Positions 1 to 64,000 of a stretch of 64,000 bases of DNA are shown here, piece by piece (positions within the stretch are counted from its first letter, which is position 1; each line of letters opens with the position of its first letter). A program made the position numbers and the translations under genes. Source of the stretch: Corallochytrium limacisporum Hawaii (taxonomy: Eukaryota; Protista; Pluriformea); assembly GCA_002811645.1 (NCBI GenBank), contig PDIP01000040.1, forward strand, positions 63,123-127,122. Reading direction: 5' to 3'. A model generated the notes under the pieces. The model searched no databases, had not been told where the DNA came from, and saw only the letters and a list, made by a program, of their open reading frames with translations.

Positions 1-2280
1 TCACGTGTGGTTGGTTGGAAGGGCAACAGGCGACGATAGCGCGATCTGCGTGAAGAAGTCAGGGTAAAAGGATGAGCAGTGTAGGCCCTTGCCAACGCGT
101 ACATAGCCATCACATCGGATTTGGGATCCCGCCCGGGGGGTGGGGGGGGGTTCGTTTGTTTGCAAAGAGCAGCACCGCAGCACCAAAGAAAAACTACCAC
201 CGAGCGTAATGGGTCAACGGCCGCAACACGCAAACAAGGCTTTTTACCCTCAACACTCCAGCACCGCCCTAGTTTTCCTATGAAATAAACCACTCCCCTC
301 GCCGCAAACCCACCGGTGTTCCAGCTTTGTTCTCCCCTCATCCCCGCTCTCTCCGGTTTGTGTGGTCTATGTGTCTTCCCCAAACTCCATTCTCCTTCTC
401 TGTGTGTGTGTGTTGGGGGGGGTCCTGCCAGCGTCTTTATCATTCCGTAGATATATTACCACTACTATCTTTTCACCGGGTATGGTACCTTTTGCCAGGA
501 ACGATCGATTGACACCGTTTCATCTCCAGACGAAGAAAGGCAAAAACAAAAAGGGCAAAAAAAAATAGATTGCGTAGAGCAAAGCCCGGGCCGGGAGATA
601 AGGCCCTTGGGCCTACTGATCCAAAGAACGCACGTAATCTCCTTGCCCCACGCCAACGTCCCCCCCCCATATTTTTAGTAGCGGCTTATTTTGTGAGCTA
701 TAGCCCAGAGGTGCATACCGGAGCTGCGAATTGGAATTTAAGGGTTGCATTCTTGAACCGGCGACTGTTTGTTTTAGAAGGAAAATATAGGTCTAATACA
801 TAGGGTAAGGGCCTGTCCCTTAGTTTTTCCTTTTTGTGTTTTTTTTTCCTTTGGGGAGCGCGTTGTTTCACCACCCGTGTGGTTGGTTACGTTTCAGTGC
901 TGGCAATAAAACTACTGCTTCGCACACAACGCAAACACAAAAACAATCGACGAATGTATGAAATCGGTGATAGGTCCCAGGAGAGGCCGTCGGGGGTGGC
1001 CGCGAAGGGGAGGGTCCTGGAGAGAGGTGTAGCGGACCCCAACTCCAAAAAAAACAATCAAAAGGGGACCTCGAAGAAAAAAGAATGTACAAAACTAAAG
1101 AAAAAAAAACAAAAGGAAAATTAATGATCAGCATAGGGGGGTTACAGGCACAATGCTAGAAAGAAAAAAAGAAACACTGGGCGGTCATCGGTTCACTGCC
1201 CCGATGTGTGCAGAGAAAAAAGGGCCTGTTTTGCTTCGCACCAGCACCGGAGGAGAGCGAACTCGCAGGAATCCAGAGCGGGGTGTGTTCCAGCCCTTGC
1301 GGTAACCGGGTCATGGGGTGTGCTTCCTGTGGCATCCATCAGGAGAGAACGGAGCAAGGAGACTGCTGATCGAACTGCACGTCCTACGGTATTCTCAATC
1401 CGTACTAGTCATTGGCGGCCATTGTACCTCTTAGGAGAATCAGAGAATCCAACCGGTTCGGGTTGGCGTACCAGCATGTGAATTATTCTGCAAAGAAGAC
1501 AGTTCATGGCTGTCATTGGCCCCAGCCCTCCGCAACCAGTTCATAAGCAGGAGCTGTCGAGATCTCAGTTCCACCTGCCCTCGTCCATTTGACAGCGAAA
1601 TCGGGAACCCCCCCCTTTCCTCCCGCTCTTTCTTCACTCAGTTCAAAACCGTTTCATCCCCCCACACACACTTCTCCCATCGCTCCAGTACTACGACCTC
1701 GACAACCCGTCTCAGTGTCCGCCCACCCGCGCGGCTGGCCACATCATCATTCCATCTGTCACCCGGACGCGGGGACCATCTCGAGACTTGAAATTGGTTT
1801 CGGACCAACCAATTTTATTAGGCCCCCGATGGTGAAATGGGATGGCTGAACGGGAGTCTATTTTCATGACTCGTTCCGGGTTTGTGGTTGGATCGGTGGG
1901 TGGTCTCCCTCCTGCCCCTGTGTAACAAAACCATTGGCTTGCTGAGTACCACCAGCTACTGCGCAGGTCCCGCCCCCCCCCCTTCGGGCAGTTATAGCTT
2001 GCGGCAGAAGGGCCACAAAAAGGTTGGCGGTACTGAAACCACCGAGGTGGCCGCCTTCTGAAAGTACCAACGGTCCTACTGCACAACCACGGGCAACCGG
2101 AAAGGGCTGCTTTTTGGAGACGGAACCTTCTTCCGGGTACTTCAGGGAAAGCACAACGGTCCAGACTGTAACACACTTTACAGATGTTTATGTCGTGGCC
2201 GAGAGAGACTTGGCTTCTTATGATACTCACGACCCAATTAAGATAGGCCTCGTGAAGTGACAATGAATAGCTCACATCAG

Positions 2281-2396
2281 GTAGGATAGTGCACCAGGTG
2301 GTCAGTCATTTCTGGAAGGGGACAAAGATGACGCAGCGGGACCTGCGCCAGAAGAAGTCAAGTATTCCTTAAGCCAAGTAGCCAAATTCTTTTCAG
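2281..2396 (+). other. Candidate 5' UTR intron of the tafazzin gene
   Basis: cag|GTAGGA donor at 2281 and pyrimidine-rich aattcttttCAG acceptor ending 2396, 8 nt before the ATG at 2405. Confidence 0.45.
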
Positions 2397-2404
2397 ATTA
2401 AAGG

Positions 2405-3760
2405 ATGTTGAAGGAGTTTGCGAACGTGTTCAGGCATTCCCGTTACTTGCTGGCGTCCTGTATTGTGTTTGGCGGCATCTCCTTCGTGGCCTATGTGAAT
2501 CGACCACTGACGGACCGAGAATGGGATGCATATCTGCGACGACACCGGAAGCTGCGCATCTATCCCAACACGATGAACATGGACGATGGGTTCGATCTGA
2601 GTCCAATCCTGCTCTCTGATCTGCATAAAATCCCGGAACTATGGAAGGAATTGCTGAAGCCCAAGGACGATGAATATTCCCGCCGCTCAATCCCAGGCAT
2701 GGCCCAGCGCAAGATCCTCAATCCCATGAACCCGGCCATCGAATTTAATGAGCCCGATGAAAAGGGGAAGGGTATTCTAAGGGACGTGACCGACATGCAG
2801 CGAGTACTGAACAAGAAGCGATTCTACCGTATATACGATCTCGACGCCGAAACGATTGAACGGCACCAGGCGGATCAGACCTACGGTACACTGTGGCCTT
2901 TACAGATCCTTGCCACCTCGGTGGTCGTTCCAGTAGTCAGTCTAGCCATGCGTGCAGCTATTGTCCTGCGAAATGACTTCGAGGTCCACGGGCAGGACCG
3001 ACTGCGAGACGCTGTCCTAAATCGATCCGAAGGAAAAGCTCTGCTAACGTATTCGAACCATGTGTCAGTGCAAGACGACCCGGGCCTCATGTCATGCGTG
3101 ATCCCGGCCGATATTTTGATTAATCACCGCAAAATGCGGTGGGGTGGGTGTGCGGAAGAGATCTGCTTCAAGACATCAGCGCATTCGGCCTTCATGGGCA
3201 CTGGTAAGGTTATGCCCCTGCTGCGGGGTGCTGGTGTGATGCAAGGGTCCTTCACGCGACTGATCTTGCGGGCAAACCGTGGTGACTGGGTCCACATCTT
3301 TCCGGAAGGCCACGTACACCAAGTTAAGGGTATCGATCACATGCGCTGGGGGATTGGACGGCTGATCACGGAGACCAAGACAGAGAGCATGGTGCTGCCA
3401 ATCTATATCGACGGCATGCAGGACTGCCTGCCTGACGACCCGGAAACGCGGATCACCCGAAACACCATCCCGCTGGCGGGCAAGAAGGTGACCGTTGTGA
3501 TTGGTGAAGCAGTTCCGGTCGGTGACTTGCACTCGGAATATCAGCGGAAGCGGCGTGCGCAGGCCAGACAACATGCAGCGCACATGGATTCCCTCGACGA
3601 GGAGTACTTTAAACGTGCGACCGCAAGGGTGCAGGCAGTAATGGCAGAAATGGACCGCCGGTTCCGAGCGGGGCAGAGTCCGCAAGAAATCGCTCGCGCC
3701 GCCACGGACTTGGCAAAAGAGCACAAGTGGAGGACGGGTTCGGAGAACAAGTGGGCATGA
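2405..3760 (+). CDS. TAZ: Tafazzin (phospholipid transacylase, cardiolipin remodelling) with N-terminal extension
   Basis: 451-aa ORF; HxxxxD acyltransferase motif (SNHVSVQDDP), MRW..AEEICF, GDWVHIFPEG and RWGIGRLI segments characteristic of tafazzin. Confidence 0.9.
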   Translation: MLKEFANVFRHSRYLLASCIVFGGISFVAYVNRPLTDREWDAYLRRHRKLRIYPNTMNMDDGFDLSPILLSDLHKIPELWKELLKPKDDEYSRRSIPGMAQRKILNPMNPAIEFNEPDEKGKGILRDVTDMQRVLNKKRFYRIYDLDAETIERHQADQTYGTLWPLQILATSVVVPVVSLAMRAAIVLRNDFEVHGQDRLRDAVLNRSEGKALLTYSNHVSVQDDPGLMSCVIPADILINHRKMRWGGCAEEICFKTSAHSAFMGTGKVMPLLRGAGVMQGSFTRLILRANRGDWVHIFPEGHVHQVKGIDHMRWGIGRLITETKTESMVLPIYIDGMQDCLPDDPETRITRNTIPLAGKKVTVVIGEAVPVGDLHSEYQRKRRAQARQHAAHMDSLDEEYFKRATARVQAVMAEMDRRFRAGQSPQEIARAATDLAKEHKWRTGSENKWA

Positions 3761-3867
3761 ACATGTGGAAGCGAGCTTTGGACCCGTTCTGATGTCATAA
3801 TCAAAAAAAGTCCCACACAGAGGTCACGTGCTATGCACAATGTAGTCTATTTGAAATAAAAAGAAAT

Positions 3868-5229
3868 TTACGACAACCCTTTGATATTGAGCACTTGCTC
3901 CCACTGCTCCGGATTCATTGCCCGGCCCCAGGTGTCTGGCTGAGCTCGCATTTCAGCTAGGGCGAGGCGACAGTCCTCAGTCTCCGCGGCCCTCAGTGCC
4001 TCATTTCCGGGGTCGCCACCTTCGTCCCCATTGTCACGGTCCAGACGTTCCCACCGGTGCAGAACAATCGCAGCAAACTCGTTCAGTGACAATCCGGCTG
4101 CGTGACCTGCAAGTTTCGTACATTCCTGATAGAATTCGACCTCTGTGGCCATCAGTGATCGGATGTCCGTCAAACTGTCCACGGCGGCCAAGAACTCTGC
4201 ATGCAGGAGGTCCATAATCTGATCCAGGTTGGTCCCACAAAACCAGTTGTGATTTACGCTGATACAGTCTGTCAGGTTTAGGACTTCATGATACCATCCC
4301 GAGGGAATGAAAATAGTCTCTCCTGGTTCCTGCAGGACGGTGTACACCGTCAGTGGGTCCATACGGCTGTCCTCACGCCCCGTCTTTGTTGACCTATTCC
4401 GGAGGTTCCATCGCTGCGGTCGATCCGACACAAACTGTGACGGATTGATAACAATTTCACTAATCAGTTCCCGAGTGAGTAAAGTCCGGCTGTGTTCCCA
4501 CTCTGCGGCGACCGATGCGGACGCAGGCCCGACTACGAGCCATAGCTTCCTACCAAAGACATTTGCTGACCAACTGTAGGATCCCATGACGTCGTGGTGG
4601 AGTGGGGTTGACGTGCCTGCACGTCCAATATACACAAATCGGTAATCCGATCGGTGCTGGTCCTTCTGATCTTCACCATGGGCATGATGCAGTTGGTTCA
4701 CCAGATAATCGTTCATCCAGTCAAGTCCCAACGGTTCAGGCATGGCGTATTTCTCGCACTCTTCCGGCACTTCTGCAAACAGATGCCAGTCCTTCACGTA
4801 CAAATCCAGCGCTTCCTCGTTTAGGGACCCTGGGTTGACTCTAGTCCACCAATTTTTCAGAGTCATTGTCGACCTCTGGTGTGCTTTTGAGGTGTCTACA
4901 GTGCTAGTTGATGCTACCGCCACGGGCACAGATCGATTTCCAAAGTCACCGATCACCGCAGGGATGCCTTCCGTCCCCCATGTGTTGCGGTAGACCCATC
5001 TATCAGTGAAACCGGCGTCAAAGATGGCAGGCAGATTCCGCTCAAGGATCCGTTGACGAAATTCTGTTACCGCATCTTTGCCGAAATCGGACATATGGAA
5101 TCGTTCCACCCCGGAGAATGCGAGTGCAGCCTCTGCCCGTCGTTCGGCACGTACCCGCCGTGCTTCCTGAACGCAATCAGGCAGCAGATCATCATCTGCT
5201 GCTACTGCTGCTACCGATAGGACTCCCAT
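3868..5229 (-). CDS. JMJD4: JmjC-domain 2-oxoglutarate/Fe(II) oxygenase, JMJD4-like
   Basis: 453-aa ORF; LYVKDWHL, DWMN, DYRFVYIG..GTSTPLHHDVMGSYSWSANVFGRKLW, QEPGETIFIPSGWYHEVLNL..ISVNHNW match JMJD4 motifs. Confidence 0.9.
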   Translation of the reverse strand: MGVLSVAAVAADDDLLPDCVQEARRVRAERRAEAALAFSGVERFHMSDFGKDAVTEFRQRILERNLPAIFDAGFTDRWVYRNTWGTEGIPAVIGDFGNRSVPVAVASTSTVDTSKAHQRSTMTLKNWWTRVNPGSLNEEALDLYVKDWHLFAEVPEECEKYAMPEPLGLDWMNDYLVNQLHHAHGEDQKDQHRSDYRFVYIGRAGTSTPLHHDVMGSYSWSANVFGRKLWLVVGPASASVAAEWEHSRTLLTRELISEIVINPSQFVSDRPQRWNLRNRSTKTGREDSRMDPLTVYTVLQEPGETIFIPSGWYHEVLNLTDCISVNHNWFCGTNLDQIMDLLHAEFLAAVDSLTDIRSLMATEVEFYQECTKLAGHAAGLSLNEFAAIVLHRWERLDRDNGDEGGDPGNEALRAAETEDCRLALAEMRAQPDTWGRAMNPEQWEQVLNIKGLS

Positions 5230-5999
5230 TCTATCTCTTCCATGACGGTAAGAGACTTATCCTTCCATCAATCACTACTCCGTTTGTTCTCATCTGACCC
5301 GGCTGACCGCACCAACATAGGTGCGGTTCCAGAAGAACGAGTCTGTGGTAATCCAGTGACCTTGAACTAGGTTCCATATCTCCTCACTATGTACTATATG
5401 CACCAGCCATTCTGGTTCATGCGAGGATCAAAGTTCCAAAGTCAAGATTGCTACTTCATCCCAACCTTGTCACTACCTTCAGCACGAAAGTTGAGTGCAA
5501 ATCAAATCGGTTGACCCAATTGGGCAAGAGTTTGGTTGTGACCTGCCTCGGTGGGTCCCTGCAGTGGCCTGCGGACACTAACGACCAGAAAGGGCCGCCC
5601 TGGCCGCTTGCCGTTATCAGCACTGGGTTTCCATGGGCTCCCCTGCTACATACGGAAAATTCAAATAAATGCACTCATAGTACTAAAATTCATGCAATTC
5701 AACGACATATCAGATACGGACTATGAATAGAATGGGGTCTCGCTGGGGTCGCAGTAGGGGAGGTGGGTCTCCACTCCACACACATCGCACACGCCCTCCT
5801 TTCTCGGTGTGGGTCTCACGACATGGCTTGCTATTTTCGAAGTATTCACCAACGAATCGTGTACACCAGGCCGTCGACAATACGATTGATTCGTGACTGG
5901 TGTCATTGTCAAACCCCCAGGGTAGCATTATTGAAGTGCACCGATAGGGCAGGTTTTAGGAAAGAGGCAACCATGACATAAAAGGGCGAATTGATAGCC

Positions 6000-8372
6000 A
6001 TGGACGGCGAAAACCCAGACTCCACGGTACCATCGTCTCAGGACCACGGACAGCCTGTCTCAACAGGCCAGTACCAGCATCTACACCATGACCAGTCGCA
6101 GTCGACACAGGATGGCAAACCCGTAACCAGCACAGAGTCCACACCACGGCGATGGTGCCTTGAACAGGCGTGGAATGAAAAGGTGCGCATGCGTAATTCT
6201 GCTACGTATCTGAACTTCGGATCCACTATGCAAGAATACTCCACCGAAAATAATTCACACATTTTGTCGAAGCATGACATGGGACAGGTGAGTCACGGTA
6301 ATGCGGGAGGCGAGCTACATTTGATGGACAATCAACTACAGCAGCAGCATAAGGATTCAGACTTGCCACAGAGTAATGAAGAAACAGGGGAAGGTCTGTT
6401 GTCTAGTACCGCGTACGATTCAAGTAATTCGGGTATGGTACCACAGCAAGCGCCATTGCAGCACTTCAGAGGCATGACTACATCGCAGGTTATGTTACGA
6501 CAACTTTCCTTGAACAGCTTGAAGGACGAATTGAAAGCGCCGTCAATTCTAGATTTTGACAGCTTCCAACGTGAACATGAACTTGTGGAAGGTGACGAAG
6601 CCAACAACAAGCGTCCATCCCGCGTATTTGGTGCGGAGATCGACCTATTTGCAGATGAGGCAATGATGGCCACGGAGACCGATCTCTTTGCGGTTCATTC
6701 GGATGTCATGGAAGAGATGTTGAAGAAGGTACCAAAGCAATTTGCGTCTGAGGAAGCCTTGCTAGACACACGCACACCAACAAATGCAATGGCAGCGGGA
6801 CGGGGCTCCCGTCGGGCGCAAGAACTGCACCGACTGATGCATGATGGGGTGTTAACGATGCGTGTTCCATATGGAACTGTTATCGATGACCTCGACACAG
6901 TAGAGCGAGACTATGTGCTAGTCGCACCGGGCAAAGGCGTAGTCATGTCCTTCTCCATTGATGTAGTGGAGGATCAGGCACTGAACAGGAGCAAGAGATT
7001 TCCGATTGTCAACCCAATCAGGTATTCGGGGCGGAAAGGGAAGACCGCGGAAGCAAATCAAGATGAGAGCCAAGGAGATTGTGGACGAGAAACCCACTTG
7101 AAGCATTACAACATCACTCCTGCTTTGCTTAAAAGGTACCTTCTCTCCTTGATTCTCGCTTGCAGCGCCGAGGAACGGTCTGGTCAGAACCAGTTGTGCC
7201 TCCCGCCCTGCCCGCTGTGCAAGGAGGACCCTGCGGGCGAGACCACAGAGAATGGTGCTGTTGCAAAGAGCAAAAGCGCTCGCGTCACATCCGTACGGAA
7301 TGAGAAGGGCCGAGATAGACTTGTCGCGCATTTGGTGAACCGCCACGGTCTCTACATTGGTTCTGCAGATGGTTTTGTGCAGGTAGGCATGTTCGTGGAC
7401 TATCTAGGTGACGTGATCGGGGACCGCAAGTGCCTCTACTGTAGCAAGGCCTTTCAGGATGAACCGAAATGGAAGAACCACGTCCGCAAGAAGCACCACA
7501 TGCGTATAAATCCAGAGCATCGGCAGTATGACAAGTTCTATCTCAAGAGTTATGCGGATGCTGTTGTGCTACCAGTAAAGGATGAGAATCGCATCGCTCT
7601 GATCACGGGCACACAGAGCTCATCATCACGTGCTGCGCGACATGTGGACCGTAATCACAGCCCACCGTCTCGGCAGGTGGCGGCCGGTCGGCTGCGGTCT
7701 CCCATCGCCAAGGAAGATGAGCCGAAACATGTGGATCCGTCGCTTCCCGAACTTCGGCACCAAGGATACGAGGATGCCACCGACGATGAAGATGACTCTG
7801 ACGAGGACAACGATGACGATGACGCACAGGAAGATCCCTGGATGGTCTGGGACGATGACGGACTTGTGGACGACCCGTGCGAGTGTCTATTCTGCTGTAA
7901 GACTTTCCGCAGAGCACCTGAATGTGTTGATCACATGGCACGGGTGCATAACTTTGACCTCAGTAGCCTCCGCAGGAAGAAGGTCAAGCAGGTAGACAGC
8001 GATGGCAGGCCTTGCAGGGAGCACAGGGCAGAAAGGGGGACAAATGGCGACAATGACTGTAACGAAGTGACTACGACAGGTCTCCACACCTTCTATGACT
8101 GCGTAAAGTACATCAACTACATGCGCCATCTGGCTTCCATGCGTACATGTGCGTTTTGCAAGAAGACGCTGCCCACCGAGGCGGCGTGGGAGCAGCATAT
8201 TCGCGAGATGAAACATCAAGGATTGGCTGCCATGTTGGAGGGCAAGGAGGGGGATGATGGCGACACTCAGAACCGTAAACCACCTTGGCAGGATGATAAG
8301 TTTTTTATGCCGAGAAAACCAGTGGAGCCCTTGCTATCATGCATTCCGGACTTCAGCGGCGATGAGTCATGA
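6000..8372 (+). CDS. ZNF277: C2H2 zinc-finger protein, ZNF277-like, with long N-terminal extension
   Basis: First ATG at 6000; CLYC..F..WKNHVRKKHHMRINPEHRQYDKFY, CLFC..HMARVHNFDL, FYDCVKYINYMR and PPWQDDKFFMP follow the ZNF277 motif order. Confidence 0.8.
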   Translation: MDGENPDSTVPSSQDHGQPVSTGQYQHLHHDQSQSTQDGKPVTSTESTPRRWCLEQAWNEKVRMRNSATYLNFGSTMQEYSTENNSHILSKHDMGQVSHGNAGGELHLMDNQLQQQHKDSDLPQSNEETGEGLLSSTAYDSSNSGMVPQQAPLQHFRGMTTSQVMLRQLSLNSLKDELKAPSILDFDSFQREHELVEGDEANNKRPSRVFGAEIDLFADEAMMATETDLFAVHSDVMEEMLKKVPKQFASEEALLDTRTPTNAMAAGRGSRRAQELHRLMHDGVLTMRVPYGTVIDDLDTVERDYVLVAPGKGVVMSFSIDVVEDQALNRSKRFPIVNPIRYSGRKGKTAEANQDESQGDCGRETHLKHYNITPALLKRYLLSLILACSAEERSGQNQLCLPPCPLCKEDPAGETTENGAVAKSKSARVTSVRNEKGRDRLVAHLVNRHGLYIGSADGFVQVGMFVDYLGDVIGDRKCLYCSKAFQDEPKWKNHVRKKHHMRINPEHRQYDKFYLKSYADAVVLPVKDENRIALITGTQSSSSRAARHVDRNHSPPSRQVAAGRLRSPIAKEDEPKHVDPSLPELRHQGYEDATDDEDDSDEDNDDDDAQEDPWMVWDDDGLVDDPCECLFCCKTFRRAPECVDHMARVHNFDLSSLRRKKVKQVDSDGRPCREHRAERGTNGDNDCNEVTTTGLHTFYDCVKYINYMRHLASMRTCAFCKKTLPTEAAWEQHIREMKHQGLAAMLEGKEGDDGDTQNRKPPWQDDKFFMPRKPVEPLLSCIPDFSGDES

Positions 8373-8433
8373 CGCTGGCATCTCTTTCAGAATATTTGCT
8401 GATATCATACGAAACATTGTATTCGATTGATGG

Positions 8434-8640
8434 TCATCGGAAGTTGTCTAATTTGCTCAAATACATCAGAGCTTGGTCGAGTTCCTCTGCGTGCGCGGGC
8501 AGTACCGCTAAGCGGACCAGATGCGAAATCGATGACTCTAATAGTTCCACAGCCTCCAGTGCCTTTTTCACGTCATGATCTAGGCCTGCGTTGAAATCGG
8601 CAAGCTGCTCCTGAACTTCTCGCCTGCGGGCTTTGGCCAT
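8434..8640 (-). CDS. Short helical ORF, possibly the 3' part of a spliced or disrupted gene
   Basis: 68-aa amphipathic-helix-like sequence convergent with ZNF277 (61-nt gap); frame stays open to 8895 apart from one TGA at 8701-8703. Confidence 0.3.
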   Translation of the reverse strand: MAKARRREVQEQLADFNAGLDHDVKKALEAVELLESSISHLVRLAVLPAHAEELDQALMYLSKLDNFR

Positions 8641-9551
8641 ATCTTTGCGTACTTGGTTTTGCCCTTGCTCAACTTTCCTGGAAACTTGGTGATCACACCC
8701 TCAGCCCCTGAGCAATTTCTCTCTCTGTCGCCCTTCAAATGTCTGCATAGACGAACTCTCCGAGGAACACCAGCACTGCAGGAGAATCGCTTCGCCGTAC
8801 TTTGCCGCCCTTCCCGCACCACATTCGGCGGCATCTCCTTGCGCGATCACCTTCGAACATTCTGTGAGAAACTGTCCCGCATCCTCCTTCCGCAATTGGA
8901 AAATTTATATGGGATCCGTCATTTCTGTGATGGGGACCTTTCTATCGTATCCATCATTACACACGTCTTTGACGGGCGGCCATTAGCCTTACCTTACCTC
9001 CCTGCATGGTGGCGGTCGAGGTGGGTCTCCCAGGCCAGAACAGCCACTTTTTCGGCCCGTGTCCCTACGGACACCCGCCGTAAAGGGTCCGTTGCCTGGG
9101 ATGCCCAGCATTTTCATAGAATAGCCACCGTGCCCACCCAAGAAAATTAGGCCCCCATAAATCGTAAACGGGGAGTCATCGTGGAATTTTTCGCATTTCC
9201 ACAGTGTGGGTGGACACCCTTCTAAGGCGCCCCCTAAGTCAAAGTGAAAGCATCAAAAGTCCCCTACGGGCCCCGGGGGCGGGGGGGGAATGGCCTCAGA
9301 CAAATCAGGCCATCTGGTCCACAGATCTATACACAAGTTCGATCGGGGCCCGCGGAAAGAGGGGAGCCCCCTCTCCTGTACTGTATTCGCTGCGTAAACA
9401 CTTGGCAAAAACAGAATCCTCCGGATCGGACTTGGTCATTCTTCACCGCAGAACAGAAGGGACAAATACCACACACACGCAAGGGTATTTATGGTAGTGG
9501 CAAGACTTTGACTAATCTCTTGAAAGTCTATCGAAGTCAAAAGCGACCTCA

Positions 9552-10319
9552 ATGTTGCTGACCACTGTTTGTAAACAATTGCTCAAGATGCCAATGCCGT
9601 CCACTCAGAAAGCCATCCATCTGTACACTGCCTCTACCATGAATGGGTGGAAGCCGGTGATATTCCTCGAAGAGGCGGGTGTGGAGTATGATCTGACCTA
9701 CATTGATTTCTCCAAGAAGGAGCAGAAGGAGCCATGGTACACGAAAATGAACCCGAACGGTCGCATTCCAACAATTGTCGACCATGAGAAAGATGATTTC
9801 GTTGTCTTTGAGTCGGGTGCCATCCTATGGTACCTGGCAGAGAAGTACAACAAGTTTTTGCCTACAGATCCCAAGAAGCGATCCCAAGTCATGCAGTGGG
9901 TAATGTTCCAGATGGGTGGCGTCGGTCCTATGATGGGTCAGGCTATGTACTTCCAACGAATTGCTGCACCGAACGGCAACGATGATCCGTTTGCCATTAA
10001 GCGCTACGTTGACGAGAGCCGCCGACTCTTGGAGGTCCTGAACACACAGCTGGAAGGAAAGGACTATCTAATTGGTGATGAGTATACCATCGCTGACATG
10101 ATCACCTACCCGTGGGCACGCGCTTACTACTGGGCCAAAGTCTCTATCGATGGGCTGCCACATCTGAAGGGCTGGTTCGACCGTTTGGATGCCCGACCTG
10201 CCATCCAAAAAGCACTGACTATCCCTAAGGCAGTACCTGCCTTTTTCGGCGAAGGTGACGTCAAGAAGATAGTGGAGGAGAATGCGGCACGCTTCAGCCA
10301 TGATGTGAAGAAAGATTGA
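9552..10319 (+). CDS. Glutathione S-transferase, YfcG/YghU/Ure2-like class, bacterial-looking
   Basis: 255-aa ORF (alternative start 9588); LYT..TMNGWK, NPNGRIPTIVD, VFESGAILWYLAEK, QWVMFQMGGVGPMMGQA, TIADMITYPW motifs. Confidence 0.92.
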   Translation: MLLTTVCKQLLKMPMPSTQKAIHLYTASTMNGWKPVIFLEEAGVEYDLTYIDFSKKEQKEPWYTKMNPNGRIPTIVDHEKDDFVVFESGAILWYLAEKYNKFLPTDPKKRSQVMQWVMFQMGGVGPMMGQAMYFQRIAAPNGNDDPFAIKRYVDESRRLLEVLNTQLEGKDYLIGDEYTIADMITYPWARAYYWAKVSIDGLPHLKGWFDRLDARPAIQKALTIPKAVPAFFGEGDVKKIVEENAARFSHDVKKD

Positions 10320-10472
10320 AGGCCTCCAGCAAGAGTGGCTCGTCTGTCACGGTTTCAGAGTATTCGTCAAAGGAAACCCGCCCATCACGGTCGCGGTCCA
10401 TTTTTCTCATGATGATGTCGACGAAATCGTTAATGACCTCATAGGCGTCGTCCTCGCTTACCGAGCGGAGAC
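10294..10472 (-). pseudogene. Orphan terminal exon / fragment of calaxin (EFCAB1/CLXN-like EF-hand protein)
   Basis: EDDAYEVINDFVDIIMRKMDRDRDGRVSFDEYSETVTDEPLLLEAF resembles the calaxin C-terminal EF-hand (..DLVEITLKKMDHDHDGKLSF..LLLEAF); preceded by ccaCAG acceptor at 10473 and a TATAAC branch-like motif. Confidence 0.6.
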
Positions 10473-11026
10473 CTGTGGTAAAGTTCACCGCAAGGATGCG
10501 TTATACCCCCAATTACACATCGCCTTAGCTTTTCACCATGGAACCTTATATACTCCAAGCTACGATCCAGTGCATGATGGCCGATGAGAATGACGCAGAG
10601 ACTACAAAGCATATGAATGAAAGCTACAAGCGAGGCGAAATTGGTACCCTGGCTCATCTCTTCGCTCATCCCCTTAAAAGCAGGGCCACAGACGCCCGGC
10701 TCTCCTTTCCCCTCGCCCCCTCGCCCTTTTCGTCGGTTCGTCTGCTGGCGGATGCCGGCCTCACAAACCGTCCGAACGGTCTGAGGGGGGATGGGGGGAG
10801 CATTCAGCAAGGGCAGACTCGGGAAGGAACAGGAGAGGCTCAGAAGGGAGGGAAGAGAGAGTCACACCGGACGAGCACGGGTTGAGCATGACTCACGCGA
10901 GTTGTGCCCGAGCAGGTACGCAGTCCCCGAAAATTCACATGTACCAAAGCTATACACAGATAACCATGCAATGAAATACACGCCAAGAAATGGAATATAT
11001 ATTCAGGGCAATCTCAATGTTGACGA

Positions 11027-14000
11027 TCAAGGCTGCAGGTCAGCGGTGATTCCCGAAACGAGGGAGTAGTAGCCACAGTCTTCGAGGGCGTGCTCAATAA
11101 CGCTCTTGAGCTGCTGGTATGTTAAACGATTGTCCTTCGGCAGGGCACCTTGGGACGGAGATGACGAGTTTGCCCCTCCGCCGGCGCCCGATGTTGCAGA
11201 GGAGACGTTGGTGCTTTCCGGTGTGTCCACAGCACCACCACTCGTACCCGCGGTAACACGATCCTGAGAGGCCAAGACTTCACCAGCCATCGGCCCAAAA
11301 TCAATGTCCACGTAGTCTGTTGAATCGGAGATGAATTTTTGCAGTTCTTCTTTGATATAGTTGCCTCTGCGACCAGAGGCGAAGAGGAATCGTTTGTACG
11401 TCTCAATCACACGTCGAGCTGGATTGTACTCCAGACTGGGCGGGAGCTGGCTAATGTGGATGATCTTGTGCAGCTGAGAGAGCATGGTCAGAATTGGGTC
11501 CTGGATTAGGCGCACATTCTTTGGACTGACAGTGAGTTTGGCAGTGGTCAGGTTGGCACTGTACGGTCGGCTGGATAATGTCCGACGCACGGCCAAGGGC
11601 GAGGGCGCCGGTGGTGCGCCAGCACTAGCACCTGTACCACCTGTAGCAGGCAAGTCGATTTGCGCCGACGGCGCTCTTGTGCCACCGCCTGGTGACACTG
11701 CTGCAAGCTCGCTAACTGACAGGTTCTCAGTATTTGACCGTTGGCGCTGTGGCTGTTGTTGCTGCTGGCCTCCTGCCTTTAAGGTCGGAGACCTCTCGGA
11801 GTCAAACCCTTGAGTGTACGGACTACCTGGGGAAGGAAGCGACACCCGCCCGCCGGGCCCGGCAGTCCTTGGCGGTGCAACTGGAGTGCCGGGACCAGAC
11901 AGTGCAACACCCTGGCTCACGGGCCTTGTGATCGCGGACATACCAGTCAAAGGTCGTCCTCCTGTGGCAGTGTGGTGGTGTGGCTGGTCATGAACGTCCG
12001 CAGAAAAGTGCCCGACACCCTGTGCAGCCATAACAAGTTTCTGGAAACTCTGCATATTTGCATTGGCTTCTTGGAAATATCGCTGACTGCGCTTGCGCTC
12101 CCGTCCAAGTTCTTTTTCCATATTGAGCAGATCAATCTGCAGACGATCAACCTCGAGCAGAAGCATGGGAGCCACAATGGCAGCGACCTGATTGATGTCC
12201 GGTCTCAAAGCGCTCGACGGTTCCAGACAGTGATTTACCGCCTCGGTGAGCAAAGGATTAATGTTGTCACGGCTGATAGGTTCAAAATCACCTTCCACAA
12301 TTTTCTTAGCCAGCGTTAACATATTACTGCTGACGAACGGTGGGTTCAGGGTGATCATTTGGTACAAAATGCAACCCAAGGCCCAAATGTCTGCCTTTTC
12401 GCCGTACGGTTCATTCTGCACTAGTTCCGGACAGGAGTACATGATTGTACCCACCATACTGTTCATGACACTGAGCTCACTCTTGCGTTTGGCGAGGCCA
12501 AAATCAGTGATCTTCACCACGTCATCCTCATCGACCATAATGTTCGCAGGCGTTAGATCCCGATGCACGATGTGTTTCTCTTTATGAATGTACCGCAAGG
12601 CTCGCACAAGCTGCACAAAAATTTTCCAGATTTTCTCCTCTGACATGGCTTGCTCCTTCTCCTTCAATGAGGCTAGATAGTCATTGAGACTAAAGCCATC
12701 GACAAGCTCCATTATGATGTGTAACTTATCTGCATCCACGAAACTATTATAGTACCGCACAACATTCGGATGTCTCAACTGACTCTCTATCATGCTGACC
12801 TCGGTGAGGACATCCTTAGATGCCTTATGCTGTTCTGTTACGCTCAGCGAAATTTCCTTCATCGCATAGAACACAGACTGATCTGTACGCTTTCGAACTT
12901 TGTAGACTGACCCGAATGCACCCCTGCCCATCAGTTCAATGATTGCGTAGTTGCCGACGTTCCGAATGGGGTTGCGATTCATGTTTACATCCCGAATGAG
13001 GTTATGGAATGACACAAGCCCGGTGTGATCCAAGTTCATCACGTACTCGACAAGAACACTGTACTTGTTCAGATCCGACTGATAGTTCCCAACATCAATA
13101 AACATTTCAAACAAGCTAGGATCGAACAACTTCCGAAACACGGAACGGTTGCGTGCCACACTAAAAATGAATCGCAGGCAGCGGAATGCACTGGCCATGG
13201 CGTCTGTGCGCATGGCGTCATCACTGAGCCGCCCTGTGGAAGGGCCTTTCATGGCAGCCGAGGCACCTTCATTGTTGGAGCCGTCGGCCATATGATGTTT
13301 CTGCATGTCAGCGCGTTCCGGCGAGATCGATGGCGACGGGCCGTTGCTGTCTTGTGGGCCGGACCGCAATCGTGAGATGGCATCGGTTATTTCTTCTGTT
13401 GGGTTCGTGGATGCCAATCGCTGGCTAGGAATGAGCACCATTGCAATTTGGTACACACCGTTGTTCCGCGTTACCAAATGTGCGTTCGTGTCAACCATCA
13501 TCAGCTGGGTTAACGAGTTAAGAGCAGCGGTCAAGATACCGAGGACCCGCCTCATTTCCGCTTGATTTTCCGCTGCTGCTTTATCGTGGTTCGAGTCTTG
13601 CCGCAGTATCTCGCCAGCTGGTGCTTGATATCTTGCAGCTTCAACACGACTGAGAACTTGTCTTCGTTCGTTCACCCTTGTGATGGTATTAAGGATAAGC
13701 TGAATACCGCCCTTCTGCCGAATGACATCTGCGATGCCCGTCCGGGTCGACATCTTCTCGATGATGCCCAACATGTGCACACTGATGATATCGTCATTTA
13801 ACATGAGCGACGTGAGTACAAGATTAATACCCTCTGCCCTCTCCATTTGCAATCGCGCGTTCTCTGCCCTGCACAGAGAATTAAGCAAGCCGCCCGCCAC
13901 TCGCTTCGACTTGGTTGGACATTCATTCAGGAGGCCACACAAGGCATCTACGATGTTCAATTCCGCCATGGCATGCAGAGCCGCTCCATTTTGTGCCATA

Positions 14001-15073
14001 CTATTCAACGCATGTAGGCAGCAGTGCAGAATGCGGATGTCCTGACAATTCAGCAATAGTACCAGCTGGCGATGGAATCCCAATTGTATGAAGAGTTCAA
14101 TGTGATTAGCCTCAGACGTTAATTTCTGCACAATACTGCTCTGTTCTCCAACCAACTCAGCCAGGTATTCCAGACCAATCGGTACGCAGTGTTCCCGGAA
14201 GTAGCGCTCGACGGACTGTTCAAAAATGTCCATCAGTCGCCGTGCACCGTCCAGTTCAACGAAATGATCCCGCAAAGAGTGGTCTCTGAGCAGCACACGG
14301 ATGGTCTGGATCACGCGTAATTTGCTTGCGCCGTCTAGAGGTCGCCATGATGAGTCAACCAAATAGAGTTGCACGAGTGCTAGCAACAAGTCAAAATAGG
14401 TATTCGAATGGAACCTGTACGTATGCCGATGCCATGAAATGAACTCCTCAAACGCTGATGCTGCGTCGTCTGTAAGAGAAGACTTGCCTCTGGAAGATAG
14501 GTCCTGCTGGTGTCTCTCGGTATCCCGTGCGTGTGTGTCACAGAGTACTTCAACCAATTTTCCTGCCTTGAGTTCCGCAACAGCCAGACTTTCTTCCGCA
14601 GACATAGTACGATCTAAACGCAGGTCCTCCTCTCCAGGGGGCGCTGGCAAATTAGTTCGACTATTGGCTGGTCGTGAACTACTTCTTCTAGGTACAGTCG
14701 GCATTTCCCTTGGAGAGCGACCTCCTCCTGTGAACACGGCTGTTCCACGACCGCGGCTGGCCTCCTCTGCTAGATTTCCCAGATTACCTCCTGGTGATCG
14801 TAACGAATCTACTTTCCTTCCACTTTGGTCCCCATGATGTGAAGCCCGACGGACTAAAACAGCCTGTGCGCCGTTCGTCGACGGTGACGGCGGATGCTGT
14901 GGTGGGTGAACTCCGATGGCAGGGTTCCGTCCCCCGGACGACGGCACAGCCTTGAATGTATATGGATTTCCAGGAGTGCTCCCACGTCTCAGTAAACCCC
15001 TTGCACCCCGGCTCCCGGTAGGCAGAGCCATACCAGCAACCTCGAAATCTTGTGATTCCCGGCCACTGTTCAT
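11027..15073 (-). CDS. NEK10: NIMA-related kinase NEK10 (ARM repeats + Ser/Thr kinase domain)
   Basis: 1348-aa ORF; ARM-like region, LRFIFSVARNRSVFRKLF..LFEMFIDVGNY segment typical of NEK10, GRGAFGSVYKV, HRDLTPANIM, DFGLA, GTIMYSCPE, DPILTMLSQLHKIIHISQLPP. Confidence 0.9.
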   Translation of the reverse strand: MNSGRESQDFEVAGMALPTGSRGARGLLRRGSTPGNPYTFKAVPSSGGRNPAIGVHPPQHPPSPSTNGAQAVLVRRASHHGDQSGRKVDSLRSPGGNLGNLAEEASRGRGTAVFTGGGRSPREMPTVPRRSSSRPANSRTNLPAPPGEEDLRLDRTMSAEESLAVAELKAGKLVEVLCDTHARDTERHQQDLSSRGKSSLTDDAASAFEEFISWHRHTYRFHSNTYFDLLLALVQLYLVDSSWRPLDGASKLRVIQTIRVLLRDHSLRDHFVELDGARRLMDIFEQSVERYFREHCVPIGLEYLAELVGEQSSIVQKLTSEANHIELFIQLGFHRQLVLLLNCQDIRILHCCLHALNSMAQNGAALHAMAELNIVDALCGLLNECPTKSKRVAGGLLNSLCRAENARLQMERAEGINLVLTSLMLNDDIISVHMLGIIEKMSTRTGIADVIRQKGGIQLILNTITRVNERRQVLSRVEAARYQAPAGEILRQDSNHDKAAAENQAEMRRVLGILTAALNSLTQLMMVDTNAHLVTRNNGVYQIAMVLIPSQRLASTNPTEEITDAISRLRSGPQDSNGPSPSISPERADMQKHHMADGSNNEGASAAMKGPSTGRLSDDAMRTDAMASAFRCLRFIFSVARNRSVFRKLFDPSLFEMFIDVGNYQSDLNKYSVLVEYVMNLDHTGLVSFHNLIRDVNMNRNPIRNVGNYAIIELMGRGAFGSVYKVRKRTDQSVFYAMKEISLSVTEQHKASKDVLTEVSMIESQLRHPNVVRYYNSFVDADKLHIIMELVDGFSLNDYLASLKEKEQAMSEEKIWKIFVQLVRALRYIHKEKHIVHRDLTPANIMVDEDDVVKITDFGLAKRKSELSVMNSMVGTIMYSCPELVQNEPYGEKADIWALGCILYQMITLNPPFVSSNMLTLAKKIVEGDFEPISRDNINPLLTEAVNHCLEPSSALRPDINQVAAIVAPMLLLEVDRLQIDLLNMEKELGRERKRSQRYFQEANANMQSFQKLVMAAQGVGHFSADVHDQPHHHTATGGRPLTGMSAITRPVSQGVALSGPGTPVAPPRTAGPGGRVSLPSPGSPYTQGFDSERSPTLKAGGQQQQQPQRQRSNTENLSVSELAAVSPGGGTRAPSAQIDLPATGGTGASAGAPPAPSPLAVRRTLSSRPYSANLTTAKLTVSPKNVRLIQDPILTMLSQLHKIIHISQLPPSLEYNPARRVIETYKRFLFASGRRGNYIKEELQKFISDSTDYVDIDFGPMAGEVLASQDRVTAGTSGGAVDTPESTNVSSATSGAGGGANSSSPSQGALPKDNRLTYQQLKSVIEHALEDCGYYSLVSGITADLQP

Positions 15074-15090
15074 AATGAACCGGTAAACAT

Positions 15091-15104
15091 GTTCCCTAGG
15101 AAGC
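15091..15104 (-). promoter_or_regulatory. X-box-like RFX binding site
   Basis: GCTTCC-TA-GGGAAC on the minus strand, 17 nt upstream of the NEK10 ATG; fits GYTNYY-NN-RRNRAC. Confidence 0.4.
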
Positions 15105-15729
15105 GTCCATTCTGCTGAGGGACCTCAATGCAGTGTGCCATTTTTCACCTACATGGAATATGCAAACAGCTTCTTCACAGAGAGCCTAAAATTTGTACCA
15201 AGATGTGTACCCGTAGGCTTCCGGTATCTGTAGTACACAGGAACGTATCGGTAATCAGAGCATTGAACTACCTGAAATCCCCGTCCAAGCAACTGCCAGC
15301 TGTACAACACGCCACGACAAAGCAAGCCACCCCGCCAGGGAACTGCCCGAGCCGTCCGAACTACTTTGGATTTGAAACAGGCAAATTTCCTACCCCGTCT
15401 TTCCACGACACTTGCAGTCCATGAATGTTCACAGAGTCGGCATATATTTATTACTATCCTCCGGGTCGAAATACCTATCCAAATCACAGTCAATCGACAG
15501 GAATAAGGAGGGAGGGAGGCGTTCGGGCCACCCCAGCTCAGATGCGAACTCAGCGATTCCGAAAACCGTTTCAGACTCAAGTCTGACGAATGTGCAACGT
15601 ATATAAGACGATCCGCAGCTAAATCACCATTAAAATGGGATTTTATTGAATATGTGGAGTCTGATCACGGGCAATGAAGATGCTACGATATTTAACTCCT
15701 TTGATGGACTCGACTAGAGACAAGTTTTC

Positions 15730-17118
15730 ATGCGAGACATTTGGCATTTGAAGTCGCACAGCCAGAAGCTGGTCTTTGGCGTACTCCTTTGCGTATCTGT
15801 CGTGTTTCTCTGGGGAATATCGAATGCATTTGACCTGGACACAACATTCGGAAACGTTGTTTTCACGGACGCCACAGAACCTGAAAGGAAGTTTGAACAT
15901 GACCCAATTTTTGACGAGCTGAAAATTCACCTTCCCAACAGCACCGAGATCGAGAGTCACATATCAGATGGAATACATTGGGATGAAAACCTGAAGAATG
16001 AGTTAAGGAGTCCTCCCTCGCAGTCATTTACGCAGTCTCGCTGGGAAGCCCTGGAGTTTAACTTCATGCACCATGAGGAGTCGGTTTTATTTATTTATGT
16101 GGCCACTGGACGGTATCAGAACTACATTCCACTGGTCCTATTTTACAACAGACTGATCATTCCAAGCTCATGCTTCCTGTTCTTCGTCGGTGAGCAAGTC
16201 CATGAAGATGTGCAGAAAGCCATTTTGTCTATGAATGAAACTGGCGACTTGGATCCACACTGCGTGCATTTTCGGGCTCCAACAAAAGATACCAATTGGG
16301 CTCTTAATCGCAGACTGTCGCAGGCTGTGCGTTGGGTCGATTTGGATGACATCATGTTGAGATACCCATATCATTACATTGGTGATGTGGACATTGCCAT
16401 GATGCCTGAAACGCCAGATTTTCTTTCACAGCATTTGCTTCAAATGAGACAGTTAGACTTGCCATTTTCAAACGCCGACAGGTATTACCTCAGAAGTCAA
16501 AAGGAACGTGATCAATGCATGACTGCGGGACATAAGACATTCCACCGGGAAAAGGGCAATATACAAGACTACTGCCACCGCTTCACAGGGCTCCATTTCG
16601 TAGCCACACGCGAGTATTACACGGGGGCGCTTTCAGCGATTCTTCGAATGCGGGAATTTCTGACCCAGGCCGTTAAGGATCAGAATGGGAACGCCGAGAA
16701 GGTACACAAAGTTCTGTGTGAGCACTATACAGGTATTCATATCGCCTCATTCTGCGATGAAGCAGTCCTGCACGCTCTGCTGAAGGAGAGCACATTCGGA
16801 GATCGCATCGAGAGTCTGTATCAAAGCCGTAAACCCCTTCAGGAGTATAAGGATGTGATCCGATTTCGACCACATCATGGGATCCATTTGAACCACGGCA
16901 GACTCAACACCGTCCATAATTATTGCACCAAGGCTGACAAGGAAAGCTATGGGCGATCATGGTGTGACTATCTGCACGCCGAAAGATATCCAACCCTGTC
17001 AGAATCAGTCCAACCAATTTGGAAACAATACTTTAGTGAGACTATTACTGTTGTGGAATCATGTTGTCCAGAAGTAATAGCACACCAGAAGAAAGAACAT
17101 GACAAAAGTGGGCGATGA
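15730..17118 (+). CDS. Type II membrane protein, putative GT-A-fold glycosyltransferase (DxD)
   Basis: 462-aa ORF; N-terminal TM anchor (LVFGVLLCVSVVFLWGI), YIGDVD DxD motif, FTGLHFV, DEAVL, RPHHGIHL. Confidence 0.7.
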   Translation: MRDIWHLKSHSQKLVFGVLLCVSVVFLWGISNAFDLDTTFGNVVFTDATEPERKFEHDPIFDELKIHLPNSTEIESHISDGIHWDENLKNELRSPPSQSFTQSRWEALEFNFMHHEESVLFIYVATGRYQNYIPLVLFYNRLIIPSSCFLFFVGEQVHEDVQKAILSMNETGDLDPHCVHFRAPTKDTNWALNRRLSQAVRWVDLDDIMLRYPYHYIGDVDIAMMPETPDFLSQHLLQMRQLDLPFSNADRYYLRSQKERDQCMTAGHKTFHREKGNIQDYCHRFTGLHFVATREYYTGALSAILRMREFLTQAVKDQNGNAEKVHKVLCEHYTGIHIASFCDEAVLHALLKESTFGDRIESLYQSRKPLQEYKDVIRFRPHHGIHLNHGRLNTVHNYCTKADKESYGRSWCDYLHAERYPTLSESVQPIWKQYFSETITVVESCCPEVIAHQKKEHDKSGR

Positions 17119-17322
17119 TGGCACATGAGATAAGATTACGTCGTTGCGCGCTGTTGTGAGCATCATGACCATCACTAGCAGTGCGTGCGATGATTGTTGC
17201 CCTGCTCGTAGTCAATTTCATGAAAGAGAAAGACCATAATTGACGTTCATAGAATCTGCACGTTGGACTTGTGGTGTCGTATAGAACTGTGAGATCTCCA
17301 CATCTAAACTTTCAATACTTGT

Positions 17323-18715
17323 TTATTGTTGTGCGCCGCTGCAAAACAGGTCTCTTGCCATCAGGATGTGCTGTTCAAGACGATCTAGGTCAACCACCAT
17401 GTCAGAGTCACGTATCCTGACCCTTAAGGGTTCGCACACTTCCTTATTGCCACCATACCTCTCGTCCCAGTTCGTACACTCATTCTTCATCACACTTAAG
17501 ATCTGTTTGTCGATTTCGCCAGTGCGTGGACCGACAGGAATATGGCCCTCACTAAAAATATAGCCACGTATTAAATTCTCAGTAGACTTCCCGAACACAT
17601 CATCTGCAATCAGCACACCTACTTCAACAGCAACAGTGCTGGGGTGGGCCCACAGCAGGTTTACGACTTGGGAGCCGTGCGGTGTCACCAAAATATCAGA
17701 CTGAAACTGCATCGCTTGCTCCTCTACAGTCATGTCGCTATTTGTTGTTACTATTTGAACCGGCTCACTGCTAAGCCTGTTCAAGAGCTGAATCACGTCA
17801 TCAAGGTTTGTGAATCTCCGGGCAGAGTTTCGTGATTTCGTGCGTTGCACAAGTTTGATCCGAGGATTGCATTCCACGGAATGACTGGGATCTTCTTTCA
17901 ATCCCAGATATGCGCGTAATTCGCTTGCATACTCGTTAGCAAAATGTGGCATCCATATCCCAGCCCGAGGTGAGATGTAAACTCGTTCAAAACAACTGCG
18001 TGTCCCAAAATCCTTTCCAAAGGCCAATATGTTCCCAGTGTGATAAAGATGCCGCCAGAAGAATCGCATCGTACTGGGACATTTGGGAAAGCCCTATACA
18101 ATTATGAAATGCTATGTTATCGATGATACCTGGCTGAACTTTATCCCGTACCATGCTGAGGTGAAATAATTTCCCCATACCTTTGACCCAGTGACTCAAA
18201 TTATGATTGTTGGAAGGGAGTCGCCAGCAGTCGACGAGAAAGGTGGTACCTGGAACAAATGCCAAATCAAAGCGCTCCAAAAGATCAGCTTTCTTCATTC
18301 CCCTGTAGTCCATGGGCTTGCCGCGTCGAAAATTGTACTCAGGAAACGGCTTTATGCCCATAAAATAGTCTTCTGTCGAGATGCAAACGTTTTCCATTGT
18401 TACATAAGGGGATTCATCATATATGCCAAGGACCTCACCTCGGAACAGCGACAGTCGCTTTTCTAAGTTTCTACTCCATGTTGGCGGTACCGAAAAATAA
18501 TCTATCCTATCTTCTTTGAACCTAGTGGAAAACTGATTCGCCAGGTGACGCAAGTATCTGGCTTTCTCATTGTCCACAGCATCATGCGGCGATACAAATG
18601 TGAATGGCCAGCTTGAAACAGATAGTTCAAGATTTGTAAGGGAAAAAATGGCCACTGTGATAAAACCTACAACTGCAAAAAGGATTTTCCGCGCATGCAG
18701 CCGCCTACAACGCAT
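17323..18715 (-). pseudogene. GT61-like glycosyltransferase split by a +1 frameshift near 18007-18010
   Basis: Overlapping ORFs 17987-18715 (TM anchor, N..HW) and 17323-18069 (CFE, RRFTNLDDV, EEQA, ILVTPHGSQVVN) form one GT61-like protein colinear with the paralogue at 30736. Confidence 0.65.
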
Positions 18716-19240
18716 AATTTCAGACCTCTCTTTCAGCGGAGTGTTTGAGGAACCAAACCGACTGGCTCCAACCCATTTCCCCCTATGTTACTGTGTGCAG
18801 AGACTGTGCTACAGCCTGCAATAGATACACAGATCTATGCTACTGAACATATCCAACCATACATACTCGCGATCGCTTAGACACCTAGAGAATTTCAGAA
18901 ATCACACATCGAACGGAGCTGCGGAGCAAGCAAATACCTCACCGGCACTCTCCCCCGCTTTCTACGCTTCGCAGACAGTCCTACGTGCGTGTGCCGAAGG
19001 AGCGGGAAATTTATGACACAAATTTCGTCGGAGAAGAGCTGAGTGTCACAGTCGCGAAGATTTTGCAAGTTCCCGGGGCGCCAGTGTTGCTACCAACCTC
19101 TGTTCATCAAAAACTGTCCCAGTTTTTGATTCCTTTCCCTGCCAACCCTGTCAGGACCGCTACGTTCGATCGGATAACAACCAAGAAAAAATCACAATAT
19201 TGATTATATTTGAGTTTTTGATTGCAGACATTCAAATTTC

Positions 19241-19549
19241 TCACCCCATATCAAGCTGTCTGGCATGGTCCGTGCTGTTCATCAGCGGCGTAGATTGGTT
19301 TTCAAGCATGCTAAGTTCCATGCTAAGACTCTGTTCCATGTGTGTTCGTGCCTTCTCGCCATCAGTGGCTCGCTCTTCTAGGATGCGCATGCTCTTCATG
19401 TTCTGTTTCGCAGTTTCTTCAAGAATGGCTACTTGATGTCCGAGTTCCTGAACCATGATGGCTGCAGCCTGGAGATCCGATTCGGAGACCGTAAGCAGCT
19501 TTTCATACGTTCTGTGTCTCCTGTTCATGTCCTTGTACGTGTGCTCCAT
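19241..19549 (-). CDS. Short coiled-coil ORF directly downstream of TMEM41B
   Basis: 102-aa ATG-initiated ORF with heptad-like E/Q/L/M pattern, starting 39 nt after the TMEM41B stop in the same frame. Confidence 0.35.
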   Translation of the reverse strand: MEHTYKDMNRRHRTYEKLLTVSESDLQAAAIMVQELGHQVAILEETAKQNMKSMRILEERATDGEKARTHMEQSLSMELSMLENQSTPLMNSTDHARQLDMG

Positions 19550-19588
19550 GCTTTCTGACGGGTGTTTCTATACTTTATGAGGGTCACC

Positions 19589-20467
19589 CTAGTTCTTCTT
19601 CTTCTCGTTGGCATCAGTCTCTCCTGCTTCATCAAGCTTTTCCATGAGGTACTCCTTGAAGAATACAGGCAGTAAAGAGACGAACCCAGCGGCGAAGAGA
19701 AAAACAATGGTGTTGACAGAGTGCCCGAGATCGTTGTGCGTCAAGGTTTCGATGGTCTGCCCCAATTGCACAAACAGTGTTGAGGGAATAAGCACTCCAA
19801 TGAATGTACCCAAAGAAAAAGGCACGATGGGATAAGGCACCGAAGGACTGAACAGTGTAATCATCCAATTCGGCACCAGGGGAGTAATGCGCAAGAAGAT
19901 CATGTACCAGAGCAAATGCTGCTTGTGGCGGTTGACTCTTTGCTCAAACTCACCGAGGTGGGACTTGAAGACAATCTTCAGTTCTTCGGAAATCAGATAC
20001 TTTGCAAAAAAGTAGCAGATGGTGGCACCTGTGGCACTGCAGGCAGAAACAGTAAACAGGGCCACTGGGAATGGGAAGATGCTCCCGCCCAGAATTGTAA
20101 AAAATATGGAACCCGGAATTGCGAAGGCCTGAAGAACAACGTATGTGGCAGCATAGACTATATACACGGTCCAAAAGTCTTCCTGAACCATACCCGCCAA
20201 CGTTCTGTGCAACGTCTTAAGTTGTTGAATATTGCGAGGAATTTTCAGGGCTGGATGTACATGAAGCAGGGTCATCACTCCGTATAACCCGAACCCAATA
20301 AGTACTACCGCTACGACAAACTTTACAACTAATCTTATATACACTCGTCGGAGATTCACGGGGTACTGTCCACTAGTCTGTGCCCCGTTGATGCATTCCT
20401 TTCTGTGATGTATGGCCTGGTCGGGGTCCACCCCATCAGTGGAACCCCCATGACGTGTTATCACCAT
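19589..20467 (-). CDS. TMEM41B: TMEM41B-like VTT/DedA-family lipid scramblase
   Basis: YVVLQAFAIPGSIFFTILGGSIFPF, CSATGATICY, YMIFLRITPLVPNW, F..GTFIGV motifs; first ATG at 20467. Confidence 0.88.
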   Translation of the reverse strand: MVITRHGGSTDGVDPDQAIHHRKECINGAQTSGQYPVNLRRVYIRLVVKFVVAVVLIGFGLYGVMTLLHVHPALKIPRNIQQLKTLHRTLAGMVQEDFWTVYIVYAATYVVLQAFAIPGSIFFTILGGSIFPFPVALFTVSACSATGATICYFFAKYLISEELKIVFKSHLGEFEQRVNRHKQHLLWYMIFLRITPLVPNWMITLFSPSVPYPIVPFSLGTFIGVLIPSTLFVQLGQTIETLTHNDLGHSVNTIVFLFAAGFVSLLPVFFKEYLMEKLDEAGETDANEKKKN

Positions 20468-20525
20468 GATGGTCTCTGCAAACGTGTGTACGTCCCGCGC
20501 CACACCCTCGCTTGATCCAGTCTAC

Positions 20526-20588
20526 CTGTTTTAAGAATTCTGTGAACCTTTGCAGGTACTGTATGCATTCTTAGGCCTGATCACATAC
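20526..20588 (-). other. Candidate 5' UTR intron of TMEM41B
   Basis: aag|GTATGT donor at 20588 and aaaCAG acceptor at 20526 (63 nt). Confidence 0.5.
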
Positions 20589-22598
20589 CTTGAGCGACAC
20601 ATGATATGATATCACAAGATCAGAAAAGATGTGGCAGAAATGTCGCAGGATCAGCTCGAAGGAAACACACGAACGACGGTCACCACGTCAAAAACAAACT
20701 TAAGCCACTGCACCAGCGATTTTCCTGCGGGGCTGCCCCGCATTCGAATATAACTGATAAACCTAATAAAATAATTAAAGTAATTGAGCGAAAGGGAGGG
20801 AGGGAGGGAGGGAGGGGGTGCACGGGTTCACTGCACACGAACCGGGGAGGTCGCCTCGGTCGGGCAAGTTCCGCGTTGGGCAGTGAACCCGCGGTGCCCC
20901 AATTTTTTTTTTGGGGCAGGAAGTTCAAAGTCACGCAGTGTGAGTGGCCAAGGGCGACGGGAGAACAAAAAATAGAAACCAAACGCAAGGAAACAATATT
21001 GGGCAAAAGCCATAGCCAAATATGAGAACTACAGGGAAGGGAAGTGAAGAGAGGGAGGGGGGGGGAGTAGAATTTTTTTCTGCAAGGGTCCGTCGTGCGG
21101 GAAGACACCGGGGACCGGGGCCGCAGAGCAGCTGCAGTTTTGGACGGCACGCACTGTCGCGCGGGCCACAGAGTAAGCCTGGGTCTTCGGTTCAAACTTC
21201 TCTTCCCGTTGCCAACCAAATTATGCGTAGTACTCTGAATCTTGTGGTATATTTGTATGGCTAACCGGAGTCGTGGCGGTGGCAGCACCAGTTCGAAAGG
21301 CAAGATGGGTACAAGTTCGACCCCCCCCCACCCTTGAAGATCGCTCCTCCTTGGTCCCGGGGCCTCTTTCCCTCTCCGTCCGCTGTTCCTGGGCGAGACA
21401 GGGTAGTTACACGCAGCGAAGAGGTGGCTGGCGAGACCGAACCCAAAGGCAGGGGGGGCACGGTGTGTTGGGAGTGCGTGTCAGAGGGAGAGTGTCCCTG
21501 CTTAAACAGTGGCGTTGTTTGGGGCGGCCGACCCTTTTCTGTGTGTTCTCTCTTTCTTTTCTTTTGGACAAGGGAGCGAGCGGGTTCGCAAAATAAAAAC
21601 CACCTACCCAAGAGAAGAAAAAATAGTGAAACCGGTTGCCCCACCCAAACGCGAACGACGGACAGTTAAGCGGAGGGAATTAGTTCGGGACAGTGGTCCC
21701 ATCGTATGGAAATGCTGATGAATATTACCAACGCATTTGGCACACGCAGCGCATCTTGCTCTGCACACTCTCGGTGTGCGTACTCGCACGAAAGGCAGGT
21801 AGACAGAAAGAAGGGAAAGAAAACCCTTTCGATCCTTTTTTTGGACCCTCCGGGCCTGTCTGTCCTTTGGCCCGAGGCCCTGACGTGGACTCCTTCCCTG
21901 AGAGACAGAGAGAGAGAAAGAGAGAGGGGGAGGCGGGTCTGTTGGCGCGCCTGATGGGGGGGGGGGGGACCCCAAAAATCTTTCTAATCGGGGGCCCCGT
22001 TCCGTCGGTTGGAGGTCGAGGCGGTGGGAAAACATAGGGGAAAGGGGAGGGGGGGGGTGAGAGACAGTAGAGCCCCGTTGAATGCCCTGGACTCGCGAAT
22101 TACGGGAGATGTTGCGATGCGGTAGCGTGTTTCGGGAGTACCCAGAGAGATCACCCCGAAGGTGACAAGAATCTCCATATCCATCGTTCGATGTAAATGT
22201 GCAGCAGTGATAGCCTACCCAGCTGGCTTGCTGCTGGGTTTTTGCGGGAGGCCCATTTTGCTACCAATACGCGGTGGTCCCCTGCTGCGTAGGATGAGAA
22301 CCCCGTGCTTGGTGCCGTGAGCTGACTATAGCGCGCACACTTTTAGACGTGTTTGACCGCGATGGGCTTCAGCCATGGGATCAGCGGAAGCTCACATGAT
22401 TGTTTTGATGCTGATCGAGACGTGATTGAAACTATGTTTAGCACCTGGGTGACGGTGCAAGTAACCATCGAGTTTGACGCGTCCTAGACGCACTGCGCTT
22501 GCGGCAGAGTATTTCAGGATCGCTAACTCTCCGCTTCAGTTGCTGCGGGCTCTCAATGTGCATCACATGTAAAATAGCACACAGTACACAGTATCACC

Positions 22599-24284
22599 AT
22601 GTTGTTAGCACTAGTCACGTTCGTGGCCCTGCCGGTGGCCATTCCGCTGCTGCCGGTCATTGTTCTCAGCTCAATATTCTTCGGCACCCGGGCCACTTTG
22701 CGGTGGCCACTCCTGGCCATCGTCGGGGCAGCAACTTGCCTGGACCTGGCCGTGTATTTCATGATCCGGTATGTTGTCTTGTTTTTGGAATGGTCATTGA
22801 TGAACCGCCCCTTCTGCAAGATTCGCGGAGCTTGCCAAGATGCACAGACCTACGACGAATGGGTAAAGGCCGCACGGGAGGCCGACCGTGTCACCGGGTG
22901 GGAGAGTTTCAAGAAGGATCCCCACAGTGAATACTACAACTGGCGTCTGATCGATAAGATGATTGCCGACATCCGGGAATGTCAAGAGCAGGAGGACGTG
23001 GAGCGACTGCAGATTTTGCTGAGCAATTGTTTGCACAAAAATTTTGGTGGTATTCTCAATGAGCCTCTCTACCAGGAAACGCATATTGGCACTAAGTATA
23101 TCATCGAAGAATTCGTCACGGAGGTGAACAAGGCCTTAAAGTACGTTGAAAAGGCCCCAGAGGCTCTAATCAAGAATAAGGACAAGCAGAAGTTCCTGAA
23201 ACACGCACGCATGACCTTCGGCCGCACTGCACTGTGCTTGAGTGGTGGTGGTGGTTTGGGTCACTACCATTTTGGAATGGTTAGGGCCATGCTCGAGGCT
23301 GGCTGTCTGCCTCATATCCTTTCGGGTACCTCCGCGGGTGCTGTGGTTTGCGCTGTTCTCGGTACGCGTACTGATGAGGAACTGTTGGAGACTCTGAAGC
23401 CGGAAATGTACGAGAACATGACCTGCTTCAACGACTCATACGCGGATCGCATCAGCAACTTGTGGAAGTACGGGACTCTGTTTAACCCTAACATCTGGCT
23501 TGAGAAGATCAAGTGGCATGCCAGTGGAAACATGACTTTCCTGGAGGCTTACGAGAAGACTGGACGCATCATTAACCTGACGGCCACACCTTCCGGCAAC
23601 AGTCGCCCACCTTTGCTAATGAACTACCTGCTGACCCCTCACGTCACCATCGGCAGTGCTGTGGTGGCCAGTAGCGCCGTCCCTGGGCTTGTACCGTCGG
23701 TCAATCTGCTTGAAAAGGATTCCAAGGGTAATCTACGGCCGTATCATGGTGATGACACTATGTGGCGTGACGGTGCCTTCACAACTGACCTACCTCTTCA
23801 GGCGTTGGGTGAAATGTTCAATGTGTCATACTTTATTGTCTCCCAGCTGAATCCCCACATTGCACCCTTCTTCTACAACAGCCGTGGAGAGGCTGGCGGG
23901 CCCAGTGTGTGGCGTAAGCATAGCGGTGGCTGGCGTGGAGGTTTCCTTTTGAGTGCTATGGAGCTGTACTTGAAAGAAGACATGCGCCGGAACATGCGCG
24001 TATTGGGTGCTCTCGATCTGCTTCCTGCCATGTTCGGATTCAGTTGGAGCCTAGTATTCCTGCAAGATTTTGAGGGCAATCTAACCATGGTACCACCACT
24101 CCGCATTCGGGACTATCTGCGCATCATTTCGGATCCGACCTACGAAGACGAGGCACACTACTTGCATCAGGGCGAGCTGGTCGCATGGCAGAAGATGTCG
24201 TTGCTCAAGAACCGCATCTCCATCGGACAACAGCTTGTCATGTCCATGCGTGCTGTTGGTCTACCTAGCGATGATCCTATGTAA
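22599..24284 (+). CDS. Patatin-like triacylglycerol lipase (TGL3/4/5 / SDP1-like)
   Basis: 561-aa ORF; FGRTALCLSGGG oxyanion motif, GTSAG nucleophile, WRDGA catalytic Asp, LGEMFNVSYFIVSQLNPHIAPF; gctaac..ttCAG branch/acceptor upstream near 22539. Confidence 0.92.
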   Translation: MLLALVTFVALPVAIPLLPVIVLSSIFFGTRATLRWPLLAIVGAATCLDLAVYFMIRYVVLFLEWSLMNRPFCKIRGACQDAQTYDEWVKAAREADRVTGWESFKKDPHSEYYNWRLIDKMIADIRECQEQEDVERLQILLSNCLHKNFGGILNEPLYQETHIGTKYIIEEFVTEVNKALKYVEKAPEALIKNKDKQKFLKHARMTFGRTALCLSGGGGLGHYHFGMVRAMLEAGCLPHILSGTSAGAVVCAVLGTRTDEELLETLKPEMYENMTCFNDSYADRISNLWKYGTLFNPNIWLEKIKWHASGNMTFLEAYEKTGRIINLTATPSGNSRPPLLMNYLLTPHVTIGSAVVASSAVPGLVPSVNLLEKDSKGNLRPYHGDDTMWRDGAFTTDLPLQALGEMFNVSYFIVSQLNPHIAPFFYNSRGEAGGPSVWRKHSGGWRGGFLLSAMELYLKEDMRRNMRVLGALDLLPAMFGFSWSLVFLQDFEGNLTMVPPLRIRDYLRIISDPTYEDEAHYLHQGELVAWQKMSLLKNRISIGQQLVMSMRAVGLPSDDPM

Positions 24285-24880
24285 GTGGGATGTAGTCAAG
24301 TTCCGGGAAACCATCACAGTGACGCTGCACCGTGCACCATAGCATCATAAAATGGAAGACAGAACGAAGTAAGTTCACGACACTGCATGCTCTGCAAAAC
24401 GAGGGCCATTAAAGAATGCACAAAAAACCCAAAGAATAACGTGTACATATCCATAAACACTCTAGTTCACAGCTATAACATCCCTTTGTCCGTCTGAACA
24501 GGCTCCGAGGCGCTGCTCCCAGTTTTTCTTGACCTTAACCCCCTGCCAGGGGGGGCCTCCGCCGGCCCCCCCTCCCCTCTTCGTGCCCTTTGCAAGGTGA
24601 CCTGCTGCGCGTGGAGAGACCGCAGGGAAGCCTTCGTGGGGCGCCAAAACTGTTAAGGCATTGTTGGCTATTTCCAGTGACTCAACGATGGGATTTTGAA
24701 TTTAATCTTCCATTGTTTGTATGTCTATTTGTTAGTGATACTATCATTTAGTGAGTATTTTGTTGTAAACCATAGGTTTCTTATCGATGTATGGAAGTAT
24801 GTAGCGAAATGATTTGAGAAACAAGCAACCACGGAAAGGCTATAGTAGGCTTAGTTGGTGATTAATTGCGTCATTTCACC

Positions 24881-26539
24881 ATGGCTGAGTCGGAAACACG
24901 GGAGCGGTTGTTTGCAGCAGCAGATCACCCTCTGAAGAATTACACACCTGGGCATCTGGAACTGGTCACGCGAACGACGGGACAATTAATAGACGCACAG
25001 AGATGGTTCCTGACCCATGCACAACAGATCATGTTAGAATTTTCTGTGGACCAGAACGCATTGAACATTGTGCAGCCTTGTTTGTCAACGAACCTAGCAG
25101 GAAAGGATATGCGAAACAAATTGAAAGCATTAATTCAGAAGATTGTGGACAAATACCCTGCGTCTGTTCCTGAAAGCGTGTCTATTCTGTTGGATCCATC
25201 AAAGGAGCAGGAACTGCAAGGATTCGTCACCCATATGATCAATGAAGGATTATTCACTGTGATTAGGGCACTAGTCGAGATGTTCTTCGAAAAGATTAAC
25301 GCCTTAGTTAAACACGACGAAGAAATGAACAAGGTTCCAGAGGCCAGTCGGATTATGAAGATTCGAGAAAGAATGCTCGGTGGCGAAGACATCATGGTAG
25401 CTTTTGGTTCCCTTACTAGCAACGAGACCATCTACGGACATCTGCAGTTCTCCACTCAGATTCCATACTTGATCCTTGTCTGGAACCACGTACTGCATAT
25501 GCAGGATTTTTTGAACCATACTCTGTCGTCCGTCAATCTCTTCCCACTGAAGATGAATCCCAAGGTTACAGGTGAACGCGGCCCGCTGTACTTCTACCGC
25601 AATCAACCGACTATGGCCAGTGATGTGGAAGTCAGGACGCACATTGCCGCTATGCCGGGTGATCGTTTGATGTCCAAGGCACTCTCGGAGCCACCCCTGT
25701 GCCGTAGTCCACTGATGCCACAGAGCTATACAGGGCTTTTGCTCGGAGACACCCCAGGTGCTCTCGGAGAACACACAACGGCAGAACGTGACGATGGCCG
25801 TGGTGGTTCTGAGCCCTACGGCGAAGAATTTGCAATGAACCTGCTGATTCTCAAAGCGAAAATGCACGTGTATGCGCAACGGGCGATGCTAGAAAACGTC
25901 GATCCAGAGGTGCTGAGCTACCTGGCAGCATGCATTGATGACCAGCTGCGGGAAATATTTGAGGCCCTTGGGCACATTAGTAATCACAGAGAGGAACGTC
26001 TCAAGGAAGTGTATGATAACAAGGTGGTCAGTGATCCACGTGCGCAATTGCAGCTCTACAATGACCGCGAAGCTGCCATTCAAAAGTCACAGAACGAACA
26101 GTTGCATCGTCGGAAACTGCAGGCCACCGCCGGGGAGGCCGGTCCTGCCACTGGGACTAAGGCAGGTCCCTCTAAGGCCGACAAGGCCAAGTTGGACTCA
26201 CTGAAAAGCATGCTCAGCGTCGGACGAAAGCGTAAGAAACCTGAACCGTCACCTCGGAAGAACACAAGTGCCATGCCTGGCGTTTCGCGCTTGAACGGCG
26301 TACCCCAGGCCTCTACACGCACTAGCGGACGGGGCAGCGCCAGTGGCACCGCCCGTGTCTCCCGTATCCGCACCGTGGACCTAACCTTCATGATGCAACA
26401 CAACCGCTACTGGCGCAAGTCTCCGATCCTCTACGAGGCGCTCCAGGCCAGTCCGTTCAATGCCATGCCGCTACCGGGAAGCGGCGGAACGAATCGTGGG
26501 GCTTCGAGTGGCATTCCGGCGTTCGGGTCGACCGTGTAA
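24881..26539 (+). CDS. TAF4: TFIID subunit TAF4-like protein
   Basis: Histone-fold segment (VDPEVLSYLAACIDDQLREIFEAL..SDPRAQL) and conserved C-terminal RIRTVDLTFMM..SPILYEAL; first ATG at 24881. Confidence 0.75.
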   Translation: MAESETRERLFAAADHPLKNYTPGHLELVTRTTGQLIDAQRWFLTHAQQIMLEFSVDQNALNIVQPCLSTNLAGKDMRNKLKALIQKIVDKYPASVPESVSILLDPSKEQELQGFVTHMINEGLFTVIRALVEMFFEKINALVKHDEEMNKVPEASRIMKIRERMLGGEDIMVAFGSLTSNETIYGHLQFSTQIPYLILVWNHVLHMQDFLNHTLSSVNLFPLKMNPKVTGERGPLYFYRNQPTMASDVEVRTHIAAMPGDRLMSKALSEPPLCRSPLMPQSYTGLLLGDTPGALGEHTTAERDDGRGGSEPYGEEFAMNLLILKAKMHVYAQRAMLENVDPEVLSYLAACIDDQLREIFEALGHISNHREERLKEVYDNKVVSDPRAQLQLYNDREAAIQKSQNEQLHRRKLQATAGEAGPATGTKAGPSKADKAKLDSLKSMLSVGRKRKKPEPSPRKNTSAMPGVSRLNGVPQASTRTSGRGSASGTARVSRIRTVDLTFMMQHNRYWRKSPILYEALQASPFNAMPLPGSGGTNRGASSGIPAFGSTV

Positions 26540-26835
26540 CACCCAGGCCCTCCCTCTCCCCTCTCTCAAGGGTCCGGCGGTATTTCGGCGCCAAATTTCC
26601 AAAACGGCCCCCACCACCTCCTCTCTCCTCTCCCCCAATCCCCACCCTCCGTCGCCTTCGTGCGGGTGGTGGGTCTGTTGGTGACCGTCGACTGGATTAT
26701 CCTTCGGTGTTTGAGATGGAGGCCGGCATGGTATTTGTACATACCGTACGGAATTATTATCATGTGCACTTACATAAAAAACTGATACAGCACGATTAAA
26801 TTTGCAAAAATAAGTTTGATCTTTTCAGGGGAAAG

Positions 26836-28332
26836 ATGCCGCAGGTGGCTGGCCAGGGACGGGCCATCGGCCAGGAGATTCATACAAGCACGGTAGAGCT
26901 GCTTGAACTACTGAAGCGTCAGAGGGCAGTACTCGAGGGCTTAAACTCAGGTACTGATTCTGCAGTTGAGTTTGTAGGCCAGGGCGAGAATGTAGTTTCT
27001 ATCAGCCAGCAAGGGACGAATGAGCAACCGCGGCCATTGCAGTCGGAGGAGGACTTTGATGCGAAATATGCACGAATAATTAAAGACAAAGACACACTGA
27101 TAAAGGCACAGACAGAAGAAATCACTGCACTGAACAAAAATCTGGACAAAATTCAGGGATCGATGCAGCGGGCCACTTACCTGGTCAATGCCCTTGAGGA
27201 GGAAAAGAAGGAAGCGGTTGCTGAAGCAAGAGAATGGAAACGGCTTTACGAAGCCGAGGAACAGAAGACGAAGCAGGAAGTGGAGAATATGGAACATTTA
27301 CAGAAACGTGTGGTGCTACTGTCCGAGGCTTTGGATCGCTTGGAGGACAAGAAACGTTCGCAACGCAAGGAGAACAAGCGCCCAACGACGGTTACCCGCG
27401 GAATCCAGGTCACAGTTCCGTTCGCGGATCCCATCTCGCAAGAGATGTCCCTGGAACTCAAGTACAGTCCTCAAAACGAGTCGATAGATGAAATAGCTGT
27501 CGACAAACGGCAGGTGGCGACCGATTTTAAGAGGGAACTGGACCAACTGAGGCAGTTCATGGAAACCACACTGGCCAGCATTCCCCCGGAGGAAGGGGAC
27601 CTTGACAACACTGCAGGAGCCCCAAAATCAGGCGCTCAAGCAGCGGGTAATCTGTCCTTGAACCTCCCGGTTACAGAAGCCGAAAAGGCTGTGGATTCTG
27701 CAGAGCACTGTCTGAGCAAGAGTATGGTCACAGATCCTTCAACATTCAAGACACCGGATATCGTGGCCAAGTTCTCTAAAGTCAGACCGACCATTCCTGA
27801 AACCCCCGAATCTCCGCAGGAATTCCAGCCATCGGACAATGCCTTAGTTGAGCTCAACGATTTGTTCAACCGCGCCGGGACCGTGACCCCTCGAGATGCA
27901 TCTCCGCTGACCACTGCCAGGAGCAATGTGTCACAGTTATCAGTATTCACAACCAGCAGCAACACGCAGACTCATCTGCCCGCAGTGACGGACATCTTCC
28001 GCAAATTGATGGCAGAACAGAAACCAAAGAAGAAAATCAGCAAGAAGACGATCCGAGCACCGGCTTTGCCGCAACAGAAACTGCCGTCCAAGAAGGGAAG
28101 GCCTGCAAATGCGAAAACAAACGACGAAAATGCCAAGCCGGCAACCAAGAAACAGAATATCAAAGCACAACAGCTGCAGAAGGGCAGCGCCATCCACAAG
28201 ACAACGAGCACTGCTGCCAAACCGAAGACAACCAGCGGCAACGCTACCCGTCGGCATGCCCTTCAACCCCGCCAGTCCGGCAATCAGCACCAGCAACAAC
28301 AGGCACCGGTTGCCACATTGACCTGGGTGTAA
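26836..28332 (+). CDS. Uncharacterised coiled-coil protein with basic low-complexity C-terminus
   Basis: 498-aa ORF; E/K/Q-rich heptads in the N-terminal half; ttttCAG acceptor 7 nt before ATG. Confidence 0.75.
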   Translation: MPQVAGQGRAIGQEIHTSTVELLELLKRQRAVLEGLNSGTDSAVEFVGQGENVVSISQQGTNEQPRPLQSEEDFDAKYARIIKDKDTLIKAQTEEITALNKNLDKIQGSMQRATYLVNALEEEKKEAVAEAREWKRLYEAEEQKTKQEVENMEHLQKRVVLLSEALDRLEDKKRSQRKENKRPTTVTRGIQVTVPFADPISQEMSLELKYSPQNESIDEIAVDKRQVATDFKRELDQLRQFMETTLASIPPEEGDLDNTAGAPKSGAQAAGNLSLNLPVTEAEKAVDSAEHCLSKSMVTDPSTFKTPDIVAKFSKVRPTIPETPESPQEFQPSDNALVELNDLFNRAGTVTPRDASPLTTARSNVSQLSVFTTSSNTQTHLPAVTDIFRKLMAEQKPKKKISKKTIRAPALPQQKLPSKKGRPANAKTNDENAKPATKKQNIKAQQLQKGSAIHKTTSTAAKPKTTSGNATRRHALQPRQSGNQHQQQQAPVATLTWV

Positions 28333-30735
28333 CGGAGCGAGCGGAGCCGTGCCGCTTAACAAGGGGAGTCTGTTTTAAGTTCGCAGTCATACCCAAGGGA
28401 TCCCGTGTCCCGGCACCTCACCCCCCCCCCTTCCCCCGTCCGAACCCGGTACGGAGGCGGGCCGACCAGATTATCAGTACCACTAGAACACCAGTCGAAC
28501 TGTTTTCTCCCACTCTTCGATTAACATATTCGGTCACCCCTTTTACCCTTTTGTAACGGACCTGTTCCCCCTTTTACCGTTGAACACAGTGGTGATGATT
28601 TCAATTTTCTGCTCTCTGGTGCCCCTGACGTTAGTCAGCCGTGGAGCCCTCACGGACGCGCCCCCAGGCGGGCCATTTTTTTGGGCTTTCAGTTGCCTCC
28701 TTCCTCCCTCCCCGGTGTGGTTGGGGGGGGGGGGGAAGTGCCTTTGTTTTGGGTTTGGTGTCTCGCGCGCCGGAGACAGCGGCAGGGGTGTGTGTTCAGG
28801 CTTTTGTCCCAGAAGAGAGACAGATATTGAAAACAATGAAAGAATACCGCCTAAAAGGAATGAGGGAACACACTCGGGGTGATGGGCAGGAAGAGATGGT
28901 ATCGACACTGGCGGGACGTAGCCGCCCAGAGTCAAGGAAAGGGTAGGGGGAGGGAGGTGGAAGGAGTCAACACGCTCGGTTGGCCCGTTGCTGTTGTGTT
29001 ATGTCTACGGGATCAACCTCTCTCCCCAATTAGGACCCGCTATTTGGCCAGTGGCGTTGTGAGCGTGCCTCTCTGCTCCGTGAGTTTCTTTCCCATATAT
29101 TATGTATGTGACCTTGGGAATGTAACAGCAATAGGATATCATGCAGAGTTTTGGTAAGCAAGTAGCCCTGCTGCTTTTGTGTGGATCCCCTTCCTGGCGA
29201 AATTAATCACCATACATTTGCTATTGACATGCACGAAGGGAGACGTTGGACCTTTGGCCGTGGGACGAAGGAACCGCAGGGAGAGCCGGGGGGGAAGAGG
29301 GGGGCAGGCCGATCTGCGTGAACCAACAAACGCACACTCTCTCCCAGCACAAAGACACACGCACAGAGACACAGGAGTAGACACAGGAGTCGTCCTGGAG
29401 AAAAGTTCCATATGCTCCAACGCCTGTTCTTTGCCCGGACAACCCGAAGGAATGCCATCGCCCACCGTGCTGCCCCATTCCACGCTGGCGTTGGGGGTGT
29501 GCATTCTTAGCGAAATCATCGGGAGGTAGTAGCTGAAGTTTCCATAGTTCGACAACCGGCCTTCGTTCCACAATTTCCGTACTCAACGTACGTCCGAAAA
29601 GGACGGGCTTCACGAGAAGTTCGACCCAAGGTACGGGGCAGCGTGCCATTTTTGGTCGCATTGGATGCCTCGATTGCATGCTTCCGTTCGTCCTTGTTCC
29701 TTCTTTTAACATTTAATACATTTAATATGGAACCGGACGAAAGTAAAGAGCGGCGGATCCCTGGCAGCGCGTGTCCGTGTGTACAACCAAGTGCGATTCA
29801 TTTTTGGCGCTGCCAAGCGGTGGACGCCAGGGGAGAGTAAGGAAAACCTTTGGGCGAATGTGTGGCCCGAGTGCATACTCACTCCCCAGTCTGTTTCTTG
29901 GTAGTTTGGCCAGTAGTGGGCATTCGGCACACGCTCCGGTGTGCCACCTACCTTCTCACCGCAAAGGGGGCTTGAACTACGCCAAAGTGCTGAATTTCCT
30001 GTGCATAACTCCGTGGCCAATGTCCCGTGATGTACGGTAGGGCGCAAGGTTGACCGACTTCTTGACCTGGCCCTGGCCCCTCCCCCGTGTTTCCTATTTC
30101 TTTTTTTTTTTTTGGTTGCTGCTGCCGGAAACTGCTACAGAACAAGTTCTTCCTTACTCCTCCCCTCCTTCCATTTCTTTCACCCGTCACGTAGACAAGG
30201 CCAGTGTATGGTTCGGAATCGGGGCGCACCGGTACTCGAGCCCTACGGCCGCGGAAAGGAGTGTGTGTGGTTGTGGCGATCCATTTCCCTCAGTATTGTG
30301 ACGCGGTGTTTGTTTCGGGCAGGAGCACGGGTCTCTTGCTCTGCTTTCAGACCGAGGATTGCGATGAATGGAATGGCTGGAACGAACGGGAAGCAATATG
30401 GACCCTGGTGTTTCGGTCTACTTACGGAGACAATTCACGCGATGATATTGGTGGTGTGTGGTTTGAAGGCCTCTTTACCTACTGAAGAGTACTGAGGGTA
30501 CTTCGGACTTGGTGGACAGGAACAGTAAACAGAATCAATACGAGCTGTACAAGACAGGAACTGGGACAAAAACCAGTTGTGACAAAGGCTTGAGTTCTTT
30601 TCGTAAACACCCCCTTTTTAAGGTTAGACTCCAGTGGGACATGCAGTAAGGTCCTCTGCGACATACCACAGATTGTTACTATTGGTTTCTTTAAAGTTTG
30701 CCGGTTTGTATAAAGAGTGGAACCACCCTTCGACT

Positions 30736-32613
30736 ATGAGTCGCTACCAGAGGCTCAACACAGAGGAGCCCAACGGCCTTCACATCTCTATGGGTGGTGA
30801 TGGACGGCGCGGCATGGCCCGTGCGGCTCGGCATAGCATCGGTGGGGTCCACCGCAGTACGATTCTCCGTATCGGTGGTGGTTTGTTGGCTGTAATCGCT
30901 CTCTACACCGTGGTACGCTCTTTCTCAAGCGACTCTGGTCCCACGGGAGCTCAGGGCATGGACCACAATGGTCCCCCCGGATGGGAGGCTGAGGCTGACC
31001 GCCAGAGGTGTTCGGAAATGCTTGGTGTGACAGGTCCTGGTGAGATGGTTCAGACCGAGACCACGACCTCGACCGAGGTCACGACCTCTACCGAGACCCA
31101 GACCGAGACCACGACCCAGACCGAGACCACGACCATTAATGATAAAGAGACCGCGACCACCGGTGCTGGGGCTGGCACTCCGGCTCGTTTCGATTTGGAC
31201 TGGAACGGTGGCAACGGTCCCCTGAAAAAGTTGAGGATCAAGGAGGTGTATCCGGATGCCAAACATCCTCGGGATTCCCGTGCCTTTTTATGGGATAATG
31301 ATCCGGTCAAGATGCGTATCTGCCAGTACTATGATGTCTGTATCAGGAATCAGTCTGGAGAGCAGTTGCTGATCATGCACATGGAGAACGAGGGCGTGCG
31401 GGACGATTACAGAGCCGTGGCAGAAAACTGCAATGCGCCAGGTGCTAAGAAGCTTCCGCAATGCAAGTGTTTTCAGGGTAACCTGATACAGACTTTTGTC
31501 AGCGCGAAGGAAGTGAACGATTTATACAGGGACAAGAAACTGGTATACCAACCGGGACATACCTTCCTAGTCGATACTTTCACCCCCAAGCACAACTTCG
31601 GACATTGGTTCGAAAAAATGGGTCAGGTCTGGACCATTCTACACAAGTATAAGGATGAGTATGACCTGGGTGAGGTGGATCAGCTTTTCTTCGATAAGGA
31701 CTCGGAGCCAGACTCAGATTCTTTTAAGAACCTCTATGACTTCGCCATGAGTGAGGCCGAACTGGAGAATGTACCAAAGCTTTGGGAAGGGGAAATTAAG
31801 GAACGTGACACTGGTATCTGCTTTGAAAAGATTTCCATGCCGTGGACCCCTTCGAAGACCACGGGTCCGGATGACATGGGTTTCCTCAAAAGTGCGCTCT
31901 TGGAGTTCTTGAAGATCGAACCCAAGAAGCATGAGGAAAGACCTGATGCCGTATTGCTGTACCGTACTCAGTCTCAAGGTGAAAGAATTACGGGCGCCCG
32001 TCGTATGAAAAATCAGGACGAGGTCATGAAAATCATGGAGGAATACGGATACAACGTGCGCAGTGAGACCATCAACGAAAATACCCCTTTCGTCGAGCAG
32101 GCACGCCTCTTTGCTGATACTCCGCTGATTGTGTCTAGTCACAGCAGTCAGTTGCTCAACATGGCATTTGGTCAAGAGAACTACCAGGTGATTGAATCCG
32201 TGCCCATTATTCTCAACATGGACTTCAAAGAATTGGCAGTAGAGAGTGGTTTGAACTACTACTACGCCATTGCCGGGGTCAATGGCATGGATTTAGAAAG
32301 AGACCCGATAGACGGTTACATTGAGGAGTGTGTCGATGAGTGGCTGAAACTGGGACCTGAGGACTATGACGCCTACCGCGCTATCTTTGAAAAAGAGGTT
32401 TGCAACAAGAACAAGACCCCAAAATTATTCGACTACTGGCTCGAGATCAAACAGGGAGACTTTAATGCCAACTTGGACAATGTTGAGCATGCGATCGCCC
32501 TGGCCACTGCTCGGCTCAAGAAAGCCTTTGGAGATGAATTTGTCAAGGGCAAGCCTAACAGTCCTTACACGTTCGACCTCGAGACGCCGGATGATGGAAA
32601 CCCGGACGCGTAG
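30736..32613 (+). CDS. GT61-like type II membrane glycosyltransferase with Thr-rich stem
   Basis: First ATG 30736; TM anchor, HNFGHWFE, ICFEK, RRMKNQDEV, FVEQARLF..LIVSSHSSQLLNMAF..VIE, typical of GT61 (DUF563)-like enzymes. Confidence 0.75.
   Translation: MSRYQRLNTEEPNGLHISMGGDGRRGMARAARHSIGGVHRSTILRIGGGLLAVIALYTVVRSFSSDSGPTGAQGMDHNGPPGWEAEADRQRCSEMLGVTGPGEMVQTETTTSTEVTTSTETQTETTTQTETTTINDKETATTGAGAGTPARFDLDWNGGNGPLKKLRIKEVYPDAKHPRDSRAFLWDNDPVKMRICQYYDVCIRNQSGEQLLIMHMENEGVRDDYRAVAENCNAPGAKKLPQCKCFQGNLIQTFVSAKEVNDLYRDKKLVYQPGHTFLVDTFTPKHNFGHWFEKMGQVWTILHKYKDEYDLGEVDQLFFDKDSEPDSDSFKNLYDFAMSEAELENVPKLWEGEIKERDTGICFEKISMPWTPSKTTGPDDMGFLKSALLEFLKIEPKKHEERPDAVLLYRTQSQGERITGARRMKNQDEVMKIMEEYGYNVRSETINENTPFVEQARLFADTPLIVSSHSSQLLNMAFGQENYQVIESVPIILNMDFKELAVESGLNYYYAIAGVNGMDLERDPIDGYIEECVDEWLKLGPEDYDAYRAIFEKEVCNKNKTPKLFDYWLEIKQGDFNANLDNVEHAIALATARLKKAFGDEFVKGKPNSPYTFDLETPDDGNPDA
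31051..31134 (+). repeat. Imperfect 18-nt coding tandem repeat (xTETTT stem)
   Basis: cagaccgagaccacgacc-like units encoding QTETTTSTEVTTSTETQTETTTQTETTT. Confidence 0.8.
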
Positions 32614-33314
32614 ATCACAAGGTACGCCGTCGTACATGGTTAACACCCCCCCCCCCCGGGGGTTCTAGTATGATGGGTTTGATTAACCAATCACTTCCCG
32701 CACTAGCAAGTTATCCCGTCCATTTCACACCTACCAACGAATCTGTCATTCATTTGATACGTGGTGAAGGCAACGAACTTATGAAGTCGTGTGTGTTCCT
32801 GTGTGGTTGGTTCGTCAATGTGAACTTTTTTACCGCTATCAACATTTCTTAACCACCGTATATTACAACATATCATACTCTTTGCGACCAGTCAATCTAC
32901 TTAATAAAACACCTCCCACCCTTGTCCTTGGGGGGGTTGCTGTTTATGGACAAAACGGTGCAAAAAGAAGGGAAACACACCAGGTGCACTGGCATTTCCC
33001 CTCTCCCCCCCCCCTCTCTCTGGCCTCTCACTTTCTTAGTTTTCTTGTTTTCATCGCGCCCGCTGGACGGGAGGGGGGGGGGGAACCGTATCGGGGCGGA
33101 GTTTCCGGGGTCCAGTACTAAAGCGGCCCCCCCCCACCCCGAGGGCGGGCGTTGTTGGGTGTGGACCCTGTGGGTATTTCGGGTTGCCCCTCGAATGGAC
33201 CCGTTCCAAGGTGGTCTGCGCATGCTGTGCACAGAACACTGCATCTCGATGTTGGCAGTCGGTAACGAAACATGTGTAGACCATATGGGTAGACCATAGG
33301 GATTGCAGACAAGC

Positions 33315-34754
33315 ATGCCACTGTATCTCTGGGGGGCGGGCAACCATGGGCAGCTCGGACTGGGAGATCTTACAGACCGGGAGCGGCCTGCAGAGGTGCA
33401 GCTGGTTGCAAATCAGCTGCGTGATTTGACGCCGGACGGCTTACCATCACCGACGGCTGAGAGTTTAGGATCGGTCCCAAACGACATTTGTCAAATTACC
33501 GGCGGCGGGGCTCATACACTCTTTGTGACAACCTCGAATTGTGGGGACGTGTACGTAAGTGGCTCCCATGCTAAAGGCCAGCTCGGAGTAGGCGACTCTG
33601 TTATCCCCCTCAGGGACCCAGGGACACAAATATTTGTGAGGGTCTCAATTGGTGGTAACGAACGGATCAGAAAGATAGCGGCTGGGTGGGAGCACACTCT
33701 GGTTCTCACGACAGAAGGAAAGGTCTATGGATGGGGCCATAATGGCTTTGGGCAGCTAGGGCTCAGTGACAAATTGAAGGTGGTCTCTGTACCAGAGATC
33801 CTGCCCATTGAATCTCCGATTGTGGATATTGCCGCCGGTCTGAGGCACAGCGTTGTAGTGGATGTTCATGGGAAGGTCATGGCCGTTGGGAAGAGTGCGG
33901 CCTCTCGTGCCATGACCTGGCAAGAGGCCCAGATGCACCCACTAACGGGACTGCTGTTCCAGGATGATGGGAAGCGGTGCAGTGTCGCCGCTGAGGACAT
34001 TTCAAACAATCATTATCATCCCATGCACTTCGACCGCGTGGCCTGTGGACAACATCACGTAGTGGTGTATTCGTCCAGAGACGCCCGCCATATGGCAGTG
34101 ATGGGTAACGACCGGTTTGGCCAGTGCTGCGGTCTCTCGGGTCGCATTAGGATTTCCGGACTGGAGCAGGACGAGGCAGTCAAGTCGTCGACTGAGTACG
34201 AATTGTCAGTGGAAGAGTACGAATCAACTCGGTCGCAGTCTCTGATGCAGGCCTCTCCGAACCGTGCCAAGCGGCGGCGAATGATTCCGAAAGAGTCTGT
34301 GCCAGTCCTCACGGTGGTCCGCACTGATCCCACTGTAGACAAGATGGTGTACAACGATGTAAGATGGACTGTGAATAGCGGTTGGAGCCATCTTGTCCGG
34401 TGCGATGGCAAGACAGCGTGGACCTGGGGCCGTGGTGACTTTGGGCAGCTTGGACGGGGTCTGGACAGCGACAACGGTGGAACCCGCGCTGGGCTCGTTA
34501 ACTTCAGCCCGATGATAGTGCCAGTAACAACTGATCTGGCGGTGCAACAGAGCGTCGCCGGATCAGAACACACTCTGCTGCTTACGAATCGTGGACTCTA
34601 CGCGTGTGGTTGGAACGAGCATGGTAATTGTGGAACAGGGGACACGGCCGATGTAAGAACACCAACATTGGTAACAAATGTGGAAATCCCGGACATCTCG
34701 GTAGCTGTGATAGGTGCGGGCATGGCGACGTCAATGGCGTTTTGGCCATCATGA
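33315..34754 (+). CDS. RCC1-repeat beta-propeller protein, SERGEF/DelGEF/Ats1-like
   Basis: Multiple RCC1 repeats (WGAGNHGQLGLG, GGAHTL, GWEHTL..GWGHNGFGQLG, SGWSH..WGRGDFGQLG, GSEHTL..GWNEHGNCGTG); GWNEHG near the C-terminus is SERGEF/Ats1-like. Confidence 0.85.
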   Translation: MPLYLWGAGNHGQLGLGDLTDRERPAEVQLVANQLRDLTPDGLPSPTAESLGSVPNDICQITGGGAHTLFVTTSNCGDVYVSGSHAKGQLGVGDSVIPLRDPGTQIFVRVSIGGNERIRKIAAGWEHTLVLTTEGKVYGWGHNGFGQLGLSDKLKVVSVPEILPIESPIVDIAAGLRHSVVVDVHGKVMAVGKSAASRAMTWQEAQMHPLTGLLFQDDGKRCSVAAEDISNNHYHPMHFDRVACGQHHVVVYSSRDARHMAVMGNDRFGQCCGLSGRIRISGLEQDEAVKSSTEYELSVEEYESTRSQSLMQASPNRAKRRRMIPKESVPVLTVVRTDPTVDKMVYNDVRWTVNSGWSHLVRCDGKTAWTWGRGDFGQLGRGLDSDNGGTRAGLVNFSPMIVPVTTDLAVQQSVAGSEHTLLLTNRGLYACGWNEHGNCGTGDTADVRTPTLVTNVEIPDISVAVIGAGMATSMAFWPS

Positions 34755-34840
34755 TGCATTGGCACTCCATGGCAATATCAGAAATAGATGCTTTATAAAG
34801 ATACTCTAAATTACTTCACAATCCACTAGAACAATTCGCA

Positions 34841-35743
34841 CTATCGCTGCTTTCCGCAGGACCGACAAAAGGCATCATCCGCCATACACCTTGACCCGCA
34901 GCCAGTACACACAGCCGTCAGCTCCCACTCCGGTGTAGCAAAGCGTAAACGTCGCCGCAAACGGCGACTGAACCACAATCCAAGCCCACCCAGAACCATA
35001 AGGAACAGCTGGGTCAGTAGCAACGTGAAAAGGAACGCCCAGCGGACCATCTCCACGGTCGATGCCTTGGTCGGATCCTCGTGAGAGGGGAAGCCAAAGC
35101 GTCCGCTCCAGTGGATCCACATATCCGGTCCCACAGTCACCATGTTTACTGTAACCGGAACGGAGTCCGACGCACTAATGGTACCGTTCAGTGTCAGACA
35201 CTCACTTTCTTTTTGTTTCTTCTTCTCGACATCAAAGTCGCTGCCTTCCCCATCGGCGTCATCGGCACCGCAGACGATGGACACCTTTACTTTTGTATCC
35301 TCTTTGATATTGTACTTCATCGCTAGGCTCATGTCTTCAATGGCCGTCTTCATGGTCAATGGGGCCTCGTTTGCGTCTAAATTAATGTCAAAAGGAGCTT
35401 TATCAGTCACCATGGTGGTGTTGAAAAACTTCTCACCCTCGCCAATGCGTACAAAGTTGTGCAGATCTTTGGCGTTCATATTTACGTGTCCTCCCATCAA
35501 TTCCATGGCACCATTTGCCTCAGAATAGTTTGCCGCGAAGCCCTTACCACTCAACTGAATACCCTCTTCCAGGGTCATGTTACTGAAGCGCGCTCGGATG
35601 TCGCTAAGGGTAATGTTGTGGGCAATTTTGTCATAGAGTGCATTTTCGATAACTTTCGCACTCTCTCCGTCCTTTTCATGGTTGAAACCCAAGACAACAG
35701 TTGCCAGGAGCACAGCTTCCAGGAAGGTCAAAGAGAATTTCAT
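34841..35743 (-). CDS. Type I membrane protein with C-terminal cytoplasmic zinc ribbon
   Basis: Signal peptide MKFSLTFLEAVLLATVVLG, TM helix near C-terminus, terminal CTGCG..FCRSCG. Confidence 0.75.
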   Translation of the reverse strand: MKFSLTFLEAVLLATVVLGFNHEKDGESAKVIENALYDKIAHNITLSDIRARFSNMTLEEGIQLSGKGFAANYSEANGAMELMGGHVNMNAKDLHNFVRIGEGEKFFNTTMVTDKAPFDINLDANEAPLTMKTAIEDMSLAMKYNIKEDTKVKVSIVCGADDADGEGSDFDVEKKKQKESECLTLNGTISASDSVPVTVNMVTVGPDMWIHWSGRFGFPSHEDPTKASTVEMVRWAFLFTLLLTQLFLMVLGGLGLWFSRRLRRRLRFATPEWELTAVCTGCGSRCMADDAFCRSCGKQR

Positions 35744-35754
35744 CCTTGCTGTCA

Positions 35755-35831
35755 CTGAGAAAATGCTTTCACGACTAGCTCATATTCAAACACAGAACTG
35801 CATTTCCTACACAATAGTTCCCCTTCCTTAC
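35755..35831 (-). other. Candidate 5' UTR intron
   Basis: gag|GTAAGG donor at 35831 and attttctCAG acceptor at 35755, 11 nt before the ATG at 35743. Confidence 0.55.
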
Positions 35832-36340
35832 CTCTCTGATTCACAGTTACACTCTAAACGATCTCTACTAAATGATACAAATGCAAAGGCTCTGTGAAAA
35901 TGATGCGGTCTCATCTACCTGCTCTGAACTCCAAATCGCAAACGAAAAACAGCCAAAGTAAGTCACGGGACAAGGATCAAAAAAGCCAACGGGGGTCCAA
36001 GTAGTCAGTCACTGGACAGCCGAGGTGAGATGGGTTCGGGGGCGACTTCCGTCATTTCCCGGGTCTTCCTTCTCAACACACGGGCCGGCTGCGAAAGCGA
36101 ATTGCACGGGGAGGCACACCCCCGGATCACCGGCCGGAGGGCAAAAGAATTGGGGCTCCCTGGGTGTCGGGGCGGGGAGGGGGCCAGGGGGCCCGGAGCC
36201 CCCGGGGCGGGAGAGAGGCACTGGACCGGTTAGAGAGGAAAGGGGCGACAGCCCGAGGGGCCTGCGGCGAGCGGAGGGTGCGATCCTCTTTGTATCGTTT
36301 TGTGTATTTGCTTACTAGTACTTGGTTCTTGATCTATTAT

Positions 36341-37597
36341 CTATGTCCGTTTACCGCCAAAGCCATCACTGGTAAGCACGTTCATGATCCGTTCCAGAAG
36401 ACCCGGTCCTGTGCTGGCCCGCTGTTTGGCTTCGCGGAGCCTGGCGGCGTCCCAGTGAGGTTTGCTCTCCGGCGGAACGGGAGTTATCTTCCTAATCTTA
36501 TCCAGTTCATATTCGATGTTGTAGTGCATCTTCTGTGCCCGCAGGATTGGCACAATGAGATTGAAATGATCAATACGTTTGTTTAGATGATTGATGGAGT
36601 CCCTCATGCGCTTCTCTGCGTCCCGCCACATCATTTCGTCAATCTCGGTCTCCATGTTGCCGTAGCAGTGCCAGGAGTACTCGCATTTCTTGCGCACCCG
36701 ATCAATGGACTCGCGAATGTCCTTGTCTTGTTCAATCCATTCCGGCAAGAGACCAGCATGGTGCATTAGACCCTGCATCTTCTGTGTTGTGCGATCCACG
36801 AACGGAGACGCGCTCTTGTACTTAATCGGCTTGCCTTTACCCTTCAGATTATCAAAATCGCCTTTGGCCATGGCTTCTGTGATCATATCCTCGACCAAGC
36901 GAGTGTATCCCTTAGTTGCCTGGCGCTTGCGTACATACTCACGCGCAGAGTCCTGCTGCTGTGCCACCAAGGCCGCCTCCTCATCCCCTTGCGCGCCGTC
37001 TTTGATACTCCGCATCTTTTCCATGTCCACGACCGCGTCCACTGCCCGTTCAAAGCGCTTTTGCTGTCGGCGCTTCTGTCTCTGAAAAACCGTACCGCGA
37101 CCGACGTCCCAGTTTTCGAGGTATTGTCTGTGCTGGGGTGCGGTGTGCTTGATGTCCGGATAGTCATCTGGGTTGAATCCGGGGTCCTCAGCTTCATTCG
37201 CGTCCCGCTCTTCTATGTCCTCCACAATCAACTCGTACGCAAGTGCAATCTCTTGGAATTGAGCGTGTTCAGTTTCACCTTGCTTTTGAATGGTATCCGG
37301 GTGGTAAACTTTTGCCAGTTTGAAGTATGCTTCCCGTGCCTCCTCAAGGGAGCTGGTCTCTTGCAACCCTAAGCGTTCGTAAGCCTTTCGCACGCTCGCC
37401 GGTTTCACTGCTGATCTTGATCTCTTTCGGTGCAAATTTGAGTCGTTTTTTCTATTCTCGAACTGTTGATAGTATAGTGACCGGGCTAAGTGAGTGGGCA
37501 ACATGGGTCTACCACATCCAGCAAACTTGCTGCCTGAGACCCGTCCGCAGCGCAGACAGGTCTGCATCCCAATGAGCCGTGCCCGCAGCAAAGGCAT
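36341..37597 (-). CDS. DNAJC28: DnaJ homolog subfamily C member 28-like
   Basis: J domain with HPD; IKHTAPQHRQYL, RLVEDMITEAMAKGDFDNLKGKGKP, PEWI..K, LNKRIDHFNLIVP motifs. Confidence 0.9.
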   Translation of the reverse strand: MPLLRARLIGMQTCLRCGRVSGSKFAGCGRPMLPTHLARSLYYQQFENRKNDSNLHRKRSRSAVKPASVRKAYERLGLQETSSLEEAREAYFKLAKVYHPDTIQKQGETEHAQFQEIALAYELIVEDIEERDANEAEDPGFNPDDYPDIKHTAPQHRQYLENWDVGRGTVFQRQKRRQQKRFERAVDAVVDMEKMRSIKDGAQGDEEAALVAQQQDSAREYVRKRQATKGYTRLVEDMITEAMAKGDFDNLKGKGKPIKYKSASPFVDRTTQKMQGLMHHAGLLPEWIEQDKDIRESIDRVRKKCEYSWHCYGNMETEIDEMMWRDAEKRMRDSINHLNKRIDHFNLIVPILRAQKMHYNIEYELDKIRKITPVPPESKPHWDAARLREAKQRASTGPGLLERIMNVLTSDGFGGKRT

Positions 37598-38293
37598 CTT
37601 AGTTCTTTTCGCGCCTCTTGAGGATCAATCAACTATCATGTTACGATTTCATAAATATCCACTTACTACAACCAGCATATTGTCTCGAAGTCAATATCCA
37701 CCATGGCCGAAGTAGCCCGCTTGGGTGGCTATGAGGGTCTCAAGGCTGTCTGGAAAAAGGTCTCTCTCGACAGATTGAGACCTTCCGCGATGAAATTGAA
37801 CAAAACCCCCTTCAGATTAGGTTTTCAGTTATGTTTATCAAGAGACCCTCAGTGGCTTTGTAGAGAGGGGTTCTGTTCGTCAGCTTGTAGTCCCTCTGGT
37901 GACTTTTTCCCTGTTTGGGCGGGAAGCTGAGTTTGAAAATATCGTGCAGTAGAAATCCCATAGTCAAGGCGAAATTTGCACGGGGAAACCGGAAAGGGGA
38001 GTAAGTACGGTTGCAGCGCGGAGGTGGAGGACCTGGCAGGAAGATGTGCATAGCTCTGAGTAGTAGAGTGGTCTCATCAGGTATGCGTTCTTAGTCTCGA
38101 GCTGCAAATATCGCGCCTGTGGCCCAATGTGGTTGTAGTGTGCTTGTATACACTGGGTACTTGAGAACACCGTGTAAGGTAAGAATTGTTGAAGAACTGG
38201 CGGGATCTGAACAAGGGGATGTTCCGACAGCAAGGGCCAAGCAAACAGACGTTTCAGGTCGGGTCTATTTACGAAGCAAGTTAGCCAGAAACC

Positions 38294-41200
38294 ATGGCTG
38301 ATATCTTTGGAGACGCTACGAACAAGCCTGCCGCGGCCGCTCCGGCCAAGGCCAAGGGCAAGGGAAAGTCTGTGGAAGAAGTATACCAGAAGGTGACCCA
38401 GACCGAGCACATCTTGCTCCGCCCTGACTCCTACATTGGCAGCACTGAGCCGCATTCTGACACTATGTGGATATACGACAAGAACAAGATGCAATTCGAC
38501 CAAAGAAAGGTCACTTACACTCCCGGTCTGTACAAGATCTACGACGAAATTCTTGTCAATGCCGCTGACAATAAACAGCGGGATTCGAGCATGAACAAGA
38601 TCAAGATCGACATTGACAGGGAGAACAATACCATCAGTGTTTGGAACAACGGTCGTGGTATTCCTGTTGTAATGCACAAGACTGAAAAAATCTACGTACC
38701 TCACTTGATTTTCGGTGTTCTGCTTACGTCCTCAAACTACAACGATGGTGAGAAGAAGGTCACTGGTGGCCGCAATGGCTTTGGTGCAAAGCTTTGCAAC
38801 ATCTTCTCTACCGAATTCATCATTGAGACGTGCAGTGAAGGTAAGAAATATCGTCAGGTCTTTAGTGACAATAACAGTACACAAGGCGAAGCAAAGATTA
38901 CCAGCACCACCTCTCCGGACTATACATGCGTAACCTTCAAGCCGGACCTGAAGCGGTTCAACATGACCCAGCTTGATGAGGACATTGAAGCGCTGATGAT
39001 TCGGCGTGCATGGGATGTGGCTGCCTGTAATACTGGTGTCACTGTGTATCTGAACGGTGAAAAACTGCCCGTGAAGGGCTTCAAGGACTACGCACGCATG
39101 TATATTGAGACCCGTGGTACCGAGAACCCTATCATTCACGCCAAGCTCGGCGAACGTTGGGAGGTGGTTCTGAGCTTGAGCGAGGGGCAATTTGAGCAAA
39201 TGTCGTTTGTAAATTCCATTGCAACGACTAAAGGTATCACTCATGTCAACTACATTGCCGATCAGGTCATTAATAAGGTCCTGCCTCAGGTCAACAAGGG
39301 TGCTGCAAAGAGCGGTGCAAAGAAGGCGGGAGCCATTTCTTCCAAGCAAGTCAAGGATCATTTGTGGGTCTTCATCAACTGTTTGATCGAAAACCCGACT
39401 TTTGACTCTCAGACAAAAGAGAACATGACCTTAAAACAGCGGGATTTTGGTTCTACATGTGAGATTGATGACAAGATGGTCAAGGAGCTGTGCAAGGCTG
39501 GTCTCCTGGACATCATCAAGGCCAGTGCTGAACAGAAGCAGCGGGCCCAACTTGCCAAGAGCCACGCTGCCGCCAAGCGCACTCGTCTGATGGGTATCCC
39601 GAAGCTAGACGATGCCAATGAGGCCGGTGGTCGCAACTCCCACAAGTGCACCCTGATTCTAACCGAAGGTGACTCAGCCAAAGCTCTTGCTATCAGTGGT
39701 CTCAGTGTGGTTGGTCGGGACCATTACGGTGTGTTCCCCTTGCGTGGTAAGCTTCTGAACGTGCGTGAAGCTTCTGTCACGCAGGTGATGAACAATGCCG
39801 AAGTCAAGTACCTGACTCAGATTCTGGGTCTGAAGCATAGTGGGGGCAACAAGAAGAAAGACACTGGTGAGTTTGACATCAAGTCTTTGCGTTACGGCAG
39901 AGTTATGATCATGGCTGATCAGGATCAGGACGGTAGCCATATTAAAGGGTTGCTGATTAATTTCTTCCACCACTTCTGGCCTGGTTTGCTGAAGGTTCCG
40001 AACTTTTTGGTGCAGTTTATTACCCCCATTGTAAAGTGCACCAAGGGCCAGCAAAGCAAAATCTTCTACAACCTGCCTGAGTACCAACAATGGCGTGAAA
40101 CGATGTCTACAGGCTGGCGCATCAAGTACTACAAAGGTCTGGGTACTTCCACGCCCCAGGAAGCCAAGGAATATTTCAGGAACATGAACCATCACCAAGT
40201 TGCCTTTACATACGACGAAACCACCGACGATGAAGCTATCAATTTGGCCTTCAATAAGAAGTACATTGAGCAGCGCAAGGATTGGCTGAAGCGTTATGAG
40301 CCCGGTACGTATTTGGATTACACCGCCGGCCCGGTAACCTTTGACCGCTTTGTCAACCAGGAACTGATCCTGTTTAGCATGAGCGACAACGCTCGTTCCA
40401 TTCCGAGCGTGGTTGATGGTCTGAAGCCTGGTCAGCGAAAGATTTTGTTTGCCTGCTTCAAGCGTAACCTGAAGGATGAAGTCAAGGTTGCTCAGCTGGC
40501 TGGTTATGTTGCCGAACATTCTGCTTACCACCATGGTGAACAATCTCTGGCTGCTACCATCATTGGCATGGCCCAGAGTTTCGTCGGTGCCAACAATGTG
40601 CCGTTGCTGGAGCCCATCGGTCAATTTGGTACTCGCCTTGCTGGAGGTAAGGATGCTGCCTCTCCTCGTTATATCTTCACTAAGCTAAACCCTTTGGCTA
40701 GAATGTTGTTCCACAACGACGACGACGGCTTGCTGAATTACCTCGAAGAAGACGATCTCAGTATTGAGCCCGAGTGGTACATGCCTATCATTCCCATGGT
40801 TTTGGTAAATGGTGCTGACGGTATTGGTACCGGATGGTCCACTCAGGTACCTACCTACAATCCTCATCACGTGATTGCAAACATCCGCCGTCGCATGGAA
40901 GGTGAGGAGATGACAGACATGATCCCGTGGTATCAGGGTTTCACAGGTAATGTCGTCAAGGAGGCCAACGGAAAGTACCGCATCTTCGGTGCTGCCGCCC
41001 AGGAGGATCAGACTTTCCATATCACTGAACTGCCGGTCCGTACGTGGACTTCTAACTACAAGGAATTCCTTGAGGAGCTGGTCAACGGTGGTAAGGATGA
41101 CGACAAAAAGGCCAAGGGACCACCCATGATCTCAGACTACAAGGAGTACCATACTGACACCACGGTCCACTTTGTTGTCAACGTGACAGCCGATCAAGAA

Positions 41201-42910
41201 CGGCGCATAGAGGCCCTGGGTGCCGCCAAAGTCTTCAAACTTGACACCACGGTGAGCACCACAAACATGGTGCTCTTCGACAAGTCTGGTCGTTTGAAGC
41301 GCTACGGCAATCCGCAAGAGATCATTGAGGAATTCTATGATGAGCGCATGGTGTACTACCAGAAGCGTAAGGACCTGCTTGCGGAAAAGCTGATGGATGA
41401 GGTTAAGCGTCTGAACAACAAAGTGCGCTTCATTAAGAGTGTCGTCAACGGAGATCTGAAGATCTCCAACGTCCGCAAGAAAGACCTCGTTGCTGAGCTG
41501 CAGAATCGCAAATTTGATCTCTTCTATCCGAAGAGTGCAAAGGGCAAGAAAGATGACGTGCCTGTGGAAGACGTCAAAGACCCAGGTAAGGGCTACGATT
41601 ACTTGCTCGGCATGCCTCTCTGGAGCTTGACCAAGGAAAAGGTTGATGAACTTAACAGAAATAAGGATGAGAAGGAAGAGGAGCTCACAATTCTGCTCAA
41701 GACCTCGGCCAAGACCCTGTGGAAACGTGATCTGCAGACTTTTGAGGATGGTCTTAACAAGTGGCAGGTGGCCCAGGAGGCAGAGAACCAGCCGATGCGG
41801 AACCAACCAAGCACCAACACTACTGCTCCCGCAACTGGTAAGAAACGTGCCGGAAAATCCGCCGGTGACACACGTGAGGCTGTGGCCAAAGCACTGGAGC
41901 GTGCCGTGCCCATTGACCTGAGTGTCAAGCTCACCGTGGACTCTAAGCCCAAGACAAAACGTGAGGGTTTGAGCAAGCTTGTCGCCAAGTCCAAGGCCCT
42001 GAATGCTGACAATGGCCTAACCACAGGGGATGTCAAGCCCGAAAAGGCTACCAAAGCCACCAAGGTCAAGCTTGGTGCACCCAAGGCCGCTTCCAAGAAG
42101 CCACGACAGGACGTCTTCAACTTTGGCGGGGACTCTGATGCCAGCGACGCTGGTGCGTCAGACATGAGCGACCTGTACGACGACGATGATGACGTGGTCA
42201 AGGTAGATGACATCAGTGATGATGACTTGGACTTTGAGGCCGAGTACAAGCCGACGGCCTCCCGCTCTCGTGGAGGTGGAGCCAAGAAGATCAACTCTCA
42301 GCTTTCTGCCTTGTCCCTTGAAGATAAGACTGATGCCACAGAGGACGTCTCTGAGGACAAGGAGAACATCGCCGACGAGGTGATGGAGGTCGATGAGGAG
42401 AAGCCGAAGCCGAAGCCCAAGGCCGCTCCCAAGGCCAAGCGGGCCAAGAAGACCGTGACTATCGTCGAAAATGACGAGAAAGACGACGCCGTCATGGTTC
42501 TTGATGATGACGACGGTGATGAGTTCAAGCCTGAGAGCACCAAGCCCGCTACCAAAACAAAGAAACCCGCAGCCTCGAAGGCCAAAAAGCCGGCCGCCCC
42601 AAAGAAAAAGGCCGCTCCGAAGAAGTCTGTCGATTCTGACGGCGACGAGGACGAGTTTCAGCCCGCAGCTACTAAGACCGCTGCCGGTAAGAAGAAGCTG
42701 GGCACTAAGAAGAGTGAGCCCTTCGCCGACCTTGGCAACAGTCCTGTCAGCCCGATCAGGCCCGCTGGACGTGCGGCCGCCAAGGCCAAGAGCTTCAAAT
42801 CCATGTTCAGCGATGACGACTCCGACGACGACTGGGACCCCACCGCGGCCAAGTCGAAGGGTAAGCTGGCCACCGGTGGACTGGCTGCCCGACTGAACAG
42901 CCGCAAGTAA
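38294..42910 (+). CDS. TOP2: DNA topoisomerase II
   Basis: 1538-aa ORF; EHILLRPD, GGRNGFGAKL (GHKL), LILTEGDSAK, PLRGK, DQDQDG (TOPRIM), YKGLGTS, catalytic SPRY; acidic/basic CTD. Confidence 0.98.
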   Translation: MADIFGDATNKPAAAAPAKAKGKGKSVEEVYQKVTQTEHILLRPDSYIGSTEPHSDTMWIYDKNKMQFDQRKVTYTPGLYKIYDEILVNAADNKQRDSSMNKIKIDIDRENNTISVWNNGRGIPVVMHKTEKIYVPHLIFGVLLTSSNYNDGEKKVTGGRNGFGAKLCNIFSTEFIIETCSEGKKYRQVFSDNNSTQGEAKITSTTSPDYTCVTFKPDLKRFNMTQLDEDIEALMIRRAWDVAACNTGVTVYLNGEKLPVKGFKDYARMYIETRGTENPIIHAKLGERWEVVLSLSEGQFEQMSFVNSIATTKGITHVNYIADQVINKVLPQVNKGAAKSGAKKAGAISSKQVKDHLWVFINCLIENPTFDSQTKENMTLKQRDFGSTCEIDDKMVKELCKAGLLDIIKASAEQKQRAQLAKSHAAAKRTRLMGIPKLDDANEAGGRNSHKCTLILTEGDSAKALAISGLSVVGRDHYGVFPLRGKLLNVREASVTQVMNNAEVKYLTQILGLKHSGGNKKKDTGEFDIKSLRYGRVMIMADQDQDGSHIKGLLINFFHHFWPGLLKVPNFLVQFITPIVKCTKGQQSKIFYNLPEYQQWRETMSTGWRIKYYKGLGTSTPQEAKEYFRNMNHHQVAFTYDETTDDEAINLAFNKKYIEQRKDWLKRYEPGTYLDYTAGPVTFDRFVNQELILFSMSDNARSIPSVVDGLKPGQRKILFACFKRNLKDEVKVAQLAGYVAEHSAYHHGEQSLAATIIGMAQSFVGANNVPLLEPIGQFGTRLAGGKDAASPRYIFTKLNPLARMLFHNDDDGLLNYLEEDDLSIEPEWYMPIIPMVLVNGADGIGTGWSTQVPTYNPHHVIANIRRRMEGEEMTDMIPWYQGFTGNVVKEANGKYRIFGAAAQEDQTFHITELPVRTWTSNYKEFLEELVNGGKDDDKKAKGPPMISDYKEYHTDTTVHFVVNVTADQERRIEALGAAKVFKLDTTVSTTNMVLFDKSGRLKRYGNPQEIIEEFYDERMVYYQKRKDLLAEKLMDEVKRLNNKVRFIKSVVNGDLKISNVRKKDLVAELQNRKFDLFYPKSAKGKKDDVPVEDVKDPGKGYDYLLGMPLWSLTKEKVDELNRNKDEKEEELTILLKTSAKTLWKRDLQTFEDGLNKWQVAQEAENQPMRNQPSTNTTAPATGKKRAGKSAGDTREAVAKALERAVPIDLSVKLTVDSKPKTKREGLSKLVAKSKALNADNGLTTGDVKPEKATKATKVKLGAPKAASKKPRQDVFNFGGDSDASDAGASDMSDLYDDDDDVVKVDDISDDDLDFEAEYKPTASRSRGGGAKKINSQLSALSLEDKTDATEDVSEDKENIADEVMEVDEEKPKPKPKAAPKAKRAKKTVTIVENDEKDDAVMVLDDDDGDEFKPESTKPATKTKKPAASKAKKPAAPKKKAAPKKSVDSDGDEDEFQPAATKTAAGKKKLGTKKSEPFADLGNSPVSPIRPAGRAAAKAKSFKSMFSDDDSDDDWDPTAAKSKGKLATGGLAARLNSRK

Positions 42911-43324
42911 ACAGCAGGCAAAAACAGAACCATTTGCAAAGCACTCCAATCCTGCCCCAATGAGCCAACGGCCACGCGAGTACATGCACACAATATCCCA
43001 ATTACACATATCCAAAGTAACCCCATAGTGAGACTCCAGACTGTGTTCTGTTGAGCCCATCCACTTGTTCAGGCTAAGGTTTGCACTATATTCTGGTAAA
43101 TGCCGGGTGGGATTTGATCAGCCGTTTTCATCCGCTGTAGGAGAGCGAGAGCGGCGCTCTAAAATCAACCAATCTACTGCAAATATATAGGGAAATCAGA
43201 TGCAGACTCATTTGATAGAGTGTTCCATATATGTATACTATATTTTTTGATTCGTATTTTGTATTTCTTATGAGCCTCTGGTGCAATCCGGCTCGATCCG
43301 TGAGTTTGTGAAATACTGCGCGTC

Positions 43325-43456
43325 CAGACCCCCAGTTATGGATCGAAAGTCCGGAGACCCCTCTGCCTAAGTGGGTGTCTCAAGACAGATTACTACCCAC
43401 ACTCCCGTTCCTGTTTGCAAAAGCGGCCATTCAGACCCCGACTTAAGGATCGAAAG
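43325..43456 (+). repeat. 25-nt imperfect direct repeat (two copies, 107 nt apart)
   Basis: cagacccccagttatggatcgaaag (43325-43349) vs cagaccccgacttaaggatcgaaag (43432-43456), 22/25 identical. Confidence 0.7.
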
Positions 43457-44140
43457 GGGCACATCTCCACCCTTCAGGTCTTCCTCTTTCCCCTTCCCCC
43501 CTCTTGCGTTTTGCCGTCTAGTAGTCATGAACACGGACTATTTCCCTGCTTTCTCTCCCTTTCTTTCCTTTTTCTTTCCTCCCCCCCCTCCCTTCCTCCT
43601 CTATCTCTCTTCCTCACTACCGTTTTCTTCCTCTACCCCCGGGAACCGAGACAGCAGCAGAGTGAAATGGTCTCCGTATTTTCCATCTTGCCCGACAGAC
43701 AGGTCTCCCCTCCCCCTTTCTTGGGGCAATTGCCTGCTCTCTCCCTGCATTCCAAATCGTGAAAGTTTCTTTTTATTCATTTTTATTTGAAAATTCTGCG
43801 GTGGTGTCGGCACAGCGCAGTATTTCTGTGGGCCCCTTTCCTTCGGGAACGGCGGCGGGCCCCGGGGGGGGGGTCGCCGATTCCTTGTACACTTTCTCTC
43901 TCGCTCCTATCTCTGTCTCAGTTTCTCTCGCGTTTGGCCCGCACGCCCGATGCCTTAAAGCCACCTAACTTTTGTGTGCACCGAAAGGAATTTGACATTT
44001 TCACTTTCTTCTCGCCCTGTCCCCCCTCCCCCCCCAAAAAAAAACCACGGGCGATGATGACACAACCGCGCAAATTGGCTTGAAATTTGCAGGTGAACAG
44101 GTATGGAAGGGTGGTAGGGACATTACCACCCCCCCCCCCC

Positions 44141-44349
44141 NNNNNNNNNNNNNNNNNNNNNNNNNNNNNNNNNNNNNNNNNNNNNNNNNNNNNNNNNNNN
44201 NNNNNNNNNNNNNNNNNNNNNNNNNNNNNNNNNNNNNNNNNNNNNNNNNNNNNNNNNNNNNNNNNNNNNNNNNNNNNNNNNNNNNNNNNNNNNNNNNNNN
44301 NNNNNNNNNNNNNNNNNNNNNNNNNNNNNNNNNNNNNNNNNNNNNNNNN
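44141..44349. other. Assembly gap (N run) flanked by C homopolymers
   Basis: 209 N; poly-C on the left and C9G7 on the right. Confidence 0.99.
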
Positions 44350-45102
44350 CCCCCCCCCGGGGGGGGAGAGGAGAGAGTTGGCAGCAGCAAGATGAAAATC
44401 TTCGATTAAGGACCACCCCTCTCCCCTGCTGCTGTCATGGTGCCAGTAGGCAAGAGACAGCCACGGGCCAGGCAAGCCACAAAGGCCCGAAAGGCAGGAG
44501 CGGGGAGACCGTTCCAGACGAAACGAAATAAAAGGGGTGCCGTCTCCCTCCCCGCAGTGAACGAAACGAAGAGCATGTGATCGCCTGTTGACACGTAATC
44601 TACGTTGATCGCAAATGAAGTAGCCACATCACATGTTTAATGTATTGACAAAATAAAAGATATTAGGTATATGCACACATACTCCGCAGGTCGGTTCCCC
44701 AGTGTCATTGAAATGTGTTTTTATTTGATGGATCGTTTGGAAAATTCTTCGGAAATCGTCGACAAATATTCGACGTCCACGGCACATGGCTAATGAATAG
44801 CCCGGCCGTACGCGTCAGCGACTTCTGGAACTACCCGGACCCTTTTGGTACCCACGGAGAAACGTGCCCAAGGTTGATGATTCAAGGAGTTTTAGTGATA
44901 TATATTTTGTATGTAAATGAGGATATTCCTGTGCGGACACACGCCACGATCGCGCGCCGTAAGTGATGTCGTGATCGCTCCCTGAACTCTGGCGACGACA
45001 GAGCAAAAGCAGGAAATGAAAGGACTCAAGGATTCCGCGGTTCACTCAACCCTGGCAGACGTAAACAAAAAATAGACCACCGAGGGTGGAGGAGGTAGCG
45101 AC

Positions 45103-45308
45103 GAGAGAGAGCGAGAGAGAGAGAGTGCGAGAGAGAGAGAGCGAGAGAGAGAGAGTGCGAGAGAGAGAGAGCGAGAGAGAGAGAGTGCGAGAGAGAGAGA
45201 GCGAGAGAGAGAGAGCGAGAGAGAGAGAGAGCGAGAGAGAGAGAGTGCGAGAGAGAGAGAGCGAGAGAGAGAGAGTGCGAGAGAGAGAGAGCGAGAGAGA
45301 GAGAGAGC
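45103..45308 (+). repeat. (GA)n microsatellite with 30-nt higher-order period
   Basis: Unit gagagtgcgagagagagagagcgagagaga repeated about 6.8 times. Confidence 0.95.
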
Positions 45309-46539
45309 AAAGCAGCAGAGACCGAGAGCGCCAAGACTTTCCCCGCCATCCTCTCTTAGCTCAGAGTTCTGGGAATGGTGCCCGGCTGCAAAGTATCCAC
45401 CCGTTCGGTACTGAATATGCTGTCGATGATAGGTATCCTCGGGCAACTTCATCCCGCAGGCCCCTCCTTGTCTCTCTCTCTCCCCCTTTCCCTGCGTCTC
45501 TTGTCGGACTTTGGAGCCGCTGTTTTACGGGCAGTGAAGAAAATTTTTCGCCGCCGCTTTTTAATCTCTCTCTTGGTTCCTCCTCCTCCCCACCCCCAGA
45601 GAATCTAAGCAAAGGGTATGCGTTGTCTTCCCATTGAATGACATCAGCAATTTAATACTGAATATATTAAGAAAAATAGACAGAAATTGACGAAGAATGC
45701 TAAAGTGCGCCAAATGCGTTGCCGTCCGGCGGGGGGTTTTTAAGAGAAAGGAAATGGGGGAAGGTAGCGAATCAATCGTTGGGTCCACGGGGGAAGGAGG
45801 CAACATTTCTCCACCAATCGCGAAGGAATCTTGCCTCTCTCCCCGCTCCACACTGGTCCGCCGGTGAGACTGGGTTGCCACTGAGTGACTGCATCATAGT
45901 AAATAACCTACAAACTTTTCCCAGGGAGGGGAGGAGAAAGGGAAGGGGGGGAGCCGATAAAGGAGACGACGTGAATCCCGAAAAATAAAAATGGTGTGCG
46001 GGGGCTGTGTGCTTGAGGTTTAGCCACCAAAGCTCTCCCTCCTGCTCCTCCGCCCCACAAAGGCAGTTCAAAATACACCGCTGTTCGCCCGGCCCTCCAC
46101 GGGGCAGAACGACGCGAGAAAGGGAAACAGGAAAAAGGGAACAACAACAACGGACAACTCTCCTCTTCCCCATGCCAGTGGTTTTATATAGTGAATGTAT
46201 TGGATTCAAGGGAAAGGGTCCCCCCCCGGGGGGGGGATCTTGAGCGCCGTCACTGACCGCTCTGTGGGGTAGCGCCATTGTCAGCGGTAACAGGGAACGG
46301 TGGCACCTGGCTTTTGGAACTCTTGAACTTTTCCCTCCATTTTAGTGGCAACGCTAGAATTTTGTAATAAAATACGTAACCATCCGAACCCGGCAATTTT
46401 CTTGATTTGTTTGCTTGAAATATGGGTTACGGGTTGTTGGAAACGAACGCACGCTGTTTGCTATGGTCGTGAAGGGATATAGAGGGTATTTGAAAGTTGA
46501 CGATCAATGAAATGAGTAAGAATCGAAGGTAACTATTAA

Positions 46540-46989
<450 letters not shown>

Positions 46990-47750
46990 GTGTTTAAATT
47001 GTATGAAAATTTTCACTAATGGCACCGCACTGGGTCATGTGCAATGTAGACCAAACCGTTCGCAAGGGATTCTGAAAAACGGCTCCGGAGTCATGTCCTC
47101 AATGGAATGCAAGATAGTGGAGATGGTTATCCAACCTACTACATACATTCACGAACATGTTTTTTGCGTGTTCGTAAAGGGCATGATCTTTGAATTGCGA
47201 TCGTTTTGGTCACTGCATGTATCTTTCACTTTTCCATCTTTTCCCATACTTGAAAAACAAAATAAAAAAGACCAAAAAAACAAAAAACCAAGAAACCACG
47301 ACCGTACTAAGTTGTTTGTCTCAAAATCTTTCGCCTACTTTCTCGAACCGAAAATTCTGCACGTTGGCCGTTGAACATTTCATTTCTTCTGTGTGCAGAA
47401 CCTTGACGTTTTCGAATGACTTCTGTCCCCTCCCGAACGGCTCCATAAAAGTTTCCGACCCAACGCTTAACTTGGGGTTCGTTTGGACGTATTGGTGAAT
47501 CTACTTTAGGGCTGCCGGCACCATTTTTACAACGACCAATTTGGACTGTTAACGGCTTGGAGGTAGAATTCAATTATTTGCGAAACCCCACGAAAAAGTT
47601 GTGTCTAGCCTGCAATCCTCCTACGGAATATATTTCGAGATGACGTAGGTAGTTTCTCTCGTATATGGCCGGACTACTTCCACAGCCTGTGGAAGGTCTG
47701 AGCTTCCCTCAGTTTTTGTTTTCGATACCAATACACAAATCTCTAGCACA

Positions 47751-49466
47751 ATGGGTGTGTTCGAACATCTGCTTTGGCGGGAAATGGGTCTGGACCCACC
47801 AAGCGAGTTGCAAAGACTAGAACGCACCCGCCGCTTGCTCACTGTCGACATTGACCCTGACATCAGCTTGGCATTGACCCACTCCAGCAGCATAAATTCA
47901 GTTCAGATCGACGGCATAGAGCATCGATATCTGCTGTCAGGAGCAACGGATGGCAGCCTTGCCATCTACGACACGCAGGCTGTGCCGGAAACACCGCAAG
48001 TGGACCTTGGTCGTGGAAATACAGTCGACATTCATGGTCACCGCGACGCCACAGGTGACCTCGGCGACATCCTTCCGATCGTTACGGTGCGTAGAGCGCA
48101 TACCTACTCGGTCGAGACGGTGGAATGGTATGCACATGACAGCGGAATGTTCACCACCAGCGGTTTTGATGGCCTCCTACACGTTTGGGACGCCAACTAC
48201 CAGGAACGGGTCGCAACCTTTGACTTGGGCGACAAAATCTACAAGCACGCCAGCTCTGCAGCCGCGTTAGATCACGCGCTGATTGCCTGTGCAACCGATA
48301 ACTCGGCCGTGCGTTTATGTGATCTAAGGTCGGCCTCACAGGCCCGCGTTTTGCAGGGCCACAAGGGCGAGGACGGCGTCCGGACCGTGGCGTGGTGTCC
48401 CAGCGACCAATGGATCCTGGCCACCGGTGGCGGTGATGGCCATATTCTGATATGGGATGTCCGTATGGCTCGATCATGTCTGTATAAACTGAACCAACAC
48501 AGCAGTAGAGAGACCGCGCTAGCGCGGAGACGGATGCGGCTGAGCAAGGAGCGAGCGAGGGATCTGGTGGGCAAGACAGGCTTTGTCGGTCCGAAAGGGA
48601 AGTTGACAGTGTCCTCGTCACCGTCGTCTTCACCATCAAGCACAGTAAGCTCGCTGAAAAACTCGCGAGATGTCCGCCTGGACGGATCGGATGCGTTGGT
48701 GGCCCTCAGGGAAGGCCGTAACCCAGCCGCCCATGACGGGTCCTGGGGCAGTGCGGGCACACGCGCCGATCGCGGCGGCAGCCATCTCCGTCGTCGGGGC
48801 GAGCCAATCGGTGCGGAGACTGTTAACGGATCGTCTCGAGCTCCACGGCGCGCTAAGTTGAGGGCCAACAACCGCGTCATGGATCAACTCAATGGTGTGG
48901 CTGCTGCCGCCTCTGACCATGTCGATCACGCCGATTCTGCGCACGGTGAAGCCGTTGTGTCTCTGTGCTTTAGTCCTGATGGATTTTCGTTGCTCTCTCT
49001 TGGAGCGGAGTCTAAGCTTTTGCTCTGGGACACGCGCCTTGGCTACAACAAGGGGGTGCACTACGAAGGCGTCAAGTGCAACGCTCCGTCGGGACGCAAG
49101 GCCCTACAGATGGATGTTACTGGCCAGACCACCCCCGAAATTGCCATGGTGCCTTCGGGAAAGCGGATCAATGTCTATGAACTGCGCACCGGCACCAAGA
49201 TAAGCGCACTTAAGGGCCACTATAAGCGAGTCAATTGCGTCGCCTACGACCCATCCTATCAGAAGATTTACACTGGTGGTAATGACAACATCATCTACGT
49301 CTGGTCACCACAAACGGTCGGTACCTCCCGCCTGGAGGGCATGCTTCGGGAGCAAGGCCAAGGCGTTCCAGGCGATGAAACGGCGGCAGAACGGGACGCA
49401 GAACAACTCGGACGACTCATTGGCGACGACTTTAGCTCCGGCGACGAAGATGACGACGACAACTGA
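47751..49466 (+). CDS. ERCC8: WD40 DNA excision repair protein ERCC8/CSA (Rad28)
   Basis: IDGIEHRYLLSGATDG, HTYSVETVEWYAHDSGMFTTSGFD, VRLCDLRS, ILATGG.DG.ILIWDVR, AHGEAV motifs match CSA. Confidence 0.9.
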   Translation: MGVFEHLLWREMGLDPPSELQRLERTRRLLTVDIDPDISLALTHSSSINSVQIDGIEHRYLLSGATDGSLAIYDTQAVPETPQVDLGRGNTVDIHGHRDATGDLGDILPIVTVRRAHTYSVETVEWYAHDSGMFTTSGFDGLLHVWDANYQERVATFDLGDKIYKHASSAAALDHALIACATDNSAVRLCDLRSASQARVLQGHKGEDGVRTVAWCPSDQWILATGGGDGHILIWDVRMARSCLYKLNQHSSRETALARRRMRLSKERARDLVGKTGFVGPKGKLTVSSSPSSSPSSTVSSLKNSRDVRLDGSDALVALREGRNPAAHDGSWGSAGTRADRGGSHLRRRGEPIGAETVNGSSRAPRRAKLRANNRVMDQLNGVAAAASDHVDHADSAHGEAVVSLCFSPDGFSLLSLGAESKLLLWDTRLGYNKGVHYEGVKCNAPSGRKALQMDVTGQTTPEIAMVPSGKRINVYELRTGTKISALKGHYKRVNCVAYDPSYQKIYTGGNDNIIYVWSPQTVGTSRLEGMLREQGQGVPGDETAAERDAEQLGRLIGDDFSSGDEDDDDN

Positions 49467-50741
49467 TGATTGTCTACGACCTTCCTCCCCCAAATCGCCA
49501 CCCCAGACCCCTTCGGCCCGCGGGGGGAGGGAGCCCGCCGCGGCTATAGAAAATACACACAAACTCACACAGAGAAAATACATGAGGTAGAATAGAAAAA
49601 TAAGGGCCTAAGGTGAAATACCTCCAAACCCCGCCCCTGGGGGGGAGGTTACCGGTAGCCACTGGCCCTTTCTCCCTGTCCACCCCCCTTCGCTCCCCAA
49701 TAATGCCGTCTTCAGCAGGGAGCCCGTGTGGCGTTTTCCACTAATTGCGTAGGAATCCCGGGTCACGACGGGCAAGAAAGAATCCGACATCTCCACCCAC
49801 CACTACCAGAGTGAGAGCACAATGGGATCCCTTCTACGTTTGTTTTGCCCCCCATGCTCTGTGGATGCCCACCGGGCGAAGGACCAGAACAAAAAAGTAT
49901 ACAACCGTGGACAGCCCCGCAATCCTCGAAGTTTTTGTGTGTGAGTGTGTGTGTGAGCAAGCAGACCAGAGGGGTAGGTAAGGCAGCCCGTGGGAATTCT
50001 CAGTACTGTGGGAAGGAAACCCAGAGCACCAGAGGAAGCAATTGAGAGAGGCGTGCCTCCCCTCTCCCCCTTTCCTTTATGTTTCCTTCTGCGCCACAAA
50101 ACTCTCTATGCGCTGGTCCACCAAATCTTCTACGGCCCGCTGCGGGTCTGCTGCGAAGAGGCGAAGGGGGGGGGGTGGGGAGAGGAGCGGAGTCGGTCGT
50201 AGATGAGAGTGATGTCTGTGTAAATCGGACGAGCAGTTCAGTATGGACCTTTGCATTCGTTGAGGACACACACGCAGCACACACAAAGTGACCAGCAGCT
50301 TGCCATCTGTTCGATGGATGCACAGATGTTTGCTCCGTACGACATGTTTGTGTACTCTCCGCTCGGTTGCAAAATCTATGAATGGTGACATCTAGAGTGC
50401 CAGTATGGGAGTACACTGCGCATGGGGCACTCCCCCCCCTTCCCCGGGGGAGGGGGCGTGCCTCGGTATTGCTGTGGCCTTGCTAGAATGTATGATGAGG
50501 GACTGGGAAATATACGCGAAGGGCAAGCCCTCGCCTCCCTTGGGGTCCTCGCCACGCACGGAAGTTTATATGGGCCGCAGAGGGAGCGGGGGCTGTCTCC
50601 CAAAAAATTCCAGCAGCACCATCTCTCTCCATATGAAAACACTCTATATTGCTTCTTGCTATCAACTGTGCGCAGTACGTGAGATATATTACCTACCTAG
50701 TTCTGCAGAAGAAATGTTGGTGTCGGCTCCGTCGTGGGCTG

Positions 50742-50965
50742 GTGAGTGTGGGTACTACCCAGACGGAGCCCTACTGAAGACGGTGATGACTTCGAGGAGA
50801 GTCTGTGGACGTCGCGCTAATGGAGTGGGAATGTCACGGTCCTGACCGGGTCTTTCCATCAATCCGACATCCTTATGCGGCTAGTTGAGGAGCCAATTGC
50901 GGTGTACTTGTTCCGAGTCTCAAGCGGTACAGTCCATACGGGATCGACTCGGGTCTGATCAACAG
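50742..50965 (+). other. Candidate 5' UTR intron of IVD
   Basis: ctg|GTGAGT donor at 50742; ctgatc branch-like motif and aaCAG acceptor ending 50965, 25 nt before ATG. Confidence 0.55.
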
Positions 50966-50990
50966 TAACCAAACAATCCAAATACAAATC

Positions 50991-52280
50991 ATGTCTTTCC
51001 TCGCTCGCGCTGCGTTCGCTGGCCGTGCTGCCACCCAGGCTCGTCTGGCTACTAGGACCGTGGGATCTGCTTCCACCGTCATGGCCCGCCGCTTTATCGG
51101 TACCTACGGAGACAGCCTGTCTCCTCTCTCTGAGGACCAGCTTCAGTTCCGTGAGGCCATCTACAACTTTGCCCAGGCCGAGCTAGCCCCTTACGCCGCC
51201 GAGATCGACAAGAACAACGGTTGGGATAAGACCCGCGAGTTCTGGAAGAAGATGGGTGAGATGGGTCTGCTTGGCATCACAGGCCCCGAACAGTATGGCG
51301 GGGCTGGCCTTAAGTACTCCGACCATGTCATCGCCATGGAGGAACTGAGCCGTGCATCTGGCTCCATCGCCCTCAGCTACGGTGCCCACTCCAACCTGTG
51401 CGTGAACCAGATCGTGCGTAACGGTAATGATGCCCAAAAGGAGAAGTACCTCCCCAAGCTGATCACAGGTGAGCACATGGGCGCTCTGGCCATGTCCGAG
51501 CCTGGTTCGGGCTCTGATGTCGTGAGCATGAAGACCCGCGCGGTAAAGAAGGGCGACCATTACGTTCTCAACGGCAACAAGATGTGGATTACCAACGGTC
51601 CTGATGCGGATACCCTGGTTGTCTACGCCAAGACCAATCCTGAGGGCCCGGCTGCCCACGGCATCACTGCCTTCTTGATCGAGAAGGGCATGAAGGGATT
51701 CTCGACTGCCCAGAAGCTGGACAAGCTCGGTATGCGCGGTAGCAACACCTGCGAGCTGGTCTTTGAGGACTGCGAGGTGCCTGTTGAGAACGTTCTGGGT
51801 GAAGAAAACAAGGGTGTCTATGTGCTAATGAGCGGCCTGGATCTGGAGCGTCTCGTCCTGGCTGGTGGTCCCATTGGTCTCATGCAGGCTGCCATCGACG
51901 TCACCATTCCGTACGTAAATGAGCGCCAGCAGTTTGGTCAGCCCATTGGCGACTTCCAGCTGTTGCAGGGTAAGGTTGCTGAGATGTATGTGAAGCTGCA
52001 GGCTTCTCGCCAGTACACCTACTCCGTCGCCAAGCAGGCTGATATCGGCAAGATCTCTCCCAAGGACTGTGCGGGTGTTATTCTGTACACCGCTGAGAGC
52101 GCCACGCAGCTGGCCCTGGATGCCATCCAATGCCTCGGTGGTAACGGTTACATCAACGACTACCCCACCGGTCGTCTGCTGCGGGACGCCAAGCTTTACG
52201 AGATCGGTGCCGGAACCACGGAGGTTCGCAAGATGATCATTGGCCGTGAGTTCAAGAAGGAGTACAAGAACGCCAACTAA
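50991..52280 (+). CDS. IVD: Isovaleryl-CoA dehydrogenase, mitochondrial
   Basis: Arg/Ala-rich presequence; [75 protein letters not shown]. Confidence 0.97.
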
Positions 52281-52543
52281 AGGTATCATTCGGGTATTGG
52301 CAAATTGTATCATATTTAGCGAAAACGACAATCACACACAAAAAGACATTTATGGGAAAGGTATATTCAAGTTGGTTTCACTTTCCAAACGTAGAGATGA
52401 GGAGCGAGCATTGTCAAGCTCATGCCTCTTTCTGAAATGACACGCATCACAATAGAAAGCCACCAATTACATGGCACTCCAAAGATATGCTTTAGAAAAC
52501 GGTTCTGTGATGGAAAGATTTGCTACTTGCCTATGTTTATTAT

Positions 52544-53386
52544 TCATGCCTTTACAGGTTTGCTGGCTGCACCACCACCGGAATCCTTGTTGGCAGCAGT
52601 GGCAGCAGCAGCGGCCTTAGCCTCCGCCTTAGCCTTTGCAGCAGCTGCAGCTTCCTTGGCCTTCCGCTCTTCCTCCGCTTTCTGGGCCGCCCGAGTCTCC
52701 GCGATCGGTGCGGGTGCCTGGTTCGAAGTGAGCTGGTGTAAGTACTGCACCGCAGTGTGGGTCAGAGTAAAGTACTCACAGGCCGATGCATCGTTGAACT
52801 GGGGAATGTTGCCGGTAGTGTTGGGTTGGAGGTAGAAAGGATCGTAGGTACCAATGGTAAGGGGCAGCAATTGGTTGGCAAGCGCGGTGAGCAGTTCACG
52901 GGCCTGGCTCAGGGACACACAAGGGACGTACTCCACACACACAATAATATTGCTGAGGCCAACACTAGTTGGTGAGAATGGTGTCAGCATACCGATCTTG
53001 ACCAGGAAGTCGCCCAAGCTGTATGTGTATCCATTGACCACGGCTTCACGACGGGGGCCGTATTCACCCTTCAGGCGATTAATAATCTCGTCCCATCCTT
53101 TATCGATCTCCATGCTCTGTTCACCGGAGAAGGTCACTGTTTTGATTGCCTTGTCTGAAAAGGTGAATCGGTACAAGGGCTGCTGCGGCTTGGACTGGGG
53201 TTGAGGCGGTGCTCCCGGTGCTCCTTGTTTTCCGGCCGTGCGCGGGGCGTAGTAGTGGGCTTGTAAGACGTACGGTCCCACTCTCTTTGCTCCTGCATCC
53301 TTTAGAAGCGCCTCAACGGCTGCCATATTCTCATGCTGAGTATTGTTGGGATTTGATCCCCATTTGAATACAGCTGTTACACCCAT
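52544..53386 (-). CDS. MED20: Mediator subunit MED20-like with Ala/Lys-rich tail
   Basis: MGVTAV start; VNGYTYSLGDFLVKIG, IIVCVEYVPC, YFTLTHTAVQYL match Med20/Srb2 motifs. Confidence 0.8.
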   Translation of the reverse strand: MGVTAVFKWGSNPNNTQHENMAAVEALLKDAGAKRVGPYVLQAHYYAPRTAGKQGAPGAPPQPQSKPQQPLYRFTFSDKAIKTVTFSGEQSMEIDKGWDEIINRLKGEYGPRREAVVNGYTYSLGDFLVKIGMLTPFSPTSVGLSNIIVCVEYVPCVSLSQARELLTALANQLLPLTIGTYDPFYLQPNTTGNIPQFNDASACEYFTLTHTAVQYLHQLTSNQAPAPIAETRAAQKAEEERKAKEAAAAAKAKAEAKAAAAATAANKDSGGGAASKPVKA

Positions 53387-54056
53387 GATTACTTTTACGC
53401 TTCCTCTCCAAATGATAGAATTACTCACATAGTCTTACACCCAGAGCACCTACAGAGCTCTTTACATTCGCCGTCAGCATATAGTCAAATATATGTTTTT
53501 AAGTATCAAATCATAGTTTCTGTGATCTTTGATCATGAACTACCTTTACTGTGAACGAAGTGGTTTATCGTTTCCAGAGGACATGCGCGCGAGATTCTGC
53601 CAGCTGGCTTTCCGGGAGCGCACTGTCTGCCTCCCGGCCTCCGAGTCAGAGAGCTGGTCCAACCCCCCCCCCCGGGGGGTCTGCCTGTGCTTTTCTCTCC
53701 AACACCGGAATTCGGGCCCAAAGGTGGATAAACAAGGGCTCTGGGCGAGAGGTGCAGAGGAGGGTCTCACTGCCTGAGATTCCGCAGAGCACGTCCGTGT
53801 CGTCGTCGTGCTCTTGTGTGGGTTTTCAACGCAGGGTTCAAGACATTGCCAGCTATTCATTGTAGACGGGTTAGAATCAATTGCAACAGTACCCCAAGAG
53901 TCGGTGGCATCCCGTTGGAAAGAGAAGGAGAATGACTTCGACAGGGGTTCAAACATGATCACGATGCACCCGACTTCGGGATCAAGGAGACCGGTTTAGC
54001 AGCTATCAATCGACTATGCAAAGCATGGTAGAGTGACAGATAGCAAAACCAACGGA

Positions 54057-57000
54057 ATGTCGGTATTACGAATTGGAGGAAGTCCACTAGGGTGGCTCTC
54101 CAGACTGCTAGTACTACTACTCGCTCTCACGACGAGTGGTACGCATGCGTACAAGGCAGTCTTTGCCTGGTTAGGTATGGGTGATGACAACACAGCCACG
54201 ATTGAAAACAGACTCACAACGGGGTCGGGAAGGATCCATGGCGAGCGGTCAGCCATGTGCTTCCAGCTGGGCAGACCTCACTATCTGATGTTCATTCGTA
54301 GAGGATCACCAGAGCGGGCGTCACTGCTCAGTGCCGTCGATATTCATTCCTACAGAGAAGGAAGACTGGAATCCTTATGGAATAGTGTAGGGTCGATGTC
54401 CTACTTTGCAAATGAAGATGTGCTCCTCGCAGAACCCGGTTCGACATTTTCGAAACATAGCGACGATGTTGGTGACGACAACAATCAGGATAGGGAGCCT
54501 GAGGGCTATCCTGTGGTGCTTCGCTCGTTATTATCGGCATCAACAACAAACCTGCTTCTAGATCGGTATATTGACAGCTTGGAAGACAATAGAGATGTGG
54601 CAGACTCGAATTGTGACCCAACCGTAGACCCGGAATGTGATCCACTAGAAACAGAGGTGCCTGTAGCCGGCCGGGACTTCCGGGGCAAGGCAGGCAATGT
54701 CTCCGAGTCGAACGATGAAGACCAATACCAGGGCGAGAGCATCTTGCTGTGGCTCTACGATGTAGTGGCTGGCGATAGTGAAGATGTTGCAACCGAAGAC
54801 GTGGTTGACTCCATGCTCTACGCAGCAGCTGGGGGATCATCTACCGCCGGACGCCCAGACGGGTCAAAACATGGCAAGCGGCCAGCAGTGGAGCACATAG
54901 ACACTGAACCTACATGGATGCAAGTTGCTCAGAAGTACTGGCTTCCCGACGATCGATTAAGTGACAGAGGACTGATGGACATCATCCAGCAGTTTGAGTC
55001 ACTGGACGACAACTATCTGTTGGGCGGGATGGAAGAGATTTTGCAGGATGGCAAACCGCTATCAAATGCTGATATAGAGCACAAGACATTGACCAACAGT
55101 GAGGGAGCGTTGATCGCAATCTTCCCTGAGAGCGACAATCTACAGGCCGTCCCGAGCAAAATGGCAACGGTCAAGCAAAGAACGTTAAAGAATAGTGCCT
55201 ACGCTGCAAACAGCGGGGGCACAAACCAACACACACATGAAGACCATCATGACGACAAGTCGATGGACGCCGAAGACCCAAATCTAGGAGACTTTGGGTC
55301 GGCATCAGCTTTGCTGCACCCTTCGTTCTACTACGAGGAATCACGTAGCGGCAATAGCGCTGCCAAGTTCCAAAACAAGCTGATCTACTATTTGTATGAT
55401 GTGCGATCATCAAAGATGCCTGGTGGCAATAGTGAGTACGAGAAAGAAACCAACGTTAAGCTACGCAAGACGATCAAGGACACCGAACCGTTACATGTCT
55501 ACCCTTTGCCACAGCTCTTCCCAACGATTGCTGCTGCCTTCGACTCACTGCTGCCGGAGACCGTGCGGATGAATCTGGAGGCTTCGATTGCGGTAGCGCG
55601 TTATTCGATGATCGTGCCGGACTTGGCTCGTAGAATTCAAGCCAGTCACCGACTGAGCAATCTCGGCATGCATAGTCCTAGTGAAATCAGATTCCGTCAG
55701 CGGGCCGCTTTGGTGCATGAAGTACTGCTTGGAGCGCGGGTCGAGGTACAGGGGTATGCCGCTGTGGAATCCAGTGTATTGATCGGACACCAGGACATCC
55801 TCACATTTGATCTCTACCAGACCTTGGCAGGGAAGTTGCCGCTGGGTCATCTGGCTAAGTATGGGCCATTGCGCATGTCACTGCAAATGCGATGTACAGG
55901 AGATGTGAAGGCAATGATCAACCTTGTGGTCCAAGTCTTCCAACATGGCAGGAACCAATTGAGCACTGCGGAACGCAGCGAGTTCAAGTCACTGATATCT
56001 TCCTTGGTACGCTTTGGCCTGGTCGACTTGCAACTTGATCTGGACAGTGGCACGCGACAGGTAATGGAGGACTATGCGAAGGAGGCCCAGGAGACTCTCC
56101 AAGTGTTCGGTGTGTGTCGCAAAGCCCGCAGAGCTGAGCCTAACCGCGAGCTTTCGATGGATACTCAAACTCCATGTCGACAGGATTTGGATGTTTTCTT
56201 GTGGGAGGACAAAAAGGGTGGTAAGTCAAACAGTGGGCACCGTTGGAAGAATGCCAACGAGGCAAACGAAAACGATCTCATGAAGGTGACCACCGTGATG
56301 CGTACAATTGATGCCACTCCAGCCTTTATTTCTCGGCTCATGGATGCATATATTGCGCTTCTGACCGTTGCGGAGAGGAGTCTGGCAATTGCAACGGATC
56401 TAGATCTTGCACAATATAAGCAGAAGCGCTTGATCGGCGAAGTAGTGGCTGTGCAGGCTTTGGACCTCCGTGGTAACGTCGTACCTTTCCATGCGACGCA
56501 GTGCTTTAAGGGACCTCTGCCAGCGGCCCCCACTCTACTTTTTATCTCTCGTCTGACCTTCTTTTCCACCATGGCTGTAGTGGCGGCGTCCGCGTTTTTG
56601 ATCTACCTCTTTGTCGGTCATACGCTGTACATCTCACGACTGGCTCTGCCGCATCGGAGGCAGGACGATGGCCTCTTGCACCCCCGTCGACGCGGAGAAG
56701 AGGAATACGATGGCGTTCCAGACGACGCCCGTTGGCTGCGTACCACGCGTCTGAACTTGACACTGCACTTTTTCTATTTCTGGCCTGAGTTCATCTTTGG
56801 TGCTCACCCGAATCTGCCGTCCATCTTTGGTCATGTGGATGAGATGGGGCGAGAAGACATCAACGTCAACGAAGCCACTGGGCCCGAGATGTCGGGCACA
56901 AGCGCCAATGGGGATGCAACTGGTGGCCAAGGGGATACCCAGTCAAATGTTGAGGACCCTCTTGATCATGATGACGACGACGATTCATCATCTACGGACA

Positions 57001-57371
57001 CTATGCTACCGTACCTACCGCCTCTGCTCACCAATGCACAGTCGTCCGTCAACGATGGCTTTCATCATACACCGGCGACATCCAGCAGCGCCCCGAACGA
57101 AAGCACAGCAAGTGGCGTCGCTGAAAATGGTTATGACAACGGCACGCTGACATCTCTGCGGAATCGTCGCACACCACGCCTCAACTCAGGCCTTGCGGTC
57201 ATTCGGGAAAGCCGCACAGACGCTAGCGCCGTCTCCGTAGGCTCAGAACTCCACCACAACCTCCGCGAGAGCATGACATATGACGGTACGCAGGGTCGGG
57301 ACTCTGCATCCGTGAGCCGTGGTCGCCGTACTACCGCCCGCAACGCACTGGAGGCTATACGAAGGCTATGA
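54057..57371 (+). CDS. Large uncharacterised membrane protein (signal peptide, C-terminal TM helices)
   Basis: About 1100-aa ORF; hydrophobic N-terminus RLLVLLLALTTSG, acidic luminal region, TM segment FFSTMAVVAASAFLIYLFVG, disordered tail. Confidence 0.75.
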   Translation: MSVLRIGGSPLGWLSRLLVLLLALTTSGTHAYKAVFAWLGMGDDNTATIENRLTTGSGRIHGERSAMCFQLGRPHYLMFIRRGSPERASLLSAVDIHSYREGRLESLWNSVGSMSYFANEDVLLAEPGSTFSKHSDDVGDDNNQDREPEGYPVVLRSLLSASTTNLLLDRYIDSLEDNRDVADSNCDPTVDPECDPLETEVPVAGRDFRGKAGNVSESNDEDQYQGESILLWLYDVVAGDSEDVATEDVVDSMLYAAAGGSSTAGRPDGSKHGKRPAVEHIDTEPTWMQVAQKYWLPDDRLSDRGLMDIIQQFESLDDNYLLGGMEEILQDGKPLSNADIEHKTLTNSEGALIAIFPESDNLQAVPSKMATVKQRTLKNSAYAANSGGTNQHTHEDHHDDKSMDAEDPNLGDFGSASALLHPSFYYEESRSGNSAAKFQNKLIYYLYDVRSSKMPGGNSEYEKETNVKLRKTIKDTEPLHVYPLPQLFPTIAAAFDSLLPETVRMNLEASIAVARYSMIVPDLARRIQASHRLSNLGMHSPSEIRFRQRAALVHEVLLGARVEVQGYAAVESSVLIGHQDILTFDLYQTLAGKLPLGHLAKYGPLRMSLQMRCTGDVKAMINLVVQVFQHGRNQLSTAERSEFKSLISSLVRFGLVDLQLDLDSGTRQVMEDYAKEAQETLQVFGVCRKARRAEPNRELSMDTQTPCRQDLDVFLWEDKKGGKSNSGHRWKNANEANENDLMKVTTVMRTIDATPAFISRLMDAYIALLTVAERSLAIATDLDLAQYKQKRLIGEVVAVQALDLRGNVVPFHATQCFKGPLPAAPTLLFISRLTFFSTMAVVAASAFLIYLFVGHTLYISRLALPHRRQDDGLLHPRRRGEEEYDGVPDDARWLRTTRLNLTLHFFYFWPEFIFGAHPNLPSIFGHVDEMGREDINVNEATGPEMSGTSANGDATGGQGDTQSNVEDPLDHDDDDDSSSTDTMLPYLPPLLTNAQSSVNDGFHHTPATSSSAPNESTASGVAENGYDNGTLTSLRNRRTPRLNSGLAVIRESRTDASAVSVGSELHHNLRESMTYDGTQGRDSASVSRGRRTTARNALEAIRRL

Positions 57372-57880
57372 GAATGCTTGTATAGCACAACGATAATTTT
57401 GGCTTGAAAATTAGAATTGTATCTTTAATCTACCATCATAGCCGACACCGAAGTTTACCCTTCGTCTGGCCTCCCATTCTCCCGTCTTCCTCTCCCCCCC
57501 CCCCATGCCCTCAGAGGGGCCGGGGGGAGGGGGGGGCCTGCGGCGCGCGAAATGAGGAGGGGCCACACGCACTCTTGCGAACAATGCGAACTGTACGAAA
57601 TGCAGGCGGCGTCCCGTGCTTGCTACCATCCCCTTGTCTTCTTTGGCCTCCGAAATGAATGTATCTTTGAGTTCCTTGAAATGATGAAGTCAAGTCCAAC
57701 TAAATTGTATAAAAAGTTCGATTTTCACAGTGTACTCACGGTGATCGATATGAATACAATAACAAACATAGGAAACACGCGTAACGCAAAGCGTCGCCAT
57801 ACAGGAAACCATGGTGTAAACCAAAGCTTTCGTGGAATATTCATTGTAGTTTGTTTTAGAGATATTTCATTCAAATAAAA

Positions 57881-60004
57881 ATGACAGCTGAAGCGCAGTA
57901 TGAACGCGCGCGCATGGACTTGGGGGATGTGATTCAGCAATCCGGTGGCAGCCCCCGAGCATGGGTTTTGCCAGTTCAACACGAGTATGCAAAGGGCACG
58001 GGGGACAACCTGGGAAATCTGAAACCTCGGGAAGCTTACGTGGTCCTGAAAGCACACCATCGCCAAATCATGGAGGTTGGTAATGCTCAATTTGGAAAAC
58101 CGACGCGGCTTGCAAGTCCCGTCATTGGTTCTCAGAACATATTTATCACCCGATCCGACTATCCTTTCGACTTATATGAACTTGAGGACGGATATCAATG
58201 GCGACGAGCCTCCAGTGAAGTAAAAACCATTGGAAACGTTGAAGTCAAAACACAGCAGGACGGAACACACGATAGCCAGCTCGGTTGGATCAGTCGACGA
58301 ATAATGACTCTCCGAACACCTCTTTTCCTCAATGATCACATTCACATTGTCATTTACGCCCGTGATTTCCGCCAACGCTACCAAAAGATTACCGATTTGG
58401 TCCCTTGTGCTAAACCTGAGGGCTACACTACCATAAAGAATAAGGACCCTGACCATACCGGAGTCGGACGAGGTCGCGCACCATACCGCACAAAAGCCAT
58501 CAAAGCACTGCAAGACCAGTTGTTGGCGGCAGAAAAGTCAAAGAAAAAGGAACATAAGATGATGGGTGGTCACTCACAACAGCATATTATCCAGAGTGTG
58601 GCCCAACCCGCGATGTCGCATGGTCCGCATGGGATGGCCGGCGCAGAGTCGAGTAGCCATGCCAAGAAGATGAGCATTAAACAGGCCGAAAAGTTGCAGC
58701 GGGAAGCTGACCGCGAGCGGAAGAGACAGGAGCGGTACGCACAGGAGATGGCCGAAAAGGTAGTCCTCAAGCCCCGGCCGCCGCCTGAGAACGCCAAGCA
58801 CCGCGCACCACCTCCGACGGCAATCCACGGTCGTATGCCGGTGTCTCTGCTGGCCCTGACGAAGACTCTGAATCGCCAGGAGGAGCGCATGGCAGAATTG
58901 GGCATCCCACGCCTACTTGATGCCGAAGATTCACAGAAGACAGCCACGTCGTCGCAGCAACCGGGAGCGAAAAAGGACTTGGTTACTGAATTGAAACAAG
59001 AGCTAGAAATGATGGCACCGACGGTGCCCGAAAAGCCCCGCACGGCCATGAACCGATTTCGCAAGATTCAGTACAGGGCTCTGGCACGCAAGTTTCCGCA
59101 CCTGGGGGTCACAGAGGTCAGCGGGGAGATCAGCCGCCTGTGGCGTGAACTGCCTGACGACGAGCGCCGAAAGTATTACCGTCAATACGAGGCAGACCGC
59201 ATGCGTTACGAGCAGGAGATTCGGCGCTACGAATTGGAGCTAAAACTCTACAACGAGAAGCGTGACCAGGTTATTGAGACTGCTAAGCGGGAGGCGCGCT
59301 TGCACCAGCTCAGGTCGCTGGAGTCGAGCATCGAACCGTTGACCAAGAAGGACCGTCTGCCTGGCGACTACGCTCTGACTCTGTCGGAGGCCATCAAGGA
59401 AGAGGTCGACGAGGCTGATGTAGGAGACGACGAGCGTGAGTGGACCGTGAAGCATATTGCCACTGCCAGATATCGCAAGTATCATGACCTTATGTTCGAT
59501 CTGCTCTACGGTGAAGTGAATGGGGAGGTCGATGATGATGTCGAGGACGATGATGAGAACGAAGAAGACGAAGACGTCAAGCCGGCGGAAAAGCGCGCTA
59601 GGGTGGTCAAGTCTGCCCGCATCAACGCCCATGACGAAAGCGCACCCTACGACTACCAGCATCTGCCTCGGAAACTCGAAGAAGACCGGACCACGCTCCT
59701 TGAGCGCATCCAGCACCGTACCACTGGCCTACAGCGCGAGATTGAGGCGGCCCGTGGCACGGATAAACGCTACACCCAGGACCATGCTAAGGTCAATCAT
59801 GACCTAGACATGAACTTGAGCCGCATTAAGACCGCAGACAGTGTGGAAGAGCTGGATGCCATTAGCCGTGACCTGGAGCTGAAGCCTGGTAATCCTTACT
59901 CACGTGGATTCCACGTCGTCCCCAAGCCCAGCATGACCCAGGACCAGGTCTACGACCTCGACAGTGGTGAAGATCACAAGTCCACTCTGATGATCTTAAC
60001 ATAA
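57881..60004 (+). CDS. SMARCE1/BAF57-like HMG-box protein with N-terminal CG-1-like domain
   Basis: HMG box PEKPRTAMNRF..EISRLWRELPDDERRKYYRQYEADR; WTVKHIATARYRKYHDLM resembles the SMARCE1 NHRLI motif (SMKHTATARFQRNHRLI), followed by a coiled coil. Confidence 0.8.
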   Translation: MTAEAQYERARMDLGDVIQQSGGSPRAWVLPVQHEYAKGTGDNLGNLKPREAYVVLKAHHRQIMEVGNAQFGKPTRLASPVIGSQNIFITRSDYPFDLYELEDGYQWRRASSEVKTIGNVEVKTQQDGTHDSQLGWISRRIMTLRTPLFLNDHIHIVIYARDFRQRYQKITDLVPCAKPEGYTTIKNKDPDHTGVGRGRAPYRTKAIKALQDQLLAAEKSKKKEHKMMGGHSQQHIIQSVAQPAMSHGPHGMAGAESSSHAKKMSIKQAEKLQREADRERKRQERYAQEMAEKVVLKPRPPPENAKHRAPPPTAIHGRMPVSLLALTKTLNRQEERMAELGIPRLLDAEDSQKTATSSQQPGAKKDLVTELKQELEMMAPTVPEKPRTAMNRFRKIQYRALARKFPHLGVTEVSGEISRLWRELPDDERRKYYRQYEADRMRYEQEIRRYELELKLYNEKRDQVIETAKREARLHQLRSLESSIEPLTKKDRLPGDYALTLSEAIKEEVDEADVGDDEREWTVKHIATARYRKYHDLMFDLLYGEVNGEVDDDVEDDDENEEDEDVKPAEKRARVVKSARINAHDESAPYDYQHLPRKLEEDRTTLLERIQHRTTGLQREIEAARGTDKRYTQDHAKVNHDLDMNLSRIKTADSVEELDAISRDLELKPGNPYSRGFHVVPKPSMTQDQVYDLDSGEDHKSTLMILT

Positions 60005-60337
60005 TTCGGATAGTAATCAAAGTATTGAATGATTTTGATCGGTGGATTATTGGTATGTCGGTGAGCGTGTATTCAAAGGGATAAATGCAGTGATTCTTGC
60101 TTTTCTTTTTAAGAGATTTTCGATTTTTAAATTGGCTTGGATTCGTCTGAAGGCATGGCATCCCTAACCGGTATCTGTCTCTTCCGTTCTGGGTGCATGT
60201 GCGGAGCATGGAATGTTGAAGGAAAGAAGAAGTGGACAAATTTGAATCATGGTATGAAAGAGGGGACAGTGCGAAGGTAGATGAAAGTAAAGAACAGGTA
60301 CGCAAGGGCTTCAAACAATGCTAGGAGGCAAGTTTGG

Positions 60338-62086
60338 CTAAGCCTTTGGCCTCTTGGCATCCTTACCATCGCCGTTGGCAGCTCCGGCCGGAGGCGGGCG
60401 CTTCAGTCCGTTCGGCTTAATCTCTTCGGCACCTGCGACAAGTTCATCAAAGTTGGGAATTGTCTCATCGTCTCCCCTGTATGCCTCACCCTTTTCGGCA
60501 AAGTACCGCACGGCCCGCACACCTGGGTTCTTGGCCAAGTTCTTTCGCAGGATGTTCAGATCCACCTGTCCCTCAATGGTGCTAATATGCCGCTCGACTA
60601 CATAGCACACAAATTCGTCATACAGCAGACGCATGAGATGGAAGCTACCGAACGATGCCGCTGACCGCAGGGTCAGGTCCCGAATCACGAGTGAACAGTA
60701 GAAAGACCATTTCATGAGGAACTGTTTGGCCTCAACCTTCAGATCTGCGTTCTGTCCATACGGTACCAGCGACTTGTAGATCACACTCTGTAGCCAGAAC
60801 GCCCAACTGGTCAGCGTATTCTGCCGCTCGAGCTGCTGCTTCAGGCTCTGCTCAAAGTCCGATACCTGCTGATCTGTGCAACCGGTTACCCAGTGGGCCT
60901 GTTCCTGCAGGCTTGTGAAATCCACGCGGTTGAGGTCACTGAGCATCTGGCTGACCTGCTCCTCGTTCTGCAGCACAGCCTTAGCTGCCTGAGCAAGGTG
61001 GTTCAGCGATGTCAAGCGCCTCAGGGTCTGGCTGAACTGCACCACTGCTTTGACCTTAATGTCCAGGAAATTCTGGGGCATGTTGCTGAGGGCATTGCGC
61101 AGCCATGACTCCAGGTTCTTGGCAAAATGACGAATGGCCTGGGTCAGAGCCACGGGTAGGGGCTTCAGCACGTCTGGAATCAGCATGTTCACCACCGCGT
61201 CATAAAAGATGAGATCAAAGTCATGCACGGCATGTTGGAAGGACGGTTGCTCAATGCAGCGAACAATCTTCTGAGGAACATTACGCCAGTAGGTGTTCCA
61301 AAGTCCTTCGACATCGCCGAAATTCGTGCGTGCCATGGTCTCTGCAATCCGACGGCTGTGATCCTTGTATACCTCTGCAAACTCGTCAATGTCTTCCTGG
61401 GTGGTTCCCGGTGGCCGCTTGAAGTTGGCAGGGAGGTATAAATCGGGCAGGCGGATGTCTGCCTGGATCTGGTAGTTCTGCTCGACTTCGTCGTCTTCTT
61501 CACCGTAGCCGGACTCTGAACGGTTCATGCCACCACCTGAGGGCTGATTGGCAGCCATCTGCTGGCTCAGGTGGCTCGTTGGTCGTACCCGAATTCCGTA
61601 GTAGTGGTATTTTGAGTTGCCCCTTGTTCCCAGACGCCGTGTCTTCAGGTTGGGGAACACACTGCGGATCAGCTTCCCGAATGAAGCGGCATTGACAGCA
61701 TCCAGGTTGTGCATGGTGCAGTGCTCGAGATAATGTGCATACAGAGTGCTACGCGGCAGACTCACGCCCTCTGCTGTCTCATAATTCTCTAGGAGCCATC
61801 CGACGGTAGCATTGTTGTTCGGTCCTTTGTTTGCGCCGGGAGTGCCTGGTCCGGAGTCACCACCAGCGTCTGCCGGGTGTGGAGGACCTGGATGACCGCG
61901 TGGAGGACCTGGTGGAGCCATACCAGGCCCCGCTCCGTAGCCCGGGGGTGCACCGCCACCGTACTGCTGCTGCTGCTGTCGCTGCTGCGCAGCGTAGGCG
62001 GCCGCGATGTCTGCTTGGGTCATGCCGTAGCCCTGTCCAAAATGACCGGGGTCATGAAAACCTCCGCCAAATTGTTCCTGATCCAT
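60338..62086 (-). CDS. RFX: RFX transcription factor, RFX1/2/3 type (DBD + dimerisation domain)
   Basis: WLLENYETAEGVSLPRSTLY..NAASFGKLIRSVFPNLKTRRLGTRGNSKYHYYGIR DBD; LRRLTSLNHLAQAA and IRDLTLRSAASFGSFHLMRLLYDE; first ATG 62086. Confidence 0.96.
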   Translation of the reverse strand: MDQEQFGGGFHDPGHFGQGYGMTQADIAAAYAAQQRQQQQQYGGGAPPGYGAGPGMAPPGPPRGHPGPPHPADAGGDSGPGTPGANKGPNNNATVGWLLENYETAEGVSLPRSTLYAHYLEHCTMHNLDAVNAASFGKLIRSVFPNLKTRRLGTRGNSKYHYYGIRVRPTSHLSQQMAANQPSGGGMNRSESGYGEEDDEVEQNYQIQADIRLPDLYLPANFKRPPGTTQEDIDEFAEVYKDHSRRIAETMARTNFGDVEGLWNTYWRNVPQKIVRCIEQPSFQHAVHDFDLIFYDAVVNMLIPDVLKPLPVALTQAIRHFAKNLESWLRNALSNMPQNFLDIKVKAVVQFSQTLRRLTSLNHLAQAAKAVLQNEEQVSQMLSDLNRVDFTSLQEQAHWVTGCTDQQVSDFEQSLKQQLERQNTLTSWAFWLQSVIYKSLVPYGQNADLKVEAKQFLMKWSFYCSLVIRDLTLRSAASFGSFHLMRLLYDEFVCYVVERHISTIEGQVDLNILRKNLAKNPGVRAVRYFAEKGEAYRGDDETIPNFDELVAGAEEIKPNGLKRPPPAGAANGDGKDAKRPKA

Positions 62087-64000
62087 GGTTAAACTTCGAT
62101 TACGAACAGTGTCTTGTTCTTCAAGTTGATGTCCTAGTGGGTATATCAATTAAAACTAACTGAACTACCGAAATTCTCGTTGCTTTCGAATTGTTGCCGA
62201 GCTCAGGCTAGGTTCATTGTTGCTGTTCCGGTTCTGTCAACAAAACTAAATCTAGTCTGTACTTGAACCCGAGGAAATTGCAATAAGCTGGCCGCTACCC
62301 TGTCTGAGTGTTTTACCCCAGCCTGTACCTAACCATTCAAATAATAGTGTCACGTTTATTCATATACCTGCTGCTATCCAAACTGATCAAATACCCTGGC
62401 ACTTGACGCACGCCTTGATCCTTGTTTTCGTCTTGTTCAAAGTACAGAACAAACCCATGGAAAATTCAAGAGAAACTTTGCCTTGCTCTCAGTTTGTTGC
62501 GCCTGGTCCCAGAGACCAGAACACACAAGACAATCTTGACCTTGTGTGCAACCAACGGAAAAAAGGAACACCCCTGCTGTTTAATGATGAGAACCGTTCC
62601 TTTGGAGAAGAAGAGCGAGAGAGAGTGAGGAAGGAGCGGGAGGGGGGGGGTACAGAGTGAGGCGGGGGGCGCGTTCGGAGAATGGAACACACAAGCAAAA
62701 AAATGGAACTGGAGAGAAAAAAAAGGAAACGAGGCCAAGAAAATACAAAAGAAAATAGAAAAACGGAGAAAATTGGGAAAGCCGAGGCCCCCCCGGGGGG
62801 GGGGGGCTCTAGAGCTGAGGAAAGGAAGGGGGCCGCAAGAGAAGAGTGAAGGAGGGTTGGGGAGCGGGGTGTTCGTGCTGCGGAAGTGGGCGAAGCAAAC
62901 TGTCAGGCTCCGAGTGTAAGTGTGTGGGTGCGCCGGCACCAACTCGGTGTGCTGGGCCTTCACACACTGACAAAGAGAAAGTAGAAAAATAAAGAATGGG
63001 GAAGCTGGTGCTGTGCGTTTGATGGTAGCCGATACTGGTCCGCTCTGGCATTTTGTATTCTCGTGGCCAAAAGGAAAATAAAAAAAAAACATGGGGCTCG
63101 CTGGTTGGTGGTCCGGCCTTTGGGGCCGTGGCAGCGCGGCGGCTTGATTTTGCCGTCGGTTCAATACGCGATCCTTACCGCCCCGATGTGCTGCTGGCCA
63201 CCACTACCCCCTCCTCTCCTCTCCTCCCCGTTCCCTTCCTTGCCCTTCCCAATATCTCTATTTCCCCCCTTTTGATTCTTCCAAAAGCCCAACCGTGCAC
63301 TCTGCTCCTTTCCTCAGACTCCTCCCCTCCCCCCCCTCCCCCAAAGCGTTCGGTCTGCGGAACCGTGGCGTACTGAAGTGACCGAGTGCTGAAATAAAAC
63401 CACGCTCGTCAGCCAACTTTTGGTATTTGGTCTTTGGTGCTTTTGGTATGTGTGCTCTCTGTGTTTTTGATTTTCCGTGGCTATTGCGTTTTGCTGTGCA
63501 AGCCCGGCACCGGGGAGAGGCCAGCTCCTGCATCGACGCGAACGAGTCCAAAAAGCAAAGGAAAACAAAAAACTAAAGAAGAAAGAAGGCAAAACAAAAA
63601 GCCGAGCAGAGAAACGCCAGACTCAGGGACCGCATACCGAAACTTAGGGATTTCTGGAAGGAAGGTGGAACCGAAGCCGAGAGATTGGGACCAGAACCGC
63701 TCGAGAAAAGCGCGGGAGACGGCTGGGCCAGCATCGTAGGGTCCGGCAGCCGTACCGAAAGTACGGACGGTCCAACTCGTAGAGATTTTGTCCTGCCATG
63801 TACACGGGCAAGTGCCAGCGGGAGCCAGGGGGGAGGGAGGCGGTCGACTCCCAAGCCAGCCACTGCTGATCGAATATCACGACGCACCATACGCCCACTT
63901 TTTGGCCCCACTAAAAACACACACCACACACACCCCGGCCCAAAGAAAAATACAACCCCATCATCACCCCCACACCTACTCCACTTTTGCTTGCCCCCCC

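What the first reader, a model, noticed from the sequence alone, without database searches (positions are those of the whole stretch)
57881..60004. SMARCE1/BAF57-like BAF subunit fused to a CG-1 (CAMTA-type)-like DNA-binding domain
Seen: residues about 45-162 (nt about 58013-58367) carry, in order, LKPREAYVVL, SPVIGSQNIFITR, EDGYQWRR, KTIGNVEV, ISRRIMTL and HIHIVIYARD. These parallel the CG-1 consensus blocks WLRPAEICEIL, RPPSGSLFLFDR, KDGHNWRK, LKVGSVDVL, FQRRSYWML and HIVLVHYREV. They are followed by an AT-hook-like GRGRAP, the HMG box (about 59030-59240), an NHRLI-like motif (about 59441-59490) and a coiled coil. Established: CG-1 normally occurs in CAMTA factors with TIG/ankyrin/IQ domains and binds CGCG/CGTG boxes, while animal SMARCE1 has only a Pro-rich N-terminus. 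Inference: an architecture I do not know from the literature that could give the SWI/SNF remodeller built-in sequence targeting. Speculatively, it might read the CpG-centred CnGn promoter elements abundant in this window.
Basis: partly seen in the sequence, partly recalled or inferred. Interest (0 to 1): 0.75.

Follow-up and report, generated by a model that had tools for sequence, protein, structure and literature searches.

The report
Ancestral-type SWI/SNF subunit, Ssr4-BAF57 hybrid
This gene likely encodes the chromatin-remodelling subunit SMARCE in its already described ancestral form, with a predicted fungal Ssr4-type front domain (a known look-alike of the CG-1 DNA-binding fold) joined to the animal-type HMG box; whether that front domain binds DNA is untested.

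The parts
57881..60004 (+). Uninterrupted ORF, 707 aa, SMARCE-type subunit
   Evidence: contigs of runs X3 and X4 show no joint; 10 of 13 strain differences synonymous
58004..58390 (+). N-terminal domain aa 42-170, predicted Ssr4-N/CG-1-type helix-plus-sheet fold
58187..58201 (+). DGYQW, aa 103-107, the DxxxW motif of the Ssr4-N/CG-1/WOPR subgroup
   Evidence: motif described in PMC9252788
58391..59026 (+). Basic, low-complexity linker aa 171-382, including GRGRAP (58466-58483), at most a degenerate AT-hook
   Evidence: sequence; 37 K/R against 26 D/E; no Pfam hit to GRGRAP
59027..59233 (+). HMG box aa 383-451
   Evidence: PF00505 E 3.4e-14, above the curated cut-off
59420..59509 (+). NHRLI-like helix aa 514-543
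   Evidence: only PDB hit of an HMG-free 45-aa query is human SMARCE1 179-208, E 0.61; best site for an Ssr4 NHRLI-region profile among 24 window ORFs, E 0.039
59681..59875 (+). Probable coiled coil, about aa 601-665
   Evidence: by eye; weak hit to the Rabaptin coiled coil, E 0.032; no significant match to an Ssr4 coiled-coil profile
57494..57536 (.). C-run / G-run element about 345 bases upstream of the ATG; link to this protein not shown
   Evidence: sequence

Best explanation
The 707-aa protein carries an HMG box and an NHRLI-like helix and is likely this organism's SMARCE (BAF57/Ssr4) subunit of the SWI/SNF remodeller, whose N-terminal domain is likely an inherited Ssr4-N domain rather than a newly fused CAMTA domain. 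By analogy with solved fungal and human complexes, the NHRLI helix would be clamped by SMARCD and the coiled coil would join the SMARCC-SMARCD bundle, anchoring the subunit in the base module (inferred). The HMG box and basic linker would bind bent or distorted DNA without sequence specificity (inferred from SMARCE1). The N-domain would be a peripheral module making protein or weak non-specific DNA contacts, its CG-1 look coming from the shared WRKY/GCM1-clan fold (inferred). The layout would be the ancestral opisthokont one, from which animals lost the N-domain and fungi the HMG box.
Against: Pfam PF08549 does not match the domain, though it matches 27 of 27 fungal cores. An HMM of 121 ascomycete Ssr4 cores did not find it; hhalign P 0.012, 3 of 200 shuffles as good; whole-profile alignment 269 of 2000 shuffles as good, and its best site in the whole protein lay elsewhere; 12 and 9 of 250 shuffles matched the alignment scores. 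The confident model was built on an Ssr4 alignment with no scrambled control; the single-sequence model failed (pLDDT 39.6), and Foldseek did not show Ssr4 among the rows listed. With whole Ssr4 proteins MAFFT put the N-domain on the Ssr4 NHRLI region instead. TFAM outscores SMARCE1 on the HMG box; no HMG tree was built.
Confidence: 0.78

Rival explanations
1. The N-domain is a working CG-1-type, sequence-specific DNA reader (retained from the ancestor or acquired from a CAMTA gene) that targets the remodeller to CG-centred promoter elements.
For: DxxxW kept; by eye blocks 1-2 fit the recalled CG-1 blocks better than ascomycete Ssr4; net charge +4 against -6 to +1 in 27 Ssr4 cores; CCCCGGGG is enriched, 8 of 9 copies outside the 24 ORFs used.
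Against: No Pfam CG-1 hit. DxxxW is shared by family members not thought to bind DNA. S. pombe Ssr4-N has no DNA-binding face. Spacing after the tryptophan fits Ssr4 (21 residues to the next invariant Gly, Ssr4 20-25), and the long basic insert that I recall in CG-1 after that tryptophan is absent (recalled, not tested). CnGn lacks the CGCG/CGTG core quoted for CG-1. Nothing links the protein to those elements.
Confidence: 0.13
2. The N-terminal region is an unrelated lineage-specific domain and the motif resemblance is chance.
For: No homologue in 5.8 billion or 1.84 billion proteins; ESM Atlas gave only unnamed or FHA-type leads; all direct sequence tests weak.
Against: The DG[YHF]xW motif lies exactly where the published ancestral SMARCE has its Ssr4 domain (chance about 0.002), with collinear downstream anchors and a compatible model.
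Confidence: 0.06
3. The protein is not a SWI/SNF subunit but another HMG + coiled-coil protein (HMG20/BRAF35-like or a stand-alone HMG factor).
For: HMG hits are generic (TFAM first); NHRLI E-value is only 0.61; a longer post-HMG query missed SMARCE1.
Against: The NHRLI-like segment is picked independently by human SMARCE1 and by fungal Ssr4 profiles, in the expected position after the HMG box.
Confidence: 0.04

Closest known systems
Capsaspora owczarzaki SMARCE (PMC9170682; passages and Supplementary Fig. 2 legend read, alignment image not visible)
   Same: Order N-terminal Ssr4-type domain, HMG box, NHRLI, coiled coil; similar size (legend numbering reaches 689; here 707 aa).
   Different: There Pfam detects the Ssr4 domain automatically and a poly-Q tract is present; here the domain is below Pfam detection and no poly-Q is seen. 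Sequence not compared directly.
Fungal Ssr4 (PF08549 + PF20497; PDB 7k7v, 23cp)
   Same: Predicted N-domain fold, DG.W / R / Y anchors, NHRLI-type helix.
   Different: No HMG box; N-domain neutral to acidic; only 16-22% identity; an N-terminal extension that P0001 does not visibly share.
Animal SMARCE1/BAF57
   Same: HMG box followed by NHRLI helix and probable coiled coil.
   Different: No N-terminal globular domain (HMG match starts at residue 62 of the human protein).
CAMTA CG-1 domain (PF03859)
   Same: Likely the same fold subgroup and the DxxxW motif; by-eye block resemblance.
   Different: No Pfam match; no TIG, ankyrin or IQ domains; DNA binding not shown.

Membership tests
SMARCE (BAF57/Ssr4) | NHRLI helix | tested here: met
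   weak scores, but the sole or top hit from both the animal and the fungal side
SMARCE (BAF57/Ssr4) | Coiled coil after NHRLI | tested here: inconclusive
   by eye aa 601-665; Ssr4 profile not significant
SMARCE (holozoan type) | HMG box before NHRLI | tested here: met
SMARCE (BAF57/Ssr4) | Groups with SMARCE1 rather than HMG20 or other HMG proteins in a tree | not tested
   no SMARCE1/HMG20 sequences were stored; one search returned only the query
SMARCE (BAF57/Ssr4) | Stable subunit of SWI/SNF | not testable with these tools
   needs co-purification; no SMARCD/C gene identified in the window
Ssr4 N-terminal domain (PF08549) | Pfam match above cut-off | tested here: not met
   filed as a likely divergent homologue, not as a Pfam member
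Ssr4 N-terminal domain (PF08549) | Detectable similarity to Ssr4-N alignments | tested here: inconclusive
   reference set narrow (ascomycetes, mostly Eurotiomycetes)
Ssr4-N / CG-1 / NAC / WOPR fold subgroup | Helix-plus-five-strand fold | tested here: inconclusive
   met in the alignment-fed model, which is partly circular; unbiased model failed
Ssr4-N / CG-1 / NAC / WOPR fold subgroup | DxxxW motif | tested here: met
   D103-W107
CAMTA CG-1 (PF03859) | Pfam match above cut-off | tested here: not met
CAMTA CG-1 (PF03859) | Closer to CG-1 than to Ssr4-N by profile or tree | not testable with these tools
   no CG-1 sequence obtained; no CG-1 chain among the listed fold hits
CAMTA transcription factor | TIG, ankyrin and IQ domains | tested here: not met
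CAMTA CG-1 (PF03859) | Sequence-specific binding to CGCG/CGTG | not testable with these tools
   needs a binding assay

The most novel reading that the evidence does not exclude
SMARCE began as a CG-1-type DNA reader fused to HMG-NHRLI, and in this lineage the domain still binds specific DNA, so the remodeller carries its own transcription-factor-like targeting domain; fungal Ssr4-N would be the degenerate form and animals lost it. This protein, basic and by eye still CG-1-like, would be the test case for the unknown function of Ssr4-N.
Probability: 0.13. Interest if true: 0.7.

Novelty: new member of a known kind. Interest (0 to 1): 0.24.

Why it matters
It would be a second, very divergent example of the intermediate SMARCE reported for Capsaspora, supporting one opisthokont ancestor with Ssr4-N + HMG + NHRLI and reciprocal loss in animals and fungi. 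It also shows that the domain, called Ascomycota-specific in PMC13580576, can fall below Pfam detection and be missed. The function of Ssr4-N is unknown; a basic version beside an HMG box is a good candidate for testing DNA binding.

Tried and rejected
No whole genome held, so CAMTA, other BAF subunits and paralogues in this organism were not checked. Homologue searches of the N-domain returned only itself or nothing; the C-terminal region returned only itself at E 0.001. PDB sequence search of the N-domain gave only NUDT18 at E 0.53, rejected as chance. ESM Atlas leads (unnamed clusters 0.92 and 0.91, FHA 0.90; 0.86 and lower after skipping FHA) had low shared-feature counts and were not pursued. 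Fold searches with the low-confidence single-sequence model were uninformative. DNA-pattern scans for CAMTA found 0, 0 and 8 loci; the 8 showed no CG-1-like reading frame. The 8 viral loci were not examined. Of 17 metagenome loci, 15 were Ssr4-like and 2 unrelated. A second NHRLI-like stretch at aa 40-51 scored -0.1 bits against 4.7 for aa 521-538 and was rejected. No RNA holder is on record: X3 and X4 are only guessed to be RNA, and a control over intergenic DNA was not obtained, so one transcript is suggested, not shown. No complex prediction was run (no partner sequence from this organism). Earlier-finding look-ups for CG-1/CAMTA and Ssr4/SMARCE1 gave nothing.

Full report
Observation. The window is a compact, intron-poor eukaryotic region (long single ORFs; topoisomerase II, TAF4, Med20, RFX neighbours). 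Contigs of two runs guessed to be RNA each span the N-domain and the HMG box without a joint, and 10 of the 13 differences of run X4 inside the ORF are synonymous. So it is one conserved coding frame; that it is one transcript is likely but not shown.

C-terminal half. Pfam finds the HMG box at aa 383-451 (E 3.4e-14). Against PDB sequences TFAM scores highest, but human SMARCE1 aligns in one stretch over aa 379-546 (E 4.3e-7). A 45-aa query without the HMG box hit 1 of 177,635 sequences, human SMARCE1 179-208 (E 0.61), on the NHRLI helix; a longer post-HMG query of 242 aa missed it. A profile of the equivalent region of 120 fungal Ssr4 proteins ranks aa 521-538 first among 24 window ORFs (E 0.039). 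The coiled coil is by eye only (negative). No tree against HMG20 could be built. I put SMARCE identity at about 0.9.

N-terminal domain, direct tests. No Pfam family, no homologue, no credible PDB or Atlas hit, and a failed single-sequence model (pLDDT 39.6; fold searches 29 and 43 uninformative). CG-1 membership is therefore not shown.

Ssr4-N or CG-1? Not resolved by computation: three pattern scans brought no CAMTA. The domain is more basic (+4) than the 27 fungal cores (-6 to +1). Parsimony favours inheritance of the SMARCE N-domain; retention of DNA binding remains possible.

CnGn elements. They are real: 9 CCCCGGGG against 1.32 expected, 8 outside the 24 ORFs used. Nothing ties them to this protein.

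Mechanism. Shown: domain order, HMG box, NHRLI-like helix. Inferred: incorporation into SWI/SNF through NHRLI and coiled coil; non-specific binding of bent DNA by the HMG box; an accessory, probably non-sequence-specific role of the N-domain.

Verdict. New member of a known kind; interest 0.24. Novel case (N-domain still a sequence-specific reader): probability 0.13, interest 0.7.

Noticed in passing
window 9271, 32646, 36199, 43860, 44350, 46220, 50442, 53663, 62788: CnGn palindromic runs centred on CCGG (up to C12G5, C7G12), 9 against 1.32 expected; 8 lie outside the ORFs used. A candidate promoter or structural element of this genome, independent of the finding.
   Followed up: partly
window 57494-57536: C11 run and G-rich run forming an imperfect inverted repeat upstream of the gene; contigs of X3 and X4 have no cover over 57407-57620 while DNA run X1 does, and X1 has one more C.
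   Followed up: no
window 17323-18715 (-): Two overlapping same-strand ORFs (242 and 248 aa); the downstream one is a glycosyltransferase 61, whose paralogue at 30736-32613 is 625 aa. Possibly one gene split by an intron or frameshift.
   Followed up: no
window 60338-62086 (-): RFX transcription factor (DNA-binding and BCD domains) convergent with the SMARCE gene, 333 bases apart.
   Followed up: no
window 54057-57371 (+): 1104-aa ORF directly upstream with no Pfam match at E 1e-4.
   Followed up: no
window 57998-58078 (aa 40-66): The start of the N-domain resembles the Ssr4 NHRLI-region lead-in (GD..LxPRE) enough to mislead MAFFT; scored as chance.
   Followed up: yes
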